A DNA stretch of 64,000 nucleotides, taken from NCBI GenBank assembly GCA_022823945.1, contig JAJEBK010000031.1:857-64856 (forward strand). Reading direction: 5' to 3'. The position numbers were made by a program, and so were the translations under genes. Within the stretch, counting starts at the first letter, position 1. Each line of letters starts with the position of its first letter. The DNA comes from Anaerolineae bacterium. Its GTDB lineage: Bacteria > Chloroflexota > Anaerolineae > Aggregatilineales > Phototrophicaceae. The notes under the pieces are model-generated. The model saw only the letters and a program-made list of their open reading frames with translations. It ran no database searches and had not been told where the DNA came from. Shown here piece by piece: positions 1 through 64,000 of this stretch.

Positions 1-2559
1 TCTTCATACCCGTTCGCCGCGGATTGGGATGCCTATCGAGAGATTGCCGATTCGGTTGGCGCATACCTGCTGGCGGATGTCGCTCATGTGGCCGGGTTGA
101 TTGCCGCGGGTGTCTATCCCAACCCCGTGGGCATCGCCGATGTCGTCAGCTTCACCACGCACAAAACCCTGAATGGACCGCGCGGCGCTGTTCTCATCAC
201 GCATCGCAAAGACCTGGCGCGCAAGCTGGACCGCGCTGTCTTCCCTGGTGAGCAAGGCGGACCGCACATCAACAGCATCGCCGCCCTGGCTGTGGCTCTG
301 CGCCTGGCGACCAGCGACCAGTTCAAACAGCTGCAACGGCAAACCGTGCTAAATGCGGCGCGGCTGGCGGAAAAGCTGCAAATGCGCGGCTGGCGCACTC
401 CCCACGGCGGCACAAACACGCACCTGCTGCTGGTGGATTGTAAGTCGCGCATTGGCGCGGACGGGACTGCCCTCAGCGGCGATATGGCGGCGCGCATCCT
501 CGATCTGGCTGGCATCGTTGTCAACCGCCAGACCATCCCCGGCGATACTTCTGCTTTTCGACCGAGTGGCATCCGCCTCGGCACGCCCTGGATCACCCAG
601 CGCGGCATAGACGAAACGGGCATCGACCAGTTGGGTGACATCATCGCTGATCTGCTGGAAGCATGCGAACCGTATAGCCTGATGGGACGCATCCGTCCGC
701 TGGCGCGCGCCAAGGTCGACTTTGACGCCCTCATCGAAGCCACGCAACGCTGCCGCGAATTATCACAAAGCTTGGGCATTGACACCGATCACGAACTGCC
801 TTCCCTCCATCCTGATGGGGGGACCGAGGGGGGTTGGAACGCTTCCCTCCAGCCTGATGGCGAGACCGAGGTGGGTGGCCAGCCTGAGGGGGGCGTCCTG
901 CAAATTCTTGGGGAACGCGCCGCCGACTTCCTGCATGGCGCATTGACCAGCGATGTCGATGCGCTACAGGATGGCGAGGCACAAGCGACCAGCTTGCTCG
1001 AGCCAGATGGCGCGCTCATGGCGACGGGAACTTTACAGCGCATGTCGCAGGGCGAATTTCGCTTGAAGCTGCGCGGAAATGTCACGCGGGCAAGCGCCTG
1101 GCTGGCAGCGCTCAGCGATGGGTATGTGCGCTTTGATGCCGACGATGTCAGCGCGACCTTGCCCGGTCCTGTGTCGGTATCCCGCCTTGCCTCCGCCTCG
1201 CTTGCGGATGTCAGCGAGACCGTCGCAATGCCACGCATCGCCAGCAAAGTCACTTTCATCGGCAGCAACCGCTTGCCCGCCGAACGATCGGGGTGGTCGC
1301 CAGCGCCTCTGTCAGCCTTTGAGCCCAATCTCGCCAGTGTCGATATGCTCTTGCAGACACCCCTGCTCGGCGCGCACCGCGAACTTGGCGCGAAACTTGC
1401 GCCCTTCGCCGGCTACGAGATGCCCTTGTGGTATCAGTCCGTCAGCGCTGAGCATGCCGCTGTGCGCGAATCGGCCGGCGTCTTTGATGTCGCGCACATG
1501 GGCGTGCTGGAAGTCAGCGGGCGTGGGGCGGCGCGCTTCTTGCATACCCTCACCACCAACGATGTGCTCAGCCTGCGCGTCGGCAGATCGCATTATTCCT
1601 TCTTGCTGGATGTCGATGGCGGCGTGCTGGATGACTTGCTGGTCTATCGATTGGCGGAGGAGCGCTTCCTGGCGGTTGTCAATGCCAGCAACAACGACAA
1701 GATCTGGGCTTGGCTGACCTCGGTGCATGAGTGCGCTGCCATGCTCGACCGCGATCACCCTACCCGCTGCATCGAGGGCTGCGAACGCGTGCAACTGCGC
1801 GACCTGCGCGCTGTCTCGTCTGGAGCCGACCGCCGCGTCGATCTCGCCTTGCAAGGTCCGCGCAGCCGCGAAATTCTGCAAAGCCTGCTGGAACAGACGC
1901 GCCAGGGCACACAATCGACAGTGAAACTGCCCTGGTCGGGCGTGATGACAACACAGCGCGGCTGGATCATTTCTCGCACTGGCTACACCGGCGAACGCGT
2001 GGCGTATGAATTGTTCGTTCCGCCCGACGAATCGGCAGATATCTTCCAGCAACTGGTAGATCTGGGCGCTGCGCCCTGTGGCTTGGCGGCGCGTGACAGC
2101 TTGCGCATCGAAGCCGGCTTGCCGCTATACGGACATGAACTGGCTGGGGAACTGGAGCTCAATCCGGCTGATGCTGGCTTCGGCAGCTTTGTCAAGCTCT
2201 ACAAGCCCTTCTTCGTTGGCAAGCGCGCTTTCATAGAGCGCGAACGCACGCGCAAACACCAGGTCAGCCGCTTCGTGCTGGATGCTCGTGGCGGACGCCC
2301 CGCCCAACCGGGTGACCCGGTCGTGAATGCCCGTGGGCGTGTCGTCGGCACTGTGACAAGCTGCGCTGGCGATGCGCAAGGCAACCAGGTCGGGCTTGCC
2401 TTAATGGACCGCGGCAGCCGCAAGGTCGGCACCCGCCTGGAGGTGTATGCGGGTTCGGCCAGGGCGCGCGGCATTGACGCCAGCAAGACGGCCATCGGCA
2501 CGCGTTTGCCAGTGCCGCAGCCCTTGCGCATCGTTTCGCGTTTCCCCAAGCGTAGCTGA
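1..2559 (+). CDS. glyA-gcvT: Serine hydroxymethyltransferase (5' end outside the window) fused in frame to a complete aminomethyltransferase (glycine cleavage T protein)
   Basis: Frame 1 is open from base 1 and reads SSYPFAADWDAYREIADSVGAYLLADVAHVAGL...TTHKTLNGPRG, which are SHMT PLP-region motifs. The same ORF runs without a stop into GcvT motifs (GAKLAPFAGYEMPLWY, VFDVAHMG, SRTGYTGE, EAGLPLYGHEL). Stop TGA at 2557-2559. Confidence 0.85.
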   Translation, partial: SSYPFAADWDAYREIADSVGAYLLADVAHVAGLIAAGVYPNPVGIADVVSFTTHKTLNGPRGAVLITHRKDLARKLDRAVFPGEQGGPHINSIAALAVALRLATSDQFKQLQRQTVLNAARLAEKLQMRGWRTPHGGTNTHLLLVDCKSRIGADGTALSGDMAARILDLAGIVVNRQTIPGDTSAFRPSGIRLGTPWITQRGIDETGIDQLGDIIADLLEACEPYSLMGRIRPLARAKVDFDALIEATQRCRELSQSLGIDTDHELPSLHPDGGTEGGWNASLQPDGETEVGGQPEGGVLQILGERAADFLHGALTSDVDALQDGEAQATSLLEPDGALMATGTLQRMSQGEFRLKLRGNVTRASAWLAALSDGYVRFDADDVSATLPGPVSVSRLASASLADVSETVAMPRIASKVTFIGSNRLPAERSGWSPAPLSAFEPNLASVDMLLQTPLLGAHRELGAKLAPFAGYEMPLWYQSVSAEHAAVRESAGVFDVAHMGVLEVSGRGAARFLHTLTTNDVLSLRVGRSHYSFLLDVDGGVLDDLLVYRLAEERFLAVVNASNNDKIWAWLTSVHECAAMLDRDHPTRCIEGCERVQLRDLRAVSSGADRRVDLALQGPRSREILQSLLEQTRQGTQSTVKLPWSGVMTTQRGWIISRTGYTGERVAYELFVPPDESADIFQQLVDLGAAPCGLAARDSLRIEAGLPLYGHELAGELELNPADAGFGSFVKLYKPFFVGKRAFIERERTRKHQVSRFVLDARGGRPAQPGDPVVNARGRVVGTVTSCAGDAQGNQVGLALMDRGSRKVGTRLEVYAGSARARGIDASKTAIGTRLPVPQPLRIVSRFPKRS

Positions 2560-2580
2560 CAAAGCAGGCGTTTAACGTTG

Positions 2581-2625
2581 GCCCCCACCCTAAATCCCTC
2601 CCCCATAAAGAGGGAGGGACTTCAA
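2581..2625 (+). repeat. Partial copy (first hairpin) of the ~115-bp family-A hairpin element
   Basis: gcccccaccctaaatccctcccccataaagagggagggacttcaa is nearly identical to 23064-23108 and similar to 19771-19810. It contains the ccctccc/gggaggg stem. Confidence 0.8.
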
Positions 2626-2630
2626 TTCAT

Positions 2631-2858
2631 AGCAGCGCGCATCCAGCAAACTCGCCAGTCTCCGAAATAAGGGAGAGTCTATTTGTGTAGATTCGATATT
2701 CAAGCCCCCAACTCCCGGCCCCTTCCCCCAGAACGAGGGAAGGGGAGCTAAGCAATCCGAGATTGAAGCAAAAGAGCCCCTCCCTCATATTGGGGGAGGG
2801 GTTTGGGGTGGGGGCATTGCAGCGCGCATCCAGCAAACTTGCCAGTCTCCGAAAATAA
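2631..2858. repeat. Pair of ~40-bp direct repeats (2631-2670 and 2818-2858) bracketing an inverted family-A element
   Basis: agcagcgcgcatccagcaaactcgccagtctccgaaataa versus tgcagcgcgcatccagcaaacttgccagtctccgaaaataa, read directly from the sequence. Confidence 0.8.
2701..2815 (-). repeat. Full-length family-A hairpin element, reverse orientation
   Basis: The reverse complement is colinear with 23064-23178 and 19771-19880. Two hairpins are present: ccccttccc..gggaagggg and cccctccc..ggggagggg. Confidence 0.75.
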
Positions 2859-2980
2859 TGCAGCTTTGACAATCGCGCGCGCCGCCTTTACAATTCGCAT
2901 TTGTCGCGGCGCACACGCTGCCGCTTTTTTCGCAGTCTCGATGCACCAGCGCAGGCGCAATTTAGGAGGCCATCTCCAGC

Positions 2981-5044
2981 ATGAAAGAATATCAGTCGGA
3001 CAAAATCAGAAATGTAGCCTTGGTTGGGCATCAGAGCAGTGGCAAGACTTCGCTGGTCGAGGCGCTCTTGTTCAACACCGGTGCCACCACGCGCCAAGGG
3101 CATATCTCGGAACAGAACATGGTCTCGGACTGGGACGATGAAGAACGCGAGCGCGGTCTATCGCTGTCCACCTCGCTGGTGCCCGTTGAATTCGAAGACT
3201 ACAAGATCAACATTCTGGATACGCCCGGTTTCACCGACTTTCAGGGCGAACTCAAAAATGCCATCCTGGTCGCCGACTCGGTCATCGTGGTGGTCGATGC
3301 AGTCGCTGGCGTCGAAGTGGGCACAGAGTTGGCTTGGGAATTTGCGCGGCTGTGCGAGCAGCCCATTATGGTCGTAATCAACAAGATGGACCGCGAAAAT
3401 GCCGACTTTGATGCAGTGCTTGAACAGCTGAGCGGGCAATTTGACGATTACAAATTCATCCCGGTTACTTTGCCCATCGGTCAAAATGCGCCATTTGACG
3501 GGGTCGGCAACGCGCTCACACAAAAAGCCTACTTCGGCGCTGGGGCAGAGCGGGCCGACTTGCCGGCTGAATCCGTGGATGCGCTCGAAGAAGCCAACAT
3601 GGCGCTGATGGAAGCAGCTGCTGAAGCTGATGATGACCTGCTGGAAAAGTACTTTGAAGAAGAAACATTGAGCTTCGACGAAATTCGCGACGGCATGCGC
3701 AAAGCATCCCGCTCAACCGTGCTGAAGACGGTGCCGGTCTTTGCGACATCCGCCACCGAAAATATCGGCACTGTGCCCTTGCTCGAAGCGCTGGTCGCCT
3801 ATACCACCGCGCCTGACGAACGCAGTGTCAATATCGAACGCGATGACGCAGCCGATACGCTGGGCGCTCCGCAGAGCGACAACGACCCCCTGATAGCCTA
3901 TGTCTTCAAGACCTTGAATGACCGCTTCGTGGGCACCCTGAATTACTTCCGCATTTTCTCGGGCACGATTTCCAGCGACGGCCGCAATATCAATGCCCGC
4001 AGTGGCGCAGACGAACGCTTCAATGCCTTGTTCGTCATGCGAGGCAAAGAGCAATTCCCGGTCAAGGCGCTGCATGCCGGCGATATCGGTGTGGTGGCGA
4101 AGCTGACAGATACCAAGACCGGCGATACTTTTGTCGACAAAGACACCAGCTTGCGCGTCGCCCCGCCAGACTTCCCGGCACCGCTGTATATGCTGGCGGT
4201 GAATCCACGCGGACAAGCTGACAGCGCCAAGATGGGTCCCACCCTCAGCAATCTCTGCGATGCCGATCCGACCCTGCGCTGGCGTCAAGATGGCGATACG
4301 CGCCAGACTGTGCTCGAAGGCATGGGGCAGATTCACCTGGAAGTCACCCTCAAACGGGCGGAAGCGCTGGGCGTGAACATCGATACCCAAATGCCCAAAG
4401 TCCCTTATCGCGAGACGATCACCGGCAATGCCGACTCCAGCTATACCCACAAGAAACAAACGGGCGGCGCGGGTCAATATGGGCGCGTCGACTTGAAGGT
4501 CGAGCCTGCCGAAGGCGACTTTGAGTTTGAGTCGAGCGTGTTCGGCGGGGCGATTTCGCAGCAATTTGTGTCATCGACCGAGAAAGGCATCCGCGCGGTG
4601 TTGCCCGATGGGGTCATCGCCGGTTTCCCGGTCGAGCGCGTCAAGGTCATTGTCTATGACGGCAAGGAACACCCGGTCGATTCCAAAGACATCGCCTTCC
4701 AAATCGCGGGCAGAGAGGCGTTTCGCGCTGCATTCCGCAAAGCCAGGCCCGTCTTGCTGGAGCCGATAATGGATGTGCGCATCACTGTGCCCGAGGCGAT
4801 GATGGGCGATATTATGAGCGACTTGAACACACGGCGCGGGCGTGTGCAAGGCATGGATACCGTCGGCTTCAAGAGCGTCGTCACTGCCGAGGTGCCGCTG
4901 GCAGAGATGCTGCGCTATGGCAACGACCTGCGCTCCATGTCGGGTGGCCGCGGCATCTACACGATGGACTTCAATCGCTATGATCGCGTGCCAGCCTATG
5001 TGCAAGATGAGATCATAGCGGCGGCAGAAGCGGACGCGGATTGA
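2981..5044 (+). CDS. Elongation factor G-like translational GTPase (EF-G paralogue)
   Basis: G-domain motifs [12 protein letters not shown] and NKMD; EF-G domain II-V similarity ([14 protein letters not shown]); AGGAGG Shine-Dalgarno sequence upstream of ATG 2981. Confidence 0.9.
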
Positions 5045-5141
5045 CCCCTACCCCTCGGTCCCCCGGTCTTAACAAGGGGGGATGTTTTCGCTATGATCTC
5101 TGCATTCAATTACGATTTCTCTGGCAGAATCACCGAGTCTA

Positions 5142-5198
5142 TAGGACTGAACTCCCCTCCCTGATGATTCGGGGAGGGGCCGGGGGAGGGGTAGGACT
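5142..5198. repeat. Family-A-type hairpin (5154-5179) flanked by a 7-bp direct repeat TAGGACT, between convergent genes; probable bidirectional terminator
   Basis: cccctccctgatgattcggggagggg forms a hairpin. TAGGACT occurs at 5142-5148 and 5192-5198, and the second copy contains the ftsH stop codon. Confidence 0.6.
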
Positions 5199-7185
5199 AA
5201 TCCCCGCCGGAGCCATTCTGTTCCGCGACAGGCGATTCCCGCAGGTGCTTCGCGACGGCATTGGGCAGGACATCGTCGGTGTCGTCTTCCAGTCCCAGAA
5301 TGTGGCGGATCTCTTCGCGTTCGACTGTCTCTTTTTCCAGCAACGCCGTCGCCAGTTCACCCAGGCTTTCGTGGTGGGCTTGCAGCAACTGGCGGGTTTC
5401 TTCATAAGCGACATCAATGATGCGCTTGATCTCGGCATCCAGCTTGGCGGCGGTGTCATCGCTGTAGTCGCGGCCGCTGGCGATTGAATAGCCGAGGAAG
5501 GGCTGGTCGGTGTCATCGCCATAATTGACCATGCCAACCGAGTCGCTCATGCCAAACATTTTGACCATGCGCCGCGCGATCTGCGTTACCTGCTGAATAT
5601 CGTTGGCAGCGCCGGTGGTTACATCATCAAAGACGATTTCTTCGGCGATGCGCCCGGCCAAACCCACGCGTATGAAAGCTTCCAGCTGCTTGCGCGATTG
5701 ATGCAGCGAGTCGTCTTTGGGCATATAAAAGGCCACGCCCAGCGCTCGCCCGCGCGGGATGATGGTCGTTTTCAGCAGCGCCATGGCATCGGGGATCAAG
5801 AATGACACCAGCGCGTGCCCGGCTTCATGAAAAGCGGTGATGCGGCGGTCTTTCTCGTTGGAAAGCGGCGGACGTTTCGTGCCCAGGCGGATGCGCTCAT
5901 AGGCTGTGGTGAAATCTGACATGGTAATCAAGCGGCGGTCATAGCGGGCGGCGTGCATGGCGGCTTCGTTTGCCAAGTTGGCGATATCCGCGCCCGAAAA
6001 ACCCATGGTGGCGCGCGCCAGCGATTCCAGCTCGACATTCTTGCCCAGCGGCTTGTTCTTGGTGTGGATTTTGAGGATGTCGTGTCTGCCTTTGACATCG
6101 GGCAGGTCGACTGTGATCTGGCGATCGAAGCGCCCGGGACGCAGCAATGCTGGATCCAGCACATCGGGGCGGTTGGTGGCGGCGATCATGACGATATTGG
6201 TGTCGTTGTCGAAGCCGTCCATCTCCGAAAGCAGTTGATTGAGCGTCTGCTCGCGCTCGTCGTGTCCTCCGCCCAAGCCCGTGCCGCGCCGCCGACCAAC
6301 TGCGTCTATCTCATCGACAAAGATGATGGCAGGCGCATTGTCTTTGGCTTTTTTGAACAAATCGCGAACGCGCGACGCGCCCACGCCCACGAACATCTCC
6401 ACGAATTCTGACGCTGCGATGCTGAAGAAGGCGACATTGGCCTCGCCAGCGACGGCGCGCGCCATCAAGGTTTTGCCAGTGCCCGGCGGTCCAATCAACA
6501 GCACGCCGCGCGGCACCTTGGCGCCGACCTTGACATACTTCTCGGGTTGTTTGAGGAAGTCGACCACTTCGTTCAATTCCAATTTGGCGGCGTCTTGCCC
6601 AGCCACATCGTCAAATTTGATGGTGGGCATCTCAGGCGTTTTTTCGCGCGCTTGTGATTGACCAAAAGAGAATATGCCATTCATCTGGCCTTGGGCGCGC
6701 CGCCCCATCCAAACGAAGAAGGCGATGATCAGCACCAGCGGCAAGAAATTGAAAAGCAACCCCAGCCAGGGCGATGTTTTTGTCCAACCGCCTTTGATTT
6801 CCACGCCGCGTTCGCGCGCCAGCTCCAGCAACTCTGCGCCGGCATAAGGCGGCAACTCGGCGGTGAAGCTGGCGATGCTTTGCGACCGGCCAGTTGCGGT
6901 GGTGATGATGACGCCGCTGCGAAACTTGCCGCTAACCGAGACATTGTCCTGGAATTGCAGCGTTTCGACATTGTTCCGCTGCACCTGCTCATAGACATCG
7001 GAATACGCGATCTCGGTTGTAGACGAGACGCCACCCAGCAAGCCCGGCGACGAAATCAACATCAATACCAGCACCAGCACCAGCAAACCCGGCGACACCC
7101 ATTTGCGCCAGTTCGGTGGCGGTTGTGGCGGACGTTGGTTGTTGTCTGGTGACTGCTCGTCGTTGTTGTTATCCCAAAACTGCAT
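5197..7185 (-). CDS. ftsH: ATP-dependent zinc metalloprotease FtsH
   Basis: N-terminal transmembrane segments, Walker A GPPGTGKT, Walker B IIFVDEID, and the zinc motif HEAGHA. Confidence 0.95.
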
Positions 7186-7368
7186 GGAGAGACAAACCCT
7201 TCGTCAATGCCTTCGTATGCTAAGTATAGCCCAGCTGCCAAAACTGTCATGCAAGACTTGTCTAAGAAACAGGCGCGACCGCGAGGAACAACGAGCCAGC
7301 GCAACCATGTTACCACCCTTTACGCGCCTTGTGGCGGGTCAGTTGCGTGCTGTCCAGGCCAACCGCAC

Positions 7369-7604
7369 AAAAGTTTTGCCACCGAGTGCACCGAGCAAAA
7401 GAGGAGTACACCGAGAGTTTGATAACAGCCATGCGAATGAGGGCTGTGCTTTGTGCATTTGTGGCGCTGATGACTGACCTTACGAACGAATAAGATTCCG
7501 AGTCAACCCTTTTTCGGCTTGCGGATTGCTGCATCACGGCGCAAAACTATAGCTTCCCTCTCGGTGTACTCAAAAAACCTCGGTGTACTCGGTGGTTAAG
7601 TTTT
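7369..7604. mobile_element. MITE-like element with ~48-bp imperfect terminal inverted repeats (family C)
   Basis: The left arm (7369-7417, aaaagttttgccaccgagtgcaccgag...agtacaccgagag) matches the reverse complement of the right arm (7558-7604). No ORF with protein-like composition lies inside. Related copies occur at 44177-44263 and 55775-56035. Confidence 0.6.
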
Positions 7605-7731
7605 CGCGGCTAGTACCTTGCGCAGGTATCCATTTTATTGCGATTGCCCTGCGTGCTGTCAATGACGATAGGCAAATGCGGCTTTGTCGGCTATGTTTGT
7701 GGCGAGCGGATTTTGATTGACAAGGCGCACC

Positions 7732-9798
7732 ATGAATCGACTCAAAGACGAGAGCAGCCCCTACCTGCTGCAGCATGCCGACAATCCAGTCGATTGGCAT
7801 CCCTGGGGCGATACGGCTTTTCAACTGGCGCGCGAGAACGACAAACCTGTGCTGCTCAGCATTGGCTACAGCGCTTGCCACTGGTGTCATGTGATGGAGC
7901 ATGAGAGCTTTGAAGATGCCGCCACCGCCGCCATGATGAACGCTCTCTTCGTCAATATCAAAGTTGACCGCGAAGAGCGACCGGATGTAGACGATATTTA
8001 CATGGGCGCGGTACAGGCCCTGGCCGGGCAGGGCGGCTGGCCCCTCACAGCTTTCCTGCTGCCCGATGGCCGTCCTTTCTATGGTGGCACCTATTATCCC
8101 AAAACGCCGCGATACGGCATGCCGTCTTTCACGCAGCTGATGCACGCCATCAACGATGCCTACCGCAACCGCCGCGAACAGCTGGAACAACAAGCCGAAA
8201 ACCTGCACCAATCGCTGCGGCGCGATGTAATCTCCATTGGGCGGGCTGATGACAGCGGCCTGACGCCAAACATGCTCGATACAGCCGCCGACAAACTGAT
8301 GCAAAGCATGGATCGCGAAAATGGCGGATTTGGTACACAGCCGAAGTTCCCCAACCCCATCAGCCTGGAGTTTCTGCTGCGCCACTATGCGCGGACGGGC
8401 GATCCAGAAGCGCTGCGCCTGGTTGTTTTCACGCTGCGCAAGATGGCCGCTGGCGGCATTTATGACCAAATCGGCGGGGGCTTCGCGCGGTACAGCGTCG
8501 ATGCGCATTGGCTGGTGCCGCACTTCGAGAAAATGCTCTGCGACAACGCCCAGCTCTGTCGGCTCTACCTGCACGCCTGGCAAATCACCCGCGACCAAAC
8601 CTTTCGTAACATCGCCGAAGACATCCTGGACTACATCCTGCGCGAGATGACGGCGGCTGATGGCGGCTTCTACAGCGCGACCGATGCCGACAGCGAGGGC
8701 GTGGAAGGCAAGTTCTTCGTCTGGACGATTGACGAAGCCCACGAAGCCCTGTCGCCACTGCAAGCAAGCCTGCCACGCGCCCTGGAAATCTGCATCGAGG
8801 CTTATGGCATGAGCGCGCGCGGCAACTTTGAGGGGGCGAATATCTTGCATCTGCCGCGGCCGCTGCGCGAAACAGCAGCAGAGCTGGGCATGTCGCTCGC
8901 GGAGCTGGAGGCGGCGCTGGAACAGATCAAAGCGCGCTTGGTTGCCGCCCGCGGTGACCGGGTGCCGCCGGGCTTGGACGACAAAATCTTGTGCAGTTGG
9001 AATGGGCTGATGCTGGCGAGCCTGGCAGAAGCGGCGCGTGTCTGGGGACGGGCGGATTATCTGGCGGCGGCGCGGCGGGCGGGCGACTTTCTGCTGCGAC
9101 ATATGCTGCGCGAAGGCGACCGTCTGTGGCGCACGCACAAGGCGGGGTGCAGCAAGCTGAACGGCTACCTGGAAGATTATGCCAACCTGATCGACGCCCT
9201 GCAGGAGCTCTATCAAGCGACTTTTGACGAGCGCTATTTCGCTGGCTGCCTGCGTCTGGCTGATGCGGCGCTGCAGCATTTCCGTGCGGCTGATGGCGGC
9301 TTCTACGATACCAGCGATGACCACGAAGCGCTGATCGTGCGCCCACGCAATTTGCAAGACAATGTGACGCCATCGGGCAATGGCATGCTGGCGACCCAGC
9401 TTTTGCGTCTGGCGGCTTATACTGGTGAGGCGCGTTATGCCGATGCGGCGCGCGAGGTGCTGCGCAAGCTGTCGGATGTGATGCCCCAGGTGCCGCAGGC
9501 TTTTGCGCAATCCCTCATCGCTGCCGACTCGCTCGTGGCTGGCTTCGCCGAGGTTGCTCTGGTCGGCGAACTGGATTCGACTGAATCCCGAGCGATCTTG
9601 TCGACGCTGCGGCAGCCCTATCGTCCGAACATCATCGCCGCCCACCGTCCAGACGACGCTGCGCCCACTGCCATCCCGCTGCTGCAGGGACGCAAACTGC
9701 TGCATGAACGCACGACGGTGTATGTCTGCCGCGACTTTGCATGCCGGCTGCCCGTGCAAACTGCCTCAGACACTGCAGAGCTGCTCGCGGAAATCTGA
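7732..9798 (+). CDS. Thioredoxin-domain protein, DUF255/YyaL family (thioredoxin-like N-terminus plus alpha/alpha-barrel C-terminus)
   Basis: [18 protein letters not shown] and the CHWCHVM motif. ATG 7732 is preferred over the upstream TTG at 7717. Confidence 0.85.
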
Positions 9799-10280
9799 TG
9801 CTGCCCGAACGACAAGCGGCGCAAGACTACTTCCGCACGCTTCTGCGCACAGTCGTGGGGCAGGCCTTCGCGGCGGCCGGCTATCGCCTGGAGAAGGCTC
9901 CGCTGCAATGGGCGGGTGGCAAGTTTCGCTTCGTCAAGACCTTTGCGAATGGCTCTCTTGGCACGATCGACTTTCAAGCGCTGGTCTACAGCGATTCTGC
10001 CTGGTCGGCCGGCGCGCCATCGCGATTCCGCGTGCATCTGACACGCTCGCATGCTGAAAAAATTATCGCCTCTCGCAGTTTGAGCCAGTTGGTCGTGGCC
10101 GACTTCGGCGTCATGATTTTGCCATCCGCTGACCATTGGTGGACCTACACAGATACCGATTCGCTGGGCAAAGCGCTGGCTGAAGCAGGCCACCTGGTCA
10201 TCGGCTATGGACTGCCTTGGCTGGCTGGCGAGCTGCTGCCACCTGCCGATGCGCTCGCTGTGGGGGCGCAAGCACAATAA
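9798..10280 (+). CDS. Hypothetical protein
   Basis: ATG 9798 overlaps the upstream stop (ATGA), which suggests translational coupling. Composition is protein-like, but I recognise no motif. Confidence 0.55.
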   Translation: MLPERQAAQDYFRTLLRTVVGQAFAAAGYRLEKAPLQWAGGKFRFVKTFANGSLGTIDFQALVYSDSAWSAGAPSRFRVHLTRSHAEKIIASRSLSQLVVADFGVMILPSADHWWTYTDTDSLGKALAEAGHLVIGYGLPWLAGELLPPADALAVGAQAQ

Positions 10281-10281
10281 C

Positions 10282-12708
10282 ATGATGCCTCACTTTCCTG
10301 TGTTGCGCGCGCTGGGATGTTTGCTGTGCCTGCTGGCTTGCAGTTGCAATATCAGCAAACCGGAGCCGCCTGCGCCAACTGTCAACGCCAGCCAAATCAT
10401 TGTGGTCACCGCGACGCCCCGCTTGCACGCGCAGGTCGCGCCGACGCCGCAGCCCCGCAACAGCGATTCGGCAGATTTATTCGCATCTGCCGAGGTATTG
10501 GCTCGCAATGGCTATCTCGAAGAAGCTGCCGACGCCTATCTGAGCTTGTTACAAGCCGGCACGACCCTCATGCCCGGTCAGCGCGCTACAGCCATATTTC
10601 GTTATGGGCAGATTGCGCTGCGGGCTGGCTATTTTCAGCAAGCTGCCGATGCCTTCAGCCTCTTCATCGCCGATTTTCCCAACGCCGCGGAAACCGCCCA
10701 GGCGTTCTTTTTGCGCGGCGATGCGCGTTTGGGCTTGTCGCTTTGGCAGCTTGCCATAGACGACTTGCAGCAATATCTGACGTTGAAGCCTGGTTTGATC
10801 GACAGCTATGCCTATGAACGGATTGCCGATGCGCAGATCGCTTTGGGCGAAGTCGCTGCGGCGCTGGAAAATTACGCGCTGGCTACCGATACCATGCGCT
10901 CTCTGGTGCCGCTGCTGGCGCTGCGAGAAAAAGTGGCGCAGATCTATATCAATCTAGGCTACCCTGCCCAGGCTGTCGAGCAATATGATGCTGTGCTGGC
11001 GGTCGCGCGCAACCAGCCCTATCGCGCCCAAATCGCTTTCAGCGCGGCGCAGGCATTGCTGCAGGGCGGCGATATCTCGTTGGCTGTTTCGCACCTGCAA
11101 ACTGTCGTCGCCGACTATTCCGGCACAGCCACTGCCTGGCAGGCGCAGGTGCTGTTGGACCAGCTGGGCTATGGCGTAGACCCGTTCGAGCGCGGAAAAG
11201 CGGCTTATGCAGCTGGCGATTGGTCCACTGCTGTCGACGCATTCAACCGCGCCTTGGCAACTGGCTCGCCCCCGGCAGAGCTGTACTTGCAGCTTGGGCG
11301 GGCGCAACGCAACCTGGGCGACAGCCAGGCAGCGACATCTGCCTTCCAGACCATCATCGACCTGTATCCGGGCGATCCGCTCTTTGGCGCGGCTTTGCTG
11401 GAGCGAGGGCGGACGCGATTTCTGGCGGGCGATCATGCCGCTGCCATCGAATTGTATCTGGGCATCGCCGAGAGTTTTCCCCAGCTGACTTCTGAAGCCG
11501 GCGAAGCGCTTTGGCGGGCTGGTTATCTCTATGGCACTAGCAGAGAAACAGCGCTTTCCAGGCAGGTGTTCATTCAGCTGGCGGACACCTATCCACAACA
11601 CGAGTTGACGACCAGCGGCTTGTTTATGGCGGCATCGGCGGCTGTGCGCGAATCAGACGAGGCTGGCGCGGCGGCATTGTATTCGCGCATCGCCAGTTTG
11701 ACCAACGGCGAGGATCATGCGGCGGCGCAATTGTGGCTGGGCAGGCTCGCGCTGCGGCAAGCTGATACCGCTGCAGCCGACCGCGCGTTTGCGCAAGCGA
11801 TAACAGCCGCGCCAGACAGTTATTTTGCGGCGCGCGCCGGCGATATTCGCAGCGACAGGCAGCCTTTCCAGCCACCGGCAACGCTCAATTTCGACTTTGA
11901 CCCGGCCGCCGAGCTGGCTGAGGCAGAGCAGTGGCTGCGCAGCACATTCGCCATCCAGGCTCCGGGTGACTTGTGGCGTTTGTCCCCAGAGCTTGCCAGT
12001 GACCCGCGCTGGATACGCGGACGAGAATTATTTTCCGTGGGCGCAATTGATGAAGCGCTGGGCGAATTCGACGAGCTGCTGGGGTCTGCGCGCGCTGCTG
12101 GCAATGCGCTGGACAGCTATCGTCTGGCCATCGCCCTTCGCGATATGGGCGCCTACCGCGAGAGCATCATCGCCGCTGCCGATGTCATCAACGCATCGGG
12201 GCAGGGAACTTTGGGCGCTGCGCCATTTGTCGCACGCTTGCGCTTCCCCGCCTATTACATTGATTTGGTCGCGCCGGTAGCGGGAAAATACGACTTCGAC
12301 CCGCTGCTGATGCTATCGCTGATCCGCCAGGAGAGCCTGTTCAATACCTATGCCACGGCCGGCGCTGGCGAAAAAGGCATGACGCAGGTGATCCCTGGCA
12401 CTGGGCAATACATCGCCGACAAGTTGCAGTGGCAAGACTATGAGCACAGCGTGCTCTTTCGTCCCTATGCCGCAGTGGAGTTCGGCAGCTATTATCTGGA
12501 TGAGCAGTTGGAATTGTTTGATCAAAATCCCATAGCGGCGCTGGCAGCCTATAATGCGGGTCCTGGCCGCGCCTATGACTGGCGAGCCTTGGCTGGCGAC
12601 GATCCTGACTTGTTCATGACGACAATCACAATCGACTCCACGCGCAAGTATGTTCAGTACATCTACCGCAACCACAACATCTACCGCGCGTTATACGGTA
12701 GTGGCTGA
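10282..12708 (+). CDS. Lytic transglycosylase (SLT domain) lipoprotein with a TPR-like repeat region
   Basis: Lipoprotein-type signal MMPHFPVLRALGCLLCLLAC, an Ala/Leu-rich TPR-like body, and a C-terminal SLT domain with motifs IRQESLFN, GEKGMTQV and AYNAGPG. Confidence 0.85.
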   Translation: MMPHFPVLRALGCLLCLLACSCNISKPEPPAPTVNASQIIVVTATPRLHAQVAPTPQPRNSDSADLFASAEVLARNGYLEEAADAYLSLLQAGTTLMPGQRATAIFRYGQIALRAGYFQQAADAFSLFIADFPNAAETAQAFFLRGDARLGLSLWQLAIDDLQQYLTLKPGLIDSYAYERIADAQIALGEVAAALENYALATDTMRSLVPLLALREKVAQIYINLGYPAQAVEQYDAVLAVARNQPYRAQIAFSAAQALLQGGDISLAVSHLQTVVADYSGTATAWQAQVLLDQLGYGVDPFERGKAAYAAGDWSTAVDAFNRALATGSPPAELYLQLGRAQRNLGDSQAATSAFQTIIDLYPGDPLFGAALLERGRTRFLAGDHAAAIELYLGIAESFPQLTSEAGEALWRAGYLYGTSRETALSRQVFIQLADTYPQHELTTSGLFMAASAAVRESDEAGAAALYSRIASLTNGEDHAAAQLWLGRLALRQADTAAADRAFAQAITAAPDSYFAARAGDIRSDRQPFQPPATLNFDFDPAAELAEAEQWLRSTFAIQAPGDLWRLSPELASDPRWIRGRELFSVGAIDEALGEFDELLGSARAAGNALDSYRLAIALRDMGAYRESIIAAADVINASGQGTLGAAPFVARLRFPAYYIDLVAPVAGKYDFDPLLMLSLIRQESLFNTYATAGAGEKGMTQVIPGTGQYIADKLQWQDYEHSVLFRPYAAVEFGSYYLDEQLELFDQNPIAALAAYNAGPGRAYDWRALAGDDPDLFMTTITIDSTRKYVQYIYRNHNIYRALYGSG

Positions 12709-12834
12709 GGCTGTCGCTCGCGGGGATATACAGCGACACGGGCGGACGCGGTTTTTTTCAATTTCAACGCGGTCGGCGCACAGATATCGGCTGATCATGT
12801 TACACTGCAGGCAAGCGGTTCGCGGCACAGGATT

Positions 12835-14160
12835 ATGATGCAAGCGCAGCGGCTATTGACCCAGCTACAGGCACAGCAAAGCGCTGCCCTTGGCGAGTAT
12901 TTTGGCAACCCCGACTTCGCCGATACGGCCAGCTTGACAGCGCCTTTTTCGCGGGTGCGGCGAGTGGCTGTTGTCACCGAGTCTTTTTTGCCCAAGGTCG
13001 ATGGCGTCGTCAAGACGGTCTATTTGTCTGTGCGCTATCTGCAAGACACAGGCCGCGAAGTGCTGGTCTTCGCCCCGGATATTGCCGTCGATCATGTAGG
13101 CGATTCGCAGGTCATCCCCCTGCCATCCATTGGCTTGCCCCAGGCACCCGAGACGCGCATGGCGCTGCCCAACCCCATGGTCGCCCGCCGCATTGAGGCA
13201 TTCCAGCCCGATTTGATCCATCTGTTCAGCCCGGCCGCGATGGCCGTGAGTGGCATGGCGGCTGGTCGGCATCTCAATCTGCCCGTCATCGCCAATTATC
13301 AGACCGATCTGCCTGGTTATACGGAGCAATATGGCTTCCCGCGTTTGTCGGGGCCGGTGAATCGCTGGCTGCGCTATATTCACAATGGCTGTCACCTGAC
13401 CTTGGCGCCGACGCGCACCACCATTCGCCAGTTGCGGCGAGCTGGTTTCCGCCGTGTCCGACACTGGGGGCGGGGCATTGATACGGCGCGTTTCAATCCC
13501 CGCTGGGCCTGCGCATCCATGCGTCGTCGCCTGTTGAACGGCCGAGACCCCGATTCGCTGCTGTGTATATTTGTTGGGCGGCTGGCCACCGAAAAGCGCA
13601 TCGACCTGTTGCTGGAACTGGCGCAGACGCCCGGCGTGGCGCTGACAATTATTGGCGATGGCGCGCAACGCGAGCAGTTGGAAGCCTTGTACGCCCACAC
13701 AGATGTTCATTTCACGGGCTACCTTATCGGCGACGAACTGGCGCATGCCTATGCCAGCGCGGATGTATTTGTTTTCCCTGGCGAATATGAGACATTTGGA
13801 CAAGTCATCCAGGAGGCGATGGCATCGGGCTTGCCCTCGATCGTCGTGGATGCCGGTGGCGCGCCTGATGTCATAGACGATGGCGCTTCCGGCTTGGTCG
13901 TCCCGCCGACAGCCGCCGCCTTTGCCGAGGCTGTTTGCAGCCTGCGCGAACAAACCTGGCTGCGAGCGCAGATGGCTCGCCGCGCTCGGACATTGGCAGA
14001 AGAACGCCCCTGGTCGGCATTGATGGCGCAGTTGGAACAGTATTATGCAGAAGCCTACTGGTTAAATCGGCGTTTTGTGCGCCGCTTTGGTAGCACCCAC
14101 TATCACCGGCCGCTGTCGATCCCGGCGCAGTTGGTGCGGCGTCCGCGCGGTTTGTCCTGA
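12835..14160 (+). CDS. Glycosyltransferase family 4 (GT-B, group 1)
   Basis: VAVVTESFLPKVDGV N-terminus and a C-terminal E-x7-E region (EYETFGQVIQEAMASGLP). The true start may be GTG 12955. Confidence 0.85.
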   Translation: MMQAQRLLTQLQAQQSAALGEYFGNPDFADTASLTAPFSRVRRVAVVTESFLPKVDGVVKTVYLSVRYLQDTGREVLVFAPDIAVDHVGDSQVIPLPSIGLPQAPETRMALPNPMVARRIEAFQPDLIHLFSPAAMAVSGMAAGRHLNLPVIANYQTDLPGYTEQYGFPRLSGPVNRWLRYIHNGCHLTLAPTRTTIRQLRRAGFRRVRHWGRGIDTARFNPRWACASMRRRLLNGRDPDSLLCIFVGRLATEKRIDLLLELAQTPGVALTIIGDGAQREQLEALYAHTDVHFTGYLIGDELAHAYASADVFVFPGEYETFGQVIQEAMASGLPSIVVDAGGAPDVIDDGASGLVVPPTAAAFAEAVCSLREQTWLRAQMARRARTLAEERPWSALMAQLEQYYAEAYWLNRRFVRRFGSTHYHRPLSIPAQLVRRPRGLS

Positions 14161-14204
14161 AACCTGCTCGCCGCGCATTCTTCCGCCCACAGAAAGGCAA
14201 AATT

Positions 14205-14582
14205 ATGCCAGACAAGCCCGCCAAACGCACTTTGGCGTTGATCGCGCATGATGGCAAAAAAGCCGACATGGTCGCATTTGTGATGGACCACAAAGCCCGG
14301 CTGGGCGAGTTTGACCTGGTGGCGACGAATACGACCGGCAAGCTGATCCTAGAAAAAGCCGGGCTGCCGGTCAAGCGCCTGCTGTCGGGTCCCTACGGCG
14401 GTGATGCCCAGATCGCGGCGATGGTGGTGGAAGGGCGTGTCAACGCCGTATTCTTTTTCCTGGACCCGCTGGGCAAGCATCCGCATGACCCGGATATCCT
14501 GGGGTTATTGCGCATTTGCAATGTGCACAATGTGCCATTGGCGACCAACATCGCGACAGCCGTGCTGTTGATCAATGCCTGA
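14205..14582 (+). CDS. mgsA: Methylglyoxal synthase
   Basis: LALIAHDGKK, VATNTTG, GPYGGDAQI and DPLGKHPHDPD; the length (125 aa) is typical for this enzyme. Confidence 0.92.
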   Translation: MPDKPAKRTLALIAHDGKKADMVAFVMDHKARLGEFDLVATNTTGKLILEKAGLPVKRLLSGPYGGDAQIAAMVVEGRVNAVFFFLDPLGKHPHDPDILGLLRICNVHNVPLATNIATAVLLINA

Positions 14583-14603
14583 GGAGCGGATTTTACATTC
14601 TTC

Positions 14604-15278
14604 TTGCGTTTCGATCGCAGCAGACACGGCATAATGAAAGCTGGCAGCCTGCCAAATCATGGTGATGAAAGGCCTTTGGTGGCGGAAAACGACCCCACCA
14701 TCCTCCAATGGGTGGAAAGCGCGAAACAGGGCGACCAAGAAGCTTTTGCCGAGTTGGTTTATCTGTTCCAGGACCCGCTCTACAACTTGTGCTATCGTAT
14801 GCTGGGCGAAAGTGGCGAAGCAGAAGACGCGGCGCAAGAGGCATTTCTGCGCGTCTACAACAACCTGCACCGCTATGATATGACGCGCAGCTTCAAGACC
14901 TGGTTGCTTTCCATCGCATCCAATCATTGCATTGACCGTCTGCGCAAACGCCGAATGCACTTCGTTTCGCTGGATGACGAACCGACCGCCGCTGCTTTGG
15001 CGCTGCGCAGCAAAGACCCCCTGCCCGAAGAGACGATGATGCAGGGCGAACGCAGCGCCTATATCCAAAAGCTGCTGCAAATGCTCGAGCCTCACTATCG
15101 ACTGGCTGTGATCTATCGCTATTGGTACGGCTATTCGTATGCGGAAATCGCGGCGGAAACGGACATGACCATCAGTGCTGTCAAAAGCCTGTTGCACCGC
15201 GCCCGCCGCAAACTGGCAGAATTGCTGGAGCCCGGCGATGTCAACAGGCTGGCAACTCCCACCCCGAGAGGAACCTGA
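14604..15278 (+). CDS. ECF-type RNA polymerase sigma-70 family factor
   Basis: Region 2 (AAQEAFLRVY, WLLSIASNHCIDRLRKR) and region 4 (YSYAEIAAETDMTISAVKSLLHRARRKL) are present. The start is uncertain (TTG 14604 or ATG 14634). Confidence 0.9.
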   Translation: MRFDRSRHGIMKAGSLPNHGDERPLVAENDPTILQWVESAKQGDQEAFAELVYLFQDPLYNLCYRMLGESGEAEDAAQEAFLRVYNNLHRYDMTRSFKTWLLSIASNHCIDRLRKRRMHFVSLDDEPTAAALALRSKDPLPEETMMQGERSAYIQKLLQMLEPHYRLAVIYRYWYGYSYAEIAAETDMTISAVKSLLHRARRKLAELLEPGDVNRLATPTPRGT

Positions 15279-15279
15279 G

Positions 15280-15855
15280 ATGTCGGACGAGCGAAGCCCG
15301 CAAGACCAAGACATGATGCAAGACGCGCTAGACGGGCAGCTATCAGAAGAAATGGCGCGTCGGTTGATGGATGCGCTGGCGCGGGACAATGGCGCCGCGC
15401 GCGAATACAGCCGCCTGCAACGCCTCGACAGCTTGTTGCAACGAGCGCCTCATGAACGGGCGCCGGCTCGTTTGGCGGCCACCATCATGGCGCGCGTGGC
15501 GCAACGGGTGCAGGCGCAGGCCCAGCTTGCCGACCTGCCAATCGAAACCCAACGCATCATGATGCTCAGCCTGTCGGCGGCGATGATGGCCATGATGCCC
15601 ATGATGGAAGCGGCATCGTGGCTGGTGCTCAATGCCCGGCGCGATCCCGAACTGCTCAGCGATGTCATGCTCGAGACGATCGGCTGGGTGTCGCTGGTCA
15701 CCGACGCGCTGATCCAACTGCTCGAAGATGCCGAAAGCCTGGCTCGCAGCGAACCGGTCGTTGCCGCAGCCACCCTGGCGCTGACGCCTTATCTGCTCGG
15801 CAGCTTGCTCGATTATCTGGATGAATTGCCGAAAATGGACGCGGTCAAAAGCTAA
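15280..15855 (+). CDS. Putative anti-sigma factor
   Basis: ATG 15280 lies directly after the sigma factor stop. The protein has an N-terminal helical DALDGQLSEEMARRL region and a central hydrophobic segment. The call rests mainly on position. Confidence 0.55.
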   Translation: MSDERSPQDQDMMQDALDGQLSEEMARRLMDALARDNGAAREYSRLQRLDSLLQRAPHERAPARLAATIMARVAQRVQAQAQLADLPIETQRIMMLSLSAAMMAMMPMMEAASWLVLNARRDPELLSDVMLETIGWVSLVTDALIQLLEDAESLARSEPVVAAATLALTPYLLGSLLDYLDELPKMDAVKS

Positions 15856-16340
15856 TTGTCGCCATCGGGAATCATTTCGATGCCGCGGATGCGATAGGTG
15901 ACCATGCCATCCGGCACCTCCACTTTGACGCGGTCGCCGACACGTTTGCCCAGCAGCGCCTTGCCAACTGGCGAATCCAGCGAGACGCCGCGCCGCCCAT
16001 GCGTGATTTCTTCGGTATCCAACAAGTCGAGGGCGAATTCTTCTTTCTCGCCGCTGTCATAGACAATGACGCGGTTGCCGGGCGTGACAGTGTGGATGTC
16101 GGCGTCTGCATCAATGATTTCGGCGCGCGCCAACACATTCTGCAAGTGAGATACGCGCTCATCCAGTCGCTCTTTGGACACCATGGCATCAAAGAATACT
16201 GCTTCTTCGCCCTGGTCGTCTTCACGGGCTTCCGCCAGCATCTCTGCGACCTTGGAGTTCTCTTCGCTGGTGAGGATATTCAGTTCTCGCCGCAGTTTTT
16301 CATACCCTCGCCGCGTCAGTTGGATGCGTCGTTCAGCCAT
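15852..16340 (-). CDS. greA: Transcription elongation factor GreA
   Basis: N-terminal coiled coil (RRGYEKLRRELNIL) and a C-terminal globular domain (SLDSPVGKALLGKRVGDRVKVEVPDG). Confidence 0.92.
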   Translation of the reverse strand: MAERRIQLTRRGYEKLRRELNILTSEENSKVAEMLAEAREDDQGEEAVFFDAMVSKERLDERVSHLQNVLARAEIIDADADIHTVTPGNRVIVYDSGEKEEFALDLLDTEEITHGRRGVSLDSPVGKALLGKRVGDRVKVEVPDGMVTYRIRGIEMIPDGDN

Positions 16341-16559
16341 GATTGTTCCCTTTCACAATTACAGAAGCCCCGATGCCATGTGTGCGCTTGTCGCAATTGA
16401 TGTGGGCGGGGCACCAAGAAACTACTAACGATATACGAAACGCCCTGCCCACTGGACAGGACGCATAAACCTGCTTGCGACTATTTATGCGCGAATTGTA
16501 TTAGATGCGCGTATAAATGCAACTGGATTTGCAGGCAATCGTCCCAAAGGTCCTTGCGC

Positions 16560-17540
16560 CTAGCGGCTGGAATAGACCTGTGTATTTACACAAGTGGGCA
16601 GTTTTTCGCCTCGCAAACCAGCTATGCAATTGTCCACCGCCATCTGCGCCATCTTCAAGCGAGTCGCCACACTGGCGCTGGCTATATGCGGGACGATCAG
16701 GCAATTGTCCAGTGTCAGCAGCGGGCTTTCCAGCGGGATTGGCTCTGGGTCGGTCACATCCAGCGCAGCCGCCAGGATCGCTTTGTGGCGCAGCGCCTCG
16801 TACAGCGCCGCTTGGTCGACAACTCCACCCCGCGCCGTGTTGATCAAGATGGCTGTGGGCTTCATCAGCGAAAGCTCGCGCGCGCCGATGAACTGGCGAG
16901 TTTCGTCTGTCAGCGGCAGGTGCAGGCTGACAAAGTCGCTTTGCTCCAGTAGTTCGTCCAGGTCGCAAGACTCTGCGCCCGCCGCCAGGCTTTGCTCGCT
17001 GTTTCCGCGGCTGTGCGTCAGGATGCGCATGCCGAAGCCGGCTGCTCGTCGCGCCACCGCTTGGCCGATGCGCCCAAAGCCGATGATGCCCAGGCAGGCA
17101 CCATAGATATCGCGCCCCGACAAGACGGTGGGATGCCAGGTCTGCCACTTGCCAGCGTGGATATATTGCCGCGCTTCGGGGATGCGCCTTGCCGCCGCCA
17201 TCAGCAGGGCAAAAGCGAAATCGGCAGTGGTCTCGGTCAAGACGCCTGGCGTATTGCCGACCGGGATGCCACGCGCGCTGGCCGCCGCAACATCGATATT
17301 GTCATAGCCAACCGCCATGTTGCTGACGACTTTGAGGTCTGGCGCCGCAGCCAGTAACCGGGCGTCGACGCGGTCGGTCAGCAGGCACAGCAAGCCACTT
17401 AGCGAATGCGCCTTTTTCAGCATGATGTCATATTCGGGCGGCAGAAAGCCGTCCCAGACATCCAGTTCGCAATGCCGCGCCAACCTGTCCAGCGCAGCAG
17501 CCGGCAATTCACGCGTGACAAAGACTTTGTTTCGACTCAT
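16560..17540 (-). CDS. D-isomer-specific 2-hydroxyacid dehydrogenase (glyoxylate/hydroxypyruvate reductase-like)
   Basis: NAD-binding motif [15 protein letters not shown], plus NTARGGVVD and VPHIASAS catalytic-region motifs. Confidence 0.88.
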
Positions 17541-17572
17541 GCGTTGATTCTCAATTGATTGCGCGGAGCAGA

Positions 17573-18400
17573 TCAGGGTTGGGTCGGCAGCGACACCTTG
17601 ACGAGCGTGCCCTTTTTCAGCCGGCTGCTGATGCTTATGCTGCCGCCACAGCCGTTTATAAAGCGCTTGGCGATATACAAGCCCAGCCCCAACCCGGCGC
17701 TTTCCGACTCTGCCTGCCAGAATGGCTCGAGCGCGACGCCGCCTTCGCCGGGAAAACCGCAGCCACGGTCATAAATCATCAGATCGGCGCGATAGCCAAA
17801 AAAATGCCCGGCGACCTGCACTGTGTCGACCCCGGCGTGCTGACGGACATTGCGCGCAATCTCGCCAAAGGCATATCCCAGACGCGCCTCATCGCCCAAT
17901 ACGCGAAAATGCTTGCCCAGTTCGAGACGGGTTTTTGTCCTGAGCTGCAGGTGCAGGCGATTGATCAGCGATTCGCCGTCAAATTCCCGGTCTTCGAAAG
18001 CGATCATGTTGTTCTCGAGCAGCGAATACTGCCACAGATTGCTCATCATGTGTTCGATTGCCAGCGCCGAATCGCGCATGAAGCTGATGACAGCGCTCTG
18101 TTCGTCGCTCAACTGCCCATCAAAGCCGGCCGCCAGATTGTCAAGCGTCGTCTTGATGGGATGATTCAGGGCATTGAAGCGTTCCAGCACAGCCGGACGG
18201 GTGGCGGCGTTCTCGATGCCCAGCGCCGTGATGACATCCATGACCAGGGTATGCAAACCCCAGCAATACGCATGGATGCGCTTGTAACACTCGCGCTGGT
18301 CGCCAGTAGTTGGCCCGAAAGCCCCCACCAGCAGCGATTCCATCAAATTGATGCTGTCGCTGACAGGGTCGAGCAATTTGCTGTAGGAAACGCTTGCCAC
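17573..18400 (-). CDS. Soluble histidine-kinase-like ATPase with a degenerate H-box
   Basis: HATPase_c N, G1 and G2 boxes ([30 protein letters not shown]). The N-terminal DHp-like helix reads [14 protein letters not shown] where kinases have SHELRTPLTSI. No transmembrane or sensor domain is present. Confidence 0.7.
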
Positions 18401-18471
18401 AATAGCACGCTCAGCTAACCCAAACTTGCCACCAGTATAGCAGCAAACAGGCGCGCAAGGCGCTCTTGCAT

Positions 18472-18492
18472 GGGCGACCGTGTCAGTCGCCC
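18472..18492 (-). terminator. Hairpin downstream of rplL (possible terminator, no T-run)
   Basis: gggcgac-N7-gtcgccc stem-loop located 22 nt past the rplL stop. It resembles the family-B hairpins. Confidence 0.3.
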
Positions 18493-18513
18493 ACTATCGG
18501 ATAGCGATTGCAG

Positions 18514-18900
18514 CTATTTCAGTTCGACGACTGCGCCGGCTTCTTCCAGCTTGACCTTGCCGTCTTCCGCCATATCCTTGCTGACTTCTTCCAGCACGGT
18601 GGCCGGGGCGCTTTCGACCAATTCTTTGGCTTCTTTCAAGCCCAGCGGCGTGATGGCGCGGATGGCTTTGATGACATTGATCTTCTTGGGACCAATTTCC
18701 TTGAGGATGAGGTCGAATTCGGTCTGTTCTTCTTCTGGCTCGGCATCGACCGCGGCACCAGCGCCCGGTGCCATCATCATCATGCCACCGCCAACAGCTG
18801 CCTCGACTCCCCAGGCATCTTCCAATTTCTTCTTCAGGTCGGCGGCTTCCAGGATTGTCAGCGCGCTAAGCTCTTCTACCAATTTGTCCAGGTCTGCCAT
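18514..18900 (-). CDS. rplL: 50S ribosomal protein L7/L12
   Basis: [12 protein letters not shown]-terminus, an Ala/Gly/Met hinge, and the C-terminal domain [24 protein letters not shown]. Confidence 0.97.
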
Positions 18901-18965
18901 CGTTCATTCCTTTCTTGACGATTCGTTTGTGTTTGAGTTTGTCTGTCGCTTGCTGCGTGCTTTGA

Positions 18966-19514
18966 TCAGGCGGCTTCTGCTTCGTCTTCGTGTTTGTCGA
19001 GGTAGGCTTGCAGCACATTGACGACTCCGCCCGTGGCTTGCTGCAGCGCATTGACTATGCCCTGCGCCGGCGAAACGACCATGCCGGCCAATTGCGCGCG
19101 CAGTTCATCCAAAGTCGGCAGCTTGCTCACAGCGTCGACCTGCTGGGCATCGAGGATGTCGCCAGCCATAACGCCGCCGGCAACTTGCATGCGCTCTTCA
19201 AAATCCTGCTCTTCCATGTGTTTGAGCAAGGCTTTGGATACGCCGGGCATATTGTCGCCTCCGAAGACGATCGCCACAGGACCAACCAGCAAGTCAGCCG
19301 GGACGACCCAATCGGCTTCTTCCAACGCCTTGCGCATCAAGGTGTTCTTGGCGACCAGATAGCGCCCGTTTTGCTCGCGCACGGTATTGCGCAAGCCCTG
19401 CACCTGGCTGACGCCAAGCCCTTGCGTCTGCACAACAATGAAACCGTCGCTCTGGCTCAGGATATCTTTGTATTCGGCGACCAATTCTTCTTTGCGAGAC
19501 CTTGAAATTGGCAA
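18966..19514 (-). CDS. rplJ: 50S ribosomal protein L10
   Basis: PISRSRKEELVAEYKDIL and FIVVQTQGLGVSQVQGLR. TTG start at 19514 is preceded by AAAGGAG with a 6-nt spacer; the longer ORF reaching 19577 has no such signal. Confidence 0.9.
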   Translation of the reverse strand: MPISRSRKEELVAEYKDILSQSDGFIVVQTQGLGVSQVQGLRNTVREQNGRYLVAKNTLMRKALEEADWVVPADLLVGPVAIVFGGDNMPGVSKALLKHMEEQDFEERMQVAGGVMAGDILDAQQVDAVSKLPTLDELRAQLAGMVVSPAQGIVNALQQATGGVVNVLQAYLDKHEDEAEAA

Positions 19515-19700
19515 GTGTCGCTCCTTTCTGCAGTCGGCGCGCCCCCAAAGTGGCGGTAGCCCAACGCAAATCATCACTTTGCGATCCCGCTTAAGAGGGT
19601 CGCAAAAGCATCAAGGCAAAAAATGCGGAATGAAGGCTCTTGCGCGTCCCTCGGCAGGCAATTAAGGGCGGCTGCCCACCTGCTGTCTGCGGTTCGCATG
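19515..19700 (-). promoter_or_regulatory. Possible ribosomal protein L10 leader (autoregulatory 5' UTR)
   Basis: The call rests on position upstream of rplJ. There is a stable bulged hairpin, tttgcgaccc-tcttaagc-gggatcgcaaa. A second hairpin (plus-strand 19653-19677) reads GGGCAGCCGCCCUUAAUUGCCUGCC on the mRNA and recalls the 23S GTPase-associated-region sequence GCAGCC...UUUAA. Confidence 0.3.
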
Positions 19701-19770
19701 GCTCTGGATTTCGTAGCCAGCGCGCAGTCTACCCTGCCTGGCGTGGATGTCAATGCCGAATCTGCGCGAC

Positions 19771-19880
19771 TCCCTCCCTAAACCCTCCCCAAAATAAGGA
19801 GGGACTTCAAATCGTAGTAACGCTCCCCTTCCCTCATTTTGGGGGCAAGGGGCTGGGGGATGGGGGCAGGGTTGTCAACT
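19771..19880 (+). repeat. Full-length family-A hairpin element
   Basis: Colinear with 23064-23178 and near-identical from gagggacttcaaatcgtagta through gttgtcaact. Confidence 0.85.
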
Positions 19881-19965
19881 CCAAAAAATTAACACATCCA
19901 TTTGACGATGGCTTCTGTCTGCGTTAGAAAATGCGCGACTGTGCCACGAAGCGAGGACAAGCATA

Positions 19966-20850
19966 ATGGAACTGGATCGCGATGCGCTGCAAAAGAAAGT
20001 TCATGCCCTCTATGCCAAAGAACATGCCGCACTGGGCGATTCTGGCACATTGGACCACCTCGAGCGAGCAGAGCAATGGCAACTGGCTGATACCTTGAGC
20101 GCCGGTGGCGTGCTGATCTTTCCACATGCTGGCGTGCACGATTGCGGCTATCAGATCGCGGCTTGCGTCCAGGCAGCGCTTGATAGCCGCGCCGACGATG
20201 TGGTCGTGCTCAGCGTGCTGCATGCTTTCACGCCAGCCATGGAAGTGGCGCGGGTGGCTGTTGCGGCCGGAGCCGACCCCGCGCAGTTTGAATTCTGGGG
20301 GATTCAAGGTCCTGGCATCGAGGGCAGGCGGGAATGGCAGGGCGATCACGCCTTGATCAGCTGGCGTCATTTTTGGCGCGCAGAGTTGGCGCGGCGTGGC
20401 ATCGCCCCCGACAAAGCGCCGAATGTGCACGAACGCTACCCCTACCTCGCCGGTGGGCAGCCACAGAACTTGCCGGGCGTTGACGAGTTGGCGCGCCTGA
20501 TGGAAGACGCTGTCGTGGTCAGCACCGCCGATCCCTTCCACCATGGCATCGGCTATGGCGATGCGCCCGAAGCCGCTTATGACCACGATGAAGCGGGCTT
20601 GGCGCACGCGCAATCGGTGATCGAAGCGGGCATAAAGCTGCTGGAAGCGGGTGATTATGGAGCCTACAACCAGCACTGCATCGAAGCCAAGAGCGATGCG
20701 CGCGACACCGGACAAGTCTATCGCTATCTGCGCGGTCCCATGACGGGCAATGTGCTGGACCTTAGCTACACCGACTCGTCCGCGCTATATGACCAGCCCA
20801 AACCGACCTGGGTGGCTGGCGCATTGATCGAGTGGCAGCTGGCGGACTAA
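19966..20850 (+). CDS. MEMO1 / AmmeMemoRadiSam-system-protein-B-like protein (class III extradiol dioxygenase fold)
   Basis: FPHAGVHDCGYQIAA resembles the PHAGY.YSG motif and VVSTADPFHHG resembles the S.D..H motif of the Memo family. Judged by eye only. Confidence 0.5.
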   Translation: MELDRDALQKKVHALYAKEHAALGDSGTLDHLERAEQWQLADTLSAGGVLIFPHAGVHDCGYQIAACVQAALDSRADDVVVLSVLHAFTPAMEVARVAVAAGADPAQFEFWGIQGPGIEGRREWQGDHALISWRHFWRAELARRGIAPDKAPNVHERYPYLAGGQPQNLPGVDELARLMEDAVVVSTADPFHHGIGYGDAPEAAYDHDEAGLAHAQSVIEAGIKLLEAGDYGAYNQHCIEAKSDARDTGQVYRYLRGPMTGNVLDLSYTDSSALYDQPKPTWVAGALIEWQLAD

Positions 20851-21503
20851 GGCGACTTATTCGGTCTGCGCATCCAGGCGGCGCTCAAGCTGGGAGAGCG
20901 CGCTTTGCAATTGCTGCTGGCGCAAGCTCTGGGTGAGGTCGCCGCGTGTGCGCTCCAATACCCGCGCACGACATCGGTCTGCCGCCGCAAGCCGCGCGTC
21001 AGCGCATCGGGAAAGTCGAAAGCGACCAACTGGTCATAAATATCGTCCATGGCTTGCAGCAGCCGCTCGGCTTCTTCACTGTGCTCATCTTGTCGCCGCA
21101 TGATATCCAAAATGAAACGCCGCAGCTCGGTTGCCGCTTCCGCCAAACCTTTCAGGTAGGTCGCGCTTTCCACGCCCATTTCTCTGGCGGACGGCAGCGC
21201 ATCGCCGCGGATGATGGCGCGGGTGATATGCGCTTCGACGACTTCTTTCAAGGCGTCTTGCGTATAGCCGCTGTGATAGAGATCGGGGAAGTCGCGCACA
21301 GACTTCAGCAGTTCGCGCGTTCCGGCGGCAACTTCATCCAGTCCGGCGTCGGCTTTTGCCCAGTCGCGGCGGTGGATGGCGCGGATGCTGGCGGAACAGC
21401 CGCGGATCAGCGAGCGTGACAAACCGATAGCCTGGTCGCGGGCGGCATTGCGCTGTTCCAGGTCGGCGCGGATTTCTTCGCAGACAGCGCCCAGATTATT
21501 CAT
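20847..21503 (-). CDS. Translin-family protein (the 3' end appears frameshifted; the likely authentic stop is at 20857)
   Basis: YLKGLAEAATELRRFILD matches the translin YL.G..D..GEL.R motif in an all-helical protein. ATG 21503 overlaps the upstream stop (ATGAATAA). See the finding on the C-terminal frame change. Confidence 0.65.
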   Translation of the reverse strand: MNNLGAVCEEIRADLEQRNAARDQAIGLSRSLIRGCSASIRAIHRRDWAKADAGLDEVAAGTRELLKSVRDFPDLYHSGYTQDALKEVVEAHITRAIIRGDALPSAREMGVESATYLKGLAEAATELRRFILDIMRRQDEHSEEAERLLQAMDDIYDQLVAFDFPDALTRGLRRQTDVVRGYWSAHAATSPRACASSNCKARSPSLSAAWMRRPNKSP

Positions 21504-21828
21504 CGTCTTCGGCGGCCGGGTTGCCGCGCAGCCCCCCAAAAAGCTGGTCGGCGAGCGTCGGGCGGCTGGGCATGCCGATTTCGCCATGCTTGGCTTCAAA
21601 CTTGGTCAGGTTCTCATCCAGCGCTTTGAGGAAGAGTTTGCTGTGCATGGGCGTCATCACCACGCGCTTTTGCACGCGGGCGCGATTGTCGTTGGGCATC
21701 AACTGGATGAAGTCGAAGATCACCTCGTTCGCCGTATGCGTAATCATGACCGTGTTGGCATAGACAGCGCTGGGGTCACGCGGGAATTCCAATCTGATAT
21801 TGCGCTTGTTCGCCGCTTGTTCTGCCAT
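21496..21828 (-). CDS. DUF3467 domain protein
   Basis: RLEFPRDPSAVYANTVMITHTANEVIFDFIQLMP is the DUF3467 signature as I recall it. The product is 110 aa. Confidence 0.65.
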   Translation of the reverse strand: MAEQAANKRNIRLEFPRDPSAVYANTVMITHTANEVIFDFIQLMPNDNRARVQKRVVMTPMHSKLFLKALDENLTKFEAKHGEIGMPSRPTLADQLFGGLRGNPAAEDDE

Positions 21829-21907
21829 AATCGCCTTGCGCTTTTGTGGCCGCCAAGCGCATTATAACAGCAACTGCCGTGATCATCAGACCGCCTGGGG
21901 AACAGCC

Positions 21908-22222
21908 ATGCCGACCTACATCTACAAAATCCAGCCCGTGCGACCAGAGATGCTTTCCGACGGTCCCACAGACGACGAGGCGCGCATCACAGCCCAGCAC
22001 TTTGCCTATCTGCAGCGCCTGAAAGACCAGGGTACGTTGCTGCTGGCGGGGCGGACGCTGGCCAGCGATTACTCGGCATTTGGGATCGCCATCTTCAAAG
22101 CGCGTGACGATGAGCACATGCGGCGGCTGACCCTTGCGGATCCCGGCGTGGCGCAGAAGCTTTTCCGCGCCGAGTGGCATCCCTTTCGCATCGCGCTGCT
22201 CGCCGATGAGTTGCGTGCCTAG
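21908..22222 (+). CDS. YciI-family protein
   Basis: About 100 aa. AQHFAYLQRLKDQGTLLLAGRT and DPGVAQKLFRAEWHPF are typical of the YCII fold family. Start is ATG 21908. Confidence 0.7.
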   Translation: MPTYIYKIQPVRPEMLSDGPTDDEARITAQHFAYLQRLKDQGTLLLAGRTLASDYSAFGIAIFKARDDEHMRRLTLADPGVAQKLFRAEWHPFRIALLADELRA

Positions 22223-22229
22223 ACTAAAT

Positions 22230-22979
22230 CTACACGAGCGGATCGCGGTTTGGGGCACCAGCTTGGCGAGGGTAACGGCGTGGCGTCTTGCCGACCTTGC
22301 GCACCATCACCAGGAAACGCGCTTTTTCCAGACCGGGCAAACGTACTTCGTCAATGCCAGCCAGCTCTCCTCCCAGTGTAGAAATAGCTTTGCTGGCAGC
22401 CTGCGTTTCTTCGTGGGCAGCGGTGCCTTTCATGGCGATGACCATTCCGCCGCGTTTTGTCATGGGCAGTGTGCATTCCATCAAGGCAGGCATGCGGTTG
22501 ACGGCGCGCGCAGTCACGAAATCATAGGTGCCGCGGTGTGCGTCATCCCGCCCGGCGTCTTCGGCGCGAGCGTGCACAATGCGGATATTATCCAAGCCCA
22601 AAACCCGCCCGGCCTCTTCAATGAAGCGCAATTTCTTGGCAGTCGCATCCAGCAGGGTCACGCGCAGCAGCGGCCGGACGATCGCCAGCGGCAAACCCGG
22701 AAAACCAGCGCCCGTGCCCACATCCAGCAGCCGTCTGCGCCCCGCTTTCGGCAGAACTTTCAACACGGTCAGTGAATCCAGATAATGCTTCAGCGCGATC
22801 TCAGCCGGTTCGGTGATGCCAGTCAGATTCATGCGCGCATTCCAGTCCAGCAGCAAGCCTGTCAACTGCTCGAACTGCGCCAATTGTGCTTGCGAAAGCT
22901 CCAGGCTCAGAACTGCCTGCGCCTGCCTGGCGAGAGCATCTATGGATTTGTTGAACATATTGCCTGCTGTATTCACCAT
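22230..22979 (-). CDS. rsmG: 16S rRNA (guanine527-N7)-methyltransferase RsmG
   Basis: WNARMNLTGI, HYLDSL, and the SAM-binding motif LLDVGTGAGFPGLPLAI. The start could be 22958, 22979 or 23030. Confidence 0.9.
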   Translation of the reverse strand: MVNTAGNMFNKSIDALARQAQAVLSLELSQAQLAQFEQLTGLLLDWNARMNLTGITEPAEIALKHYLDSLTVLKVLPKAGRRRLLDVGTGAGFPGLPLAIVRPLLRVTLLDATAKKLRFIEEAGRVLGLDNIRIVHARAEDAGRDDAHRGTYDFVTARAVNRMPALMECTLPMTKRGGMVIAMKGTAAHEETQAASKAISTLGGELAGIDEVRLPGLEKARFLVMVRKVGKTPRRYPRQAGAPNRDPLV

Positions 22980-23063
22980 GCTGAAGATGACAGCCAGTCT
23001 ATCACAATGCCGCGCTTCTGGACGAGACACGGAAGTGCTGAGAAGCCTGGATATGCCACCATG

Positions 23064-23178
23064 CCCCCACCCTAAATCCCTCCCCCATAAAGAGGGAGGG
23101 ACTTCAAATCGTAGTAGCGCACCCCTTCCCTCATTTTGGGGGCAAGGGGCTGGGGGATGTTGGGCAGGGTTGTCAACT
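23064..23178 (+). repeat. Full-length family-A hairpin element
   Basis: cccccaccctaaatccctcccccataaagagggagggacttcaaatcgtagtagcgcaccccttccctcattttgggggcaaggggctggggg... matches 19771-19880 and, in reverse orientation, 2701-2815. Confidence 0.85.
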
Positions 23179-23291
23179 TCACAGAATTACCACGCCCCGA
23201 GACACAGGCAGCAGCCCAACAACACGCTGTACTCATGGCGCGCGAACTGGCGTACAATGGTGCCTGGGCGTTCCCAAAATGATGAGGCGGC

Positions 23292-24374
23292 ATGAAAAAA
23301 AACACGATCTGTGTATTGCAAGGCGACCAGACCGGGCAAGAATTGCTGGACGAAGCGCTGCGCGTGCTCGATCCCAGCGTAATTCGCATGCGCAGCCTGG
23401 CTTTCGAGATCTTTGATTTGTCGCTGGAAAATCGGCGGCGCACCAAAAATGACGTTGTGCATGATGCTGCCGGGCGCATCCTGGAGACGGGATTGGGCAT
23501 CAAAGCCGCGACCATCACGCCAGGCGACCCAGATGATGTCGGCAGCCCCAATTCTCTTTTGCGCGAGCTCGTGCATGGTAGTGTTATCTTGCGAACAGGC
23601 AGACGAATCCCGTCTGTCCTGCCTCTGGCTGGCGTGCATGCGCCCATCGCTGTAGTCCGCATGGCGGTCGAAGGCGCGTATGCTGCGCAAGAATGGCGCG
23701 AGGGCGCAGGCTTGGACGAAATCGCCTACAACAAGCGCCACATCAGCCGCCGCACCTGCCGCGCTGTCGCAGAGTTCACTTTTCGCTATGCGCAAAGTCA
23801 TCGGGCAACAGTCTTCGGCGGACCCAAATATACGGTCAGCCCGATCTACGAAGGCATGTTCAAAGAAGAGCTGGACCGCGCAGCCGGGCTGTTCAAAAAT
23901 GTTCGTTATAACCCGCAGTTGATCGACGCTACTTATGCGCTGTTGCTGGAGACGAGTGGCGAGCCGCTGGTCATCCCGGCTTTGAACCGCGATGGCGATT
24001 CGCTCAGCGACCTGGTCATCAAGATGTTCGGCACGATAGCCGGCGCGGAGTCGGTCATTATCGCTTTTGATGATGAATTCAATGTCAAAGCCGCCATTAC
24101 CGAAGCGCCGCATGGCACAGCGCCCAGCTTGCAGGGCAAAAATATCGCCAACCCCATGGCCATGATTCTGGCTTGCGCCGCGCTGCTGCGGTATATCGAC
24201 AGCAAAGAAGCTGCGCTGGCCAGCCGCGCCTTGTACGAGGCGACCCTGGAGGCGGTCTACAATGGCATAAAGACCCCAGATTTGGGCGGGCAAGCTACCA
24301 CCAGCGAATTCACGGACGAAGTCATCCGCGAAACCCGTGGCAAGCTGGAAGTGTGGGACGCGCTTGGAGAATAA
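23292..24374 (+). CDS. Isocitrate/isopropylmalate dehydrogenase family protein
   Basis: N-terminal ICVLQGDQTGQEL, the LNRDGDSLSDLV motif (compare NLYGDILSD), and APHGTAP. I cannot assign the substrate. Confidence 0.85.
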   Translation: MKKNTICVLQGDQTGQELLDEALRVLDPSVIRMRSLAFEIFDLSLENRRRTKNDVVHDAAGRILETGLGIKAATITPGDPDDVGSPNSLLRELVHGSVILRTGRRIPSVLPLAGVHAPIAVVRMAVEGAYAAQEWREGAGLDEIAYNKRHISRRTCRAVAEFTFRYAQSHRATVFGGPKYTVSPIYEGMFKEELDRAAGLFKNVRYNPQLIDATYALLLETSGEPLVIPALNRDGDSLSDLVIKMFGTIAGAESVIIAFDDEFNVKAAITEAPHGTAPSLQGKNIANPMAMILACAALLRYIDSKEAALASRALYEATLEAVYNGIKTPDLGGQATTSEFTDEVIRETRGKLEVWDALGE

Positions 24375-24866
24375 ATGCAGTTGCGGGAGCAGCCGCTTGT
24401 GGACGAGCAGCTCGATCATGATGCAGCGGACTTGTGGGCAGCGCTTTTTGACATCGTGACCGACGGCGAGAAACGGCTGGCCAGTCACTTCGAGGCGCAT
24501 CAGCTGACCCCGCCGCAATTCTATGTGCTGAAGACGCTATCGGAACGATCGGGCGCTTGTCGCATCGGCGATATTGCCCGTGCGCATCACTTGACCAGCG
24601 CCACTATGACCGGGCTGGTGCAGCGCCTGGAAGCTATGCAGCCGCCGCTCGTGCAGCGCCGCCGCAACCGCCGCGATGGCCGCTCGGTAGATGTCATCTT
24701 GACGCCAGCCGGCAGCGAGCGCTTTCTGGCGGTTCAGCGCGGCTTGATGCAGCAGTTGCGGGCGGTGATCAGCTTGCTGCCACCCGCCGAGCGCCGCGAT
24801 ATCATCAACAAGGTGCGCCTGTATTTCACGATATTCTCGCAGCAATTCCCGGCCGAAGCATTGTAG
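24375..24866 (+). CDS. MarR family transcriptional regulator
   Basis: The winged-helix region reads LTPPQFYVLKTLSE...IGDIARAHHLTSATMTGLVQRLE...RRRNRRDGRSV. The ATG directly follows the upstream stop. Confidence 0.88.
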   Translation: MQLREQPLVDEQLDHDAADLWAALFDIVTDGEKRLASHFEAHQLTPPQFYVLKTLSERSGACRIGDIARAHHLTSATMTGLVQRLEAMQPPLVQRRRNRRDGRSVDVILTPAGSERFLAVQRGLMQQLRAVISLLPPAERRDIINKVRLYFTIFSQQFPAEAL

Positions 24867-24903
24867 GTAAAGCCAAAACAGTAATGCACCAATATGAAGG
24901 AAC

Positions 24904-24979
24904 GTCGTAGAGGCGACTCTTGAGTCGCCCACATGGTTTGCGGCGGTATTGCGGGCGAGTCATCGCCTCGCCCCTACAG
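24904..24979. repeat. Two family-B GC hairpins between convergent genes (likely terminators)
   Basis: ggcgactcttgagtcgcc (24912-29) and gggcgagtcatcgcctcgccc (24953-73). Related copies lie at 55856-55967 and 59013-59083. Confidence 0.7.
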
Positions 24980-25080
24980 ATTTCTAATCAGAACAGCATC
25001 GCCCTTCTACGCATGACTTTTTTGGCGCTGCTTCTGTGTCAAAAATACGCAGCACGATGTTGGTTCCACTTACAAGTCGA

Positions 25081-25683
25081 TCAGCGTCTGATATGTGGCA
25101 AGCCAGCCGCCAGCAGAGACGCAAAGCGCCCTTCTTGCTCCAGCGCAGGCAGAGGCACCGGCGATTCTGGCGCTGTGGGCGGGGGGCGCAAGTCCAGTTG
25201 CCACCAGCCGGTATCGCGCCATTCGCCTGCTTTGTGCCCCACATTGCGGAAGACGCCGATCTTATAGAAACCGATCGCTTCATGCGCGCGGATGCTGGCG
25301 GGGTTGGGCAGCGCGATCACCCCAACCGCCGTCACATATCCCTGTGCCCGCAGCAGAGCCAGCAGCGATGTATACAGCGCCCGCGCAACACCCCTCCGCA
25401 GGAAGTCGCTGTGAACATAGACGGTCGTCTCTGTCGTCCATTGGTAGGCGGCGCGGCTGCGAAAAGCGCTAGCATAGGCATACCCAGCCAGCCGGCCGTC
25501 CAGCTCGCAGACCAGCCAGGGATGTTGCGCCAGCGTATTTTGCACGCGCGCGGCGATTTCGACTTCGGCAGGAACAACTTGCTCAAAAGAGATGTGCGTT
25601 TCGAGCACGATCGGCGCATAGATAGCGCGGATGGCGGCGGCGTCGGTCACTGTGGCGAGGCGAATCGCTGGCATTTGCGGCAT
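25081..25683 (-). CDS. GNAT N-acetyltransferase, phosphinothricin-acetyltransferase-like
   Basis: IRLATVTDAAAIRAIYAPIV, YASAFRSRAAYQWTTETTVYV, and the acetyl-CoA motif RRGVARALY. Confidence 0.8.
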   Translation of the reverse strand: MPQMPAIRLATVTDAAAIRAIYAPIVLETHISFEQVVPAEVEIAARVQNTLAQHPWLVCELDGRLAGYAYASAFRSRAAYQWTTETTVYVHSDFLRRGVARALYTSLLALLRAQGYVTAVGVIALPNPASIRAHEAIGFYKIGVFRNVGHKAGEWRDTGWWQLDLRPPPTAPESPVPLPALEQEGRFASLLAAGLPHIRR

Positions 25684-25912
25684 GACAAAATAGCTCGGTC
25701 CGGTATTTTCTACCGCTACATTGTAGCCGAGCCTGCGCGGCACAACCACGCCACGACAAGCGGCGCAGGGCGTATAATGATGAGCGAGTTTACACAGTGT
25801 TTACATTTGCCTTACATGGCGATGATGCCCGCGTGGCATAGTTGGCGCAGAAGGTCTGGGCGTTGCCGAAAGCTGCGGTTCCGGTAGGTGAAAGCGTGAG
25901 ATTGACAAAACT

Positions 25913-26602
25913 ATGAGCGTCTCCGACACGATTTTGGTAGTTGATGACGAGCAGCGCATCATTGATTTGGCGCGCATGTACCTGGAGCAAGATGGTTTCC
26001 AGGTGCGCAGCGCAACCGATGGCACCAGCGCCCGCCGCATGATCTTGCAAGACAAACCCAGTTTGGTCGTGCTGGATCTGATGCTGCCCGGCATGGACGG
26101 GCTGGAAGTCTGCCGGCGCGTGCGCGAGCAATCCGATGTGCCCATCATCATGCTGACCGCGCGCAGCGACGACATCGACAAAATCGTGGGCTTGGAGCTG
26201 GGCGCGGATGACTATCTGACCAAGCCATTCAATCCCCGCGAGTTGGTGGCGCGCATCAAAGCCATTCTGCGGCGTACTGATCGGGCAGGCACGCAATCAG
26301 AAGCTGTTCCTGCCATGTCCATCGGCAACCTGCGCATCGATCCACAACGCCGGCGCATTGAAGTCGCAGGGGAGGTTGTCGGGTTGCGCATGAAAGAATT
26401 CGATTTACTACAGCATCTGGCGCAGAACAAGGGCGTCGTTTTTAGCCGAGACCGGCTGCTGAATGTCGTCTGGGGTTACGATTTTGTGGGCGAGACGCGC
26501 ACGGTCGATGTGCATATCGCGCATCTGCGCCACAAACTGCGCGGCATGACACCCAAAATCGAAACCGTCTGGGGCGTGGGGTACAAGCTCGAAGATGGCT
26601 AG
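25913..26602 (+). CDS. OmpR-family response regulator
   Basis: Receiver domain (VVDDE, LDLMLPGMDG, LTKPF) followed by a winged-helix output domain (FDLLQHLAQN, VWGVGYKL). Confidence 0.93.
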   Translation: MSVSDTILVVDDEQRIIDLARMYLEQDGFQVRSATDGTSARRMILQDKPSLVVLDLMLPGMDGLEVCRRVREQSDVPIIMLTARSDDIDKIVGLELGADDYLTKPFNPRELVARIKAILRRTDRAGTQSEAVPAMSIGNLRIDPQRRRIEVAGEVVGLRMKEFDLLQHLAQNKGVVFSRDRLLNVVWGYDFVGETRTVDVHIAHLRHKLRGMTPKIETVWGVGYKLEDG

Positions 26603-28097
26603 GAAACCGGCTTTCAGCCTGCGCTTGCGACTGCTGACCTCTTATTTGGCGCTGCTGATGATTACATTGAGCGTCAGCGCGATGGCTCTGCTGTTCTTGA
26701 TAGGCGGCAGGCGCGCTCCACATGCGCCAACTTATGAGCGATTGGCGGCTTTGACACAGGGATTGAATTACCTGGATTTCATCGCCGATTTTCCCTTTGA
26801 CCGCGGCCGCGAGCGTTTGCAAGCGCAAGTGTACGAGCTGCTGGATGTCTTTGCGGAAACGCGCGCTGTGCGCACCGTGCACATTGGCGTGAGGCCCGAT
26901 GGCCCGATTGTGCTGTACGACAGCGCCGGCAACTATACGGCGGGCGCGCTGATACATCTGCGCGGCGAAGGCTATCACAACGAAAAGCTGGCCAAGGTGC
27001 TGGGGCGCGGCAGCGAACAATTCTTTGGCAGCTTCGTCGATCCCGATGGGGGCGAATGGCTGTATGCCGGAGTCATGTTTGGGCAACAGCGGGGATTTGG
27101 CGTACGCAGCTCCAGCAATGATTTGTGGCTCCTGGCAGAACCGCAGCCGACAGTCAGCCTGCAGGCAACTCTGGCTGTTTTTGGCAATGCCCTGGCGCCG
27201 CCATTGCTGCAAGCTGGCATCGTCGGCATTCTCTTCGCCCTGCTGCTGGCGGCGCTGATCAGCCGTACAATCGCCCAGCCGCTGCAGCGCGTTGCAAAAG
27301 CAGCCACCGGCGTGGCGCGCGGCGATGACAGCGTAAATGTGCCAGTCAGCGGTCCGCCCGAATTGCGCTTGCTGGCCGAATCGTTCAATCACATGACAGC
27401 TGGGGTGCGGGCGGCGAATGCTGCGCAGCGCGACTTCCTCAGCAATGTTTCACATGACCTCAAAACGCCGCTGACCTCCATCCAGGGCTATGCGCAAGCC
27501 ATAGTCGATGGCGCGGCTGACGATCCCCAGGCGGCGGCGCAAATCATTTACGAAGAAGCCAGCCGCCTCAATCGCATGGTTGTCGAGCTCACGCATCTCG
27601 AACAATTGCAAGCTGGCAAGCTCTCCATGGGGCGCGAACGCATCGACATGGCGCGGCTCTGTGATGGCGTCGTCAACAGCCTGCAAGTTGTGGCGCGGCA
27701 AGGGCACATCCAGCTGGAAACCGACTTGTCGCCTGTGCCAGACATCATCGGCGATGGCGACCGGCTAGCGCAAGTGCTGACGAATCTGGTGAGCAACGCG
27801 CTGAAGTTCACACCAGCTGGCGGGACCGTGCAAGTGGCGGTGGCGCGTTCTGGCGGCGGCGCAAAGGTGACAGTGCGCGACAACGGCGTTGGCATCGCGC
27901 GGGACGATTTGCCGCGCATATTCGAGCGCTTTTATCAAGCCGACAAAGCGCGCGGACCGCGGCGCGGCAATGGCTTGGGGCTGGCTATCGCGCAGGAAAT
28001 TGTCGAGGCGCACGCAGGTCGTATCAGCGCCGAGAGCGGTGGCGAAGGCTGTGGCGCAGAGTTTGTCGTGTGGTTGCCGGGGGCGAATGGCGACTAG
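26595..28097 (+). CDS. Sensor histidine kinase (two TM segments, HAMP, HisKA, HATPase_c)
   Basis: H-box SHDLKTPLTSIQGY, N-box LVSNALKFT, G1 DNGVGI, G2 GNGLGLAIA. Overlaps the response regulator gene by 8 nt. Confidence 0.93.
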   Translation: MARKPAFSLRLRLLTSYLALLMITLSVSAMALLFLIGGRRAPHAPTYERLAALTQGLNYLDFIADFPFDRGRERLQAQVYELLDVFAETRAVRTVHIGVRPDGPIVLYDSAGNYTAGALIHLRGEGYHNEKLAKVLGRGSEQFFGSFVDPDGGEWLYAGVMFGQQRGFGVRSSSNDLWLLAEPQPTVSLQATLAVFGNALAPPLLQAGIVGILFALLLAALISRTIAQPLQRVAKAATGVARGDDSVNVPVSGPPELRLLAESFNHMTAGVRAANAAQRDFLSNVSHDLKTPLTSIQGYAQAIVDGAADDPQAAAQIIYEEASRLNRMVVELTHLEQLQAGKLSMGRERIDMARLCDGVVNSLQVVARQGHIQLETDLSPVPDIIGDGDRLAQVLTNLVSNALKFTPAGGTVQVAVARSGGGAKVTVRDNGVGIARDDLPRIFERFYQADKARGPRRGNGLGLAIAQEIVEAHAGRISAESGGEGCGAEFVVWLPGANGD

Positions 28098-28118
28098 GCG
28101 ATCCAGTGGCGAGCCGCG

Positions 28119-29156
28119 TCACCCGCCCGCCTCATACGCCAGCACGGGCATGCCCAGCGACACGCGCACCTGATCGCCGCGCCGAATATAACGTTCCACG
28201 CCCGTCCACGCCACCAACTCTGTGCCATCGCCCAGCGCCAAGCCGACGCGCTGATTGTGCCCGAAGAATTCGCGCCATTGCACTTTGGCCGGCACGCCAG
28301 TCTCATCAAGATGGTCGATATGCAGCGCTTCCGGGCGGATCATGAGACTCACTTCGCCGCTTCGTGGATGATACAGCTTGACTTCTCCCAGGCGGCTGCG
28401 GGCTGTCAAACCCTGTGCCCGCGCGGGCAGCACATTCGCCTCGCCGATGAGCTTCGCCACCTGGATGCTGCTGGGTCGGTTGTAGATGATATGCGGGGCG
28501 GCCAGTTGCAGCAGACGGCCCTCATAAATGACGGCAATTTCGTCCGACAAGCTGAGCGCCTCTTCCTGGTCGTGGGTGACAAATATTGCGGTCGTTTCGG
28601 TTTCGCGCAAAATTTCTCGCACATCGTTGCGAATGTGCACGCGCAGATCGCTGTCCAGGTTGGAGAAAGGCTCGTCCAGCAACAAGACATCGGGATTGGG
28701 AGCCAATGCTCTTGCCAGCGCCACCCGCTGCTGTTGCCCGCCAGACAATTCGTGCGGCAACCGTTCGGAGAATTTTGGCAAGCCGACCATGTCCAGCATG
28801 CGCCGCACTTGCTTGTCGCGCTGCGCCGCGCCTGCCCGCAAACCAAAACCGATATTGCCCGCCACATCGACATGTGGGAACAGGGCATAATCCTGGAATA
28901 CCATGCCCACCTTGCGCTGTTCTGGGGGAACAAAGCGCGAGCCATCGGCGACTATTTTCGCGCCGATCCACACGCTGCCGCTGGTCGGTCTTTCAAAGCC
29001 AGCCAGAAGACGCAGCATGGTGGTCTTGCCACTGCCGCTGGGTCCCAACAGCGTCAGGAACTCGCCAGCGCGCGCCCGCAACGAGATCTCGCGCAGCGCT
29101 ATGGAGCCATCGCCAAAGACTTTGCCCAGATTGTCCGTTTCCAGCGCGAATGCCAT
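28119..29156 (-). CDS. ABC transporter ATP-binding protein (Fe3+/polyamine-type importer, FbpC-like)
   Basis: Walker A GPSGSGKT, signature LSGGQQQRVALARAL, Walker B LLLDEPFS, and a C-terminal TOBE-like extension. Confidence 0.9.
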   Translation of the reverse strand: MAFALETDNLGKVFGDGSIALREISLRARAGEFLTLLGPSGSGKTTMLRLLAGFERPTSGSVWIGAKIVADGSRFVPPEQRKVGMVFQDYALFPHVDVAGNIGFGLRAGAAQRDKQVRRMLDMVGLPKFSERLPHELSGGQQQRVALARALAPNPDVLLLDEPFSNLDSDLRVHIRNDVREILRETETTAIFVTHDQEEALSLSDEIAVIYEGRLLQLAAPHIIYNRPSSIQVAKLIGEANVLPARAQGLTARSRLGEVKLYHPRSGEVSLMIRPEALHIDHLDETGVPAKVQWREFFGHNQRVGLALGDGTELVAWTGVERYIRRGDQVRVSLGMPVLAYEAGG

Positions 29157-29230
29157 GTGCTCACTTTTTGCTCTGCCGCATCAACAGCATAGATGATACC
29201 GCGCTTGCAAACACGGGCAGAATGCGCCCT

Positions 29231-30865
29231 TCAGTCCAGAATGTCTTCCTGGCGGAGCACGATCAAGAGCACAAACGCCGATGCCAGGATAAGCGCCAAG
29301 CCCGGCAACGCTATCGTGGACAAAAAAGCTTCGTCATAGGCGCTCCAGATGCGCGTGGCAAAGGTGCGAAAACCGATTGGACGCAAGATCAACGTGGTGG
29401 GCAGCTCTTTCATCACATTGAGGAAGACCAGCGCCATGCCGGCCAAGATGCCGCCCCGCGCCAGGGGCACGGTGATGCGCGCCAGGACGGCCAGCCGCCC
29501 CAAGCCCATGCTGCGCCCGGCTTCTTCAAAGCGCGGATTGATCTGGGCAAAGGCGCTTTCGGTCGCGCCGATGCTCAACGGCAGGTAGCGTACGGCATAG
29601 CCCAGAATCAGCAATGGCAAGGTCTGATACAGCGACAGCAGATTCTGCGATGCAAATGACACCAGCGCCAGAGCGACAACGATGCCGGGCAGCACATTGC
29701 CGGCATAAGCGATATTGACAAGCCAACGATTTGCGCGGTTGGCTCGCCGCATCGCCAGCAGCGCCAGAGGCAGAGCCGCCACCGTCACCACAGTCGCCGC
29801 TACCGCGCTCACGCTGATGGTGTTGCCTGCCAATTGCGAAAGCGGGATGTGCACGGGGTTGGTCATCTGCCGACCAACCAGCCAGCTGAACAGAACAAGT
29901 ATCGGCACGACGACGCCAGCCAGCACCACCGCGCCGCAAAATGCCACCGCCAGATAGCGCCATTTGCCCAGCCGCACCACTTCCAGCCGGCGTGATGCGC
30001 CGCTGCCGATGCGGAAGTGCCGCCCACGCCCCGCCGCGCGCGATTGCATAACCAGCAGCGCCAGCGCCATGACGATCAGCACCAGCGCCAGCAGCGAGGC
30101 TTTGTCCATGCGGAAAGACTCGGTCTGCAAAAAGATGGCGCGCGTGAATGCGTTGTATTGCATCACGGCCACTGCGCCGAAGTCGCTGAGAATGTACAAT
30201 GCAGCCAAAAGCATGCCGGCCGAAAGCGCCGGACGCAACTGGGGCAATGTGATCTGGCGGAAGACTCGCCAGCGTCCCAAACCCAGGCTGTAGCCCGCTT
30301 CTTCCAGGCTGCGGTCGCATTGCAAGATAGCTGAACGCAGCGGCAGCGCGATGTAGGGAAACGACACCACGCCCAGCGTCAATGTCGCGCCCACGAAGCC
30401 CTTGATGCCCGGCAGACGTTGCACGCCAAATGGCTCGAGCAAGCCTTGTACGATTCCGCGCGGACCAAAGGCTTCGCTGTAGGTGACGGCAACCAGGTAG
30501 GAGGGAATCACCATGGCCGCCAAGCCCAGCGCCAGCCAAATGCGCCGACCCGGCAAATCGCAGCGCGCTGTCAACCAGGCGAAAGGCACGGCGATCGCCG
30601 TCGCCAAGCCTGTCGCTGCCAGCATCAGACTTAAACTATTGCCGACGATCAGCAGAGTCCGCGGACGCAGCAGGTAGTCGATGCCTTCTTGCCCTGCGCC
30701 CGCGGCTCGCAACACCAGCAAGCTGATGGGAATCATCACCACCGCGACCACCGTCAAGCCAATCAGCTGTGTGGCTTGCGCAGCGCCAAAATGTCGGCGC
30801 GACAACACATGCGGGTAATGCCAGTGCGGTCGCAATCGCGGCGGGATGACTTCCGAAAGCTGCAT
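29231..30865 (-). CDS. ABC transporter permease, duplicated (FbpB-like iron(III) permease)
   Basis: 544 aa with two tandem binding-protein-dependent permease halves, each carrying an EAA-like loop (LEEAGYSLGLGRW and FEEAGRSMGLGRL). Confidence 0.88.
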   Translation of the reverse strand: MQLSEVIPPRLRPHWHYPHVLSRRHFGAAQATQLIGLTVVAVVMIPISLLVLRAAGAGQEGIDYLLRPRTLLIVGNSLSLMLAATGLATAIAVPFAWLTARCDLPGRRIWLALGLAAMVIPSYLVAVTYSEAFGPRGIVQGLLEPFGVQRLPGIKGFVGATLTLGVVSFPYIALPLRSAILQCDRSLEEAGYSLGLGRWRVFRQITLPQLRPALSAGMLLAALYILSDFGAVAVMQYNAFTRAIFLQTESFRMDKASLLALVLIVMALALLVMQSRAAGRGRHFRIGSGASRRLEVVRLGKWRYLAVAFCGAVVLAGVVVPILVLFSWLVGRQMTNPVHIPLSQLAGNTISVSAVAATVVTVAALPLALLAMRRANRANRWLVNIAYAGNVLPGIVVALALVSFASQNLLSLYQTLPLLILGYAVRYLPLSIGATESAFAQINPRFEEAGRSMGLGRLAVLARITVPLARGGILAGMALVFLNVMKELPTTLILRPIGFRTFATRIWSAYDEAFLSTIALPGLALILASAFVLLIVLRQEDILD

Positions 30866-30868
30866 GGC

Positions 30869-31888
30869 TTAGTCCAGCGCTCCGCTGTTTTCGATCATCT
30901 CCAAAGTGCCTTGCAGATCGGTGAGATCGGACAAGTCAATCTCGGGCGTTTCGATATCGGCAAGCGCCGGCAGGCTAACAGACGGCGCGACCGAATCGAC
31001 CAGCGGATATTCATAGGTGCTTTGAGCGAAATATTCCTGCGCAGTATCGCTGAGCAGGTAGTCGACCAGCGCCAGGGCCTCATACGGCTGATCGGTCGTG
31101 TTGAGGATCGCAGCGCCGGCTACGTTGATCAGCGAACCGAGATCTCCGCCGGGGAAGAAGTGCAGCGTCGCCGTGATGTCTGGATCTTCAGCCAGGAAGC
31201 GGAACAGGTAGTAGTGGTTCACCAAGCCGCCAACGACCTCGCCGTCAATGGTCGCTTGCACGATGGGCGTGTTCTTGGGGTAGGCATTCACGCCATTGGC
31301 GATCATGTCCGCCAGCCACTGCGCAGTCTCATCTTCGCCCATCAGCACGCGCATGGCTGTTACATTGGCGACGAAGGACGCGTTGGTCGGCGCCCAGCCT
31401 ACCAAGCCGCTCCATTGCTCGCCGGTGAGATCGAGGATCGAGTCCGGCAGGTCCAGCCCATATTCTTCCAGCGATTCCGGGCTGTAAACGAAGACGCGGG
31501 CGCGTCCACTCAAGCCCACCCAGACACCGTCGGGAGATACAAAGGCTGCGTTGGCAACGCGGCCGATTGTTGCGTCGGGCAGCTTGTGCAGCATATTTGC
31601 GGCAGCCAGCGCGCCCAGAGCGCCGCCGTCCTGCGCGATGAAGACATCGGCGGGGCTGTTTGCGCCTTCGGTGAGGATCTGGTTGGCCACAGCGCTTGTG
31701 CCGCCATACAAGATTTCGACTTCTATGCCAGTATCTTCGGTGAATTGCGCCAGGATCGGACCAAGCAGGCTTTCGTTGCGGCCCGAGTAAATCGTGAGCG
31801 GGTCGTGGCTGTCTGCCAGGATGGGCGCTGCGCCGATGCAGACCAGCGCGACAACGAGGCAGATGATGATATTGCGAACCTTCAACAT
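30869..31888 (-). CDS. ABC transporter substrate-binding protein (Fe(III)-type, FbpA/AfuA-like)
   Basis: N-terminal signal/anchor, LTIYSGRNESLLGPIL, and a periplasmic binding protein fold pattern. First gene of the three-gene importer operon. Confidence 0.8.
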   Translation of the reverse strand: MLKVRNIIICLVVALVCIGAAPILADSHDPLTIYSGRNESLLGPILAQFTEDTGIEVEILYGGTSAVANQILTEGANSPADVFIAQDGGALGALAAANMLHKLPDATIGRVANAAFVSPDGVWVGLSGRARVFVYSPESLEEYGLDLPDSILDLTGEQWSGLVGWAPTNASFVANVTAMRVLMGEDETAQWLADMIANGVNAYPKNTPIVQATIDGEVVGGLVNHYYLFRFLAEDPDITATLHFFPGGDLGSLINVAGAAILNTTDQPYEALALVDYLLSDTAQEYFAQSTYEYPLVDSVAPSVSLPALADIETPEIDLSDLTDLQGTLEMIENSGALD

Positions 31889-31910
31889 GATGCAGACTCC
31901 TTGTGATAGT

Positions 31911-31934
31911 TGCGAATCTGGGTTACGATTCGCA
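31911..31934. promoter_or_regulatory. Perfect 8-bp inverted repeat (tgcgaatc-N8-gattcgca) just upstream of the importer operon Shine-Dalgarno sequence; operator or 5' UTR hairpin
   Basis: Read directly from the sequence. It lies 23-46 nt upstream of start codon 31888, and AAGGAG sits 8 nt before the ATG on the minus strand. Confidence 0.35.
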
Positions 31935-32197
31935 TTGATAGATGGGAGTCAGTTTGGCTGGAATTCGGATGCGCAACCGTGCCAGCCGAACTGACTTCTG
32001 TGTTTTAGCAGGTGTACAGGCTGCATGTCTACGCAATGGGTTAATGCATTAACTGCCTTTGTCGCCAACTAAAGTTGCAGTCGGTTAATTTCTTCGCCGA
32101 TTGCGAAGCGCCACCGCCTCGACTCTGGACAATCGCGCGTACAGCCAATACAGTTAGCCTGCTACAATACCCGTGCAGGTCGTGGGGAGTGGGGGCA

Positions 32198-32671
32198 ATG
32201 TCGAACTGGTGGGGCTCGCGGAAGAATGTCTCATCGCGGCTGGTGTGGGAAGTCGAGGCGATGAAAGCCGCGTTTGGCTCGACATTCCGGCTGGTTGTGC
32301 CGCCATTTGGCGGGCTGCTCTATTGGCAGGGCTCTGTCGAGATCAACATGAGCATCCTGGACTCGCCTTTTCACAACCTAAAAATTGTCTATCCCAAAGA
32401 ATATCCCAACCGTCCCGCCGAAGCCTATTGCGTCAAACCGCGCATTTACAGCGAAAAACACCAGTATGAAGATGGACAGCTTTGCCTGTTTAATCCCAAA
32501 GATGGCGAGCAGTATGGCTGGAATCCCGGCAAATCGACCGCGGTGACCGTGGGCGGCTGGGCGATACAATGGCTGTATGCCTATTACACTTGGCGCTCCA
32601 CCGGCAAGTGGCCCGGAATTGAAGAGCGCATCAAAGCCAGCACACCCTTGCCGCGCCGCCGGAGGCGCTAG
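32198..32671 (+). CDS. Ubiquitin-conjugating-enzyme (UBC/E2)-like protein with a catalytic-position cysteine
   Basis: RLVWEVEAM helix, YWQG, IVYPKEYPNRPAEAY (compare E2 FP.DYPFKPP), and HQYEDGQLCLFNP with Cys96 at 32483-32485 (compare HPN...G.ICL). A G-rich Shine-Dalgarno sequence precedes ATG 32198. TACAAT lies at 32163-32168. Confidence 0.75.
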   Translation: MSNWWGSRKNVSSRLVWEVEAMKAAFGSTFRLVVPPFGGLLYWQGSVEINMSILDSPFHNLKIVYPKEYPNRPAEAYCVKPRIYSEKHQYEDGQLCLFNPKDGEQYGWNPGKSTAVTVGGWAIQWLYAYYTWRSTGKWPGIEERIKASTPLPRRRRR

Positions 32672-32673
32672 CC

Positions 32674-33888
32674 ATGCGAGCCGCTGATGAGCCCGAATTG
32701 CTCAGCATTCTGCGAGGCGAGTACGACCATATCCGCAAGCGACTGCGAGGCATGGCGATGATCTCGCGCGGCATCGTGCCCAATTTGGTGCTGTCGCGGC
32801 GCGCGGTCGAACGCATGCTGCTGGCTGCCAGTCAATATGTCGCTGACGAAACGGGTGAAGCCATGGTCGGCTTCGTCGTCGACGATGCCACGCCCGAAGG
32901 CAAGCCGACTATCTATGTGCTGGATACCATCTCGCCGGACGAAACAGCTGTGCGCCGCTCGCACACTTTTCAGCAGGGCGACGCGCTGCAAGACGAAGTC
33001 ATCTGGTGGCTGCAAGAGAATTGGCACTACCACCGAAATCAACACCGTGGCACGGCGTTGCTGCCGGCGCGCTTTGATGTGCCGCTGCGCTATCTGGGCG
33101 ACTGGCACAAACAGCCCGGCTCCATGATCCAGCCCAGCCATGGCGATTTGATGACCGCGCTTTCTTGGCTGGACGATGATGAATCGGGCTTGGACTTTTT
33201 GTTGGTGCCCATCGTCACGACCGGACACACCGCGATCGTCGGCGCATCGGATGTCGATGTCAATTATTTTCACCAGCCTATGGCAGACGGCACAGATATG
33301 CGCGTCGACTGGTGGTACATTCACCGCGATGTTCGTGTTTTTCAGCCGGTGCGCCCACAGATCGTCGCGCCCGAAACCTTGCCACAGATGATGAAATACG
33401 GCTGGCATGTGGTGTTGGCGGATCGATTGACCAGCGAGCATTATGCGCTGGAAGACGATGGCTTGCTCCTGCGCACCCTTTTCTATGAGTGCGATGGCGA
33501 GGTGCCGCTGGAGTTCTGCTTCATCGCCATTCGGCAGGGCGCATCGTCTTTTTTGCTGCTGGTTACGCAGCATGATTATCCGCAAAGCCCGCCGCGCGCC
33601 TACCATGCGCCTTTTGTCGCTGGCCTTGACCTCATGGACCCGGTCGCGACCTTTGAGAAACTGTGGGCGGTTGCCGAGCCGATCGCCGAACCGGCAGATT
33701 GGTCTTGGTCTCCAGAGAAATACTTGCTTGACTTTGTCGTCGCCATCGAGATCGAAGCGGGCATTCGCGAGCCAGAGCGCATCAGCATTCCCGTCATTGA
33801 TGAAATAGCCGATGGCACGCACACAGACAACGCATCAGCGGGGTGCGCGCAGCCAGCCAGCCAAGTCGAGGCAAAGCAACATGAGTAA
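32674..33888 (+). CDS. JAB/MPN (JAMM) peptidase fused to a C-terminal Cys-less UBC/UEV/RWD-like domain
   Basis: ETGEAMVGF supplies the conserved Glu. WHKQPGSMIQPSHGD is a JAMM-like H.x..S..D spacing with Gln at the second His position. The C-terminal half has FCFIAI...LLLVTQHDYPQSPP, a UBC-fold signature without a Cys. GGAGG at 32661-32665 lies 8 nt upstream of the ATG. Confidence 0.7.
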   Translation: MRAADEPELLSILRGEYDHIRKRLRGMAMISRGIVPNLVLSRRAVERMLLAASQYVADETGEAMVGFVVDDATPEGKPTIYVLDTISPDETAVRRSHTFQQGDALQDEVIWWLQENWHYHRNQHRGTALLPARFDVPLRYLGDWHKQPGSMIQPSHGDLMTALSWLDDDESGLDFLLVPIVTTGHTAIVGASDVDVNYFHQPMADGTDMRVDWWYIHRDVRVFQPVRPQIVAPETLPQMMKYGWHVVLADRLTSEHYALEDDGLLLRTLFYECDGEVPLEFCFIAIRQGASSFLLLVTQHDYPQSPPRAYHAPFVAGLDLMDPVATFEKLWAVAEPIAEPADWSWSPEKYLLDFVVAIEIEAGIREPERISIPVIDEIADGTHTDNASAGCAQPASQVEAKQHE

Positions 33889-34810
33889 CATGTGGGAGCG
33901 TGTCGGGCGCTTGATCGGCGAGGACAACCTCGATCACCTGGCAGGAAAGCAGGTTGGTGTGGTTGGCTTGGGTTCGGGCGGCGGCTTCGTCGCGCTCAGC
34001 CTGGCGATGTGCGGAGTAGGGCGCTTCGTGCTGGTGGACGACGATGTCCTGGAGCGCGGCAATATCACGCGGCATGTGGCCGACCTGCGCAGCCTGGGGC
34101 AAAACAAAGCGGCGGCTGTGGCAGATTTGATCTGGCAACGCAACCCCGATGCGCGAATCGATGTGCGCGCTGGCGCTATCGAAGACCACTGGGATTGCCT
34201 GGACGCGCTCGACTTGCTGGTCGTGGCGGTCGACAACGAGCAGGTCAAGTACGCGATCAACGAAAAGTGCCTGGAGAAGCGCTTGATCGCCTCTTATGCT
34301 GGCGTATACGAACGCGGCGAAGGCGGCGACCATGTCATCATCAAACCCTATGACGGTCCCTGCTATGCCTGCTGGGCAGCGGCCACGCGCGAAGGCGTCA
34401 AAATCGCCATGAACTCTGTGGGCGATCTGGATTATGGCATGATCGGCGCGGATGGCACTTTGGCATCTGAACCGGGGCTGTGGGTCAATGTCACCAAAGT
34501 GGCCGGCATTCAGACCGATCTCGTTCTGAACGAGTTGCTGCGCGGCACAGCTGCTTATGTCGAAATGCCCGCCAACACGCTGATCGTCAGCAACATCTAC
34601 CTGGATATCATCGAAGGCGCAGAAAGCGACCCGCATACCGGCATCTGGATCGAAATCGAGCGCGACCCGGATTGCCTGGCCTGTGGCGACCGCCTGCAAA
34701 AGGGCGTCAGTCTGCTGGCGCGCGACGAAAATGACAGCATCTCACTGGACGAGCTGGCCGCTTCGCGATTGACCACCGATATCGTTTTCGAAGAAGAAGC
34801 CGAAGATTAG
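33881..34810 (+). CDS. ThiF/MoeB-type E1-like adenylyltransferase
   Basis: Rossmann motif GLGSGGG, VDDD, the NITRH arginine finger region, AVDN, and two zinc Cys pairs (PCYAC and CLAC). ATG 33881 overlaps the JAB stop (ATGAGTAA). Confidence 0.85.
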   Translation: MSNMWERVGRLIGEDNLDHLAGKQVGVVGLGSGGGFVALSLAMCGVGRFVLVDDDVLERGNITRHVADLRSLGQNKAAAVADLIWQRNPDARIDVRAGAIEDHWDCLDALDLLVVAVDNEQVKYAINEKCLEKRLIASYAGVYERGEGGDHVIIKPYDGPCYACWAAATREGVKIAMNSVGDLDYGMIGADGTLASEPGLWVNVTKVAGIQTDLVLNELLRGTAAYVEMPANTLIVSNIYLDIIEGAESDPHTGIWIEIERDPDCLACGDRLQKGVSLLARDENDSISLDELAASRLTTDIVFEEEAED

Positions 34811-35355
34811 CCGCGCGCTTGCTGCTGACGCCACTGGTCGGCGATTGCCCGCAATTTTTCGCGCAGCTTGAGCCGGTCTTTGCCAGTGAAATTCGCCCGG
34901 AAGAGCAGATGATCGGCTGCGCCCGGCGGTTGTCCCTTGTCTTGATAATACAGCTGGAAACCACCGGTGATATTGTGGCGGAAGGCACCCGGATCAAAGA
35001 CCGGCGCGCGGTAGGGCAATTCGCGGATACCGGCGCTCACAACGATGTCATCCGCGACATAGTGCGCCCAGACGCCCAGGATGCGCAACTGCTGATAGCC
35101 GTGATAACCCCTGCTGTGATACCAGATGACGACTCCCGACCAGGCTGCACCACGCACCGTTTTTGGTCCATGGCAGAGGATGCGGGAGTATTCGCGCAGG
35201 ACCAGGTCTGACCAGGTGTCAAAGGCATTGAGCAGATCGAGCGCCTGGTCGTGTGGACGCGCCGGCTTTTTCTGCTGGTGGGCGCGCGCAAAAGGACGCC
35301 GCGTGGCAATCCTCTCCAGGATGTCTTGATAGCGGTCGTCGGGCTGGTCTGGCAA
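34807..35355 (-). CDS. Hypothetical protein (ends ...QQQARG)
   Basis: The ORF is open to 35418. TTG 35355 is preceded by GGAG and lies just past the GNAT stop, which fits coupling to that gene. I recognise no motif. Its stop overlaps the E1 stop (TTAG). Confidence 0.5.
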   Translation of the reverse strand: MPDQPDDRYQDILERIATRRPFARAHQQKKPARPHDQALDLLNAFDTWSDLVLREYSRILCHGPKTVRGAAWSGVVIWYHSRGYHGYQQLRILGVWAHYVADDIVVSAGIRELPYRAPVFDPGAFRHNITGGFQLYYQDKGQPPGAADHLLFRANFTGKDRLKLREKLRAIADQWRQQQARG

Positions 35356-35359
35356 GGTC

Positions 35360-36367
35360 TCACTCCATGGTTGTCTTCGCCAGCTCGATGCCATCTCGCA
35401 GCAGTTTTTCATACACAATATATGTTTGCTGCCGGACCATGCCGACCCGCTCGTACAGGGCTACCGCATTGGTCAGGCTCTGGCCATCGACATCCAGGTT
35501 GACGGTGGGCGTGCCGCGATCCCAGAATTGCCCAAAACTGCGTGTGAGCAGAGCCTGCGCCAGCCCGCGCTGCCGATAGCCGCGCCGAACGCCCACGATG
35601 TCTATGAAGCCAAAATCTGGATGGCGATGATCTTGTGTCAAACCCAGCAGGCAGCCGACCGCCTCGTCTGTGGATTCGTCAAAAGCCAGCAGCGCCAGCT
35701 CCTCGGCGAAGTGTTTGTCGTTGTCCAGCCAATGTCGAAACTCCGCCAGGTCTTTCTCAAAGCTCTGCTCGACATAGCCGTAATGGTCGGAAAAGGCATC
35801 GCGCACGACATCGACCAGCAGCCGCAAATCACTCTCGTGCCGATAGCGCCGCAAGACGATGCCAGCGGGCAGCCGGGCGGGTTGCGGGCGCTCGGTCATG
35901 GTGATGCGCATATCGAAGCTGATCCGCTTGGGCGCATAGCCAGCGCATCGCAAGGCTTCTTCTCGCCAGGCATAACCCTCAAGCGCGCCTGTGACTACGC
36001 TGACTCGGGCCTCGTCCGGGCAGCGCGCAACGACAGCCTGCGCTTGCTTGTCCACCCAGGCAAACAGGTCCGCGTTCAGTTCGCTTGCATACTGGTCAGG
36101 GTGCACGCCCCACTCGAGCCAGGGGTGCACCGGCACTTCGCTGTTCGCCCAGAGTATGGCGTATGCAGCCAGCCTCCCGGCGCAGTCAAATATGCCCAGG
36201 GACAACTGCCCAAGGTCGAAGCCCGGCTCCTGCCAGCTGATGAGGATGGTCTCGGCTTTGTGCTGCTCGTCCAAACCAATCTGCGCGGCAATTGCGCTCT
36301 CAACTTTGGCGACCTGCTCGGCGTCGGACAAGGCAAGTGGACGGCAGGCAAAAACAGATTCGGGCAT
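35360..36367 (-). CDS. Two-domain GNAT acetyltransferase (MshD-like architecture)
   Basis: The C-terminal GNAT has IDIVGVRRGYRQRGLAQALL (acetyl-CoA motif A). The N-terminal half has a second, degenerate GNAT-like pattern. Start is ATG 36367. Confidence 0.75.
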   Translation of the reverse strand: MPESVFACRPLALSDAEQVAKVESAIAAQIGLDEQHKAETILISWQEPGFDLGQLSLGIFDCAGRLAAYAILWANSEVPVHPWLEWGVHPDQYASELNADLFAWVDKQAQAVVARCPDEARVSVVTGALEGYAWREEALRCAGYAPKRISFDMRITMTERPQPARLPAGIVLRRYRHESDLRLLVDVVRDAFSDHYGYVEQSFEKDLAEFRHWLDNDKHFAEELALLAFDESTDEAVGCLLGLTQDHRHPDFGFIDIVGVRRGYRQRGLAQALLTRSFGQFWDRGTPTVNLDVDGQSLTNAVALYERVGMVRQQTYIVYEKLLRDGIELAKTTME

Positions 36368-36509
36368 AGCTTGGTTCCCCTCACGAGCTGCGCGAGCACG
36401 ATTGCTTGACGCGGGCGGATTATAAAGGCGAAAAGTCTTGCTTAACAGCCTCGCCAAGTTGCGTTATGATTGCGTGAGTTCTGACTAGCAGCCGCGGAGC
36501 GCCACCTGC

Positions 36510-37628
36510 ATGAACCAGACGACCAAGACATTTACCTACATCATCGGCATCGTGATGACGATTGCCATGGTAGGCAGCCTGATCTTGCCGATGCTTTCCA
36601 GCCAGGTAGGCATGACTGATCCCTATTCGTTGACGCCAGACCCGACCCCGCTGCCCGAGCCGACCTTGCCGCCGCCGCCCGATACCACCATGATCGACTT
36701 CGACAGCCGTTATCTACATCGCTCGGGCTTGTTTACGATCGGCGCGCCCAGCGGCTGGAGCCCCCAATCCGACAGCAGCAACGAAGTCGAATTGCGCGCT
36801 TCTCTGAACAACGCCGATGTTCAAAGCGTGGTCGAGGTGCGCATAAACAAGAATAGCGAGGGCATCAGCGACGCCGCCGGACTTGATGATTACCTGGACA
36901 ATGCTTGGCTGAGCTATACCTGGAGCGGCTACACCCGCTGGGACGAAACCAGCCGCGCAATCACTGACGATGGCACCGTGCGCATCGATTTCAATCTGGA
37001 GCGCGGACGTACGCACTTGATAGCCCGCCAGGAATCGTGGCTTGAAGGCAGCGATATATTCAGCGTGCGCGTCGTCACCGCCGAAAATGCCGCGCAAGAG
37101 CTCAAGTTTCTGCTGCGTGGCGTGGCCGAGACGATCGAGTGGCTGCCGCAATATGTCGGCGCGCCCTTCGCATGGGATGTCTATTATGACGAGCTGGACA
37201 AGCACATGCTGCGTTTTCCATCCAGCTGGGAAGTAACCGATGCGCTGCCCGGGCTGCCAGCGACGGTGCTGGGCGATGGGCTGACTTTGGCGGTCGCTAC
37301 TTTTGATGTGCTGCTGGCCAGCGAGGACGAAGCGCGCGCCTGGCTGCAAGGCTGGCGTTATGGCGTCGAGGCGCAATCGGTGCAAGCTGTCGAAGTGGAT
37401 GGCGCGGACGGCTATCGCATCTCGTATCGCCTGCGCAGCCTCGATGGCGGCGTGGAAAGCGGCGCAGTCATCGCGTTGAATGGCACAGACAATCGCCTGC
37501 ATGTCGCCAACCTGCGCGCCGCCGACCTGGACGATGACCTGCTAGAAGCGACCCTCGAAGAATACCCTTGGCTGGCGGTATTGGACAGCTTCCGCCTCGT
37601 GCCAGGTCTTGATGTGAGCGTAAATTAG
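36510..37628 (+). CDS. Membrane-anchored hypothetical protein with a Pro-rich linker
   Basis: N-terminal TM helix (FTYIIGIVMTIAMVGSLILPML), a PDPTPLPEPTLPPPPD linker, and a globular C-terminal region with no motif I recognise. Confidence 0.6.
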   Translation: MNQTTKTFTYIIGIVMTIAMVGSLILPMLSSQVGMTDPYSLTPDPTPLPEPTLPPPPDTTMIDFDSRYLHRSGLFTIGAPSGWSPQSDSSNEVELRASLNNADVQSVVEVRINKNSEGISDAAGLDDYLDNAWLSYTWSGYTRWDETSRAITDDGTVRIDFNLERGRTHLIARQESWLEGSDIFSVRVVTAENAAQELKFLLRGVAETIEWLPQYVGAPFAWDVYYDELDKHMLRFPSSWEVTDALPGLPATVLGDGLTLAVATFDVLLASEDEARAWLQGWRYGVEAQSVQAVEVDGADGYRISYRLRSLDGGVESGAVIALNGTDNRLHVANLRAADLDDDLLEATLEEYPWLAVLDSFRLVPGLDVSVN

Positions 37629-37690
37629 AGATTTGCCAATAGCCCGGATCAGCGGTTGATGCCTGGGCTGGTTTCTCGCGCCTGTGGAGA

Positions 37691-38466
37691 ATGTTGATGA
37701 CGCGGCTGAAAGAATTCTGTCCCAATTTGTGGATTTACGAATTGGAGACGCCGTCCTTTGTGGTGCGCGCCGCTGTGATCAAGGGCGAAAAGTACGCGGC
37801 AGTCTGGGACACCATGTCCCTGCCAGACGAAGCAGCGCCGCTCGCGGACGCCCTGGAGGGCCAACCCTGCTATGTTGTCTATAGCCACGGGGATTACGAT
37901 CACGCCTGGGGTACAGCGGGGCTCGGCGAAGACCATTTGGGCGTGATAGCCCATGCGGAGTGTTTGCGACGCTTTAGAGATGAAGCGCCGCGAACGCTGC
38001 AGTGAATGCAAATGACCGAACCGAGCCAGTGGGACAGCGTGCGCCTGGTTCCCCCAACATCACTTTCACATCTAGCCTGTCGCTTGATTTGGGCGGCCTG
38101 ACCTTGGAGCTGCATCATACGCCGGGGCACACCGCCGATAGCATCGTTGCTTGGATTCCTGAGCGGGGCGTACTGCTGGGCGGGGACGCGATCGAAACGC
38201 CGCTTCCGGTCGTAAACCACGCCCCGCTTCTTCTCGGTTGGTTGGATGCGCTGGCGGTTTGGCAGGCTAATGACAGCCTCAAATATGCGATTCCCTCTCA
38301 CGGCAACGCCTCCGGGCGCGAGAGCCTTGATCAGACGGTCGCCTATCTGCGTGCCCTGGCCGGCGACCGGCAGTTTACACTCCCGGGCAAGCTGGAAGAC
38401 TTCTACCGCGAGACACATCAGAAAAATCTGATCGAGGTTCAAAGCGGGCTCGCGCTGCATGAATGA
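37691..38466 (+). pseudogene. MBL-fold metallo-hydrolase split into two overlapping ORFs (37691-38005 and 38002-38466) by an apparent frameshift
   Basis: ORF 1 carries motif 1/2 (VVYSHGDYDHAWG). ORF 2 carries HHTPGHTADS and GDAIE. The spacing between motifs matches a single domain, and the ORFs overlap at GTGA. Confidence 0.55.
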
Positions 38467-38986
38467 TATCTTGCCGGATGTGCTGGCGCGGGAGCTGCTG
38501 CTGGTCTTTTGTGGCACAGCAGCCAGTACCGCATCCGCGCGTGCGACAGCCTATTATGCCAATCCTGGCAATCGCTTCTGGCGCGCGCTCCATCGAGCCG
38601 GTTTCACGCCACGCCAATTCGCTCCCGAAGACTTCCGCAACCTGCTGGCGCTGGGCATTGGGTTGACCGATTTGTGCAAGAACAGCGCGGGAAACGACAG
38701 CGATATCGCCTTCACGCAGGGTGATGTCGTGGCGCTGCGCGACAAGCTCATCCGCTATCAGCCCAAGATCGCGGCCTTCACCAGCAAGACCGCCTGGCGC
38801 ACTTTTTCGAGCCAGCCCATGAGCAAGCCGGCGGCCTATGGTTGGCAAACTGAGCAGATTGGGCAGACGCGCTGCTTCGTCCTGCCATCGCCGTCGGGTT
38901 CTGCGCGCCGCTATTGGGATATCGCCCCCTGGCAGATATTGGCTGATGCGTACAAGCGGCTGCTGGGCGCGGCGACTGCTGGCTGA
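38459..38986 (+). CDS. mug: Mug/TDG-family mismatch-specific uracil-DNA glycosylase
   Basis: Colinear with E. coli Mug by eye: DIL..L..VFCG, YYANPGNRFW, AGFTPRQ, VLPSPSG. Motif A reads GTAAS instead of GINPG. Confidence 0.75.
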   Translation: MNDILPDVLARELLLVFCGTAASTASARATAYYANPGNRFWRALHRAGFTPRQFAPEDFRNLLALGIGLTDLCKNSAGNDSDIAFTQGDVVALRDKLIRYQPKIAAFTSKTAWRTFSSQPMSKPAAYGWQTEQIGQTRCFVLPSPSGSARRYWDIAPWQILADAYKRLLGAATAG

Positions 38987-39002
38987 AGCGCTTTGGCAAC
39001 CG

Positions 39003-39683
39003 CTAACTCCAACGCGCATCCGGGCTGTCGCTGTGAAAGACGCGTCCGCTGACGCCGTCTGCGGCATTCGAAGCCAGGAACAACGCCAGGTTGGCGACAG
39101 GCTCGACACGGTCGCCGGCCACGATGGCATTGACACGAATTTTGTGCGCTGCCAGCTCACGCGCCGCCTGCCGGGTTAAGCCGATGACGCCGGCCGCCCC
39201 AGCTACAGCGCCGACCCCCGCGGGCAGGGTCGAAAGCGTCTCTGCGGGCAGCACATTGATGATCGCACCGCCGCCCTCGTCTGCCAGCACACGCGCAGCC
39301 AACTGCAGGCAAAAGAAGACGCCGCCCAGATTCACCTCCAACTGCCGCCGCCAGTCCCATTCGTCCACCTGCAGCAGTGGCTGGGCGCGCCGGATGCTGA
39401 CGGCGTTGACCAGCAAATGCAACTGCCCAAAAGCATCGCGCGTCTGTTCGATCATGTTGGCGACTTGAAAGCGGTTGGAAATATCGGCGCGCAGTGCGAT
39501 AGCTGTACCGCCGCGAGCATGGATTAGCTGGCTGGTGGCGTCGGCGCGCTCGATATTGAGGTCAGCTGCCGCCACCGACGCGCCACAATCGGCCAGCGCC
39601 CGCGCGATTCCCCGACCATTGCCCGCGCCAGCGCCGGCTACCAAGGCCACTCTGCCAGACAGGTCAACTTGCCATGAGGTCAC
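39003..39683 (-). CDS. SDR-family oxidoreductase
   Basis: N-terminal Gly-rich NAD(P) motif VAGAGAGNGRGIARALA, NAV.. and INV..; about 226 aa. Confidence 0.8.
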   Translation of the reverse strand: MTSWQVDLSGRVALVAGAGAGNGRGIARALADCGASVAAADLNIERADATSQLIHARGGTAIALRADISNRFQVANMIEQTRDAFGQLHLLVNAVSIRRAQPLLQVDEWDWRRQLEVNLGGVFFCLQLAARVLADEGGGAIINVLPAETLSTLPAGVGAVAGAAGVIGLTRQAARELAAHKIRVNAIVAGDRVEPVANLALFLASNAADGVSGRVFHSDSPDARWS

Positions 39684-39686
39684 GCG

Positions 39687-40241
39687 CTAAAACGGGATAT
39701 CGTCCGAGGTCTGGGGACGCGATTCTGGATAATTCGAGGCGCGGTCGTCTTGCTGATAACCGCCGCTGGGCGCTTGATTGCCTTGTCCCCGCTGATAACC
39801 GCCACGCTGGTAGCCACCACCTTGACCGCCTTGATATCCACCACCCTGCTGCTGGCCGCCTTGATAGCCACCGCGTTGCTGTCCGCCGCCATATTGGTCT
39901 TGATCGCCACCGCGATTGCCTAGAAAACGAACATCCCGCGCCGTTAAATCCAGCGACGCCGCCGCCTCGCCATTGTTATTCAAATACCCACGCGCGCTCA
40001 CATTGCCGGTCACCATGACTTGCCGGCCCTTGGCCAAATAGGTGTTGCAAGTTTCAGCCAGCGGTCCCCAGGCTGCCACGCGATACCAGGTCGTTCTTTC
40101 ACGCTGTTCGCCCGAATTGCGATCTCGCCAACGCTCGCTGACGGCGACGCTGAAGTTGCATACCGCTACTCCGCTCTGCAAGTAACGAAGTTCTGGATCG
40201 CCACCCAGGTTGCCCACGATAATAGTTTGATGCCAGCTCAT
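39687..40241 (-). CDS. ssb: Single-stranded DNA-binding protein
   Basis: OB fold (IIVGNLGGDPELRY, TTWYRVAAWG), a Gly/Gln/Tyr-rich linker, and an acidic tip DDIPF. Confidence 0.95.
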   Translation of the reverse strand: MSWHQTIIVGNLGGDPELRYLQSGVAVCNFSVAVSERWRDRNSGEQRERTTWYRVAAWGPLAETCNTYLAKGRQVMVTGNVSARGYLNNNGEAAASLDLTARDVRFLGNRGGDQDQYGGGQQRGGYQGGQQQGGGYQGGQGGGYQRGGYQRGQGNQAPSGGYQQDDRASNYPESRPQTSDDIPF

Positions 40242-40269
40242 TGCGACTGTCTCCGATTAACTCGCTTCA

Positions 40270-41721
<1,452 letters not shown>

Positions 41722-41804
41722 TTCCCGCGTCCTATGGTGAAAAAATCAACCTGCATAACATAGCGGATTTGGCGCAGAATGCAAACATGCGTTGAACCTG
41801 CGGC

Positions 41805-41895
41805 GTGTGACCCCTCCCCCAGCCCCTCCCCGTCAGGACGGAGAGGGTAGCCATAGCCTGCCTCCCCCTGACTCGTCGGGGGGACCGAGGGGGTT
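41805..41895. repeat. Hairpin repeat cluster: an A-like hairpin (ccctccccgtcaggacggagaggg) plus a family-D unit at 41861-41895
   Basis: cctccccctgactcgtcggggggaccgagggggtt is the reverse complement of 46247-46281 with a few mismatches. Confidence 0.7.
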
Positions 41896-41901
41896 CGCTT
41901 G

Positions 41902-43098
41902 TCAGGCAACGAGCGCCGGGCTGTTTTGCTGTTTCGTGAGGCCGCGCGCCGACAAGAATCGCTCCAGCCGCGCCAGCGCCTCGAGGATATTCGCCTCGCT
42001 GGTCGCATAACTGGCGCGCACATAGCCAGCGCCGCTTTTGCCAAATGCGCTGCCCGGGATGAGCGCCAGCTGCTCTTCTTTCAGCAAGGCTTCGCAGAAA
42101 GTTTCGTCATCCAAACCCGTGCTGGCGATGCTCGGGAAGGCATAAAATGCGCCGCGCGGTTCAAAGCAGCGCAGACCCAAGCCATTGAAGCCATCGACCA
42201 GCAGACGCCGCCGCTGGTCATAACGCCGCCGCATTTGTTCAATGTCGTCTTCGCCATGACGGATTGCTTGCAGCGCAGCCGCTTGTCCCATGGTCGGCGC
42301 AGACATGATCAGGTACTGGTGCAGCTTGTACATCGCCTGCGTGAAGGCGCGCGGAGCCGTCACATAGCCGATGCGCCAGCCGGTCATGGCATAGGACTTG
42401 CTCATGCCGCTGAGCACGATTGTCCGTTCGCGCATGCCCGGCAGCGTTGCGAAGTTGGTGTGCTGGCTGCCATACACCAGGCGCTCGTAGATCTCGTCCG
42501 AGATGACCACCAGGTCGTGCTTGCGCGCCACTTCGGCGACTTGCAACAGGTGCTCGCGGGTCAAAACGGCACCGGTGGGATTGCTGGGATAGCTGATCAA
42601 AATCGCTTTGCTGCGCGGGGTGATCTGCGCCTCCAGCGCCGCGCCAGTAACCTGAAAGTCGTCCTCAGCCGAGGTCGGCACAGACACTGGCACGCCGCCC
42701 GTCATCTCGACCAGGGCTGGATTGGCGACAAAGCAGGGTTCCGCCACCAAGACCTCGTCGCCAGCATCCAGCAGCACTTTCAAAGCCAAGAAGAGCGCTT
42801 CGCTGACGCCGACGGTGACCAGCACTTCGTCATCGGGCGCATAGGACAGGCCATAACGCCGCTCAATCTGAGCCGCGATCGCCGCGCGCAATTCTGCTGT
42901 GCCGGCATTGGATGTGTAGCCGGTTTCGCCCGCGCGCAGACTTTGCACGCCCGCTTCCAAGATGTGTGCCGGGGTGACAAAATTGGGCTCGCCGATGCCC
43001 AGCGTTACGACATCGTCCAGGCTGGCGGCGATGTCAAAATAGCGCCGAATGCCGGATGGTCGCAGATTCTGCACGGTCTTCGATAGGTGGCGATTCAT
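41902..43098 (-). CDS. Class I/II pyridoxal-phosphate-dependent aminotransferase
   Basis: RPSGIRRYF, GEPNF, the YPSNPTG-type motif, and the PLP lysine context SKSYAMTGWRIGY. ATG 43098 is preferred; the ORF is open to 43131. Confidence 0.9.
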   Translation of the reverse strand: MNRHLSKTVQNLRPSGIRRYFDIAASLDDVVTLGIGEPNFVTPAHILEAGVQSLRAGETGYTSNAGTAELRAAIAAQIERRYGLSYAPDDEVLVTVGVSEALFLALKVLLDAGDEVLVAEPCFVANPALVEMTGGVPVSVPTSAEDDFQVTGAALEAQITPRSKAILISYPSNPTGAVLTREHLLQVAEVARKHDLVVISDEIYERLVYGSQHTNFATLPGMRERTIVLSGMSKSYAMTGWRIGYVTAPRAFTQAMYKLHQYLIMSAPTMGQAAALQAIRHGEDDIEQMRRRYDQRRRLLVDGFNGLGLRCFEPRGAFYAFPSIASTGLDDETFCEALLKEEQLALIPGSAFGKSGAGYVRASYATSEANILEALARLERFLSARGLTKQQNSPALVA

Positions 43099-43357
43099 GT
43101 ACGGAGTCTCCTGTCGGGTCATGCCGCGCATTTTGTATCACATTCCCTGCGGCGAAGCTTCACACAGCTGCCTTCAATTCCCAAGGCAATTATCGTACAA
43201 CCTGTAGGAAATTTTCGCTGATATGCCATTCGTTTATCGATTCCTTTGTCCATTCTGTAGGATGACGCTGATATAGCATTGCAGCAATGCGCGCCTATCC
43301 GCTCTGCCGTTTGCGTTTCTGCCACTCGGAATTTAGAATTGGGCATGACGAAAGGCT

Positions 43358-44155
43358 TTGCTCATGCTCACGATGCCATTGTCAGCGCTGCACGACTGGG
43401 ACGATACGCGCGATGCCTTGCACCAGGTGGCGCTCGTGCTCAGCGCGATTCGTGTTGCCGCCGGCGACAAATTGCCCAACGACAGACAGTTCAGCCTGCG
43501 CGTGACCAGTTCCGGCTTCAGCACTGGTGAACTGCCGTTTGGCGCTGCGCTGTCTTTTGAATGTTCGGCTTTGCAGCTGCTTTGTGTGCGCGAGTGGCAG
43601 AAAGTCTTCACGCTGGGCTTGCGAGGGCACACGCCGCAAACCTTGCTGCGCGCGCTGCACAGGGGATTCCACCGCCGCGGCATCACAATCACACCCTCAG
43701 CGGAAAAACTTGATGCCGAGCTTGCGTTGACCATCGATCCGCAGCAAGCCAATGGCTATATCCGCACTCTGAACAGCCTGGCAGCCGCCCTGGCGATCGT
43801 ACGCGAAAAACTGGGCGGCAGCGCAACGCCAGTTGTCTTGTGGGCGCATCATTTCGACCTGGGCTTCGTGTGGTTTCCTGGTGGTGGGTCGGACGAGCGC
43901 CGGGATGCCCAGATCGCATGTGGATTCGCGCCCAGCAGTCCGGGTTTGCCCCGCCCCTACCTCTACGCTTATGCCTGGTCGCAGCCAACCGGTTACTTGC
44001 AGCTGCCACTCGCTCCGCCCGCGATCGCCATTGCTGAGGGATACACTGGCTTGTACGCGGCTTATGACGACCTGCGCGAATTGGAAGAGCCGAGGCGGGA
44101 GATCGTGTCCATTCTGCTGGACTATGCGCGAAAAGCAGAGTCTCTGCTGGCATAG
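43358..44155 (+). CDS. Hypothetical protein (possibly DUF5996-like)
   Basis: A 265-aa ORF with protein-like composition. The family name comes from memory of the LWAHHFDLGF-type motif and is uncertain. Confidence 0.55.
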   Translation: MLMLTMPLSALHDWDDTRDALHQVALVLSAIRVAAGDKLPNDRQFSLRVTSSGFSTGELPFGAALSFECSALQLLCVREWQKVFTLGLRGHTPQTLLRALHRGFHRRGITITPSAEKLDAELALTIDPQQANGYIRTLNSLAAALAIVREKLGGSATPVVLWAHHFDLGFVWFPGGGSDERRDAQIACGFAPSSPGLPRPYLYAYAWSQPTGYLQLPLAPPAIAIAEGYTGLYAAYDDLRELEEPRREIVSILLDYARKAESLLA

Positions 44156-44176
44156 AAGCAGCGCAAAGCCTTCACT

Positions 44177-44263
44177 TTCCTCTCGGTGTATTCAAATGAA
44201 CTTGGTATTCGGCGGGTAAGCATTGTGGACGTGGGCTTTCATTTTGAAGCGATTGGCCTGTGG
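44177..44263 (+). repeat. Family-C repeat, right-arm type copy
   Basis: ttcctctcggtgtattcaaatgaacttggtattcggcgggtaag...ctttcattttgaagcgattggcctgtgg is colinear with 7553-7653. Confidence 0.7.
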
Positions 44264-44360
44264 CAAAGTCCGCCATGATTGGCTATACTTGTGCTATGCT
44301 TGCCGCGAACCCATTGCGGATGATGCCAGTAACAGCGTTGCGCTGCTGTAGAGGGAATGA

Positions 44361-44597
44361 ATGAGCGACGAAAACATCAACCGAAATGACGACGATATTG
44401 AAAGTGGTGAGGGCGACCGCCTTGAGCGCCTGGGTGGCGAACCAGCGCCTGCTATAACGCCAGAGGAATTTGAACGGCTGCAAAAGGCGGGCCAAGTCCA
44501 CATCGACTCGCGTGGGCGTGTGCGCACAGCACGGCGCAGCGGGGCAGAAGCCGGCGTGTCGTTGCGCAAACGCCGCGCCTGGTATGGCGAGGCTTAG
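44361..44597 (+). CDS. Small acidic/basic hypothetical protein (78 aa)
   Basis: GAGGGA Shine-Dalgarno-like sequence 5 nt upstream of the ATG. Composition is plausible, but I recognise no motif. Confidence 0.4.
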   Translation: MSDENINRNDDDIESGEGDRLERLGGEPAPAITPEEFERLQKAGQVHIDSRGRVRTARRSGAEAGVSLRKRRAWYGEA

Positions 44598-44658
44598 CTT
44601 TCGCCCGCAGCAATTTCTGACTGTTTGCCGCGCTTTCACATGACGCGAGCGCTGTCTT

Positions 44659-45378
44659 TTGCGCCTGCCCACCGGCATTGTCGAGAGACTTTGCGCCAAT
44701 GCATCGCGCCAACCACAAGTAAATCCTGTGTCTGACAACATAAATTTCCATGACCTGCGCCGGGCGCTCCAGCTGAGCGGTTTTGATGCGTGGGCTGCGC
44801 AGCGGCAGATGGCACCGGTGCCACGCGGCTGGGAAAAGCGCGCTGGACCCCCAAAGCAGGCGGCGGTCATGATTCTCGTCTTTGCAGATGCAAACGATCG
44901 CTTGCATTCGGTGCTGACTCTGCGCAATGCTGATTTGCGCGGCCACAGCGGACAAGTCAGCTTCCCTGGCGGAGGCGCAGAACCTGGCGACGAGGACGCG
45001 CTGGCTACTGCCCGACGCGAAACCGTCGAAGAAATCGGCATCTGCGCGACGCGCGTGCAGCTTCTGGGCTTTCTTTCGAATCTCTACATCCCCGCCTCGC
45101 ATTACAATGTAGCGCCGGTGGTGGCGCGCTATGCTGGAATGCCTGCCTTCTCGCCAAACGCCCTGGAAGTCGCGGAATTGTTCACTTTCGCGTTGGACGA
45201 TCTGCTACGCCCCGAGCTAAAGGTGGAAGAGCGGCGGCTCATTCGTGGCGTAGATGTGCGCGTCCCCTACTACGCCATAAACCGCCACAAAGTCTGGGGC
45301 GCGACAGCCATCATGCTCAGCGAGCTGGAAGGGCGGCTCTTGCGCGCCAGACAAATCGCCAATCGCGAAACGGGCTAG
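44659..45378 (+). CDS. NUDIX hydrolase (CoA pyrophosphatase-like)
   Basis: Nudix box GGGAEPGDEDALATARRETVEEIG, preceded by LRGHSGQVSFPGG, which is typical of the CoA pyrophosphatase subgroup. The start is uncertain. Confidence 0.85.
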   Translation: MRLPTGIVERLCANASRQPQVNPVSDNINFHDLRRALQLSGFDAWAAQRQMAPVPRGWEKRAGPPKQAAVMILVFADANDRLHSVLTLRNADLRGHSGQVSFPGGGAEPGDEDALATARRETVEEIGICATRVQLLGFLSNLYIPASHYNVAPVVARYAGMPAFSPNALEVAELFTFALDDLLRPELKVEERRLIRGVDVRVPYYAINRHKVWGATAIMLSELEGRLLRARQIANRETG

Positions 45379-45384
45379 GAGCAG

Positions 45385-46230
45385 ATGGACTGGTTTTCGG
45401 CCGCGGTCATCTCGGCTGTGGGCTTATCGGCGCAGGCGCTGGTATTCCAACGGCTGCAGCGGCATTATGCCATCAATACTTTCATGGCTTACGCCTGGCT
45501 GGGCGCGGCGCTGACCCTGGGCTTGCTGTTTTTACGACCCGCCGATATAGACGCCGTCGCGCGCAATATCCTGCCGCTGGCGCTTTCGGGTTTGACCAGC
45601 ATGCTGGGTAACTACGCCTACAACCGCGCGATCCGTCTGCAAGGCAATATCGGTTATATCGAGGCGGTGATGTCGTGGCGGCTCATCCTCACATTTGTGT
45701 ATTCGTTGCTGCTGCTGGGCGCGCCATTCGAGTTGCTCCGTCTGGGCGGCATCGTCTTGATCGTGGCGGGCGTGTTGACGGTTTCGGGCGCTTGGCAGAT
45801 GCGCGGCAAAGACTTCTCAATCGCCTGGGTGAGCTGGGCGCTGCTGGGCGGATTGTCCTTCGCGCTGGTCTCGATATTTGTTCGCTTCGCCAACGATGAT
45901 GGCGTCAGTGGCGAAGTGTCGCTGATCATCGTGCTGCTGGTGGCTGGCTTGGGCTTTCTGGGCGGGGCTTTCGCCGAGAGGTCGAGTTTGCGCTTGTCGC
46001 CGCGGCATAGTCATCTGATTGTTGCCGTGATCGTCTGCGCGACTCTGGGCAATGCGGCGCTTTTTGTCGCCTATGCCAAAGCGCCCAATCTCGCCTATGC
46101 CATCGCCATCGACAACTCGCGAATCATCATTTTGTACCTGGTGGGCTTGGCGATGTTCGGCGCATCCTGGGGGCGCGCGCAGGCAGCGGGCATCGTGCTG
46201 ACATTTGTCGGCATCTTGCTGCTGGCATGA
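45385..46230 (+). CDS. EamA/DMT-family transporter
   Basis: About 10 predicted TM helices in two similar halves; Gly-rich helix ends (LLGAPFELLRLGGIVLIVAGV; IVLTFVGILLL). Confidence 0.8.
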   Translation: MDWFSAAVISAVGLSAQALVFQRLQRHYAINTFMAYAWLGAALTLGLLFLRPADIDAVARNILPLALSGLTSMLGNYAYNRAIRLQGNIGYIEAVMSWRLILTFVYSLLLLGAPFELLRLGGIVLIVAGVLTVSGAWQMRGKDFSIAWVSWALLGGLSFALVSIFVRFANDDGVSGEVSLIIVLLVAGLGFLGGAFAERSSLRLSPRHSHLIVAVIVCATLGNAALFVAYAKAPNLAYAIAIDNSRIIILYLVGLAMFGASWGRAQAAGIVLTFVGILLLA

Positions 46231-46375
46231 GCGCGCTTGTGATATTACCCCCCTCAGTCCCCCCGACAGGTCAGGGGGAGGCAAAGACTGCGCCCGTTCG
46301 CATACAGATGTGGGATTGGGGGGAACGGAGTCAAGACTAGAGACCGCAACATGGCCTCGTATGAGCGCGCTTGTG
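46227..46375. mobile_element. 119-bp insertion (46242-46360) containing a family-D unit, flanked by a perfect 15-bp direct repeat ATGAGCGCGCTTGTG
   Basis: The direct repeat occurs at 46227-46241 (which includes the EamA stop TGA) and at 46361-46375. The interior carries acccccctcagtccccccgacaggtcagggggagg. Confidence 0.6.
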
Positions 46376-46423
46376 TGGCTTACCCTATGCTGATATAGTC
46401 GCGCTAAGTGGAATCCGAATTGC

Positions 46424-47551
46424 ATGGACAGCTTGCTACATAGCAGCATACCCATATTGGCGGCGGGCAGCGGCACAGGCGGCTCTGGCGAGTGGAGCGC
46501 GCTGATTTTTTATGTCGTTATCGCGCTGGGCGTCTCGTTCTTGTGCTCAATCTGGGAAGCAGCCATGCTGTCAACACCTGTTTCGCACATTGAGCTGCTG
46601 GTGGAGCAGGGCAGCAAGGCGGGCGAAATCATGCAGGGGCTGCGCCAGAATGTTGAACACCCGATCTCAGCCATATTGACATTGAACACGATCGCGCACA
46701 CGGTCGGCGCGGCCGGTGCCGGCGCAGAAGCCACTGCCATCTTCGGCAGCGAGTTCTTCGGCATCATTTCCGCTGTGCTGACTCTGCTGATTCTGGTTTT
46801 CTCTGAGATTATCCCCAAGACTCTGGGCGCGGTTTATGCCAAGCCGCTGACTCCATTCACCGCCTGGTCGCTGCGCGCGCTGCTGATTCTGTTCAAACCA
46901 GCGGTCTTCGCTTTTGAATTTGTCACGCGCGCGATGCGCCCCGACGAAGACGCGCCGACAGTCACTCGCTCCGAGCTGCAAGTCATGGCGCGCATCAGCG
47001 CCGAAGAAGGCGGTATCCACGAGCGAGAAAACCGCATCGTCGCCAACTTGCTGCAACTGGCGGAGGTTCAGGTGGAGACGATCATGACTCCGCGCACCGT
47101 CATGCTGACCTTCCGGACCGATGCGACCATCGGCGACATCATGCGGGCGCACCCGGTCTTGCCATTTTCGCGCATTCCGGTTTATGGGGAATCGGCCGAC
47201 GACATCCGTGGTTATGTGTTGCGACACGAGATTTACAAGCGCGCCGCCGCTGACGAACACGATGTGCCCCTGCGCGAGATTGCGCGCCAACTGCAAGTCG
47301 TGCCCGAGACGAATTCTGTGGCGCAAGTGCTGGATGAATTCATCGCCAAGCAAGACCATATCTTCCTGGTCATCGACGAATATGGCGGTACAGCCGGCTT
47401 GATAACGCTGGAAGATGCCGTCGAGACCTTGCTGGGCATCGAGATCCTGGACGAATCGGACCGCGTGGCCGACCTGCGTGACCTGGCGAGACGCCGCTAT
47501 GCAAGACAACAGGCAACGCCGCCGTCCCTCGACCCTGCCAGCGCAGAATGA
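46424..47551 (+). CDS. CNNM/DUF21 transmembrane domain plus CBS-pair protein (hemolysin-family, putative divalent cation efflux)
   Basis: DUF21 motifs (FLCSIWEAAMLS, ILTLNTIAHTVGA, SEIIPKTLG) followed by tandem CBS domains (IMTPRT...IPVY, VIDEYGGTAGLITLEDAVE). Confidence 0.85.
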   Translation: MDSLLHSSIPILAAGSGTGGSGEWSALIFYVVIALGVSFLCSIWEAAMLSTPVSHIELLVEQGSKAGEIMQGLRQNVEHPISAILTLNTIAHTVGAAGAGAEATAIFGSEFFGIISAVLTLLILVFSEIIPKTLGAVYAKPLTPFTAWSLRALLILFKPAVFAFEFVTRAMRPDEDAPTVTRSELQVMARISAEEGGIHERENRIVANLLQLAEVQVETIMTPRTVMLTFRTDATIGDIMRAHPVLPFSRIPVYGESADDIRGYVLRHEIYKRAAADEHDVPLREIARQLQVVPETNSVAQVLDEFIAKQDHIFLVIDEYGGTAGLITLEDAVETLLGIEILDESDRVADLRDLARRRYARQQATPPSLDPASAE

Positions 47552-48459
47552 GCGAAATTCGCCTGCCTTTGCCTGGATACGCCTACAACTTCGACTTGCT
47601 GCTCGAGATTGTCAGGCGCATCGCCTATCCAGCGCGCATGCTGGTGCAGGACGGCGTGCTGTGGCGCTTCACATGCGGACGCCCGCTGGCTTATCATCAA
47701 GAAGGCGACATGATTGTTGTTCGCGGCGATGGGCTTGCCGATTTTGAGCTGGCAGGTATCGCGCGTAAATCTGCGCAGGTGCTCGGGCTGGGCCACGACC
47801 TCTCGGCGTTTTATGCCCATGCGGCGAAAGACAAACGGCTTTGGCAGGCGATCGAGCCGCTGCTGGGCTTGCCGCTCTTCTGCGCGGAAAGTGTCTTTGA
47901 GGCGCTGGTAACGCTGGTGATCGAACAGCACATCAGTTGGAAATCAGCCTTGCGAGCGCAACGCACGTTGATGCGGCAATTTGCTTCGGGCAAGCTTGTT
48001 GCCAATGGCCGAACCATTTATGACTTTCCGAGCCCGGCCCAACTGGCCGCGGCCACGCCCAGCCAGCTGAAATCGCTGAAGATCACCGACCGGCGCTGCG
48101 CCTTGATCATCGAACTGGCTCGCCGAGTCGCTGCTGGCACCCTCGACCTGGAGTCGATCGCCGCTTTGGATGACAGCGCTGCTTGCGCAAGCCTCATGCA
48201 GATCAAGGGCGTGGGAACATGGACGGCTGGCAATTGTATGGGCCGGGCATTCGGTCGCTACCCCCTGCTCGCCGAAAACGATGTCGCGCTGCAAGCGGCT
48301 GTGCGCGCCTATTTCTATGCTGGCAAGGGCGAGAAAAGCGCTGGCCTGATCAGGCGGGCATTGGGCGCGCATGGACCGCACGCGGGTTTGGCCGGGCACT
48401 TTGTGCTGCTGCGCTGGGTGCTCGACCGCTATCCGCCTCAGATGCCCAATTCGTCATAA
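47548..48459 (+). CDS. HhH-GPD DNA glycosylase, AlkA-like (DNA-3-methyladenine glycosylase II family)
   Basis: FEALVTLVIEQHISWKSA, the helix-hairpin-helix LMQIKGVGTWTAGNCM, and an Asp in ENDVALQ. Confidence 0.8.
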   Translation: MSEIRLPLPGYAYNFDLLLEIVRRIAYPARMLVQDGVLWRFTCGRPLAYHQEGDMIVVRGDGLADFELAGIARKSAQVLGLGHDLSAFYAHAAKDKRLWQAIEPLLGLPLFCAESVFEALVTLVIEQHISWKSALRAQRTLMRQFASGKLVANGRTIYDFPSPAQLAAATPSQLKSLKITDRRCALIIELARRVAAGTLDLESIAALDDSAACASLMQIKGVGTWTAGNCMGRAFGRYPLLAENDVALQAAVRAYFYAGKGEKSAGLIRRALGAHGPHAGLAGHFVLLRWVLDRYPPQMPNSS

Positions 48460-49367
48460 AGCAGGTCTGGATTGAGCGATTGCAAGACAGTGTCTTCGCT
48501 TTGCAGAGTCAACGAAGCCGCGGCCACGCCCAGGCGCATGGCTTCATCAATGGGCACGCTGTTGAGCATACCGAAGATGACCGCGCCAGAGAAGGCATCG
48601 CCCGCTCCGGATGTATCGACGACTTCGGTGTGAATGGCGCGGATGTAGCCGCCACCGCTGCGATCTGCGTAGGCCAAGCCGCGTTCGCCCAAAGTAACTA
48701 CAGCGATCGTCGAGCCCATGTTGACCAGTCGCTGCGCTGTTCCGATGGCAGATTTGCGCTCGGTGGCCGGCTCGTCCAGCGAACACAGCGCTGCCGTTTC
48801 ACTGGCATTGGGCACAATCAGGAACAGGTTTGGGATGTATTTTCGCAAACGGCGAGCCAGGCGCGGCGCTGTGGGATCGGCGCAAACTCGCGCTTTGTAT
48901 CGCTGCGCCAGCTCGAACAAGGTGTCCAGCGCCTCTTCGCTCAATGTGGCATCAATGACGACCAGCGCGGCATCTCGAAAGAGCCATTCATGCTCCATCA
49001 GATAATCCGAATCCAGCGCAGCCGTGATGCTGAGATCATCCAGGCGTGTGACGCTCTCGGCGGATTGGTAGAGCAGCAGCGAAGTGGCAATGCGTCTGTC
49101 AGCTACGCGCAAGACATGGCGACAGTCGATGCCTGCCAGCCGGGAGTGGTTTATCAGATACTCGCTGAGTTCGTCATCGGCGACTGCGGACAGCAGAACC
49201 GTGTCGATATCGAGGCGCGCCAGGTTCTCGGCGATATTGCGAGCGACCCCACTTGGCGATGCGTGGATATGTCCCTGTTGGCGCGTGCCCGGCTGTGGCA
49301 CTTCAATTGAGCGCCCGGCCATCTCCAGGACTGACGAGCCTACTACCAGGACATACTCGCCTTCCAT
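48438..49367 (-). CDS. PfkB-family carbohydrate kinase
   Basis: N-terminal VLVVGSSVLE and GVARNIAENLARL, plus the C-terminal anion-hole motif DTSGAGDAF. Confidence 0.88.
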   Translation of the reverse strand: MEGEYVLVVGSSVLEMAGRSIEVPQPGTRQQGHIHASPSGVARNIAENLARLDIDTVLLSAVADDELSEYLINHSRLAGIDCRHVLRVADRRIATSLLLYQSAESVTRLDDLSITAALDSDYLMEHEWLFRDAALVVIDATLSEEALDTLFELAQRYKARVCADPTAPRLARRLRKYIPNLFLIVPNASETAALCSLDEPATERKSAIGTAQRLVNMGSTIAVVTLGERGLAYADRSGGGYIRAIHTEVVDTSGAGDAFSGAVIFGMLNSVPIDEAMRLGVAAASLTLQSEDTVLQSLNPDLLYDELGI

Positions 49368-49388
49368 AGCCTCGCTCCTGCACTTGCG

Positions 49389-50762
49389 CTAGCCGCCTGT
49401 ATTGGCAGATTCGGGTGGTGGTGGCAATGTCGGCTGGGCGTTGCCCGGGGCTGTGTCGACCGCCGGCGCAGTAGGCACAGCCACGCCCAGGGTCGCCGGA
49501 TTCAGATCGGAACTGCCAGTTGCTTCTGGATTGGGCGCGTCTTCTGCACAGCGAAAACCCACCCAGAGATGGAACTCGGCTTCACTGGCGGATTGCCTGT
49601 GCACTGCGCGGCTGAAGAATGGCACGCTATTCAACGAACCGCCGCGCAGCACCTTTTGCAAGCCGTTGATGGGACCAGTCGGATCTACAGACAAACCCAG
49701 CTGCGCCTGTTGCTGATAATAGGTTTCGCTGTAGTAGTCGCTCACCCATTCGGCGACATTGCCGGCCAGGTGGTACAAGCCATACAGACTTCTGCCAAAT
49801 TCGTATTCCGGGCTGGTGACGGGATAGTGGCTGGGTGTTTCGCGCGACCATTTCGTGTTGGCCAGCGCATTGTCCCAGATATTTCCCCAGGGATAGATGC
49901 GTCCGTCGTCTGCGCGCGCGGCCCGCTCCCATTCGGCTTCGGTCGGTAGCCGCCTGCCCACAGCTTCGCAATATGCCTGCGCGCCATGCCAGTTCACGCC
50001 ATAGACGGGGTGCTGCGCCAAGCCGACATTGATGCTGTAGCTGCTGCCGTTGAATACAATGGGCGCGAGTTCGCTGTCATTGCGCGTTTGGATGCACCAA
50101 AAGCCCGGGCAAGCCGATTGATGCGAATTCGCGCCGAGCAGATTGAGGAAAGCGACATACTGCGTAAAGCTGACCTCGGTGATTTCCATCAGGAAAGGCT
50201 CGACGCGCACTTCGTGTTCCGGGTACGAGTCTTGTGCATACTGCGCCAAACAAGTCCCGCCGCTGTTTTGGCACTCCCGTACCGCTTCGGCGACTTCGGC
50301 GGGATTCGTCCCCATGGTGAAGCTGCCGCCGGGAATGGTCGCTGTCTCGCTGCGCAACCGCATCAACACATCGGGAACGGCGCTGACAGTCGCGACTGTG
50401 GGTTGGGGAATGCTTGTTGGCGGGATGGTAGAAACAGCCGTCGGTAGGACTTGCGACACAATCGGCACATTGGTCGGCGGGATTTGCGGGGCGGGGAGGG
50501 GCGTCGCGGTGATGATGAGCACTTGTGGCGTCGGCTCTACTGGCTGCTGGATGGGAGCGGGCGTGGCGGAAATGACAACATGCACGACCTGCTGCACGAT
50601 TTGCGGCTGCGGCGTGGGCAAGAAATAGGCGGGGAGCGTACCTTCCGCCATGACAGCCAGCATGACAGTCAAGCCGCAGACCAAGCCGGGGATGAATCCC
50701 AAAATCCCCCATTGCCAGGCTGCCCCGCGATTTCGTCTGCCACCCAGTCTTCTATAGCTCAT
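49389..50762 (-). CDS. Membrane-anchored formylglycine-generating-enzyme (SUMF1/EgtB/PvdO) family protein
   Basis: ATG 50762 gives MSYRRLGGRRNRG followed by a TM helix, a Pro/Thr/Val-rich linker, then FGE-sulfatase motifs (HPVYGVNWHGAQAYCEAVGRRLPTEAEWE, NVAEWV, VLRGGS). Confidence 0.85.
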   Translation of the reverse strand: MSYRRLGGRRNRGAAWQWGILGFIPGLVCGLTVMLAVMAEGTLPAYFLPTPQPQIVQQVVHVVISATPAPIQQPVEPTPQVLIITATPLPAPQIPPTNVPIVSQVLPTAVSTIPPTSIPQPTVATVSAVPDVLMRLRSETATIPGGSFTMGTNPAEVAEAVRECQNSGGTCLAQYAQDSYPEHEVRVEPFLMEITEVSFTQYVAFLNLLGANSHQSACPGFWCIQTRNDSELAPIVFNGSSYSINVGLAQHPVYGVNWHGAQAYCEAVGRRLPTEAEWERAARADDGRIYPWGNIWDNALANTKWSRETPSHYPVTSPEYEFGRSLYGLYHLAGNVAEWVSDYYSETYYQQQAQLGLSVDPTGPINGLQKVLRGGSLNSVPFFSRAVHRQSASEAEFHLWVGFRCAEDAPNPEATGSSDLNPATLGVAVPTAPAVDTAPGNAQPTLPPPPESANTGG

Positions 50763-50925
50763 GTATATTCCCTTGCGCGCGGTTGCCCAACCTGCCCAGC
50801 TTGTTGTAATCAATAATAGCGCATCGGACAAGATAGGGTAAGCCAGTCGAGAACCCGGGCCAGCTTGACAGCGCATCCGACTACGATTAGGCTTTGGGCG
50901 AACTCGACACCCAGGATGCAACATT

Positions 50926-51945
50926 GTGACACGACTCAGCCTCGGCGCGTTCACGGCAGCCACTGCGGACGCGGATGGCGTGCGCCCCGTGAACCTGCAC
51001 AGCGATTTGCGTCCCTTGGCCGACCTCATCGAGCTGGCTTTTGCCGACAGTATGGACAGCGCCGGTCGTTCCGCCATTCGCGAGATGCGTTATCTGAGCC
51101 ACATGGGCGCGGCGCTGCGGCTGATCACGCGCTTCAACTCGCTGGCAGAAGGCATCAGCCTCGGTTTTGTCTACATGGTTGCGGGCGAGCTGGTCGGCAA
51201 TGTGTCGATTTATCCCGCCAACTTCCCTCGCGAATTGGGCGAAACCTGGCTGTTGGCCAATGTGGCGGTACACCCCCGGCATCAGCGGCGCGGCATCGCT
51301 CATCAGCTGATGGCGAGCAGCCTCGAGGCATTGCGATCGCGCGGCGCGTCCCGCGTCATCCTGCAAGTCGACTGCGCCAACGAAGCAGCGCTTAGATTGT
51401 ACGAAGCGGGTGGTTTCCGCTATGAACGCGCCTGGATACACTGGCGGCGCAGCAGCCGCGCGCGAGCATCCGCAGCGCCCCGGCACGGCTTCCACATCAC
51501 GCGTTTGCGGCGCAAGGAAGGAGCGGCGGAATTTGCGCTGGCACAATCTGCGCGCCCCAACAGCCGCGGCGGACTGGGTTGGCTGAAACCCTTGCGCAAA
51601 GCCGACTTCTGCCCTTCGCCCTGGCAGCGAGCGCGAAAATGGCTGTCGATGAACAGCATCGAAAAGCTGATCATCCGCAGTGTCGACCAGCGTGAGATCC
51701 TGGCGTCTTGCTGGCTGGAGAATGCCGCTATCGGTTTCGGTCGAGTGCAGGCGCGCATATTCACATCGCCACACATCGACCACCGCGCTTGTGCCGAGGC
51801 TTTGATCAACAACCTGGTCTCTCGTTACGAACGCGCGACGATTCTGGTCGAACACCCGCGCGATGACGAGGTCGTCAGTGAACTGCTGCGGCAACAGCAA
51901 TTCAAAATACGGCGCGAATTGTGGCATATGCGGCTGGATCTCTGA
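50926..51945 (+). CDS. GNAT-family N-acetyltransferase with a C-terminal extension
   Basis: VAVHPRHQRRGIAHQLM (motif A) and NEAALRLYEAGGF. GTG start at 50926. Confidence 0.8.
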   Translation: MTRLSLGAFTAATADADGVRPVNLHSDLRPLADLIELAFADSMDSAGRSAIREMRYLSHMGAALRLITRFNSLAEGISLGFVYMVAGELVGNVSIYPANFPRELGETWLLANVAVHPRHQRRGIAHQLMASSLEALRSRGASRVILQVDCANEAALRLYEAGGFRYERAWIHWRRSSRARASAAPRHGFHITRLRRKEGAAEFALAQSARPNSRGGLGWLKPLRKADFCPSPWQRARKWLSMNSIEKLIIRSVDQREILASCWLENAAIGFGRVQARIFTSPHIDHRACAEALINNLVSRYERATILVEHPRDDEVVSELLRQQQFKIRRELWHMRLDL

Positions 51946-51995
51946 TGCTGCGGTAGGTTGCGAAGCCGGGTTTGGCACCTCTTTGGAAGAGAAGT

Positions 51996-53408
51996 TCAAT
52001 TGGAGCGGAATCGAGGTGGGCGCGGCTTGCCGGGGTTGGCCAAGCTGCTGTCAGCTTTGGACGCGGCCGGTTGTGGTGCCAATTTGCGAGGCAGGCGCGC
52101 TGGACGATTGCGATCGCTGTTGATGACGAGGCTGGACCGCAAGTCACGCTGGGCAACCGCTGCTGGATTGGCGGGATATGCAGCGCCATTTGCGACAGCC
52201 AGATATTCGCCGAGGATCTGCCGCTGCTGCATGGCATCATAACGAGCGCGGCGGCGCGCCTTGTTGTGCTGGCGGCGTGAAATCTCTTGCTGGATCTGCG
52301 CTGGTTTGTGTACGCGCGTGAACAGCTTGGGCTCGTCGGCACCCACCAGCGACATCCGCACATCTCCGATCTGCAACAGCGCCGAGATGAACCCGCTCGT
52401 GCTGGATTCGACATTGTCGATGCGCTCGACCAGGATCTGGTCGCGCAGATTCTGCAAGAAGAAGGGGCGTTTGTGCACCAGCGTGATGGTATCGTCCGAT
52501 AGGATATAGATGTCGTTGCGCCAATCCCAATCCAGCCAATAATACGCCAGGCTGCCGACCAGCAGCGCGACCATGGCCATGCTGAAAGTGACCACGCGCA
52601 TATCTGGCGCGACCACCGTAAAGGTCAGAACCAGCGCCGCCAGCGAGGCAAAGCACACCGCCAGCGGGATGGTCGTGTGGCGCAGCCAGACGCTGATGTG
52701 CTTGCGATAAACGATGTCGCCGTTGCTCATCTCAATGCGGGCGCTCAGATAGCTGTTGCTGCCGCGAACAGGGCGGGGCGGCTGATCGGTCGTCTCTTGC
52801 GCGCGCAATTCGTCGTCAGTGGCTTCGCCCGCCACCCAACGTTGCATTTCCGCCCGCACCATTTTCCCGTGCCGCTGCGCCTGCTGTTCGTCGTAGCCTT
52901 TGCGGGTCGCCAGCACAAGCTGCTGCATGCGCTCTGGCCCGGGCATCAGGTCCAATTCCAGGTTGCCTTGCGCGCCGGCCGTCTTGACGATCACGGTGCC
53001 ATAGCGCAGCAGACGAGCAAAAATATCGCCGGAGGGAATCTCAAAATTGATCTCGTGCACGCTCTCCATACCGATTTGCGCGATCTGCCGCCGCATGGTC
53101 AATATCGTGCGGTTGATGCGGATGATGCGCTGGTCGGTCACGATCACCGAGTCGTTGCGCCATTCCAGATAAAAATAGACCAGCGCAACGCCAGGCAGCA
53201 GCAGCGAAAGCCCCAGCAACCCCAACTGAAGCGGCCGCGCCTGGACTTGTGTTGCCGCCAGCCACATAACCGGCAGAAGCAGCATGGGCAGCCAGGCTGT
53301 GCGCAAGAACCCCCAGATATGCCGGCGCGTATTGATGAGCACGGCTTCATCTTCGCGCTGTTCGGCAAAACGAGGATTGATTTTCTTGGGGTTTGTGCTG
53401 TTGGACAT
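51996..53408 (-). CDS. Bacterial PH-domain (bPH_2/YdbT-like) membrane protein
   Basis: Repeated pattern of a TM hairpin followed by ...VTDQRIIRI / ILSDDTITLV-type bPH strands; 470 aa. Confidence 0.7.
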   Translation of the reverse strand: MSNSTNPKKINPRFAEQREDEAVLINTRRHIWGFLRTAWLPMLLLPVMWLAATQVQARPLQLGLLGLSLLLPGVALVYFYLEWRNDSVIVTDQRIIRINRTILTMRRQIAQIGMESVHEINFEIPSGDIFARLLRYGTVIVKTAGAQGNLELDLMPGPERMQQLVLATRKGYDEQQAQRHGKMVRAEMQRWVAGEATDDELRAQETTDQPPRPVRGSNSYLSARIEMSNGDIVYRKHISVWLRHTTIPLAVCFASLAALVLTFTVVAPDMRVVTFSMAMVALLVGSLAYYWLDWDWRNDIYILSDDTITLVHKRPFFLQNLRDQILVERIDNVESSTSGFISALLQIGDVRMSLVGADEPKLFTRVHKPAQIQQEISRRQHNKARRRARYDAMQQRQILGEYLAVANGAAYPANPAAVAQRDLRSSLVINSDRNRPARLPRKLAPQPAASKADSSLANPGKPRPPRFRSN

Positions 53409-53642
53409 GGATGTCGCGCCTCAAGGTGCGCTTGTGTCGGAAGGTGCTTGCATTTTAGCATAAGGCGGGATTTTATTGGCTCGTCCGATAATCGGGAGTA
53501 CCCACAGTACTGGTCGCTCCGCATAGCGAAAGCCTCTGCGCGCAAATAGGACTGCCTGGCGCGGCTTTCCATGCAATTTGGGAACTCTGCAAAACTGCGC
53601 TAGACTTCTATGGAGGTCTGAGTGGATAAGTTGTAGTTTGGG

Positions 53643-53963
53643 ATGAATTTCGACACGAACCTTTCCTTGGATCTTGTCATTACAATCTTGGCGATCTTGG
53701 GTGCAGTGTGGCGAATACAATATGTACTGGAAAATCGGCAAGCCGAGTTGCGCAGGGAACTCAAAGGCGACAATGCGGAATTGCGCAAGGAACTCAAAGC
53801 AGAAATTGCCAAGTCGAACCAAGAACTCAAAGCCGAGAACGCGGAACTGCGCGAAGACATTTGCCGAGTCGAGGACAAAGTGGACGAAAGCAACCAGCGC
53901 ATCGCGCGGCTTGAAGGCATTATCCTCGCCCGTGAGGGCATGGTCGACACCATAATCGAATAA
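53643..53963 (+). CDS. Small membrane-anchored coiled-coil protein with 11-residue repeats
   Basis: N-terminal TM helix (LSLDLVITILAILGAVW), then AELRRELKGDN / AELRKELKAEI / AKSNQELKAEN / AELREDI encoded by 33-bp tandem repeats. Confidence 0.5.
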   Translation: MNFDTNLSLDLVITILAILGAVWRIQYVLENRQAELRRELKGDNAELRKELKAEIAKSNQELKAENAELREDICRVEDKVDESNQRIARLEGIILAREGMVDTIIE

Positions 53964-54075
53964 ACCAAACCCACAGCGCCTCTATCGTCCCCCGCCCGAT
54001 TCAAGAGGGTAGCCCCATATCGCGTTTTCGTGCTATACTCTTGCCAATGCGAAGAAACAGAGACAGGGTGCGATT

Positions 54076-54258
54076 ATGGCTAGTCTGGGACCCACTGAAC
54101 TGATCATTATACTGGTTATCGTGGTGTTGCTCTTCGGCGTCGGGCGTGTATCGCGCATCGGTGGCGAGCTTGGCTCCGCTGTAGCCAACTTCCGCAAGGG
54201 TTTGCAAGAAGGTGCCAAAGGCAAGCCAGAAGAAGCTGAACAGAAGAAAACTGCTTAG
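54076..54258 (+). CDS. tatA: Twin-arginine translocase subunit TatA/E
   Basis: GPTELIIILVIVVLLFG, an amphipathic helix, and a charged tail; 60 aa. Confidence 0.92.
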   Translation: MASLGPTELIIILVIVVLLFGVGRVSRIGGELGSAVANFRKGLQEGAKGKPEEAEQKKTA

Positions 54259-54734
54259 CCGCCTGCGTCTTTCAAGGCGCGTTCAAGCAGCTTGTCGGCG
54301 CGCAGGTGCTCACGCTTGGGCAGGCTGGGTGGCAGCTTCAGATTATAAACCAGCGCCTCGCGGTTAAATCGCTCGATTTCCTCTCGGAGTTCGGCTGTAA
54401 ACCGTCGCCAGCCGGCTTCGATTCTTGCTTGGCGGTGGGCCTCGCCGCGTGACTGTGCCACCTTGATGTCCTGGCGGAAGCGCCGCGCCCGCGCATTCAG
54501 TCTCTCCCGCAGCTTCCGCTCTTGCTGGTTCAGCGCCTTGCCCGCAGCGATCCAATCGGGCACGACTTCGTTGTCTGCCATGATCTTGTACGCGGCTCGC
54601 AATTCTCGCGGCACATGTTCATCATCCAGCGACAATCGTTTGCCTGCGCCGGGCAAGTGCGATACATCGCCATCGCCGATTAGCTGCCTGGCACCTTGAT
54701 CGGCGATGCGATCCCATTTGGACAGCTTATTCAT
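54255..54734 (-). CDS. DUF1992 (DnaJ-C28-like) domain protein
   Basis: GDVSHLPGAGKRLSLDD...ELRAAYKIMADNEVVPDWI is the DUF1992 signature as I recall it. Confidence 0.7.
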   Translation of the reverse strand: MNKLSKWDRIADQGARQLIGDGDVSHLPGAGKRLSLDDEHVPRELRAAYKIMADNEVVPDWIAAGKALNQQERKLRERLNARARRFRQDIKVAQSRGEAHRQARIEAGWRRFTAELREEIERFNREALVYNLKLPPSLPKREHLRADKLLERALKDAGG

Positions 54735-55677
54735 CCCTGGTTTCTTCCGGGATTTGCAGTGTTTGCAGTTGGCGTCCGATCGAGTCGCTGATGGTCAGCG
54801 TTTCTCCCGCTTCCCAGACGCTTTGGTCTCGCCCCCAGAACCAGGCGCTGCCCGTGCTGATGCCGCTGCGTGTGTAAACAGCCACTTCCGCGTCTGCAAA
54901 GAGAAGTTTCTGCCCAAATTGGAATGTGTTGCCGTCGCTGTCGGCCAGTTGCCAATCGCTGATATTGAGCTGTTCGCCCAAATTTCGCAGATGGATGCCT
55001 TCCGCCGTGATATCGCCCAAGCCTTCGACAGCCGCGATTTCCAGCTGCACCGGCACGGGTGTAGGCGTCGGCGAGGGCGCTTGTGTAGCGACGATCAAGA
55101 CTGGCTCGACATTGCCCGCGACTGCCACGCCGTCCACGATGCAACCGGGCAGCGGCACGATGAGTTGGTCGCCCACTTTCAAAGCCCGGGCGGATTGTTC
55201 TGTGAGTTGGTTTACTTCCATCAGCAAGTCGAGCTCGACGAAATAATCAAACGAAATGGAATAGGGTGAATCGCCGCTGCGGATGGTGTGGATGAGGCAG
55301 TTGCGCTGGTTGCGCAACGGACCGCCGGCGATGACGACAGTGGGCGTGCTGACAACCGCATCGCGCGCGCCAAGCTGCTGGGGATCCAGGGTTGCCGCGC
55401 TTTCGGGCGCTGCTTCGGCCGCAATGTCGGCGGGCACTGACACTTGCTGGCGCGAGGCTGCAGCGGGCACTGCCGTTGCGAGTTTGGCTGGCAAGGGCGT
55501 TGTGGTGATGATGACTTCCACCGTGATGACATCGGGAACAGCGCTTCGTTCGTCGTCTTCTCCAAACAGGCGCAAACCCACGAAAGTGCCGATGACCGCC
55601 GCCACGAAGGTCAAACACAGGAAGACGAATTGGGGGAAAATTTTTGCCGGTCGCGGATCTCGCTGGGGTTGGATCAT
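54727..55677 (-). CDS. Membrane-anchored protein with LysM-like and lamin-tail (LTD) domains
   Basis: N-terminal TM helix. HTIRSGDSPYSISFDY...LKVGDQLIVP is LysM-like. The C-terminal IHLRNLGEQLNISDWQLADSDGNTFQF...AVYTRSG is LTD-like. Confidence 0.6.
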   Translation of the reverse strand: MIQPQRDPRPAKIFPQFVFLCLTFVAAVIGTFVGLRLFGEDDERSAVPDVITVEVIITTTPLPAKLATAVPAAASRQQVSVPADIAAEAAPESAATLDPQQLGARDAVVSTPTVVIAGGPLRNQRNCLIHTIRSGDSPYSISFDYFVELDLLMEVNQLTEQSARALKVGDQLIVPLPGCIVDGVAVAGNVEPVLIVATQAPSPTPTPVPVQLEIAAVEGLGDITAEGIHLRNLGEQLNISDWQLADSDGNTFQFGQKLLFADAEVAVYTRSGISTGSAWFWGRDQSVWEAGETLTISDSIGRQLQTLQIPEETRDE

Positions 55678-55774
55678 TCAACTGGTCCGTGCTGCCCTGC
55701 ATCAAATCGGCAGTATAGCACGGCGCGAGTCTTCTAAACAGGCAAAGGCTTCGGCATATCAGGCCAATCGCATC

Positions 55775-56035
55775 AAATTGTTTTACCACCGAGGCACCAA
55801 AGCAAGTGCAAGTAAACCATGCCAAAAAGGGCGATGTTACTCAATCTCGGGATCGGTAGGGGCGAGACTTGCCTCGCCCAAACGACGTTTCTTCATATTG
55901 TTGCAATACATTGTTGATTTAACAGAGATTCCGAGACGGCAAGTAGGGGCGAGGCGGTGACTCGCCCTAAAAGACCCCTTGATAAGTCGGGTGAAGCAGA
56001 AACGCGCGGACTTTCATTTTAATGCGATTGCCCTG
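55775..56035. repeat. Composite repeat: a family-C element interrupted by two family-B hairpins (55856-55879 and 55943-55967)
   Basis: aaattgttttaccaccgaggcaccaaagc resembles 7369-7400, agattccgag resembles 7493-7502, and ctttcattttaatgcgattgccctg resembles 7627-7651. The gtaggggcgag..ctcgccc hairpins lie inside. Confidence 0.65.
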
Positions 56036-56237
56036 TTCCGCATAGTAACAGGCTTTTAACGAGACATTCCAAACACAAGGCTGTGCAGCCGACGCCACAA
56101 ATGTTGAAACCAGTTTCGCCTCGTCATATAGAGGAGAGATGAAAGGACTTGCGCGGCGGCCCGCTCTCGCAGCTTGAATCGGGGCGATCTTCGCCTACAA
56201 TGGCAGGGCTTATGGTATTCCAAACAGAAACTGCGCA

Positions 56238-57707
56238 ATGAGAGTCTTGCTGGCCAGCGCCGAAGTCGCGCCTTTTGCCAAGGTTGGCGGTCTGGCTGAT
56301 GTCGTGGGCTCGCTGCCACTGGCATTGCGGCGTTTGGGCGTGGATGCGCGGGTGATCTTGCCGGGCTATGGCTTCATCAATCACCTCGCTCATGACATCC
56401 AGCCGCTGGCTGAATTCAACTTGTCGCATCGTCTGGGGACAACTGTCATCCGCCTTTACACCTGCCAGCATCTCCGCACGCCAGTCTACTTTCTGCAAGC
56501 GTCGCCCTATTTTGGGGGCGAGGGACAAGTCTACAGCGCCTGGGACTGGGATATGGCAAGGTTCATATTTTTTAATCAGGCGCTGATGGCGTCCATGCGT
56601 CACATGGCCGAGCAGTGGTGGCCCGATGTGCTGCATGTCAACGACTGGCACACGAGTTTGCTGCCTTTCATGCTGCAAGCCCACGGCGATGCAGAGCAAT
56701 CGTCACAAGCCACTGTGCTGAGCATTCACAATATCGCCTATCAGGGACGAGGGGCGGGCGGATTCTTGTGGCAGGCGGGCATCCACGGTCGCCATCATCC
56801 GCACTTGTACGAACTGGGTCTCGCGGACAATCTGCTGGGCATCGGCATCGCCTACAGCGACATGATCGCCACGGTAAGTCCGCGTTATGCGGATGAAATC
56901 AAGTACGCCTATGCTGGCTATGAGCTTGCTCCGTTAATCGAAAGGCGTTCGGGCGACTTGCGCGGCATATTGAACGGCTTGGACTGCGATGTTTGGGATC
57001 CGGCCACCGATCGCGCTCTCGCGGCGAACTTCGACAGCGACAATTTCATCAGCCAACGCCCCCTCAACAAGCGCCATTTGCAGTCATTTGCGCGGCTGCC
57101 CGTCAATGACGATATTCCACTGGTCGGCATCGTCAGTCGGCTGGCGGCGCAAAAAGGCTTTGATCTGGCGCTGCCGGCTCTGCGCAGCCTGCTGGCACAA
57201 CGCGAGCTGCAGGTGGTCATGCTGGGCACAGGCGAGCCCGAGCTGGAGCAGGCATTCTGGCAGTTGGAGCAAGACTTTGCTGAAAGAGCGCGCGCCTTCT
57301 TGCAATTCGACAGCAGCCTGGCACAGCAGATTTATGCGGGATGTGATATCTTTTTGATGCCGAGCCATTTTGAGCCTTGTGGCATGGGGCAGATGATGGC
57401 GATGCGTTATGGCGCGCTGCCGCTGGTGCGCGAGACGGGCGGATTGGCGGATACTGTCATCAATTATGACAATGACGAAGCAGCAAGCGGCACGGGCTTT
57501 GTCTTTCAGTGGCAAGAAGCGCAGGCGGTTGCAGGCACCCTGATTTGGGCGCTCGACACCTTTCGCGCTCGGCGCTGCGCATGGCGGCGTATGCAAAAGC
57601 GCGCGATGCAAATCGACTTCAGTTGGGAAAAAAGCGCCAGCCAATACATCGATCTGTATGAAAAGGCTCTTGCGCGAGCCAATGTCAGGCGATCGGGCGC
57701 AACATGA
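56238..57707 (+). CDS. glgA: Glycogen synthase (ADP-glucose type)
   Basis: MRVLLASAEVAPFAKVGGLADVVGSLP N-terminus and a GT5 C-terminal region (PSHFEPCGMGQMMAMRYG). Confidence 0.95.
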   Translation: MRVLLASAEVAPFAKVGGLADVVGSLPLALRRLGVDARVILPGYGFINHLAHDIQPLAEFNLSHRLGTTVIRLYTCQHLRTPVYFLQASPYFGGEGQVYSAWDWDMARFIFFNQALMASMRHMAEQWWPDVLHVNDWHTSLLPFMLQAHGDAEQSSQATVLSIHNIAYQGRGAGGFLWQAGIHGRHHPHLYELGLADNLLGIGIAYSDMIATVSPRYADEIKYAYAGYELAPLIERRSGDLRGILNGLDCDVWDPATDRALAANFDSDNFISQRPLNKRHLQSFARLPVNDDIPLVGIVSRLAAQKGFDLALPALRSLLAQRELQVVMLGTGEPELEQAFWQLEQDFAERARAFLQFDSSLAQQIYAGCDIFLMPSHFEPCGMGQMMAMRYGALPLVRETGGLADTVINYDNDEAASGTGFVFQWQEAQAVAGTLIWALDTFRARRCAWRRMQKRAMQIDFSWEKSASQYIDLYEKALARANVRRSGAT

Positions 57708-57717
57708 GGAGGCGGCA

Positions 57718-58980
57718 GTGAAGATAAAGGCAGTTATCTTGGCGGGCGGCAAAGGCACACGGCTGGGTGTCTTGACGATCAAGCGCGCCAAACCAGCCGT
57801 TCCTTTTGGCGGCAAATACCGCATCATCGACTTTGCGCTCAGCAACTGCGTCAATTCAAATGTCTTTGATGTCATGGTGCTGACGCAATATCGTCCGCAC
57901 AGCCTCAACGACCACATCGGTAAGGGACGCCCTTGGGACCTCGACCGCTCGTTCACTGGCGGCGTGCGTCTGCTGCAGCCCTATCAAGGCAGCTTTGATA
58001 CCGACTGGTATGCCGGCACTGCCGATGCCGTCGCGCAAAACCTCAATTTTATTCGGCAGGGCAGACCGGAATATGTGTTGATTTTGTCGGGCGACCACAT
58101 CTACGAGATGGATTATGACATGCTCGTGCAGTATCACCGCGACAAGGGAGCAGACGCCACAGTCTGCACAATCCGTGTGCCGCTTGACGAAGCCAGCCGC
58201 TTTGGCATCGTCGATGCCGACCATGATTATCGCGTCACCGACTTCGTGGAAAAGCCGGCATCGCCGCCCGGCAACCTGGCGAATATGGGCGTGTATGTCT
58301 TCGACTATGCGGTTCTGGAACGGGTCTTGCAAGAAGACCAGTACGACTCGGCATCCGAGCACGATTTTGGCAAAAATATCCTCCCCAAAATGGTCGCCGA
58401 CCGCATGGATATCTATGCCTATCCCTATGGCGGCTACTGGATCGATGTCGGCACGGTCGATGCCTATTGGGAAGCGCACATGGATTTGCTTTCCAGCCCG
58501 CCATCGCTCAATCTGAACGACCGCACCTGGGTCATTCACACGCGCAGCGAAGAACGTCCGCCCGTGCGCATCGGCACCGATGCCCACATCGTCGATAGCA
58601 TGATCACCGATGGCGCTGTGATCGGCGCGGGCGCTGTCATAGAGCGGTCGATTCTCTCGCCAGGCGTGTTCGTCGGTCCCGGCGCCGTCATCCGCGAGTC
58701 GGTAATTCTTAATGATGCCTATATTGAACGCGATGCGCTGGTGGAACGGGCGCTGGTGGATAAAATCGCTGTCATTGGCAAGGATGCGCGGGTTGGCGCC
58801 TGGCAAGACATAGGCGATTTGCGCATCACCAGCATCGGCAAGAATGCTCGCATTCCACCCGATTTCACCATTGGACCTGGCTCGGTGGTCGGCTCGGATG
58901 TCGAACACGCCGACTTCGAGCAGTATGCAAACAGGACGGTGCCCGCCGACAGCGATGTCAAATCTGGCGTGCGCCGATAA
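57718..58980 (+). CDS. glgC: Glucose-1-phosphate adenylyltransferase
   Basis: GTG 57718 is preceded by GAGGAGG. AVILAGGKGTRL, RAKPAVPFGGKYRIIDF, and C-terminal left-handed beta-helix repeats. Confidence 0.93.
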   Translation: MKIKAVILAGGKGTRLGVLTIKRAKPAVPFGGKYRIIDFALSNCVNSNVFDVMVLTQYRPHSLNDHIGKGRPWDLDRSFTGGVRLLQPYQGSFDTDWYAGTADAVAQNLNFIRQGRPEYVLILSGDHIYEMDYDMLVQYHRDKGADATVCTIRVPLDEASRFGIVDADHDYRVTDFVEKPASPPGNLANMGVYVFDYAVLERVLQEDQYDSASEHDFGKNILPKMVADRMDIYAYPYGGYWIDVGTVDAYWEAHMDLLSSPPSLNLNDRTWVIHTRSEERPPVRIGTDAHIVDSMITDGAVIGAGAVIERSILSPGVFVGPGAVIRESVILNDAYIERDALVERALVDKIAVIGKDARVGAWQDIGDLRITSIGKNARIPPDFTIGPGSVVGSDVEHADFEQYANRTVPADSDVKSGVRR

Positions 58981-59012
58981 ATAAAGGCGATGCTATTCTA
59001 ATTTTAAGCCTT

Positions 59013-59083
59013 GTAGGGGCGAGACTTGTCTCGCCCAATATGTCGCGGTTGACCATGTGGGCGACTCAGGAGTCGTCCCTACG
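59013..59083. repeat. Two family-B hairpins downstream of glgC (terminator-like)
   Basis: gtaggggcgagacttgtctcgccc (59013-36). catgtgggcgactcaggagtcgtccctacg (59054-83) is approximately the reverse complement of 24906-24936. Confidence 0.7.
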
Positions 59084-59177
59084 CCGTTCCTTAAATAAGG
59101 CTGGATTATTTTGTTGGACTTACAAAAAAGCAACAGCGAGACAAAACCAAGCAGGCAAATAAGCAGAGGACAGAAAC

Positions 59178-59960
59178 ATGTCAAAGATAAAAGTAGGCGT
59201 GCAATTGCATCCGCAGCGCGTCAGCTATGCGACCTACGCCGAGGCGGTCAAGGTGACAGAAGCCCTGGGCGTCGATTCGATTTGGAATTGGGATCATTTC
59301 TTCCCGCTGTATGGCGAAGGCGCTGGCGACCACTTTGAAGGCTGGACCCTGTTGACAGCCATCGCGATGTTGACCTCCCGCGCGGAGATTGGCACCTTGG
59401 TCACCTGCAACAGCTATCGCAATCCGGCGCTGCTGACACACATGGCGAATACAGTCGACCATATCAGCGGCGGACGGCTGATCCTGGGCATCGGCGCGGG
59501 CTGGTTCGAGAAAGATTATGCCGAATTCGGCTATGGGTTTGGCACAGCCGGCAGCCGCCTGCGTGATTTGGGAGAGGCGCTGCCGGTCATAAAGGAACGG
59601 ATGAACAAAGAGCTGCCAGCGCCGGTTCGCAATCCCATCCCCATCATGATCGGCGGCGGGGGCGAAAAAGTCACCCTGAAATTGACGGCTCAATATGCGG
59701 ACTTGTGGAACGGCTTCGGACCGCCAGACCAGTATGCGCACAAAAACCGCGTGCTGGATACCTGGTGCGAGACGGTCGGGCGGGATCCAGCTGCCATCGA
59801 GCGGACTGTCTCAATCACGCAGAATGATGATATCCCCGGCAATCTCGATGCCTATGCCGAAGCCGGCGCCACGCACTTCATCATGATGACTCCCGTTCCG
59901 CCCGACTACGACCGGGTCGAAGCTTTGCTCGCCTGGCGCGATCAAGCGTTGAAGCGCTAA
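59178..59960 (+). CDS. Luciferase-like monooxygenase (LLM) class, probably an F420-dependent oxidoreductase
   Basis: GVDSIWNWDHFFP, TCNSYRNPALL and GRLILGIGAGWFEKDY are typical of the LLM F420 subgroup. The cofactor assignment is inference. Confidence 0.8.
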   Translation: MSKIKVGVQLHPQRVSYATYAEAVKVTEALGVDSIWNWDHFFPLYGEGAGDHFEGWTLLTAIAMLTSRAEIGTLVTCNSYRNPALLTHMANTVDHISGGRLILGIGAGWFEKDYAEFGYGFGTAGSRLRDLGEALPVIKERMNKELPAPVRNPIPIMIGGGGEKVTLKLTAQYADLWNGFGPPDQYAHKNRVLDTWCETVGRDPAAIERTVSITQNDDIPGNLDAYAEAGATHFIMMTPVPPDYDRVEALLAWRDQALKR

Positions 59961-60145
59961 CCGAGTTCGGGCGCGGCGGCATTCAAACGGCGCGCCTGTT
60001 TTCTTCTTCCAAATCCCTCCTCATCTCTTGCGTCTTGCGCGCTGGGCTGCTGCGCTCCCGGCGGGCATCCCCTATATGGGCTTTCACTCGATGTCGATTG
60101 CCCGGCTTCAATTTCAAAAAAGCGTTGAGAAAGGCTTGACTTTCT

Positions 60146-60155
60146 GGGGGGGGGG
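60146..60155 (+). repeat. Homopolymeric G10 tract in a promoter-like spacer
   Basis: TTGACT (60136-41), then ttct, then G10, then tagacttaat. Counted directly from the sequence. It lies 98 nt upstream of ATG 60253. Confidence 0.9.
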
Positions 60156-60252
60156 TAGACTTAATTAAGGTTGCCGTCCGCGTCAATCTTATTGAATGTC
60201 TGCTCCGACGGCAATGCATGAGCGGGCAATCGACAGGAAGGGTGAAGAGTTT

Positions 60253-60822
60253 ATGAAACGGTTTATCAGCATTGGTCTGGTAGTCGTGCTGGCGGCGCTG
60301 CTGGCGATGCCGGTGATGGCGAAAGAACGTCTGCCTGCGCCCGATGTTCAATGGGTCTGGGCGGGCGAGAGATCCAGTGGCGACACACACTATTACTGTA
60401 TTGAGCTGGGCTTCTATCCCGTCAAAGGTGCCGCGGAAAAACAAGGTTCGGGTTCAAAATATGCTTCACCGGAAGCATACGCACTGAAGGTTTGGACCAA
60501 AGGCGATGATGATCCTCAGCTCAATCCTGCTGACTGGATGATCAACCTGGCACCAACCAGCGAACAATGGACGCGCTATATATCGGGGCAAACCGCAGCT
60601 TCAGGCACTCTCGCCAGCGCCAAGTGGACTTTTCTTGGTCTTTGCGGTTATGCGGAGAATCAGACTCTTCGGGTCCGCCTGCGCGCTCTCGAAGCAGATG
60701 ACCGGGGCGGCAAAGTCACAAAAACATTCAAAATCAAGCTGCCCAGCTACGGCACTTTCCGCGGGTTGAACATCCGCGCCGAAATGGGCGGCGGGAAAGT
60801 ATTTTATGGGGAAGTGCGCTGA
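60253..60822 (+). CDS. Secreted hypothetical protein
   Basis: Signal peptide MKRFISIGLVVVLAALLAMPVMA-KE and a GA-rich Shine-Dalgarno sequence upstream. I recognise no domain. Confidence 0.6.
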   Translation: MKRFISIGLVVVLAALLAMPVMAKERLPAPDVQWVWAGERSSGDTHYYCIELGFYPVKGAAEKQGSGSKYASPEAYALKVWTKGDDDPQLNPADWMINLAPTSEQWTRYISGQTAASGTLASAKWTFLGLCGYAENQTLRVRLRALEADDRGGKVTKTFKIKLPSYGTFRGLNIRAEMGGGKVFYGEVR

Positions 60823-61009
60823 CGGGCACCAGCCGCATTCCCGCCCAACTGCCGCAGAGGTAATTCCAGGTTAGTCGCGGCGGTGATGAACGAAACGAAG
60901 CCTCGGCCTCTGCGGGAGGTCGAGGCATTCTGTCTCGCGGCTGCCTCTTCTCACAGCCCGGAACGAGTCAAGTGGACCGGGCGCGCCGCCTTCGTCTAGC
61001 GCCGGCGGT

Positions 61010-61318
61010 TCAGGTGATGACCACGCAATTGTCACTGCCGTGCGGGTTGGGCAGATAGCCATCGGCTTCCCAGTCGTTGTGCCATTCGTCGCCATTCACC
61101 AGGTAACGGAACTCATACTGCGAGTCGGCTTGCAGGTGCAGCCAGGCGCTGAAACGACCATCTTTGCGCGCTTTCATTGGCGTGGCTGCTTCGTCCCAAT
61201 TGTTAAAATCGCCGACCAGCGCGACCGTCTCCGCGCTCAACTGTTTGGGCGTGTAGAAGGTAACTTTGCAGACCGTCCCCCGCTTTAGATACCGTTTCTT
61301 CAGCATTTCTCTCTCCAT
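61010..61318 (-). CDS. CBM48 / early-set (E-set) glycogen-binding domain protein
   Basis: VTFYTPKQLSAETVALVGDFNNWD...RFSAWLHLQADSQYEFRYLVNGDEWHND matches the AMPK-beta / isoamylase N-terminal domain pattern. Confidence 0.8.
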   Translation of the reverse strand: MEREMLKKRYLKRGTVCKVTFYTPKQLSAETVALVGDFNNWDEAATPMKARKDGRFSAWLHLQADSQYEFRYLVNGDEWHNDWEADGYLPNPHGSDNCVVIT

Positions 61319-61638
61319 TGCCAGGTGGCATCAGTTTTTGTATAGTATTGCATTCAGTTTAGCATAATTTGCAGATGTTTGTAGACCATTCAGATTTGAA
61401 ATAATGTCGCAGTTTCTCACGATTCAACGCAAATTATACAAATTACCAGCCATTTCACACCTGTTTATACGCGATTGACAACAATCCGCGTTCGTTTGGC
61501 GCGCGAATCCACAGAGTTTTTGAACATTATTCATCGTTTGCGGATGCCAATATTTATGCTGGTATTCTTGCAGCCATTCCGTAGAATACGAAACCTGCGT
61601 AGAAATACCCTGTTCCCACCGACAAAGGAGCCTGGTCA

Positions 61639-64000
61639 ATGGTACAACCGGTCGCGCGCGTGACTGTCGCGCCGAAATTGCCGCCGCAGCTTAGCCGCTT
61701 GCGCGAATTGACATACAACCTGCGCTGGGCTTGGGACCACGAAGCGATCTCGCTTTTTCGCCGCCTCGACCCCGAGCTTTGGGAAGCGACCGGTCACAAT
61801 CCCGAATGGATGCTGGGCAGGCTGAGCCAGGCTCGTTTGAGCGCCTTGGTGAGCGACAGTTCGTTTATGGCGCATTATGCGCGCGTCTGCCGCTCGGTCG
61901 ATGACTATATGCGCGCCGATGAAAGCTGGTTCGCCGCGAAATATCGCCATGGCGAGCGCCCGCCGACCATCGCCTACTTCTCTATGGAATTTGGCTTGAC
62001 CGAGTGCTTGCAGAATTATTCCGGTGGCCTGGGCGTGTTGAGTGGCGACCACCTCAAGAGCGCCAGCGATCTGGGCGTCCCGCTGATCGGCGTGGGCATC
62101 TTGTATCAGGAAGGCTACTTCCAGCAGGTTCTCAATGCCGATGGCTACCAGCAAGAATCGTATCCGATCAATGATTATGTCAATTTGCCCTTGCGGTTGC
62201 AGTTGGACGAGCGGGGGGAGCCAATCAAGATTGCTGTGCCGCTGCCCGGGCGCGACCTCTATGCGCAGATATGGAAGGTACAGGTCGGGCGTGTCGCGCT
62301 TTATTTGCTGGATTCAAATATAGACGACAATGACTGGGAAGAAGACCGCAATCTGACCGACCGTCTGTATGGCGGCGACCGGCGCACACGCATCCGCCAG
62401 GAGATTTTGATGGGCATCGGTGGCGTGCGCGCTTTGCGGACGCTGGGCATCAGCCCCGATGTTTATCACATGAACGAGGGTCATTCCGCATTTCTGCTGC
62501 TGGAGCGCATCCGCGACTTCATGCGCGACGACAGCCAGACATTTGAGCAGGCGCGCGCATTGACCGCGGCCAGCAGCGTATTCACAGTGCATACCCCGGT
62601 GCCGGCTGGCCTGGAACGTTTCGACTTCGCGCTGATAGACGAGCACTTCACCGACATGATGCGCGAGCTGGGTTTGTCTCGGGAGCAATTTCTCGATCTG
62701 GGCCGCGAGAATATGGGTGATTACGAACTCTTTTCCATGTCGGTTATGGCGCTGAATCTGTCGTCGGGCACGAATGGCGTCGCGCAGTTGCACGGCGCTA
62801 TATCGCGAGAGATGTGGCGCTGGGTTTATCCCAATGTGCCCGTGCATGAAGTGCCTATCGGCGCGATCACCAACGGCATCCATGTGCAGACCTGGGTCAG
62901 CCAGGAGATGGCGCAGCTATTCGACCGTTATCTTGATCCGGCCTGGCGGCACGAAGCAGCGCGTGACGAAGTTTGGGAGGGCGTCAACAGCATCCCGGAC
63001 GCGGAATTGTGGCGTACGCATGTCCGTCGGCGCGAGCGGCTGGTGGCTTTTGCCCGCGGCCGCCTGCGCGCCCAGTTGCTGCGGCGGGGCGTATCACAAA
63101 CCGAGCTGGAAACCGCCGATGAAGTGTTGAACCCCGATGCCTTGACTATCGGCTTTGCGAGGCGCTTTGCTACATACAAGCGCGCAACCCTGATATTCCA
63201 TGACCTGGAGCGGCTGCGCAGGCTGATTGCCGACAGCGACCGTCCCTTGCAGTTCATATTCGCTGGCAAGGCGCATCCGCACGACCACCACGGCAAAGAG
63301 TTGATCCGCAGCATCATCAATGTGGCGCGCGACCCCGACTTTCGCGAAAGCATCGTCTTCCTCGAAAATTATGATATGAATGTGGCGCGCTATATGGTGC
63401 AGGGCGTGGATGTCTGGTTGAATACGCCGCGCCGTCCCAAAGAAGCCAGCGGCACCAGCGGCATGAAAGTCATCTATAACGGCGGCTTGAATTGCAGCAT
63501 TCCCGATGGCTGGTGGGCAGAAGCCTATCGCCACGATATCGGCTGGTCGATCGGCAATGGCGAAGAATATCGCGAAGACGAATGGGCGCACCAGGATTAT
63601 GTAGAAAGCCAGGCGCTTTACAACTTGCTCGAACAAGACATCGTCCCGCTCTTCTATCGGCAGTCGCGTGATAACTTGCCGCGAGAATGGATCCGCCGCG
63701 TCAAACGCAGCATCCGGCGGCTGGCATCTACATTCAACACGCAGCGCATGGTGCAGCAGTACACAGACGCCTTCTATATGCCGCGCTACCGGGTTAGCCA
63801 GCAGATGCGCAGCGCCGGCTTCCACCAGACAGCTGCATTCGTCGACTGGCAGCGGCACCTCGAGCAGGTTTGGCACGAAGTATCTGTGCTGGATGTCACT
63901 GTCGAAGCGGGCGATGTCGAGATCGGCGCTTGCACGCAGATTCAAGCCTCTGTCGCGCTGGGGCAACTGTGTCCGCAGGATGTCAAGGTGCAACTGTATT
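61639..64000 (+). CDS. glgP: Alpha-glucan phosphorylase (GT35, GlgP-type); 3' end outside the window
   Basis: My own translation from ATG 61639, which is preceded by AAAGGAG 8 nt upstream: MVQPVARV...LTYNLRWAWDHEAISLFRRLDPELW...AYFSMEFGL...YSGGLGVLSGDHLKSASDLGVPLIGVGILYQEGYFQQ. Further on comes KEASGTSGMK, the PLP lysine region. The frame stays open to the window end and is not listed in the ORF track. Confidence 0.9.
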   Translation, partial: MVQPVARVTVAPKLPPQLSRLRELTYNLRWAWDHEAISLFRRLDPELWEATGHNPEWMLGRLSQARLSALVSDSSFMAHYARVCRSVDDYMRADESWFAAKYRHGERPPTIAYFSMEFGLTECLQNYSGGLGVLSGDHLKSASDLGVPLIGVGILYQEGYFQQVLNADGYQQESYPINDYVNLPLRLQLDERGEPIKIAVPLPGRDLYAQIWKVQVGRVALYLLDSNIDDNDWEEDRNLTDRLYGGDRRTRIRQEILMGIGGVRALRTLGISPDVYHMNEGHSAFLLLERIRDFMRDDSQTFEQARALTAASSVFTVHTPVPAGLERFDFALIDEHFTDMMRELGLSREQFLDLGRENMGDYELFSMSVMALNLSSGTNGVAQLHGAISREMWRWVYPNVPVHEVPIGAITNGIHVQTWVSQEMAQLFDRYLDPAWRHEAARDEVWEGVNSIPDAELWRTHVRRRERLVAFARGRLRAQLLRRGVSQTELETADEVLNPDALTIGFARRFATYKRATLIFHDLERLRRLIADSDRPLQFIFAGKAHPHDHHGKELIRSIINVARDPDFRESIVFLENYDMNVARYMVQGVDVWLNTPRRPKEASGTSGMKVIYNGGLNCSIPDGWWAEAYRHDIGWSIGNGEEYREDEWAHQDYVESQALYNLLEQDIVPLFYRQSRDNLPREWIRRVKRSIRRLASTFNTQRMVQQYTDAFYMPRYRVSQQMRSAGFHQTAAFVDWQRHLEQVWHEVSVLDVTVEAGDVEIGACTQIQASVALGQLCPQDVKVQLY

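Follow-up and report, generated by a model that had tools for sequence, protein, structure and literature searches.

The window analysed here, a 64-kb stretch of Chloroflexota DNA, carries consecutive genes for an E2, a JAB fusion protein (JAB-X) and an E1 that, by sequence comparison, make up a real and very strongly conserved ubiquitin-type enzyme module. On balance, the module is probably an inherited E1-E2-JAB conjugation system with a modifier or substrate other than a beta-grasp protein, most likely a small protein (SP) encoded ~9.5 kb away. The initial annotation had described the module as having no identifiable substrate, a view that no longer holds because comparative genomics gives a strong candidate in SP (26 of 28 loci; 44361-44597 in the window). 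The position of SP fits the accompanying suggestion that the modifier might be encoded elsewhere. Features of the trio region are:

32126-32154, + strand: weak sigma-70-like promoter match upstream of the E2 gene, by consensus only (9/12 matches)
32198-32671, + strand: predicted UBC-fold E2, 157 aa, with Cys96 in GQLCLFNP, His88, a YPKEYPNRP flap and a poly-Arg C-terminal tail
32661-32665, + strand: GGAGG, putative ribosome-binding site for JAB-X, inside the poly-Arg codons of the E2 gene
32674-33888, + strand: JAB-X, 404 aa, with an N-terminal helix (residues 8-32), a JAB/MPN domain and a UBC/UEV-like domain
32782-33366, + strand: JAB/MPN domain of JAB-X (residues 37-231), with E59, H145, Q147, S155 and D158
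33403-33756, + strand: UBC/UEV-like domain of JAB-X (residues 244-361), with no catalytic Cys and a DYPQSPP flap
33881-34810, + strand: single-domain ThiF/MoeB-type E1, 309 aa, with GLGSGGG, NITRH and a zinc site at C161/C164/C265/C268

The three + strand genes appear translationally coupled, as annotated initially. The E2 ORF runs from ATG at 32198 to TAG at 32669-32671, and GGAGG at 32661-32665 precedes the JAB-X ATG at 32674 by 8 nt. The stop of JAB-X and the start of E1 lie in one stretch, ATGAGTAA, at 33881-33888, and the E1 stop codon is at 34808-34810. The E1 start at 33881 is preferred over 33812 because the N-termini of homologues are of the MSNMWERV type. The region contains five sigma-70-like sites, where chance alone would give 1.5, so that the match is not evidence of function, and an Rfam scan of the 64-kb window gave no match.

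The assignment of the first product to the UBC fold with Cys96 as the catalytic residue was borne out by several comparisons. A phmmer search of PDB sequences revealed human UBE2L3 (E 1e-5), whose catalytic GQVCL lines up with GQLCL, and hhalign comparison of the family profile with canonical E2s gave a probability of 94% (E 1e-7), the catalytic Cys again being aligned. PADLOC models for CBASS-type E2s matched at E 1e-14. The catalytic Cys that follows the flap and the HPN-region His were both recognised, as Cys96 and His88, and are invariant in the family alignment. On this sequence evidence, the ORF at 32198-32671 is a UBC-fold E2 with active-site Cys96. E2 identity is 89-100% among family loci and still 70-87% where that of JAB-X drops to 46-52%; no other protein of the set evolves as slowly as E2 and SP.

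JAB-X matched PADLOC JAB models at about 1e-6. Its AlphaFold2 (AF2) model (pLDDT 88, pTM 0.82) retrieved BRCC36, Rpn11 and CSN5 in Foldseek (E 1e-8 to 1e-6), and the JAB fold can be assigned with confidence from the model. The JAMM-type peptidase named earlier is supported by the fold and by E59, H145, S155 and D158, which are invariant, though not by the complete zinc site. Relative to the E...HxHx7Sx2D signature of JAMM/MPN+ proteins, the motif reads E59...H145-K-Q147...S155..D158, i.e. H-K-Q and not H-x-H. Gln147 replaces the second zinc-ligand His in the window and in 85/85 Chloroflexota loci, while most of the distant family members have HxH. As this substitution is clade-wide, a processing or deconjugating activity of JAB-X is uncertain. 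The C-terminal domain of JAB-X displays an alpha-beta4-alpha2 topology in the AF2 model. Its best PDB sequence match is an E2 (E 0.067), and hhalign against canonical E2/UEV proteins gave 42% (E 3e-4) from helix 1 through the YPxxPP flap. Hence the UEV previously proposed in this ORF is moderately supported, and the domain is described here as UEV-like. A hidden Ubl domain in JAB-X was rejected, since the AF2 model comprises the helix, the JAB domain and the UBC-like domain only.

The E1 matched ThiF (PF00899) at 1.6e-27. The ATP-site residues (GxGxxG, Arg and Asp) and the CxxC...CxxC zinc site of ThiF/MoeB/E1 proteins are present and conserved in the alignment, as are the motifs L-D-Y-G-M and S-L-D-E-L and an acidic tail at the C-terminus. 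The only conserved cysteines are the four of the zinc site (161, 164, 265 and 268), Cys44, Cys106 and Cys130 not being conserved, in agreement with the original reading of a single-domain ThiF/MoeB protein with no evident catalytic Cys. Sequence likeness of the E1 extends to MccB and PaaA.

The order E2-JAB-X-E1 was identical in 85/85 related Chloroflexota loci, which are the genome and metagenome loci fetched. Co-occurrence of the three genes in other genomes, which the initial annotation had made a test of its reading, was thus found in all of these loci. The same order was seen in those distant metagenome loci in which no contig end cuts the trio. Relatives of JAB-X occur in 328 GTDB species representatives, often syntenic on Mb-scale chromosomes, and none was found in IMG/VR viral contigs. 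Neighbours of the trio include genes for SSB, GatB, UDG and transporters, i.e. housekeeping genes. The conserved order, the absence from viral contigs and the housekeeping neighbours do not form a defence-island pattern, and the role in phage defence considered earlier is disfavoured by this mode of inheritance and by the surroundings. The trio appears to have been inherited vertically in a Chloroflexota lineage, and SP would have been split from the operon in the family of the window.

No beta-grasp or CD-NTase gene was found in the immediate flanks of the trio in the window, consistent with the earlier statement that neither a Ubl nor a CD-NTase gene adjoins the operon in this genome. Nor was a nucleotidyltransferase or effector found among Pfam-annotated neighbours within ~8-10 kb at four related loci. 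The flank that had been annotated as an iron ABC importer does encode an ABC importer, while a specificity for iron is unsupported, the best sub-threshold matches being of the PhnS2/U2/T2 type. The convergent gene at 34807-35418, which overlaps the E1 stop and encodes 203 aa, was considered as a fourth component and rejected, being missing in four family loci and in all distant loci. It is homologous across the family and fast-evolving (44-57% identity), its C-termini are not conserved, and it gave no match to family models. A gene for an MBL-fold protein lies 3 kb away in the family of the window only and does not occur in distant loci.

Comparison of gene neighbourhoods, which had been proposed as a way to find a co-varying fourth gene, yielded SP. 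Its gene and the one that follows it in the window are:

44361-44597, + strand: SP, 78 aa, candidate modifier or substrate, orthologue of the gene directly 3' of E1 elsewhere
44659-45378, + strand: NUDIX hydrolase, CoA-pyrophosphatase-like, 3' of SP in every lineage; its start codon is uncertain (TTG at 44659 or further downstream)

Outside the family of the window, the gene directly 3' of E1 encodes SP in 26 of 28 informative loci (among them L070-L080, L082-L084, L091, L096-L100, L102, L104, L105 and L108). The gap between E1 and SP is -4 to 37 bp in the nine loci measured, and the adjacency holds even where JAB-X is only ~22-33% identical to the query used. In these distant loci the upstream flank encodes TM proteins and not the ABC importer. 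In L070-L084 SP and NUDIX are separated by a gene for a PIMT-like methyltransferase of the FxLD/graspetide type, which is missing from the most distant loci; neither the TM proteins nor this methyltransferase was found in the 64-kb window. The SP-NUDIX...HhH-GPD/PfkB synteny of the distant loci is kept in the window, where SP is separated from the trio by ~9.5 kb of housekeeping genes (9.5-17 kb across its family). In L085 the trio is present and SP is not nearby. The adjacency of SP could also be plain synteny among related genomes, the ABC importer being likewise persistent in the Chloroflexota loci.

The SP of the window consists of an acidic, variable N-terminus (residues 1-19), a near-invariant block R20-Y75 (RLERLGGEPAPAITPEEFERLQKAGQVHIDSRGRVRTARRSGAEAGVSLRKRRAWY), G76, and then EA. 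SP precursors are 78-139 aa long and are built on this 56-residue block, which shows a median identity of 100% and a minimum of 89% over 120 clusters. The block ends in SLRKRRAWY, followed by G (63%) or A (14%), together 77% of clusters, and by a C-terminal extension of 0-3 (usually 0-2) unconserved residues. In about 20% of clusters a residue other than Gly, Ala or Ser (D, E, R, N and others) follows Tyr75, so the mature end of SP may be Tyr75 itself, an uncommon ending for a protein activated by an E1. Between the window and L072, 35 synonymous and 3 non-synonymous codon changes were counted, indicating purifying selection with saturated synonymous sites. In the most distant lineage, apart from an acidic helix motif, only the tail EV[ST]L[RQ]KQRTWG is conserved, and there a tandem gene encodes two SP units that both end in RTWG, as in polyubiquitin. 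A database search for further tandem precursors gave the cluster of the query only, the tandem form being thus one protein cluster. An invariant tail followed by a variable extension, a tandem precursor and the adjacency to E1 together make SP a candidate Ubl-type modifier. Points against SP as cargo are its location outside the operon in the window, the locus (L085) with no SP nearby and the single tandem cluster.

The model of SP is a helix, a hairpin and a helix, predicted with low confidence (pLDDT 68). Assignment to the beta-grasp or another known fold was rejected, as neither Foldseek with this low-confidence model nor a PDB sequence search gave a significant match. SP, not being a beta-grasp protein, would go undetected in a screen of ORFs for Ubl likeness or Gly-Gly. 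The internal LERLGG was likewise discarded as a cleavage site, its Gly-Gly not being conserved in distant loci (RLSGE, RLAGE).

The observed enzyme families and folds, active-site residues, gene order, co-occurrence and SP conservation would fit a cycle in which each chemical step, the cleavage site and the use of SP rather than another protein as cargo are predictions. SP would first be synthesised with a short, variable extension at its C-terminus, or in one lineage as a head-to-tail dimer, and the JAB domain of JAB-X would trim this precursor to expose the invariant tail end SLRKRRAWY(G/A). The ThiF-type E1 would then bind this tail and adenylate the C-terminal carboxylate. Given that the E1 has no conserved Cys beyond its zinc site, SP would be transferred to Cys96 of the E2 either directly or via the Tyr of the L-D-Y-G-M motif. 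The E2~SP intermediate would pass SP onto amino groups of target proteins, the dead UBC-like domain of JAB-X may serve as a cofactor for E2 or SP, and JAB-X may also undo the linkage. The fuller proposal, that this is housekeeping tagging in some Chloroflexota and related uncultured lineages, with E1-to-E2(Cys) transfer attaching a largely disordered SP and the JAB-UEV fusion processing it, is advanced tentatively.

Type II CBASS, including stand-alone E2-CBASS, provides the closest sequence relatives of the E2, E1 and JAB. There, the E1 is of the single-adenylation-domain type, the protein that serves as cargo has no beta-grasp fold and is activated at its flexible C-terminal tail, and the JAB peptidase acts as an antagonist or processor (PMC10097602, PMC12948482). 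Unlike Cap2, which is an E2-E1 fusion, the E2 (157 aa) and E1 (309 aa) are products of separate genes here, and in place of the stand-alone JAB Cap3 the JAB is fused to an inactive UBC-like domain. CD-NTase and effector are absent, the cargo candidate is a protein of ~80 aa with no enzymatic domain, and the sporadic distribution of CBASS in defence islands and mobile elements contrasts with vertical inheritance in a housekeeping context.

The Bil system (BilABCD) shares with the distant loci separate E2, JAB and E1 genes and an adjacent small cargo gene, and in both the cargo ends in an extension of the kind that JAB processing would remove (PMC11601596). However, BilA is a beta-grasp Ubl with a C-terminal Gly, whereas Foldseek matched the SP model to no beta-grasp protein. 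BilD, moreover, is large and of the IAD-AAD-CYS type, whereas the E1 here has 309 aa, one ThiF domain and no conserved catalytic Cys. Bub/6E systems are similar in having an E1 with no catalytic cysteine and in the existence of JAB-E1 fusions (compare L091), and class 6e, related to Bub, in an inactive E2/RWD-like domain. Yet the E2 of Bub works through Ser and lacks Cys, in contrast to the invariant Cys96, and its operons encode beta-grasp Ubls along with a DUF6527 serine protease, with no DUF6527 found among annotated neighbours here. The module is therefore distinct from CBASS and Bil, as proposed initially, and from Bub, since it matches none of the three.

As a candidate modifier, SP resembles Pup in being small, largely disordered and not of the beta-grasp type, in combining an acidic part with a conserved C-terminal end, and in its housekeeping, lineage-wide distribution, but PafA is a glutamine-synthetase-like ligase that acts on a Glu side chain, whereas E1/E2/JAB would act here on a C-terminal carboxylate. 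Polyubiquitin and Ubl precursors and Caldiarchaeum-type operons are alike in an extremely conserved modifier, a highly conserved E2, an Rpn11-like JAB, a basic tail of the Leu-Arg-x-Arg type, C-terminal extensions that vary and a precursor of tandem units; they differ in the beta-grasp fold, the RING E3 and an E1 of more than a single domain. In contrast to the 6A-MBL fusion (Iyer class 6a), the genes are separate, and NF058523 matches weakly and partially. The E2 with a catalytic Cys, and the lack of beta-grasp, rhodanese and sulfur genes nearby, distinguish the module from the ThiS/MoaD/CysO sulfur-carrier systems. Class 6a of Iyer et al. 2006 is an E2-E1-JAB fusion with a metallo-beta-lactamase and no Ubl listed; hence the premise of a substrate gene in each known E1/E2/JAB set was too strong. 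The present architecture is not described in classes 6a-6e of Iyer et al. 2006, in the Bub and Bil papers or in the reports found by literature searches on Chloroflexi with E1/E2/JAB.

SP could be a mere syntenic neighbour of a working conjugation module whose cargo lies elsewhere, either a ThiS/MoaD-type beta-grasp protein or, as in CBASS, the C-terminus of an enzyme. The distance of 9.5-17 kb in the family of the window, the L085 trio that is not beside SP, the persistent synteny of other neighbours such as the ABC importer, and the non-beta-grasp nature of SP are consistent with this explanation. It is nevertheless considered unlikely, because the E1-SP adjacency holds, at translational-coupling distances, at the deepest divergences sampled where the other flanks have all changed, and because the conserved tail, variable extension and tandem-unit precursor are as expected for an E1 substrate. 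Somewhat more doubtful still is that the module matures SP itself, the E1 activating its C-terminus for an intramolecular or small-molecule modification and the JAB, the PIMT-like methyltransferase and NUDIX being tailoring enzymes. MccB and PaaA, which resemble the E1 in sequence, act in this way, a FxLD/graspetide-type methyltransferase gene lies between SP and NUDIX in L070-L084, and NUDIX is constantly linked to SP. However, an extremely conserved stand-alone E2 with an invariant Cys has no role in known RiPP pathways, a near-invariant core with a variable N-terminus is the reverse of the usual leader/core pattern, and the methyltransferase is missing from the window and from the most distant loci.

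It is very improbable that the trio represents a CBASS-type (Cap2/Cap3-like) defence module that was orphaned or has degenerated, with loss of its CD-NTase and effector. The best profile matches of all three proteins are indeed CBASS E2, E1-E2 and JAB models, homologues carry the precomputed Pfam label E2-CBASS, and the JAB zinc site is altered. These points are opposed by the order kept in 85/85 loci with E2 identity of 89-100%, by the presence in 328 species representatives and in no viral contig, by the housekeeping context with no CD-NTase or effector found within 10 kb, and by the invariance of the catalytic residues.

To our knowledge, the bacterial E1/E2 systems characterised so far, namely type II CBASS, Bil and Bub, are all sporadic antiphage modules, from which a lineage-wide, syntenic E1/E2/JAB system would stand apart. 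If SP is the cargo, E1/E2 machinery would be able to use a non-beta-grasp modifier, which bears on whether the enzymes or the fold came first in the evolution of ubiquitin-like conjugation. SP tagging, if true, would be the first non-defence E1/E2 system in bacteria and would give prokaryotes, in addition to Pup and the beta-grasp Ubls, a third class of protein modifier; confirmation of SP by experiment would establish a new kind of bacterial protein tag, tiny and mostly disordered. The E2 and the candidate cargo are conserved about as strongly as components of the ubiquitin pathway, which points to E1/E2-type conjugation as part of the core biology of a bacterial phylum.

The E2/JAB/E1 module described in the initial annotation was confirmed on the sequence: the three + strand ORFs are tightly coupled, with the coordinates, the GGAGG and the overlap of the last two ORFs as previously reported. 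The features are as follows.

32198–32671, + strand, E2 (ORF1, 157 aa), with the TAG stop at 32669–32671
32661–32665, + strand, GGAGG, eight nucleotides ahead of the ATG of JAB
32674–33888, + strand, JAB (ORF2, 404 aa), ATG at 32674 and TAA stop at 33886–33888 within ATGAGTAA
33881–34810, + strand, E1 (ORF3, 309 aa), start in ATGAGTAA backed by the N-termini of homologues
34807–35418, − strand, ORF of 203 aa convergent on E1, stop codons overlapping by 4 bp (TTAG)
44361–44597, + strand, orthologue of a small protein (SP, 78 aa), followed by NUDIX and, a few kb on, by HhH-GPD and PfkB genes

On sequence grounds, ORF1 is assigned as an E2. It matched CBASS-type E2 models with scores down to E 1e-14, and phmmer against PDB sequences retrieved human UBE2L3 at 1e-5, with GQLCL opposite the catalytic GQVCL. 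Alignment of the family profile with canonical E2s by hhalign gave a probability of 94% with the Cys aligned. Cys96 and His88 are invariant, and the two alignments together with this invariance support the proposed catalytic position of Cys96. The E2 is 89–100% identical within the family, i.e. the Phototrophicaceae-type Chloroflexota loci to which the window belongs, and still 70–87% identical where JAB and E1 are only 46–52% and 56–64% identical, respectively. Neighbouring genes range from 44–57% (convergent 203-aa gene) to ~70–90% (substrate-binding protein). The 203-aa ORF, which has no match in Pfam, NCBIfam or PADLOC, was considered as a fourth component and rejected; as it is confined to the family, evolves fast and is missing in some loci, it was treated as a neighbour.

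ORF2 encodes a JAB/MPN domain (confident AF2 model, pLDDT 88, pTM 0.82) followed by a further domain, and is called JAB-X here. Foldseek with the model retrieved BRCC36, Rpn11, CSN5 and a Caldiarchaeum Rpn11 homologue (E 1e-8 to 1e-6). The JAMM-type peptidase core claimed earlier holds as to fold, but in the motif, E59...H145-K-Q147...S155..D158, Gln occupies the position of the second zinc ligand, both in the window and in each of the 85 related loci from Chloroflexota; most distant members retain HxH. The C-terminal domain (residues 244–361) has an alpha-beta4-alpha2 UBC-fold topology and a DYPxxPP flap, and lacks the Cys. Its best PDB match was an E2 (E 0.067); hhalign with canonical E2/UEV sequences gave a probability of 42% (E 3e-4, helix 1 to flap); hence, sequence support for a UBC-like assignment is moderate.

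ORF3 matched PF00899 at 1.6e-27, in agreement with its earlier identification as a single-domain ThiF-type E1. Its only conserved cysteines are the four zinc cysteines, Cys44, Cys106 and Cys130 not being conserved. In one metagenome lineage (L091, 1247–3472), JAB-X and E1 are fused in a single 741-aa ORF, and SP begins 4 bp later.

In more diverged Chloroflexota loci (L070–L084), a small gene lies 3' of E1 on the same strand, 2–9 bp away in four of them, followed by genes for a PIMT-like methyltransferase, NUDIX and a PfkB kinase. It recurs in metagenome loci where JAB-X is only ~22–33% identical to the query used and where one or two membrane proteins replace the ABC importer upstream. Among loci outside the family with enough downstream sequence, the small gene follows E1 in 26 of 28; L085 lacks it, as does L114, a very distant locus borne on a mobile element. 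The view that the trio has no identifiable substrate is thus superseded, SP being a candidate cargo with an orthologue in the window. The simplest explanation would be that E1 and SP became separated in the family by ~9.5 kb of housekeeping genes; the gap in a sister genome is ~17 kb. NUDIX, which is CoA-pyrophosphatase-like (NF007980, 7e-26), always follows SP.

The methyltransferase, of the RiPP-associated FxLD/graspetide type (TIGR04364, 6e-81; e.g. L078, 10334–11599), is encoded between SP and NUDIX in the L070–L084 lineages and is absent from the 64-kb window. The conserved I-D-S-R-G site of SP could be its target. The membrane proteins 5' of E2 in distant loci (L086, L088, L096, L098–L100, L102 and L108; e.g. 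L100, 4832–6501) are 262–354 aa long, paralogous where there are two, and end in ...SL(D/E)ELL(A/R)(D/E)Q; the window has no member of this group. An S-L-D-[DE]-L(-L) motif is common to their C-terminal ends and that of E1 (SISLDELA in the window). In L121, of the L086 lineage, the gene found two genes 5' of E2 (2000–4201) encodes an AAA+ ATPase of 733 aa, a relative of the second ClpB/ClpA module, with DnaJ-domain and radical-SAM genes downstream, a setting confined to this lineage.

The N-terminus of SP varies and is acidic, its first 19 residues including 8 acidic ones and a single basic one. It is followed by a 56-residue block, RLERLGGEPAPAITPEEFERLQKAGQVHIDSRGRVRTARRSGAEAGVSLRKRRAWY, with a median identity of 100% and a minimum of 89% over 120 clusters. 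The block is 87–95% identical to distant Chloroflexota copies, yet 27–35 of its 56 codons differ; compared with L072, 35 codon changes are synonymous and 3 non-synonymous. The invariant Tyr is mostly followed by Gly (63% of clusters) or Ala (14%), usually with two unconserved residues after that; in 20 of the 120 clusters, SP ends directly after the residue that follows Tyr. Position 76 is taken by another residue in ~20% of clusters, so the mature end may be either Gly/Ala76 or Tyr75. In the deepest-branching loci only an acidic helix motif and the tail of SP are still conserved; SP of L088 ends in ...EVSLQKQRTWG-TDL, and that of L086/L121 consists of two tandem units, both of which close with ...EVTLRKQRTWG, then RRRSRS. 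A basic tail that does not vary, an extension that can be dispensed with, a tandem precursor, an extreme degree of conservation shared with E2 and a gene next to E1 are features that one would expect if SP were the cargo on which an E1/E2/JAB system acts.

No relative of SP was found in Pfam, NCBIfam or PDB. Its AF2 model, of low confidence (pLDDT 68), comprises one helix, a hairpin and a terminal helix, gave no significant Foldseek match, and indicates that SP is not a beta-grasp protein. Charged ends also occur in E2, which closes with PRRRRR (32624–32668), and in E1, which closes with FEEEAED (34781–34807). Both tails recur in Chloroflexota homologues and are short or missing beyond the conserved core in distant ones; together with the acidic and basic ends of SP, they may pair electrostatically.

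The nearest enzymes by sequence are CBASS Cap2/Cap3 and stand-alone CBASS E2, but the CD-NTase, effector, E2-E1 fusion and sporadic distribution that define CBASS are missing. Bil depends on BilA, a beta-grasp protein, and on an E1 of three domains; Bub depends on an E2 that lacks the Cys and on a DUF6527 protease; and class 6a depends on an E2-E1-JAB fusion together with a metallo-beta-lactamase. The trio here shows none of these arrangements. Functionally, the closest parallels are CBASS, in which the activated tail belongs to a protein that is not a Ubl; Pup, which is disordered and is attached by different chemistry; and polyubiquitin precursors. No description of the E2/JAB-X/E1 architecture was found in the literature search. 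The initial proposal of a distinct system is thus retained for a distinct, locally Ubl-less module and revised in that a candidate cargo, itself not a Ubl, is identifiable. We suggest tentatively, as a reading that falls somewhat short of probable, that the trio and SP represent a new class of protein modifier.

What has been established is the folds, the linkage of the genes and their conservation; the route that follows is inferred. JAB-X would trim SP, and E1 would adenylate the exposed carboxylate. As E1 has no conserved Cys outside the zinc site, SP would pass straight to Cys96 of E2, or possibly via the conserved Tyr of L-D-Y-G-M, for which the tyrosine oxyester on Bub E1 is a parallel (PMC11601596). 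E2 would then hand SP on to target proteins and JAB-X would undo the linkage, its UBC-like domain perhaps holding E2 or SP.

The divergent ABC importer (28119–31888, − strand), annotated initially as an iron system, is not clearly so, its best sub-threshold NCBIfam matches being to the putative 2-aminoethylphosphonate PhnS2/U2/T2 family. It stands head-to-head with E2 in many loci from Chloroflexota, diverged ones among them. A metallo-beta-lactamase-fold gene is apparently split into two overlapping ORFs (37691–38005 and 38002–38466, + strand), as also in L125, and may be a frameshift or pseudogene; a sister genome (L124) has a single 256-aa gene.

JAB-X homologues formed 598 clusters, always from Chloroflexota MAGs where the source is named and many on Mb-scale contigs. 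With one genome per species scanned, 328 species had a relative, and the best 80 of these are named Phototrophicaceae, Aggregatilineales or Anaerolineae. IMG/VR viral contigs gave no relative of JAB-X. The order E2, JAB-X, E1 was kept in 85/85 related Chloroflexota loci, and the genes around the trio are housekeeping ones (SSB, GatB, UDG, transporters). Such a distribution is typical of an inherited core function rather than of a defence island.
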